NCBI GenBank assembly: GCA_045862955.1
Contig: BTVI01000051.1
Coordinates: forward strand, 1-19,583
Source: Fimbriimonadales bacterium
Lineage (GTDB): Bacteria > Armatimonadota > Fimbriimonadia > Fimbriimonadales > JABRVX01
DNA length: 19,583 bases
Direction of reading: 5' to 3'
The notes beneath the pieces were generated by a model, which was given only the letters and a program-made list of their open reading frames with translations, was not told where the DNA came from and did no database searches. Shown here one piece after another: positions 1 through 19,583 of this stretch (position 1 is its first letter; each line of letters begins with the position of its first letter). Made by a program: the position numbers and the translations under genes.

Positions 1-1547
1 CCACGCATGTGGGGATGAACCGTAGTGGAGGGAGGCCTCCGGGCTTACCCTGGAAGACGCCCCACGCATGTGGGGATGAACCGCGAGTCGCATCATTCCC
101 AGACGACTTTCACCTAGACGCCCCACGCATGTGGGGATGAACCGCGATAGAGAGCCTCAAGCATGCCCACCAGCATAGACGCCCCACGCATGTGGGGATG
201 AACCGCTGGTAGGCCCTGCGGCCGAGCCCTACGGCGGAGACGCCCCACGCATGTGGGGATGAACCGCGGGCGCACGGGATAGTCAGCGACGCGGTCAGAG
301 ACGCCCCACGCATGTGGGGATGAACCGCGGCTATCGCGATTGCTACTATCGAAAGTCGCAGACGCCCCACGCATGTGGGGATGAACCGGCCTTGGCGTAT
401 CGCTCATTGGGCGCCTCTTCAGACGCCCCACGCATGTGGGGATGAACCGAAGGAACTAGACGAACAAGCACAAATCATAGCAGACGCCCCACGCATGTGG
501 GGATGAACCGTTTCGCGAGGTGCCTACTGAGTCGCTCATCACAGACGCCCCACGCATGTGGGGATGAACCGGCTGCTGCAGTTAGTATCCCGTTGATGCA
601 CTCAGACGCCCCACGCATGTGGGGATGAACCGAATGAAGAAGCGAGTGTACTACGTCTGGACTTAGACGCCCCACGCATGTGGGGATGAACCGTCTCAGA
701 CGACATAAACGGGGAGCATAGCGGAAGACGCCCCACGCATGTGGGGATGAACCGGACTTCGGTGCGAATACTAGCATCGGTGCTTAAGACGCCCCACGCA
801 TGTGGGGATGAACCGTCATCCGAGTTGTAACCCACCTGGATGTCCACAGACGCCCCACGCATGTGGGGATGAACCGGGCGTATACCTAACATCACCAGTA
901 GATAGTGAAGACGCCCCACGCATGTGGGGATGAACCGCGCGTGCTGGTTTTCGAACACGACTAACTCCAAGACGCCCCACGCATGTGGGGATGAACCGGT
1001 ATAATAGAGGCATGAACAAGCAAACCACACAGACGCCCCACGCATGTGGGGATGAACCGAGGTGCGACTCGAGGCCGGTCGGGTCCCCCATAGACGCCCC
1101 ACGCATGTGGGGATGAACCTACATGCCCCGCCCCACCACTCGGGGAACGGACAGACGCCCCACGCATGTGGGGATGAACCGCCTTTGACGTGTTAGATAT
1201 CCGCAACCTACCAAGACGCCCCACGCATGTGGGGATGAACCGTCGGTAGCTGTGCACTAGCAGTGCTAATCGGCAGACGCCCCACGCATGTGGGGATGAA
1301 CCGCAGTGCGGCGAGAACCAGATGCAGTGACGGTAAGACGCCCCACGCATGTGGGGATGAACCGCGGATGGGCTTCGTCTACCCGGCGAAGCCCGCAGAC
1401 GCCCCACGCATGTGGGGATGAACCGATTTGGTCCGCCCACATCGACGTCCTCTTCGAAGACGCCCCACGCATGTGGGGATGAACCTTGTTATGATTGCGA
1501 CCGCGCCTCCGCTGATTCAGACGCCCCACGCATGTGGGGATGAACCG
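1..1547 (+). CRISPR. Type I-E-like CRISPR array, truncated at the left window edge; repeat AGACGCCCCACGCATGTGGGGATGAACCG
   Basis: Partial repeat at 1-22, then 25 full 29-bp repeats starting at 55, 116, 177 ... 1519 with an exact 61-bp period. The 25 spacers are 32 bp each. The CCCCAC-GCAT-GTGGGG hairpin and ATGAACCG 3' end match the I-E repeat family (E. coli-type GTGTTCCCCGCGCCAGCGGGGATAAACCG). This implies + strand transcription with the leader off-window to the left. No cas genes are visible. Confidence 0.98.
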
Positions 1548-1607
1548 GAACCCATATACTCCGCAGCACGTGCTATTGTATCCGATAGGTGTCTGCCCGG
1601 TCCCCCC

Positions 1608-1696
1608 AAAAAAATCGGCCCGCCTCGGCTCGAGGGGCACACCCACAAGAAGGCACCGAACCCGACGCGTATGCCCCTCGAGCCGAGGCGGGCCGA
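1608..1696 (-). terminator. Long perfect inverted repeat with U-tract, likely terminator of ahcY or a small palindromic element
   Basis: TCGGCCCGCCTCGGCTCGAGGGGCA (1615-1639) is the perfect reverse complement of 1672-1696. The A7 run at 1608-1614 gives a U7 tail on the minus strand. The stem starts about 20 nt after the ahcY stop. Confidence 0.6.
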
Positions 1697-1717
1697 AAAT
1701 CGGGGAAACCAGACAGC

Positions 1718-2989
1718 CTACGTACCGGTGTTCCAGCTGGCGAGGTAGTGTTCTTGCTTCGGGGTGAGGGTGTCCAGAGTGTGGCCGAGGGACTGCAGTT
1801 TGATGCGTGCGATCTCCTTGTCGATCGTTTCCGGCACTGCATACACCTCACACCGGAGGGAGGAGGCGTTCTTCATCAGGTACTCCGCGCACAGCGCCTG
1901 GTTGGCGAAGCTCATATCCATCACCGAAGCTGGGTGTCCCTCCGCAGCCGCGAGGTTGATCAGCCGCCCTTCCCCTAACAGGTACAGCTTGCGGCCGTCG
2001 GGCATCACGTACTCGTCCACGTACTCGCGCACCCGCCGCTTACTAACAGCGAGCCGCTCCAACGTAGGGATATCGATCTCATCGTTGAAGTGGCCGGAGT
2101 TCGCCATCACTGCGCCCGACTTCATGCGCGCGAAGTCCGCCTCGTCCAGCACGTCGCAGTTACCCGTAACGGTGATGAAAACGTCACCCAGCTCGGACGC
2201 GCGATCCATGCTCATCACGGGGAAACCATCCATCACGGCTTCGATTCCCTTCACCGGATCGATCTCCGTCACTACCACGTGAGCACCCAGGCCACGTGCG
2301 CGGTTGGCTACCCCCTTGCCACACCAACCGTAGCCTGCTACCACTACCACACGCCCCGCGAGCAACAGGTTGGTAGCACGCATGATACCGTCCAGCGTGC
2401 TCTGCCCCGTGCCATAGCGATTGTCGAACTGATGCTTCGTCTCGGCATCGTTGACGGCGATGATCGGGTAGCGCAACACCCCGTCCTTAGCCATCGCGCG
2501 CAGTCGGATGACGCCGGTCGTCGTCTCCTCCGTGCCACCGAGGATGCCATCGAGCAGTTCCTGCCTTTCGGAATGGAGCACTCCCACGGTGTCTGCGCCG
2601 TCGTCCATGGTGATGGTAGGTTTGGTATCCAGCACGCTGTGGATGTGACGGTAGTAGGTATCACGGTCTTCGCCCTTGATGCAGAAGGAGGGGATGCCGT
2701 GCTCGGAGACCAGCGCGGCGGCAACGTCGTCCTGTGTCGAGAGCGGGTTGGACGCGCAGCACGCGACCGATGCGCCACCCGCCTTCAGGGTAACGAGGAG
2801 GTTCGCCGTTTCCGTAGTGATATGCAGACAGGCTGCGATCCGCGCTCCCTGCAGCGGGCGCTCCTTTTCGAAGCGCTCGCGAATGCTGCGGAGTACGGGC
2901 ATCTCTTGCGCGGCCCATTCGATGCGGTCCAGCCCCGCTTTGGCCAGACCGAGGTCTTTCACGTCATAATCGGTGTTGGAAACGGACAT
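1718..2989 (-). CDS. ahcY: Adenosylhomocysteinase (SAH hydrolase)
   Basis: 423 aa with the diagnostic motifs [46 protein letters not shown] and [29 protein letters not shown] upstream of the ATG. Confidence 0.98.
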
Positions 2990-3061
2990 GGCGCCCTCCG
3001 AAGTGAGTGCGCTGAGTATACCTGCGGGCCCCAGCCAGGGGGCCCGGGAGGGAGGGTAGCG

Positions 3062-3673
3062 ATGAAAGTCCGGCTGCTCCTTGCGAGCTTATTCGTAGCC
3101 ATGGTCGCGTTGGCGCTCGGGCAAGACGCGAGCGATCCGCACGGCATCGCGCCGATCATGCGCGCCAACGACGAAGTGAACCTGCTCACCGACCTCACGC
3201 CCCTGAAGCTGACGAAGGAACAGTATCCGAAGGTAATCGCCCTGCTGAAAGCTTCGCGCGAGAAGTTCGACAAGGAGTTGAAGGCGCTGGAGGCCAAGGA
3301 GGCGGCTTCCGTGAAGCAGCTGAAGCCGAAGGTGGACGAGGCGCACGCGAAGGCCCTGAAGGGTGAGGTGCCACCCGACTCCTACTTCGAAGAGTGGCAG
3401 AAGATGCTCATGAGTCACGCGGTGGACCGGGCGAACCTGAGGATCAGTACCGTGCGCTCTCTGGGCGACGAGTTGAAGAAGGTGTTGACCGAGGAGCAGG
3501 TCAAGTCTGCCATCGCATCGGCGAAGAAGGTGATCACCAAGGCACAGGGTGGCAAGGAGCCTGATCCCACCAAGTACGGGGACAACTCGTTGTTCTGGTA
3601 TTACGTGGAGAACGTGCTGATGAACGATCTGGTGCCGGCGCTATTGGAGAAGCTATCGAAGCCCTCGGAGTGA
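3062..3673 (+). CDS. Hypothetical secreted helical protein, 203 aa
   Basis: ATG at 3062 follows a GGAGG RBS. Signal-peptide-like N-terminus [22 protein letters not shown]-rich helical body and strongly coding-like codon usage. The upstream part of the 2090-3673 ORF is only antisense to ahcY. Confidence 0.85.
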
Positions 3674-5914
3674 GGTGAGCCGGGCAGCGTTCAGAGTGAC
3701 CAGCAGCGACACTCCGACGTCGCCGATAGCCGCCAACCACAACGGCAACACGAAGGGCACGCTGAGCACCACCAAGCCGATCTTCGTTAGAATGGCGAAG
3801 GCGATGTTTTGACGCATAACCGAAGCGGTGCGGCGTGCAAGCCGAATGAGCGTAGGCAGCACCTCGATTCGGTCATCTTTCAGCACTACGTCACCGTGTT
3901 CGATCGCTGCCTCTGCGCCGGTACGCCCCATGGTGACGGAGACCGTAGCTGCCTCCAAGGCGGGCAGGTCGTTGATGCCGTCCCCAACCATGATGACCGT
4001 CTCGGTCTGCGCCAACTGCCGGACGCGCGAGGCTTTGTCTTCGGGCATCAGACCGCCTTCGAACTCTGCGATCTCCACCGCTTTTGCGGCTTCGGCGGTC
4101 GCGCCCTTCTTGTCGCCGCTTAGCAGAAGCACGCGATGGATGCCGAGAGAGCGGAGTTGCGCGATGGACTCCGCCGCCTCGAAGCGGAGGGTGTCGCGAA
4201 GGAGGATACTGCCTACGACCTCGTCGTCTCGAGCGACGTAGACAGCTATCTGGCCGGCCTCGAGTGTGTCTTCCAGCCCGAGCCATGAGCCGCGCCCAAC
4301 CCGCACACGGGCACCATCCACTCGGCCCTCCATGCCGGCGCCCGGTACCACCTTCACGTCGGCTGGGCGGTGAGAGGCCAGACCACGAGACTCGGCTTCT
4401 CGGACGATGGCGGTAGCGGCGGGGTGGCGCGAGTGGGATTCGATGGCAGCTGCTAGGCCTAGCACTTCGTCTTCGGTGTGCGATCCGAGCGGGCGGACTT
4501 CGACCACTTCGAGGGCTGCATACGTGAGAGTCCCTGTCTTGTCGAAGACGGCGGTTCGGGCGCGGGCGAGCGCATCCAATACGGCACCGCCTTTGACGAG
4601 GGCACCGAGGCGTGACGCCGCACCCACCGCTGCTACGACTGCCACCGGAGTGGAGATGACGAGCGCGCATGGACAGGACACGATGAGGAGCCACAGGCTG
4701 CGGCTAATCCACAGGCTCCAGCCCCCGCCACCGACGAGCGGTGGAACGGTGGCAAGCAGCGCGGCAAGCAGGACGACGAGCGGCGTGTACACCGCAGCGA
4801 AGCGATCCACCGTGCTCTGCAAGGGCGCCCTGCGCTCTTCCGATTCCTCGATGCTGCGGATCATCCGAGCCAGCGCGGTGTCTGTCACGCCTCCCGTGAC
4901 GCGGACCTGCACGCTGCCCGACCCGTTCACCGTGCCTGCGAAGACGCGGTCCGAAGGTCCCTTGGATACCGGGATGCTTTCGCCGGTGAGAGCGGATTCG
5001 ACGGCTTCCGTAACGCCCTGAAGGATGACGCCGTCTAACGGGAACAGCTCACCGGGATGAACTTCGATGAGGTCTCCAGGTTGGACCGTTGCTGGGTCCA
5101 CTACCTGCGGGCCCTCGCCGGTGCACAGCCTGGCGCGGTTGGGTGTGAGCGACAGAAGCGCGTCAACTGCCGAACGGGTGCGACGTACCGCCCAGTCCTG
5201 CACCAATCCGCCTAAGGCGGCCAACCAGACCACCGCCGCTGCTTCACTCCAGTGCCCGAGGCCGATTGCACCGGTCACAGCCACCGCCATCAGGACGTTC
5301 GTGTTCGCGGTGCGTCGCTTCAGCGAGGCAAGCGCGCCCTGGAAGATGGACAGGCCCTCGACTGCGACGACCGGCAGCAGGAGTAGCCATGCCAGCGGCC
5401 ACTGCACGTACTCGGCGATGCTACCGGCTGCCAGCAGCGCGCCGGTTAATGCAAGTCGAAATGCAGGGGAGAACGTGGGTGTGATGCCCGCGCCGACCGG
5501 CGCGAAACCGGCACGCCGGACAGCCTCGGCAATTCCGCCCGCCCCGATGCGGGCGCTGTCGTACTCGACGAAGAGCTTCTTGGATGTGTAGCTTACGGAA
5601 GCGTGGTTGACCCCCGGCAGGTCGGCTACCGCCTTCTCCACCTTCTCGGCGCAGGAAGGACAGTCGAGGCCCGTCAGGCGCAGCGTCTCGTGCACGACGC
5701 CGTCGGACACCCCGGCGCCGACGCGACCGAGTTGCTCCCGCCAGGTCTCGTTGCTACCGTCGGTATCCACGTCAGCGGAGCGACGGTCCAACGCGGGGCG
5801 AATCGATTGTACGCCTCGAACGCGCTGGGCGCGCTCTAGGAAACGGTCGAGGCAAGCGTCACACTGGGCCGCGGTCGGGACCGACTGGGAGAGATCGAAT
5901 TGCTCGGTTGCCAA
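3653..5914 (-). CDS. Heavy-metal-translocating P1B-type ATPase (ZntA/CadA-like, Zn/Cd/Pb)
   Basis: HMA motif GLDCPSC plus an extra N-terminal CDAC, LTGES, transmembrane SCPCAL, DKTGT, SRHP and GDGIND. The Lys in TM7 and Asp in TM8 (GDVG) fit subclass P1B-2. The TTG start directly abuts the regulator's TAA. Confidence 0.95.
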   Translation of the reverse strand: MATEQFDLSQSVPTAAQCDACLDRFLERAQRVRGVQSIRPALDRRSADVDTDGSNETWREQLGRVGAGVSDGVVHETLRLTGLDCPSCAEKVEKAVADLPGVNHASVSYTSKKLFVEYDSARIGAGGIAEAVRRAGFAPVGAGITPTFSPAFRLALTGALLAAGSIAEYVQWPLAWLLLLPVVAVEGLSIFQGALASLKRRTANTNVLMAVAVTGAIGLGHWSEAAAVVWLAALGGLVQDWAVRRTRSAVDALLSLTPNRARLCTGEGPQVVDPATVQPGDLIEVHPGELFPLDGVILQGVTEAVESALTGESIPVSKGPSDRVFAGTVNGSGSVQVRVTGGVTDTALARMIRSIEESEERRAPLQSTVDRFAAVYTPLVVLLAALLATVPPLVGGGGWSLWISRSLWLLIVSCPCALVISTPVAVVAAVGAASRLGALVKGGAVLDALARARTAVFDKTGTLTYAALEVVEVRPLGSHTEDEVLGLAAAIESHSRHPAATAIVREAESRGLASHRPADVKVVPGAGMEGRVDGARVRVGRGSWLGLEDTLEAGQIAVYVARDDEVVGSILLRDTLRFEAAESIAQLRSLGIHRVLLLSGDKKGATAEAAKAVEIAEFEGGLMPEDKASRVRQLAQTETVIMVGDGINDLPALEAATVSVTMGRTGAEAAIEHGDVVLKDDRIEVLPTLIRLARRTASVMRQNIAFAILTKIGLVVLSVPFVLPLWLAAIGDVGVSLLVTLNAARLTSLRGLR

Positions 5915-6244
5915 TTAGTGCGCCTCCGCCACGTGGTCCAAGCCTTGCTGCACCAGTCGCCGGACGTGCTCGTCGTCCGCAGTGTAGTACACGTGCTTCC
6001 CTTCCCTGCGAGAGCGGACAAGGCGCAGTGCCCGAAGGAGCCTAAGTTGGTGGGAGCAGTTAGAAGGGGTGATGCCAAGTGCTTCGGACAGCTCGCAGAC
6101 GCACAACACGTCGTTGGCCAAAGCGGAGACGATGCGCAGCCGGGTTGGGTCACCCAGTGCAGCGAAAATGTCTGCCAGCTGGGAGATTTGGGCCTCGGTG
6201 GGCGGTGAGCCGGTTTTCTCGCGTGGTCGAGTCAAGCTGGACAT
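5915..6244 (-). CDS. ArsR/SmtB-family metalloregulatory repressor
   Basis: FAALGDPTRLRIV, LCVCEL, SHQLRLLR and REGKHVYY motifs. An alpha5 site D-x-H-x10-H-x2-E is present (DEHVRRLVQQGLDHVAE). Confidence 0.95.
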   Translation of the reverse strand: MSSLTRPREKTGSPPTEAQISQLADIFAALGDPTRLRIVSALANDVLCVCELSEALGITPSNCSHQLRLLRALRLVRSRREGKHVYYTADDEHVRRLVQQGLDHVAEAH

Positions 6245-6262
6245 ATGAACACCTGTTCATAT
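6243..6262. promoter_or_regulatory. SmtB/ArsR-type operator palindrome
   Basis: Perfect 9-2-9 inverted repeat ATATGAACA-CC-TGTTCATAT overlapping the regulator's start codon. It contains the TGAA-N6-TTCA core typical of SmtB/ZiaR/CzrA operators. Confidence 0.85.
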
Positions 6263-6331
6263 ATTCATACCACATTCTCGGCTGGTAGTTGCCCGTAGCA
6301 CCGCGGGGATTGGAGTCCTGGGGCGAGAGGC

Positions 6332-6787
6332 CTAGCTCTCGGTCCGGCTCGCGATAAGCTCCGCGACTTTGGTGAGCAGCTCTTCGTCGGACTGGTCGAA
6401 TGCGCCGACTTCGTGTCCGTCGGCATCAATCTGGCCGAGGATGCTGCCATCGGAGCTGCGGATTAGGACGACGATTTCGGATCGCGTTTCTAGGCTGCAG
6501 GCTAGGTAGTTTTCTAGCTCTCGCACGTCAGCGACTAGCTGATTGCGCCCCTCGGCGACAGCCGTGCCACAGACGCCCCTGCCGACCGGGATGACCGTAT
6601 GCTCGGTGGGGGCTCCAACGAAGGGCCCGAGTTCGAGGCGGTTACCCCGCAGCCAATACACGCCGACCCAATCGTAGTTGGGAAGTGCCGCCAAGCGTTT
6701 CATGCACCGCGCTACGAAGTCGTCCCCTCGGGATGGCAGCGCTCGGAGGTCGTCTACCAGTTGCTCGACCTGCTCGGGATTGACCAT
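6332..6787 (-). CDS. GAF-domain protein, free methionine-R-sulfoxide reductase (fRMsr/MsrC)-like, 151 aa
   Basis: YDWVGVY, LGPFVG, IPVGRGVCGTAV, YLACS..TRSEIVV and GQIDAD motifs. The real start is probably ATG 6787 (MVNPEQ), because the longer ORF extends into the repeat. Confidence 0.85.
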   Translation of the reverse strand: MVNPEQVEQLVDDLRALPSRGDDFVARCMKRLAALPNYDWVGVYWLRGNRLELGPFVGAPTEHTVIPVGRGVCGTAVAEGRNQLVADVRELENYLACSLETRSEIVVLIRSSDGSILGQIDADGHEVGAFDQSDEELLTKVAELIASRTES

Positions 6788-6874
6788 GGCGCAAGTGTAC
6801 CGGTGGGCGGACGCGACGAGCCTGTTGCTCGTGCACTTTCGACGAGCTCGACGTGGGGCACCGGAGATCTCACG

Positions 6875-7276
6875 CAGAGAACGCAGAGAGCACGCGAAGA
6901 GCGCAGATAAGGGGCGAAGCTCACTGGCGAGGCGATCCGAGTCCCGCCGCTCGCGGCAGCAGGGGCGAGCAGCCGTGGGCATGGGTCTACCCCTCTCAGC
7001 GCTCTCCGCGATCCGCTTCGCGTTCTTAGCGAGAAACTTCCGGACGGAATGGGCCGGGGAGGTCGCCCAGAGAACGCAGAGAACACGCGAAGAGCGCAGA
7101 TAAGGGGTGAAGCTCAGTGGCGAGGCGATCCGATTCCCACCGCTCGCGGCAGCAGGGGCGAGCCAGCCGTGGGCATGGGTCTACCCCTCTCAGCGCTCTC
7201 CGCGATCCGCTTCGCGTTCTTAGCGAGAATCTTTCGGACGGGATGGGCCGGGGGTGTCGCCCAGAGAACGCAGAGA
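6875..7276. repeat. Tandem duplication of a ~193-bp element with CAGAGAACGCAGAG ends
   Basis: Units start at 6875 and 7068, with a 15-bp stub at 7262, all beginning CAGAGAACGCAGAGA. The two full copies differ at only a few positions. Confidence 0.92.
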
Positions 7277-7518
7277 TGAGGTTCAGCCCGGCACTTCTAG
7301 CGCGGTCCACTCGTCGTGTAGGAGCAGGCACTGGTGATGCACCCACTCATGCTCCCGAACGGCAACGCCGAGGCCTCGTCGCGCTCTCTATGACCTCCTT
7401 CGCGTCCTCAATGTGATTCCCTCGATGGGGAACGCTCCAGATGGCACGCCGAGAGCGCAAAGAATGCGCGGGGGTCGAGGAAGTGAGACGGACGGCGTCA
7501 CCGGCGGAGGCAAGCGAA

Positions 7519-7596
7519 TGGTCGGGGCGACTGGACTCGAACCAGCGACCTCTTGCACCCCATGCAAGCGCGCTAGCCAAACTGCGCCACGCCCCG
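7519..7596 (-). tRNA. tRNA-Pro(GGG)
   Basis: Minus strand reads CGGGGCGTGGCGCAGTTTGGCTAGCGCGCTTGCATGGGGTGCAAGAGGTCGCTGGTTCGAGTCCAGTCGCCCCGACCA. It has the acceptor stem CGGGGCG/CGCCCCG, anticodon arm CTTGC-ATGGGGT-GCAAG, a GTTCGA T-loop and an encoded CCA. Confidence 0.97.
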
Positions 7597-7734
7597 ACCT
7601 TTGTTGCGCTGCCGTACCGCAGACACGATAAGGATGGCACATTTGGGCGCCGATGTCTACACCCTTTCATCCTTGCCCGAGTCCTCGGTGCCGCCGGAAG
7701 GCTCAGAGGCTCAACCCTGGGAGTGCGCCATCCG

Positions 7735-7773
7735 TATAATCCGGTAGCGCGCACGAGCGCCCGGAGGGCAATC
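7735..7773 (+). promoter_or_regulatory. -10 box and Shine-Dalgarno of the small ORF
   Basis: Consensus TATAAT at 7735-7740 in GC-rich DNA. GGAGG at 7763-7767, 6 nt before ATG 7774. Confidence 0.65.
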
Positions 7774-7932
7774 ATGGCAGACATTCTCATCGTCTTCGTG
7801 GCGGCAGCGGCGGTGCTCTGGATCCTCAGTCGCGTCGGGACAGGCTTCTCCTGAGGGCTCGGCTCATGCGGGGGGTCACCCCGCGACGCCGAGAGCGACG
7901 AGGCAAGCGATGCGGATCGTCGAGCTTCCTAG
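7774..7932 (+). CDS. Candidate small membrane selenoprotein, 52 aa: MADILIVFVAAAAVLWILSRVGTGFS-U-GLGSCGGSPRDAESDEASDADRRAS
   Basis: Promoter and RBS are present, followed by a hydrophobic N-terminal helix. The in-frame TGA at 7852-7854 has a Cys five residues later, and the frame continues to TAG 7930-7932. A SECIS-like hairpin follows the TGA. Without readthrough the product is a 26-aa peptide. Confidence 0.68.
7858..7893 (+). promoter_or_regulatory. Putative bacterial SECIS element
   Basis: Upper stem GCGGGG (7868-7873)/CCCCGC (7879-7884) with apical loop GGUCA. Lower stem CUCGGC (7858-7863)/GCCGAG (7888-7893). The loop begins 20 nt after the UGA. Confidence 0.62.
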
Positions 7933-7952
7933 CGCGGGAGAATAACCACACG

Positions 7953-7990
7953 GCGGCGGTCGGAGGAGGTACGCCTCCTCCTGCCGCCGC
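7953..7990. terminator. GC-rich hairpin after the small ORF (terminator-like, no U-tract)
   Basis: GGAGGAGG-TACG-CCTCCTCC (7962-7981), extended by GCGGCGG/CCGCCGC. It lies about 20 nt after the TAG at 7932. Confidence 0.5.
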
Positions 7991-8314
7991 TCATCGAGTT
8001 CGGTGCGCCCAGGGATACGCTTGGTCAGAGTGAACCATGGGGCTCCGCTCTCTGCACCAGGTCGGTGGACGCTGCGGCCTTAGGACAACAAAGCACAGCA
8101 GAAAACGAGAGAAGGTCATACTCTATGAAATCGTGATTTCCGCTCGTGAGCCATTGATTGTGGTTGTCGCAACGGTACCCGATACATCTGGGACAAGCAT
8201 ACTGGGCGCGTTGTTCCCATCTGACCTGCCGAGCGGGTCCGCGTTTTGTGAAAACCTGTGCGATCCGCCTGCCACGCTCTGTGTCGTCGACCGCCCCGCG
8301 GTAGAATGCACGGC

Positions 8315-9238
8315 ATGCACGCCGTGAACTCGATCGCTCTTGGCAGTCTCGCTCCCGCCGCCACAGGCAAAGTTCGCGAGATGTTCGATTTGGGGAACGA
8401 CATCCTCATGGTCGCCACCGACCGCTTGTCGGCATTCGACGTGGTTCTGCCCACCGGCATTCCTTGCAAAGGGCACGTGCTCACCCAGCTGAGCGCGTTC
8501 TGGTTCGACCTACTGGACACGCCTCACCACATGCTGACTCTCGACTTCGAGGAGATCGCGTCGGCGGTTCGGGCAGCCGGAGGCGATCCCGTTCCAGAGC
8601 TTGCCGGTCGCTCGATGCTGGTTCGCAAGGCCAAGCCCGTGAAGTTAGAGTGCGTGGTGCGCGGATACATCTCGGGTTCGCTCTGGAAAGAATATCGTCA
8701 GGCGGGTGGGCCAGACTCCGACGTAGAGCTGCACGGCATGAAGCTTCCCGCCGGTCTGCAAGAATCGCAGCGGCTGGAGGAGCCGATCTTCACCCCTGCC
8801 ACCAAGGCGGACACCGGACACGACGAGAACATCGGGATGAGGGAAGCGGCGGAGATCGTGGGTACCGACCTGCTCGAGGAGCTTCGCAGGCGCTCGCTGT
8901 CTATCTACATGCAGGCCTCGGACCACGCAGCACGTGCCGGGCTGATTCTCGCGGACACCAAGTTCGAGTTCGGAACCTGTGACGGCCAGCTGATCTTGAT
9001 TGACGAAGTACTCACGCCCGACTCGTCCCGATACTGGGAGTCGAGCACCTACAAGCCGGGCAGCTCTCCCCCGAGCTTCGACAAGCAGTACGTGCGGGAT
9101 TACCTGGAGGGGCTGAACTGGGACAAGACGCCACCGGGGCCGGAGTTGCCCGACTACGTGGTGCAGGAGACGACGAAGAAGTACGTCGAGGCCTTTCGGC
9201 GGATTACGGGCCGCGAACTCCTCGGCGTCAGCAGCTAG
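8315..9238 (+). CDS. purC: Phosphoribosylaminoimidazole-succinocarboxamide (SAICAR) synthase
   Basis: GKVREMF, TDRLSAFDVV, ECVVRGYISGS, PIFTPATKA..GHDENI, ADTKFEFG, DEVLTPDSSRYW and FDKQYVRDYL motifs. Start placed at ATG 8315, 7 nt after TAGAAT. ATG 8306 is an alternative. Confidence 0.97.
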   Translation: MHAVNSIALGSLAPAATGKVREMFDLGNDILMVATDRLSAFDVVLPTGIPCKGHVLTQLSAFWFDLLDTPHHMLTLDFEEIASAVRAAGGDPVPELAGRSMLVRKAKPVKLECVVRGYISGSLWKEYRQAGGPDSDVELHGMKLPAGLQESQRLEEPIFTPATKADTGHDENIGMREAAEIVGTDLLEELRRRSLSIYMQASDHAARAGLILADTKFEFGTCDGQLILIDEVLTPDSSRYWESSTYKPGSSPPSFDKQYVRDYLEGLNWDKTPPGPELPDYVVQETTKKYVEAFRRITGRELLGVSS

Positions 9239-9411
9239 GCCTGAGCCTCGGGACTTACGAGAGACTTGCAGTAGGCAGCGAGCTTCTCCAGGGCGGCTCG
9301 CGTCTGCTCGTCTATGCTCTTGATGCTGATTGCGCACAGGGAGAGCAGGGCCATTGCCTCGTCTTGGGTTAGCTCGACGGTCGCCACTCTTTCCATCGTA
9401 TCGGCACTCAT
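9235..9411 (-). CDS. Small hypothetical protein, ~58 aa (MSADTMERVATVELTQDEAMALLSLC...)
   Basis: Protein-like amphipathic sequence with a purine-rich RBS (AAAGGGGA) upstream. Its stop overlaps the purC stop by 4 bp. The start is uncertain. Confidence 0.6.
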   Translation of the reverse strand: MSADTMERVATVELTQDEAMALLSLCAISIKSIDEQTRAALEKLAAYCKSLVSPEAQA

Positions 9412-9566
9412 ACGAAGGCCATCCCCTTTCACGGATGCACCCTTCTAGTACGCACGAGGCAGGTCTTCAGTTCACCGATTGGGCCGGATTCCGAGATTGT
9501 GGCAAGAATGCGGGGCCTCGCGACTTCGCGAGGGGGACGTACGGACAGGTATCCTTCTAGGGCACG

Positions 9567-10457
9567 ATGTCTTCGTCCGTAGGTCTCGAGCCACTCCGTC
9601 CGCTGCGCGCCGCCCGGGAACTCCTGGAGCTGGTGAAGTTCGAGCATTCGGTCTTCGCCCTGCCCTTTGCGCTGGTTGGCATGTTGGTAGCGGCTGACGG
9701 CTTCCCTGCCCCCCCGATCCTGGTGTGGCTGCTGGTTGCCATGGTGAGCGCGCGGAGTGCTGCCATGGCGTTCAATCGGATCGTAGACGCGAGGCTGGAT
9801 GCACTCAACCCGCGGACTGCGGGTCGCGCGCTTCCAGCGGGGCGCCTGACGATGGTGCACGCATGGGTGTTCCTGTTAGGCATGGTAGGGTTGTTCGTGC
9901 TGTCAACCTGGTTTCTCAACCCCTTGGCGCTGCGATTGGGTCCCGTGGCACTGACACTGGTGATGACGTATAGCTACTCGAAGAGGTTCACATGGCTGAG
10001 TCACCTCTGGCTCGGAGCCGCAATCGGAGTCGCGCCTACGGCGGCATGGATCGCGGTCACCGGCTCGTTGGCACCAGGTCCGGTGTGGCTCTCTGCGGCG
10101 GTGATGTGGTGGATCGCAGGCTTCGACATCCTGTATAGCTTGGCGGACGAGGAGTTCGACAGGACGCATGGGCTGCATTCCGCGCCTGCGAGATTCGGGG
10201 CGACACGTGCGATTGCCATGTCGCGCTGCTTGCACGTGCTTACTGTCGCGATGCTCGTGGGTGGTGGCATCGCCCTCGGATTGGGTATCGTATACTACGT
10301 GGGCATCGCGGTAGTAGCAATGGCACTGGCGTATGAGCAGTCGCTGGTGAAGCCCGACGATCTGCGCAGGCTGAACACCGCGTTCTTCACCGCGAACGGG
10401 TTTGTTAGTATCGCCCTGTTCGTGTTCGTTCTCGCGGATTGGATGGTACGACGGTAA
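9567..10457 (+). CDS. UbiA-family prenyltransferase (MqnP-like, futalosine menaquinone pathway)
   Basis: KFEHSVFALPFA, ARSAAMAFNRIVDARLDALNPRT..RALP, YSYSKRFT and GFDILYSLADEEFD motifs with many TM helices. Translationally coupled to mqnA. Confidence 0.92.
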   Translation: MSSSVGLEPLRPLRAARELLELVKFEHSVFALPFALVGMLVAADGFPAPPILVWLLVAMVSARSAAMAFNRIVDARLDALNPRTAGRALPAGRLTMVHAWVFLLGMVGLFVLSTWFLNPLALRLGPVALTLVMTYSYSKRFTWLSHLWLGAAIGVAPTAAWIAVTGSLAPGPVWLSAAVMWWIAGFDILYSLADEEFDRTHGLHSAPARFGATRAIAMSRCLHVLTVAMLVGGGIALGLGIVYYVGIAVVAMALAYEQSLVKPDDLRRLNTAFFTANGFVSIALFVFVLADWMVRR

Positions 10458-11320
10458 TGGACGACTTTCGCTTAGGAGCTGTTCCCTACCTGAATGCCCG
10501 TCCGCTGGTCGCCTATCTAGAACAGCCACAATGCGCCACAAAAGTGACAGTGTGCTACGACACCCCGGCGATGCTCGCGGCGGGTCTTCGGCTCGGTCAC
10601 TACCGACTCGCACTGGTCTCGTCCTATGAGGCGCTGGCAAGGCCGAACCTTCAGTTCGTTCCTGACATCTCCATCAGCACGCGGGCCGAGGTGAAAAGTG
10701 TTCGCCTCTTCTCGAAGAAACCTTTCGAGAAAATCGAGACGTTGGCACTGGACAGCGGATCGCTCACGTCGGCACATCTAGCACAGATACTACTAGCGGA
10801 GCTTTACGATGTGGTGCCGATGGTGTGCAACGAGGAGCCGGACTTGCAACGCATGCTCGAGCGTAACGACGCGTGCGTACTGATCGGTGATATCGGCATG
10901 TGGTCGGATGGGACCGGTCTACACGTGATGGACCTGGGACACGCTTGGGCCGAGCTAACCGGCCTTCCTTTCGTATGGGCCGCGTGGATCGGCGAGCCGG
11001 GCATTAGTCCCGAGCTGATACGGCTCTTGCAAGAAGCGAAGCGCTGGGGCTTGCACGCGGTGAACGCGCTCGCAGAGCAGCATGCACGGGAGCACGGACG
11101 CAATCCCGCTGCGTGCAGAGATTATCTGGGTCGTATCATGGACTACGATCTAACACGCGCGCATCTAGACGGCATCGAGCTCTTTCAAGCGCTCCTGCTG
11201 AAGCACGGGATCATCGAACACTTGTACCCGGTTACCGTAGCACCCATGTCGGGACATGGTGATGCCGGCCACCGTACCTTCGAAGGCATCGCACCCGGGT
11301 CCGCTCAGCGACCCTCGTGA
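10457..11320 (+). CDS. mqnA: Chorismate dehydratase (menaquinone futalosine pathway)
   Basis: RLGAVPYLNARPL, VKSVRLFS, SLTS..L, LIGD and DLG..W...TGLPFVWAAW motifs. TAATG stop/start overlap at 10455-10459. Confidence 0.9.
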   Translation: MDDFRLGAVPYLNARPLVAYLEQPQCATKVTVCYDTPAMLAAGLRLGHYRLALVSSYEALARPNLQFVPDISISTRAEVKSVRLFSKKPFEKIETLALDSGSLTSAHLAQILLAELYDVVPMVCNEEPDLQRMLERNDACVLIGDIGMWSDGTGLHVMDLGHAWAELTGLPFVWAAWIGEPGISPELIRLLQEAKRWGLHAVNALAEQHAREHGRNPAACRDYLGRIMDYDLTRAHLDGIELFQALLLKHGIIEHLYPVTVAPMSGHGDAGHRTFEGIAPGSAQRPS

Positions 11321-13863
11321 ATCAGTCTGCGCGTACCCAGCCCCTTACCGTGCGCACCACTCAACTCCTCTGGATAGGGCGTGTCGTACCCTTTCATCGC
11401 GAACCAGATCACCCGGTTTAGATCCTGCTCGTGTTGGACGGTCTTGAGTCCCCGGCGGTGCAACGGCACGCTTGCGCTCACCTCGGCCCAGTACCTGGCT
11501 GCTCCACCGAGCGAGCTGAGCGGAGGGTTCAGTTCATCGAGAGCGACCGACGGTGTTATGGCCCGGTAGGGAGTTAGATCTGGGGTATCCGCAAAGCAAG
11601 CGCTCATCAAAGGTGCGGAGGCGTCCTGCTGGTTGAGTGGTGGCACCCCGAAGATGCGAGCGATGGTATGTAACACCGACGTCTGGTTGTAGAACTCGCT
11701 GATCACTGCACCACGCTTCGTATAAGGGCTGATCACGAGACAGATGGACCGGTGTCCATCCACGTGATCGAAACCATTCTGCGGATCGTCCTCATTGATG
11801 AAGATGGCCGTCTTCGGCCAGAAACGGCTGTGGCTGACAGCTTCAACCAGGCGACCGATGGCCAAGTCATTGTCTGCCACGTGTGCGCGTGGTGTCGGCC
11901 ATCCGGGACTGGTGCCCGACGTGTGGTCCTGGGGTAGGTAGATGAGCACGAAGTGTGGAAGGTCTCCATCTCGCTCGAACCGCCGGAACTCCTCTAAGAA
12001 GCGGTCCATTCGCAACACATCGGGGATTGCCATGTTCCAACCGGGATAGTCGCGACAGGAATACGAGCGCAGGCGTGCTATGCCGATGTCTTGACCGAAT
12101 TCTGTGCGCTCTCCCTTCTGATACGCCTCCCACACCTCCTTGAAGCCCCAGCCGGAGGGCACGACCGCAGAGTCCATCTCACCGTAGTTGCGGAACGACA
12201 GACCTGCACCTAGGATGCTGTCCCAGATAAAGCCGCTACTGGAATAGGTAAGCGGATCGTCGCCGAAAGTGTACGAACGGGTGAACCCGCCGAAAGCTTT
12301 CTCCAGGTACGGGGTGACATTCCCTTCTGTGGCCCAGGAGTGTCCGTCTGCCGAGAGCACCCCGTTGCAGTAATAGTTGTCGAGTAGCACGAACTGCTCG
12401 GCTAGCGCGTGGTGGTTCGGCGAAATCTCACGACCGAAGGTACATAGCCTCGGGTCGCCGTCACCCTTCTCTAGGTCACCGAACATCTGATCGTACGTTC
12501 GGTTCTCTTTGATCACATAGATCACGTGCTCGAATACGGAAGGATCACCCGTGCGTTCGGGCACGGGCCGAGGCGAGGCATCGCCCATCCCGGCCCTCTC
12601 GAAAGACCGCAGGATCTGAGGAACTTTGCCGTAGCGTCGAACCTGCGAGGTCATGCGTGCCAGGTCGGCCGGGACTGGAGCGGTGAAGCGCTGGAGCGAA
12701 CCGCGATGATCGTGAGAGTTCCATCCTCTTTCCACCTCCCTTACGGGAGTTCTGGAGCCGATGCCCTTGTTCGCAGCCACGAACACGTCGGTGCCATAAG
12801 TCGCGAGGGCCGCCGGATACCACCCACTCGGAACGAAACCGAGTACAAAGGGAGCGTTGGGACGCGAAATATCTACCACTGCAATCGCGTTGTTTCCCGC
12901 TAGTGCAACGTACAAACACTTGCCGTCCGGTGAGGCCGCTAGAGCGTTCGGCATGGAGCCGAACGGCAGCTTGGTATCGGGCTTGAGGGTAAGGTCGAAG
13001 AGCGCCGTCTTGGTAGTAGTGTCGATCCATGTGACGGAGTCCGAGTTGGCGTTTGCACAAAGCAGGAGATGGGTGTCGTCCAGGAGGAGCAGGTCGCACG
13101 GTTGGAGCCCTACCGGTACCATACCAGCCGTGTGTCCTTCGTCAAGAGACACTTCGTACACGGCACCCGAAGCTGCCACCCCACGGTCATCTACCAACGT
13201 GGGAGTCCCCGCGGAAGGTGCGTTCGGCTCATCTGCTACCGGCGGCCTGCCACCCATCACGGTCACCCAAAGTCGGCCCGCTGCTACGTCCAACACCACG
13301 TCGTACGGGGCGACACCTACTGCAATCTCCTTGGACAGCGTGCCTCCAGCGAGGTCCACGATCCCCACGGAGTTGTTTCGCGACAGGCACACGTAGGCAG
13401 TCGCTTCGTCCTGTGATAGCGCGATGCCACATGGGAAGGACGCCCCTCGACCACCGGGACCCGGGATGTGGATGCTGCGCGACAGAGCATAGGTACCATC
13501 TTCCGAGACGTGGAACTCGTGCAGTTGGTCGGAAGCGTTGGTCACCCAGACCTTGGACGCATCGTGCGACACGGCGATACCGTGAAGCGAGGCACCGCCG
13601 GGGAGTGCGACCGTCTGGAGCAGCTTCCAACTCACGGCATCAACGACTCTCAGGGCTGCTCGGTCCTTCACGAACAGCAGCTTGCCATCGTCCGACATTG
13701 TTACGTCCACCGGCCTGCCACGATCTAGCTCGAGAACCTGCCCTGCAGGGCGAATCATCCGGCTGGTGGGGAGCAGGTGCGACCCGTCCGGCTGCGGCCC
13801 GACTTGACGAGTGTCGGAGGACTGGAACAGGAAGAGAGCTAAGCCAAGAGATACGATCAGCAT
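11305..13863 (-). CDS. Secreted YncE/YVTN beta-propeller plus alkaline-phosphatase-superfamily (phosphoesterase) fusion protein
   Basis: Repeated IAVGVAPY/VPVGLQP/ANANSDSV blades. C-terminal HVIYVIKENRTYDQMFGD, PNHHALA, SADGHSW, DHTSG and EDDPQNGFDHVDGHRS motifs. Start placed at MLIVSLGLAL (13863). 13923 is an alternative. Confidence 0.88.
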   Translation of the reverse strand: MLIVSLGLALFLFQSSDTRQVGPQPDGSHLLPTSRMIRPAGQVLELDRGRPVDVTMSDDGKLLFVKDRAALRVVDAVSWKLLQTVALPGGASLHGIAVSHDASKVWVTNASDQLHEFHVSEDGTYALSRSIHIPGPGGRGASFPCGIALSQDEATAYVCLSRNNSVGIVDLAGGTLSKEIAVGVAPYDVVLDVAAGRLWVTVMGGRPPVADEPNAPSAGTPTLVDDRGVAASGAVYEVSLDEGHTAGMVPVGLQPCDLLLLDDTHLLLCANANSDSVTWIDTTTKTALFDLTLKPDTKLPFGSMPNALAASPDGKCLYVALAGNNAIAVVDISRPNAPFVLGFVPSGWYPAALATYGTDVFVAANKGIGSRTPVREVERGWNSHDHRGSLQRFTAPVPADLARMTSQVRRYGKVPQILRSFERAGMGDASPRPVPERTGDPSVFEHVIYVIKENRTYDQMFGDLEKGDGDPRLCTFGREISPNHHALAEQFVLLDNYYCNGVLSADGHSWATEGNVTPYLEKAFGGFTRSYTFGDDPLTYSSSGFIWDSILGAGLSFRNYGEMDSAVVPSGWGFKEVWEAYQKGERTEFGQDIGIARLRSYSCRDYPGWNMAIPDVLRMDRFLEEFRRFERDGDLPHFVLIYLPQDHTSGTSPGWPTPRAHVADNDLAIGRLVEAVSHSRFWPKTAIFINEDDPQNGFDHVDGHRSICLVISPYTKRGAVISEFYNQTSVLHTIARIFGVPPLNQQDASAPLMSACFADTPDLTPYRAITPSVALDELNPPLSSLGGAARYWAEVSASVPLHRRGLKTVQHEQDLNRVIWFAMKGYDTPYPEELSGAHGKGLGTRRLIHEGR

Positions 13864-13970
13864 AATGCCGGATTCGAGGTGCTGCGGGCACGGCCCTGCT
13901 AAGCATGCAAACGTCGTGATCATTTGGCGCCGAGGTCAACTGCTCGACCACGGCACTCGCTCGGAGACGC

Positions 13971-15002
13971 TTACGCCGAGATAGTAGCCGGCAAGCTAAC
14001 CTTCGCCCCACCCTGCCGCGCGCTGCGGTACACCGCATCCACGAACTCGAGGGTCTCTAGGGCGGTTTTTCCACTCACCTCCGGCTCACGACGGTCGGCA
14101 ACGGAAGATACGAAGTCCGCCAGCTGCATGCGGTGCTGCTCACCCCAAATCGCACTCGGGTCGGCCGCTCCACTCGATGCCGGCTCGGCGCGGCCGGTCG
14201 GAGCGGAGGTGCCTTCGACGTCCCAACGCACGGGGCGGTCTGCCTCGATGACGATGGTACCGCGCTCACCGTGCAGTTCTAAGCGTTCTGGCAGGCCCGG
14301 GTAGCAGCAGGTGGATGCTTGAATCACACCCGTGGCACCAGTGGCAAACTCCACCATCACTGCCACTACGTCCTCACACTCCATCCTATGACACGCCGTT
14401 CGGGTGTGTGCGCGGACGGACGCGGCCGGCCCCATGATCCAGAGCAACAGGTCCACGTAGTGGATGGCCTGGTTCATCAGACATCCACCATCCAGCTTGC
14501 GAGTGCCACGCCAGTCGCCGCTATCGTAGTACTCCTGAGACCGATGCCACTTAACGTAAGCATCGCCCATGATGATCCGACCTAGCAGTCCGCCCCGCAC
14601 TGCGTCACGTGCAGCACGCACGCTGGCGGCGAATCGATGCTGACTGATGCATGCCAGCGTGAGGCCCACTTCATCACACTCCTCCACCAACCTCCTCGCA
14701 GCGCGAACGCTGACATCGATCGGCTTCTCGACCACCACGTGCTTCCCGGCGCGTGCGGCGCGCATGCCAATCGAGGCATGAGTGCCACTCGGGGTGCACA
14801 CGTCCACGGCATCCACCCGTCGAAGCAGCGGGCCGAGCGAGTCGAACCACGGCACCTCGTACTTCTCCCCTGCTGCCCTTGCGCGGTCGGAGTTGACATC
14901 CATTACTGCAGCCAACTCCGCACCCTCTATCCTTCGGATTGCCTCACAGTGGGTGGCGTGAATCGCGCCGCATCCTATAACACCGATTCGCAGCGCGGAC
15001 AC
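13971..15002 (-). CDS. Gfo/Idh/MocA-family oxidoreductase
   Basis: RIGVIGCGAI, VCTPSGTH, GKHVVVEKP, GGCLMNQAIHYVDLL and ED motifs. GTG start 2 nt after the stop of the upstream isomerase. Confidence 0.92.
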   Translation of the reverse strand: MSALRIGVIGCGAIHATHCEAIRRIEGAELAAVMDVNSDRARAAGEKYEVPWFDSLGPLLRRVDAVDVCTPSGTHASIGMRAARAGKHVVVEKPIDVSVRAARRLVEECDEVGLTLACISQHRFAASVRAARDAVRGGLLGRIIMGDAYVKWHRSQEYYDSGDWRGTRKLDGGCLMNQAIHYVDLLLWIMGPAASVRAHTRTACHRMECEDVVAVMVEFATGATGVIQASTCCYPGLPERLELHGERGTIVIEADRPVRWDVEGTSAPTGRAEPASSGAADPSAIWGEQHRMQLADFVSSVADRREPEVSGKTALETLEFVDAVYRSARQGGAKVSLPATISA

Positions 15003-15004
15003 TA

Positions 15005-15757
15005 CTACTCCGTCAGGCCCTTGGACCGTAGGAACTCGGTGGAGATGCGAACGGACTCGATGTGCTCGCGCGGGCAGGTATCCAGCTCGATGAAGGCGTA
15101 CTCGGAACCTGCCTCCTTGCATGCGGCGATGATATCATCCCAGTCCAGAATCCCCTGTCCCGGCTCGACGAACGAGCGCTCCTCGTCCCTGCCCATGTCT
15201 TTGAAGTGCAGCACCGGTACGCGCCCTTTCAGCTTGCGGATGTAAGCGGCCGGATCATATCCACCATGCTTCACCCAATAGGTGTCTAGCTCGGCGCCTA
15301 TCAGCTTCGGGTCGGCTGCGTCGAAGAATGCATCATATCCGACCTTGCCATCTGGCTCTTTAGCAAACTCGAAGCTGTGATTGTGATACAGGAATCGGAA
15401 GCCGCGCTCGTGCACCTTGCGAGCGATAGGCTCGAGCTCTTTAGCGAACTTCGCCCAACCCTGTCCGTATTGCACCTTGTCTACCCACGGCAGTACGATA
15501 TATCCATACTCCAGAATCGTCGCCTCTTCGATCACGCGCTCGAAGTCGTTGTGGAGCTGCTCCAAGCCGACGTGCACGGCAACTGCCTTCATGTCCATCC
15601 GTTTGAAGTGCTCGAGCACTGTTGCGGGGGTATGGCCATACAGACCGCCGGAGATCTGGCAGTAGCGAAGGCCGAGCGCACGCACCTTTTCCAGCGTGCC
15701 GAAAAAGTCCTTTGCCAACAGGTCGCGCAGTGTGTAGTTCTGAATGCCGAGCTTCAT
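15005..15757 (-). CDS. Sugar phosphate isomerase/epimerase (xylose-isomerase-like TIM barrel)
   Basis: GIQNYTLRD, YHNHSFEF, ELDTYW, HFKD, G.G.LDW and FIELD motifs, with a GGAGG RBS. Confidence 0.92.
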   Translation of the reverse strand: MKLGIQNYTLRDLLAKDFFGTLEKVRALGLRYCQISGGLYGHTPATVLEHFKRMDMKAVAVHVGLEQLHNDFERVIEEATILEYGYIVLPWVDKVQYGQGWAKFAKELEPIARKVHERGFRFLYHNHSFEFAKEPDGKVGYDAFFDAADPKLIGAELDTYWVKHGGYDPAAYIRKLKGRVPVLHFKDMGRDEERSFVEPGQGILDWDDIIAACKEAGSEYAFIELDTCPREHIESVRISTEFLRSKGLTE

Positions 15758-15873
15758 AGTCCCTCCGTGTGAGGCTGCGTTGCCTCTTCGTCTTGCTGTT
15801 CGCCGCCCATGTGGAGGGAGCCTGCAGGAAGTCCCAGGGCCATCCCGGAACTCCTGCGAAGCGAGGTGAAGCT

Positions 15874-17187
15874 ATGTCAACGGACATCTCCCGGAGAGCG
15901 TTTCTGAGAACTACCGCGGCCGGCATGGTTGCAGCCGGTCTGCCGAAGTGGTTCGTGGCCGAAGCCGAGGCTGCAGAGGCGGCGCAAGCGGCTCAGAGGA
16001 GGCCCATCGGCCCGAACGACACCATCAACATCGGCTGCATCGGGACGGGTGGGCGCAAGGGCGGGTTTCAGCAAGGCCTGAACGTCGCGCGGTGGGTCGC
16101 GAGCAAGCCCGGCGTGAAGCTCGTGGCCGTGTGCGACGTGGACGCGACCCACAAGCGCGAGGCTGCGGCGGCCGTCGGGCCCGACTGCGCCATGTACTCG
16201 GACTTTCGCGAGCTTCTGGAGCGCAAGGACATAGATGCGGTGGTCATCGGCACGCCGGACCACTGGCACGCCGTCATCTGCGCCGCGGCGATGCGCGCGG
16301 GCAAGGACGTCTATTGCGAGAAGCCCTTGACCCTCACCATTGACGAAGGCAAACGCATAACGCGCATCTGGAAGCAGACCGGCGCCGTGTTTCAGACCGG
16401 AAGCCAGCAGCGTTCTGACGGGCAGTTCCGGCTGGCGTGCGAACTGGTGCGGAATGGGCGGATCGGCAACATTGAGCGTGTGGAAGCACACTTGCCCGCC
16501 GGGGCGACGGGCGGCCCCTTCGCAGTGAAGCCGGTGCCAACGGACCTCGACTGGAACATGTGGCTAGGGCCCGCGCCGTACACCGATTACGTGCCCGAAC
16601 GCACCCATGGTAGTTTCCGCCACTGGTTGGAGTACTCAGGCGGCATGATGACAGACTGGGGCGCACACCACAACGACATCGCGCAGTGGGGACTCGGCAT
16701 GGATCGCTCGGGACCAATCGCGGTGGAGGCGGTGGGTGTGCGGCACTTCGGGCACAACTGCTTCAACGCGTTTCAGGAGTTCGAGGTGACATACAGCTAC
16801 CCTGGCGGCGTGCAGTTAGTTACCAGTCACAAGGGCGAGAACGGCGTGCACTTCCAGGGTGACGAGGGGTGGATCTTCGTCAGCCGTGGGGTCTTGCGCG
16901 CGAGCGACCAGAGACTGCTCGAGGAGCCTCTGCCGTCGAACGCCGAGCGGCTGTATGTGTCGAACGACCACGCGGCGAACTTCGTCGAGTGCATGCGCAG
17001 TCGAAAGCAGCCGATCTGTGATTGCGAGATCGGGCATCGGTCGGTGTCGGTATGTCATCTGGGTAACATATGCCTACGACTCGGTGGGCGACGACTGGAG
17101 TGGGACCCGGAGAAGGAAGACTTCCTGGCAGACGCCGAAGCCAGCCAGCTGGTGGCACGCAGGATGCGTGGGGCCTGGAGCGTGTAG
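15874..17187 (+). CDS. Tat-exported Gfo/Idh/MocA-family oxidoreductase
   Basis: GAGGTG RBS and ATG 15874. Twin-arginine motif SRRAFL, then TPDHWH, GKDVYCEKPLT, QTGSQQRS, LDWNMWLGPAP and GGMMTDWGAHHND. Confidence 0.93.
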   Translation: MSTDISRRAFLRTTAAGMVAAGLPKWFVAEAEAAEAAQAAQRRPIGPNDTINIGCIGTGGRKGGFQQGLNVARWVASKPGVKLVAVCDVDATHKREAAAAVGPDCAMYSDFRELLERKDIDAVVIGTPDHWHAVICAAAMRAGKDVYCEKPLTLTIDEGKRITRIWKQTGAVFQTGSQQRSDGQFRLACELVRNGRIGNIERVEAHLPAGATGGPFAVKPVPTDLDWNMWLGPAPYTDYVPERTHGSFRHWLEYSGGMMTDWGAHHNDIAQWGLGMDRSGPIAVEAVGVRHFGHNCFNAFQEFEVTYSYPGGVQLVTSHKGENGVHFQGDEGWIFVSRGVLRASDQRLLEEPLPSNAERLYVSNDHAANFVECMRSRKQPICDCEIGHRSVSVCHLGNICLRLGGRRLEWDPEKEDFLADAEASQLVARRMRGAWSV

Positions 17188-17621
17188 CACCACCCACCTC
17201 CGCTAGCTCGTGATGCCCCCACCGCCCCTGCGGTGGAGGCTCTCCGCTCCTTCCTCCCGACACGCACGATACACAATGCCTAGAGGTTGCGGCTGCAGCG
17301 ATCGTGCGCAGGCAACTGGGCCTGGCAGCCGAACGTCGAGGTGGGAGAGCTTTTGCGTCCATCCACCGTCGCTTGCGCCACCCCCATCCGTCCTCACTTA
17401 CCACGCCCCCCTCTCTGCCCTCGGACGTGGTGGGAGGGGGGGACCCAATCGCCGAGTCGAACTACAGGCACGCCATCCGCCCTCGAGTCTGGCTGGAGGG
17501 GAGTACCTCCGTCGGCAGGGTGGTGCCCATCCGAGGACGGAAGGGCACATGAGGCTGGGTTTCGCTTAGTCGCCGACGTGCGGCGTCTATCCGAGGGCGG
17601 ATGGACTACCCACGACTCATC

Positions 17622-18058
17622 CGGTAATCGCGTCCTCACCACCCGCAGCGTCATGCTGAGCCACAGCGTCATGCTAAGCCTGTCGAAGCATGCACACGCA
17701 GGCAGCACGTCACCGTCTTCAGGTCACACGGTAATCGCGTCCTCACCACCCACAGCGTCATGCTGAGCCTGTCGAAGCATGCACACGCAAGCAGCACGCC
17801 ACCGTCTTTAGGTCACACGGTAATCGCGTCCTCACCACCCGCAGCGTCATGCTGAGCCACAGCGTCATGCTGAGCCTGTCGAAGCATGCGCACGCAGGCA
17901 GCAAGTCATCGCCTTCAGGTCACACGGTAATCGCGTCCTCACCACCCGCAGCGTCATGCTGAGCCTGTCGAAGCATGCACACGCAGGCAGCACGTCACGA
18001 TCTTCGCAGGTTGCGGATGCGGGAGCCGGCGTCATGCTTCGACAGGCTCAGCATGACG
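17622..18058. repeat. Cluster of four tandem units carrying the REP-type palindrome GTCATGCTGAGCCTGTCGAAGCATG, ending in a complete inverted pair
   Basis: Units start (CGGTAATCGCGTCCTCACCACCC) at 17622, 17729, 17818 and 17925. A perfect 26-bp inverted repeat spans 17952-17977 / 18033-18058. Confidence 0.93.
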
Positions 18059-18329
18059 GACTAGGCAAGGGCGTCAGGTGCTAGGTAAGGGGGACAGATT
18101 CCTCCATGCCTCCTCTTTTCCACGCGTCGGTGGCAGAGCGGAGCGGCGCTGCCGGAGCAGCACCTTTCCATGGCCTCCACCGTCTACTCGTCCATCCGCG
18201 CGGCACCGAACAGAGCGCCCGCTGATTCCGGCACTGAGACAGAAGGGCCCGTTCAGCCCGCACTGCACGTGGTGACCGTCGCTCCGCTCTGATTCCGAAG
18301 CGTGACAACGTGTAGGAACTGTAGGTTCG

Positions 18330-19028
18330 CTACTCGATTCGGTCCCGCTTTGCAAGATTGTGGCGAGCACAGAGGAGTTGGATGTTCTCCCCAACGAGGG
18401 AGGAGCCGCCTCTGGAATACGGGATGATGTGGTCGAAGTGCAGGTTGTCAGTAGCTCCGCATATCCGACACCGACCACCGTCCCTCTTCCAAACCTCCTG
18501 CTTCACATGCGATGGTATGAGCCGGGTGTGGTCCAAATCGCTTGCACGGCTAGCTTGGCCTAGCTCGGGCTCTGGTTCGCGAAGGGTGAGGCGGAAGCGA
18601 CAGACTACTCTGCGGTCATCTTCCTCGAGCCACGCGTCTCGGAGGTCGAACACTCCGTTGAACACCCATATGCCGGGTCTGAGTTTTTCGTAGACGTGGA
18701 CGCGGTGTGGTGGAGACTGCCCGCACTTGTGCAGGTGCGCTGCCTTCCAGAAGTGGCCGTTCTGGGTCGGTTGTCCGGCCGAGGTGGTGAGTGGCTGATC
18801 CAGGGTCTTCGGATCGGGTCCGCCTTGCGTTCTTGGCGCATCGTGACCTTCGTAGATGAGGGTACGTCCGTCGTCCTCGATGCGATCGCGATACGGGGCA
18901 TTGGGGCGTTGAGACATGAGAATGACACTGTGGTCGGCGTGGGTTCGGAAGTTCATACCCCGTTGGAGGTTCCTGCCCTCGCGTTGGCACATCTCGAGAT
19001 AGGTAACGATATCGCCTTGGCTAAACAT
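18330..19028 (-). CDS. HNH endonuclease with an SRA/PUA-like N-terminal domain (probable modification-dependent restriction enzyme)
   Basis: C-terminal HNH: VWKRDGGRCRICG...HFDHIIPYSRGGS...NIQLLCARHN..K. The N-terminal PYRD....GRTLIYEG, DQPL...N, VHVYEK...W.F.G.F.L.D.W and CRFRL pattern resembles SRA domains. TATAAT (19052-19057) and AGGAG lie upstream on the minus strand. Confidence 0.85.
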   Translation of the reverse strand: MFSQGDIVTYLEMCQREGRNLQRGMNFRTHADHSVILMSQRPNAPYRDRIEDDGRTLIYEGHDAPRTQGGPDPKTLDQPLTTSAGQPTQNGHFWKAAHLHKCGQSPPHRVHVYEKLRPGIWVFNGVFDLRDAWLEEDDRRVVCRFRLTLREPEPELGQASRASDLDHTRLIPSHVKQEVWKRDGGRCRICGATDNLHFDHIIPYSRGGSSLVGENIQLLCARHNLAKRDRIE

Positions 19029-19090
19029 CGCGGTGGATCGGCTCCTGGATGATTATATTCCAAAGTCGGCGCATCAGGGCTCTTTGGGGC

Positions 19091-19138
19091 TTGACAAACG
19101 GGTGGGAGGGGTGTAGAATAGTGTAGACGAATGTCTAC
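19091..19138 (+). promoter_or_regulatory. Sigma70 promoter with an operator-like palindrome
   Basis: TTGACA (19091-19096), 17-bp spacer, TAGAAT (19114-19119). GTAGAC-GAAT-GTCTAC (19123-19138) covers the predicted +1 and the ATG. Confidence 0.8.
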
Positions 19139-19583
19139 TATAGTTCACCTGCACCTGCATTCGGCGGCAAGCTTTCTGGACGGGGCCGACTTCATCGAGG
19201 ACCTAGTGGCCCGGGCGGCAGAGCTCGGCATGGGCGCGCTCGCCCTCACCGACCACGACGTGATGTGCGCCGCCGTACGCTTTTTGGAGGCCGCCGACGG
19301 CTGCGGGGTGCGGCCCATTCTGGGGGCGGAGGTCACCTTCGTTTCGTGGCCGGGCCTCTTGCCCGAGACACGGGGGGTCGGACCTTCGGGTGGCCACTCC
19401 TCACCACTGCGAGTGGTAAGGGATAGGGGGGTACCGGGAGGAGAGGAAGCACCGGAATCCGTCATGCTGAGCCTGTCGAAGCATGCGCATGCAGACAGCA
19501 CGTCACCGTCTTCGGATGCTGCGGATGCGGGAGCCGGCCTCAAGCGTGGGCAGGCTCAGCCAGGGCGGGGGGGGGGGTTGGCC
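19131..19583 (+). CDS. dnaE2: DNA polymerase III alpha family, N-terminal PHP domain, probably error-prone DnaE2 (partial, runs off the window)
   Basis: Hand translation: MSTIVHLHLHSAASFLDGADFIEDLVARAAELGMGALALTDHDVMCAAVRFLEAADGCGVRPILGAEVT..., open to the window end. SFLDGA, VRF and GAEVT favour DnaE2 over replicative DnaE1. A stand-alone PHP protein cannot be excluded. Confidence 0.75.
   Translation, partial: MSTIVHLHLHSAASFLDGADFIEDLVARAAELGMGALALTDHDVMCAAVRFLEAADGCGVRPILGAEVTFVSWPGLLPETRGVGPSGGHSSPLRVVRDRGVPGGEEAPESVMLSLSKHAHADSTSPSSDAADAGAGLKRGQAQPGRGGGLA
19460..19568 (+). mobile_element. REP/MITE-like element copy inside the dnaE2-like ORF
   Basis: Aligns along its length with 17952-18059. 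The left arm CGTCATGCTGAGCCTGTCGAAGCATG is identical, the internal TGCGGATGCGGGAGCCGGC is conserved, and the right arm has decayed but retains CAGGCTCAGC. Confidence 0.85.

Follow-up and report, generated by a model that had tools for sequence, protein, structure and literature searches.

A probable 52-residue micro-selenoprotein with one predicted membrane helix in a Fimbriimonadales bacterium

Two described systems stand closest to the small gene analysed here: bacterial selenoprotein genes of the SelB type, with a SECIS hairpin inside the open reading frame (ORF), and the short Cys-rich membrane peptides of the FeoB-associated type. For the bacterial SECIS, the consensus given in the part of PMC13188914 that was covered is a 3–9 nt loop with G in the first two loop positions, 16–37 nt from the UGA, on a stem of 4–16 bp at −7.5 kcal/mol or below. 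Within the portion covered of Table 1 of the same paper (119 families) there is no UxxxxC family, the nearest spacing being the UxxxxU of the rhodanese/DsbD-like TsoB, and the main texts of BSepDB (PMC13326102) and deep-Sep (PMC12013277), as far as covered, contain 0 occurrences of ‘Armatimonad’ or ‘transmembrane’. The motif of FeoB-associated-type peptides is given as Cx3-5Cx2-3Cx6-8C in the part of PMC8749426 that was covered. Literature searches returned no paper describing a protein like the candidate, which catalogue supplements could hold, and a search that paired ‘selenoprotein’ with ‘FeoB-associated’ returned no Sec form in print.

The candidate lies in a window, by which we mean the whole 19,583-nucleotide stretch of DNA analysed, between a divergent tRNA-Pro(GGG) gene (7519–7596, − strand) and the ORF of purC, encoding SAICAR synthetase (8258–9238, + strand; start at 8306 in the gene call of this analysis). 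The initial annotation of the window had described a hidden, self-contained unit, and its −10-like hexamer TATAAT (7735–7740), Shine-Dalgarno sequence GGAGG (7763–7767, 6 nt 5′ of the ATG), ATG (7774), TGA (7852–7854) and TAG (7930–7932) were all located on the + strand where claimed. GGAGG is unchanged in the orthologue described below, in which the −10-like hexamer reads TATATT and the pattern TAnnnT is maintained. The self-contained unit held as far as this −10 box is concerned; no −35 hexamer was matched and the promoter scan gave 0 promoter-like sites at its threshold.

The ORF (7774–7932, + strand) has 52 codons with the in-frame TGA, likely selenocysteine 27 as judged from frame, conservation and SECIS rules, as codon 27. 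Residues 1–19 (7774–7830) are hydrophobic, with a mean hydropathy of 2.4, and the single transmembrane helix that had been proposed is predicted there by both hydropathy and a structure model. In that model, built from a two-sequence alignment, residues 2–28 are helical, with pLDDT 84–87 over residues 1–20 and low confidence for the remainder (pTM 0.35); a Foldseek search with it returned 0 matches. The frame past the TGA was found open through GLGSCGG and an acidic tail to the TAG, as had been stated, and free of indels in the orthologue. If the TGA is read as Sec, the encoded motif is U-x4-C (U27 and C32), followed by the acidic tail.

Directly 3′ of the UGA, the two-tier stem-loop that had been described was recovered at the claimed positions (7858–7893, + strand) from folding, the orthologue alignment and the SECIS rules. 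Its lower stem pairs CTCGGC (7858–7863) with GCCGAG (7888–7893), its upper stem pairs GCGGGG (7868–7873) with CCCCGC (7879–7884), and its loop GGTCA (GGUCA in the RNA; 7874–7878) starts 19 nt after the UGA; the codon for Cys32 in U-G-L-G-S-C (7867–7869) overlaps the base of the upper stem. The folding energy of the hairpin is −25.5 kcal/mol (z = −3.1), a value reached by 2 of 200 shuffles. All six upper pairs are kept in the orthologue, the lower stem loses two of its six pairs and is thus partly broken, and the loop (GGUCG) differs only at its last base; with no change in the upper stem of the one orthologue, no covariation was seen.

The consensus was applied through our own implementation of the published rules, not through bSECISearch. 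The candidate passes them with a loop at 19 nt, a 5-nt loop starting GG, 6 Watson-Crick pairs and −13.4 kcal/mol, and the orthologue passes at −13.1 kcal/mol. Of the selD genes of the order, 24 of the 28 Sec-type pass and neither of the 2 Cys-type does (one of the 28 Sec-type rows, from the unpublished genome G036, fails). The same rules are also passed after 95 of 927 called ordinary TGA stops and after 7.0% of 76,237 TGA triplets. Common to the selD genes is a stem whose GGUYC-like loop lies at 32 nt, and the candidate resembles the selD of its own genome in carrying a GGUY loop (GGUCA at 19 nt in the candidate, GGUCC at 32 nt in selD). A strict motif (a GGUYN pentaloop with at least 5 Watson-Crick pairs), chosen with the candidate in view so that its rarity is overstated, follows 0 of the 927 called TGA stops and 23 of the 76,237 triplets, and among these 23 a positive coding score upstream is confined to the candidate ORF and selD. 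It fits only 8 of the 28 Sec-type selD genes.

The components of selenocysteine insertion whose presence the initial annotation had proposed to check were all found in the candidate's own genome (97.6% complete), which contains selA, selB, tRNA-Sec and selD, the last with a single TGA in frame; selA, selD and tRNA-Sec are present in the orthologue's genome. In a sample of the order, selA was found in 33 and selD in 32 of 61 genomes, including both same-family members, which also have tRNA-Sec; these tallies include G036, on which no conclusion rests. Three molybdopterin enzymes had no in-frame TGA in the stretch read and yielded no SECIS reference. The candidate thus shares with bacterial genes of the SelB type an in-frame UGA in a genome with selA, selB, selD and tRNA-Sec, and is unlike the listed selenoproteins in its 52 residues, its one membrane helix and its U-x4-C motif, and it has no significant Cys homologue, the usual proof for a selenoprotein. 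To judge from its sequence, the gene works like known bacterial selenoprotein genes, yet it fits no listed family.

A separate TGA-containing family was observed in the same genome. Five paralogues of ~370 residues, apparently secreted and with a DUF4350-like domain (below the Pfam cut-off), carry a (D/E)-C-G-U motif (L112, G000:C28:39986; L113, G000:C44:543; L114, G000:C12:49525 and ~47700; L115, G000:C21 ~7660), with TGA in three of them and Cys at the aligned position in two. A search of 228 genomes (loci L116–L131) found TGA in 7 of 16 matches across 4 genomes (three in the candidate's own genome, three in G001 and one in G002), the weakest match lying in the unpublished G036. The family has no NCBIfam match, and none of the 6 TGA members that were parsed satisfies the SECIS rules, which may indicate a non-canonical SECIS; it shows the Sec/Cys pairing that is absent from the 52-residue candidate. 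A PEP-CTERM-type gene region (G000:C22:14057 and 14635, + strand), probably a decaying gene, is frameshifted and has in-frame TGA at two Trp-like positions.

One genome of the same genus (G001) holds an orthologue of the candidate at the same place (87% identity, E = 1.6e-25), which keeps the start, TGA27, Cys32, the upper stem and the TAG and has no indels. Before the TGA, 14 codons differ between the two genomes, 10 of them synonymously, and third positions account for 12 of the 16 substitutions (P = 0.0008); no alternative frame on either strand of the alignment accounts for this pattern. All 5 of the listed differences that variants among the read contigs show in the ORF are synonymous third-position changes (the variant contig has 8 differences in total, 3 of them listed). 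Because of the third-position bias, the identical ribosome-binding site, the synonymous variants and the lack of any other fitting frame, the first 26 codons are taken, on comparative grounds, to be a real gene. That the stretch is non-coding RNA or untranslated intergenic DNA with an ORF arising by chance would agree with the lack of any protein homologue or family match, and is extremely unlikely in view of these same observations, among them the conservation of both the ribosome-binding site and the ATG.

Whether the gene continues past the TGA was judged against a control set made from 700,224 nt of G001 (about one fifth of that genome), of which 620,640 nt aligned at 82.9% identity; our own gene calls gave 430 genes for which the stop and the next 78 nt are aligned, and in 139 of these the 3′ sequence is intergenic. 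Codon 27 of the orthologue is TGA, not the TAA or TAG that the initial annotation had named as counting against Sec; this retention says little at this distance because 130 of 151 ordinary TGA stops are kept as TGA in G001. After the TGA, 6 codons are changed, 4 synonymously, and 5 of 7 substitutions are at third positions (P = 0.045), or 6 of 8 (P = 0.02) when one extra synonymous change from an RNA-run variant contig is added; 23 of 25 residues are identical, the same TAG is used and there is no indel. Identity from TGA to TAG is 71 of 78 nt, as against 0.74 for 7951–7989, the drop coming directly after the TAG. Of the 139 controls, 20 keep an open frame of 25 codons with no indel in both genomes, 91% identity free of indels is attained in 9, and a single one matches the candidate's 23 of 25 identical residues downstream of its real stop. 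Of the downstream conservation that had been asked after, the frame, the TAG and the upper stem are thus kept, with 4 of 6 pairs remaining in the lower stem.

These figures bear on the main rival reading, in which a 26-residue single-helix peptide ends at the UGA and the conserved 3′ part is a structured region of a longer RNA, for example the long UTR of a type I toxin-like or regulatory small protein. A dicodon model gives it weight, with a strong coding signal before the TGA (+6.1) and none in the 25 codons after it (−1.7), as do the usual retention of TGA stops, the 9 intergenic controls with equal nucleotide identity, the RNA contigs that run on through the hairpin behind the TAG to ~8166–8168, and the conservation of the non-coding sequence that lies behind the ORF. 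We nonetheless consider it unlikely, given the third-position bias after the TGA, the fall in identity right behind the TAG, the single control that equals the amino-acid conservation, the SECIS spacing combined with the GGUY loop of the lineage (in its strict form absent after called TGA stops) and the Cys five codons downstream of the TGA. In type I toxin–antitoxin systems an antisense RNA overlaps the mRNA of the peptide; no antisense antitoxin was identified here among unstranded contigs, and there was no Rfam match.

The locus is covered by contigs from two metatranscriptome runs of one study (7784–8168 and 7796–8153), which span the ORF across the TGA with 0 differences, by a contig from another study (8012–8166) and by a variant RNA contig from a third (7807–7916); these contigs carry no strand and no level, and such libraries can contain DNA. 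Run X19 yielded only the tRNA from this locus, and no weight was given to the contig cover of the neighbouring genes, which is patchy or absent. Behind the TAG the first two contigs include a strong hairpin (7952–7991, + strand; −38.3 kcal/mol, z = −4.4, 0 of 200 shuffles as good), which is present with changed sequence in the orthologue. The strength that had been claimed for this hairpin was borne out; it has no U-tract and was not called by the terminator scan. A conserved non-coding element follows (7998–8060, no strand assigned; core 8022–8036) and gave no relevant Rfam match. A selenium-sensing leader, in which the UGA would be read through only with Sec-tRNA, altering the folding or fate of a downstream RNA element with the peptide secondary, would fit contigs that join the ORF, the hairpin and this element, and the position of the element within 70 nt of the TAG. 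It is very unlikely all the same: the element occurs without the ORF in a same-family genome, its core is found again at an unrelated locus, a conserved −10-like box of its own lies directly 5′ of purC, and the membrane helix is under protein-level selection. The reading that accounts best for the locus remains the selenoprotein gene, with UGA27 quite probably read as Sec.

The 15-nt core of the downstream element (8022–8036) is found in all three genomes of the family, both at the candidate locus and at a second locus (L237, G000:C13:19457-19471; L236, L238). The second copy is likely part of a lineage-specific small RNA: behind it come a hairpin and a U-tract, which close a conserved intergenic stretch of ~430 nt that has a −10-like box. 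6S RNA was rejected for 7998–8060, as the 6S RNA of this genome lies elsewhere, and what we took to be resemblances of the downstream element to ykkC- and c-di-GMP-type riboswitches were dropped for lack of Rfam support. Elsewhere in the window are a CRISPR-like array (1–1560; 61-nt period, at least 26 repeat copies), an intergenic tandem repeat of a 194-nt unit in 2.1 copies (6875–7276) and intergenic tandem repeats of nested 89–196-nt units (17622–17998).

Relatives of the candidate were sought widely. Neither 228 genomes of the order nor a sample of 401 genomes of the phylum yielded a second full orthologue, and scans of metagenome, genome and viral contigs gave no further one. Protein clusters of similar length gave 0 of 5 candidates and longer clusters 0 of 1114; a search of 1.84 billion protein representatives gave 4 matches, all long proteins with many matched stretches, of which the 2 examined are repeat proteins. 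A degenerate DNA pattern run against metagenomes hit 44 loci, none with a start, a membrane helix and a hairpin together. Pfam and NCBIfam scans at E ≤ 10 returned 0 families each, in agreement with the earlier remark that no named family could be assigned, and across the genome, metagenome and protein searches no Cys-containing homologue reached statistical significance. A same-family genome has the Sec genes and the tRNA-Pro…purC synteny and holds a different gene in the gap. The weak genome matches (18, 15 and 9 loci) look like chance, with the exception of one match at E = 0.012 in one of the 228 genomes, a real 51-residue gene (L072) that led to a family designated A6.

Members of A6 are ~50-residue peptides with a transmembrane helix followed by LRKLGVG-x5-PDCGCG. 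They were found at E ≤ 0.005 in 38 of 228 genomes of the order, the weakest few of these being near chance, and the family is put at more than 30 of 228. PF12669 was matched by 7 of 14 members, and no NCBIfam name was found for the family. Members lie in apparent metal-handling operons (YHS and YtkA domains were confirmed for one neighbour, the others being judged by eye); the family (L244–L273) is related to PF12669 and lies in YHS/YtkA-type operons, not behind feoB. Like A6, the candidate has the same length and layout, with W-I-L-S-R-V-G-T-G against the W-I-M-L-R-K-L-G-V-G of A6, and its U-G-L-G-S-C is spaced as the C-G-C-G-S-C of one A6 subgroup. With hhalign (probability 88%) the two are collinear with a five-residue gap, U27 falls on the first Cys of the invariant CGCG, and C32 aligns with the Cys that ends C-G-C-G-x-C in one subgroup (6 of 26 distinct members). 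Block-shuffled versions of the candidate reached its mean A6 score in 4 of 500 trials, and the family search returned the G001 orthologue at E = 0.0024. Because A6 was selected at the weak end of a search across 228 genomes, these pairwise statistics are optimistic. The A6 HMM scored the candidate at ~9 bits (E ~2 in a set of 38,065 small ORFs, at least 12 others of which score higher), and its per-genome E values of 0.096 and 0.025 are not significant genome-wide.

Differences from A6 are equally plain. The candidate lacks the five-residue spacer and the invariant Pro and has Leu at the second Cys, its tail is acidic where that of A6 is basic, and it stands alone between tRNA-Pro and purC and not in a YHS/YtkA-type metal operon, so that neither the invariant P-x-C-G-C-G nor the metal-operon context of A6 is found in it. 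No internal TGA was seen in A6 members among 22 matches in the 401-genome phylum sample. From the alignments, what links the candidate to A6 reads as resemblance, not membership. With FeoB-associated-type peptides at large the candidate shares a length of ~50 residues, an N-terminal membrane helix and a Gly/Cys-rich juxtamembrane segment; unlike them, it has no Cx3-5Cx2-3Cx6-8C motif, only Sec27 and Cys32, and it gave no match to the family HMM (E ≤ 10). Common descent with the FeoB-associated-type and A6 peptides is a serious possibility that falls a little short of being likely.

A link to the Feo system itself was rejected, as the candidate does not lie behind feoB and one feoB of its own genome has its own Cys-rich partner; on the orthologue's contig, feoB is ~12 kb away. 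In these genomes feoB takes the form of two separate genes, one for the GTPase and one for the membrane domain (G000:C53, L291; G001:C30, L294); behind them lie a small Cys-rich gene and, in G001, also a FeoA-like gene. The neighbouring heavy-metal ATPase (3653–5914) is on the other strand and 1.9 kb away, and the neighbourhood indicates no partner for the candidate. This P-type ATPase has an HMA domain and is preceded by a 109-residue ORF (together 3653–6244, − strand), which we presume to encode an ArsR-type regulator.

The mode of action that we propose follows established SelB/SECIS biology. SelB carrying Sec-tRNA would bind the GGUY loop 19 nt downstream and insert Sec at codon 27, and translation would end at the TAG at 7930 to give a 52-residue product; when selenium is short, a truncated 26-residue peptide would be made. 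By the positive-inside rule, the topology is predicted to be N-out/C-in because the N-terminus is acidic (M-A-D) and Arg20 follows the helix, which would place U-G-L-G-S-C close beneath the membrane, within a Gly-rich linker that faces the cytoplasm and is followed by the acidic tail. Lipoprotein signals have a positive n-region and a lipobox, and the lipoprotein reading was rejected for lack of a positive n-region and of a lipobox before U27. Sec27 and Cys32 would form a selenolate/thiolate pair that binds a soft metal ion, and the candidate may act as a membrane-tethered metal-binding accessory in which Sec replaces the first Cys, as its resemblance to A6 suggests. The initial annotation had left the choice between redox and metal binding; an accessory of this kind is favoured over a redox catalyst because a selenolate/thiolate pair suits a soft metal and because the look-alikes come from metal systems, so that the A6 resemblance may tilt the choice toward metal binding and away from redox catalysis. 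The assignment of a metal-binding role to the predicted Sec27/Cys32 pair is tentative.

The selenoprotein reading survived each of the refutation tests named in the initial annotation. It falls short of proof, given a single full orthologue, no significant Cys homologue and a two-tier hairpin of which only the upper tier is conserved; the candidate is in our judgement a probable new micro-selenoprotein. The explanation as a whole, in which a gene of two species has its UGA read as Sec and encodes a 52-residue, one-helix protein with a predicted metal-binding Sec27/Cys32 pair, is likely as well, if a shade less so. A bolder proposal is that it represents the first Sec-containing offshoot of the FeoB-associated-type peptides, a stand-alone gene in which the Cys cluster has shrunk to a Sec/Cys pair and whose product would serve as a selenium-based metal sensor or chaperone made at full length only with selenium; this is possible and rather doubtful.

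What limits the appeal of the finding is that it is so far confined to one genus and that its function is a predicted one. Selenoprotein catalogues are built for the most part on Sec/Cys pairs in larger proteins, and neither gene callers nor screens for such pairs pick up a 52-residue gene that its UGA shortens to 26 codons. If the reading is true, it would point to a whole layer of such lineage-specific micro-selenoproteins. Should the connection to the FeoB-associated type be true as well, Sec would mark the working residue of a widespread class of peptides, the translation and role of which are called open in the part of PMC8749426 that was covered, and a peptide this short would be directly testable.
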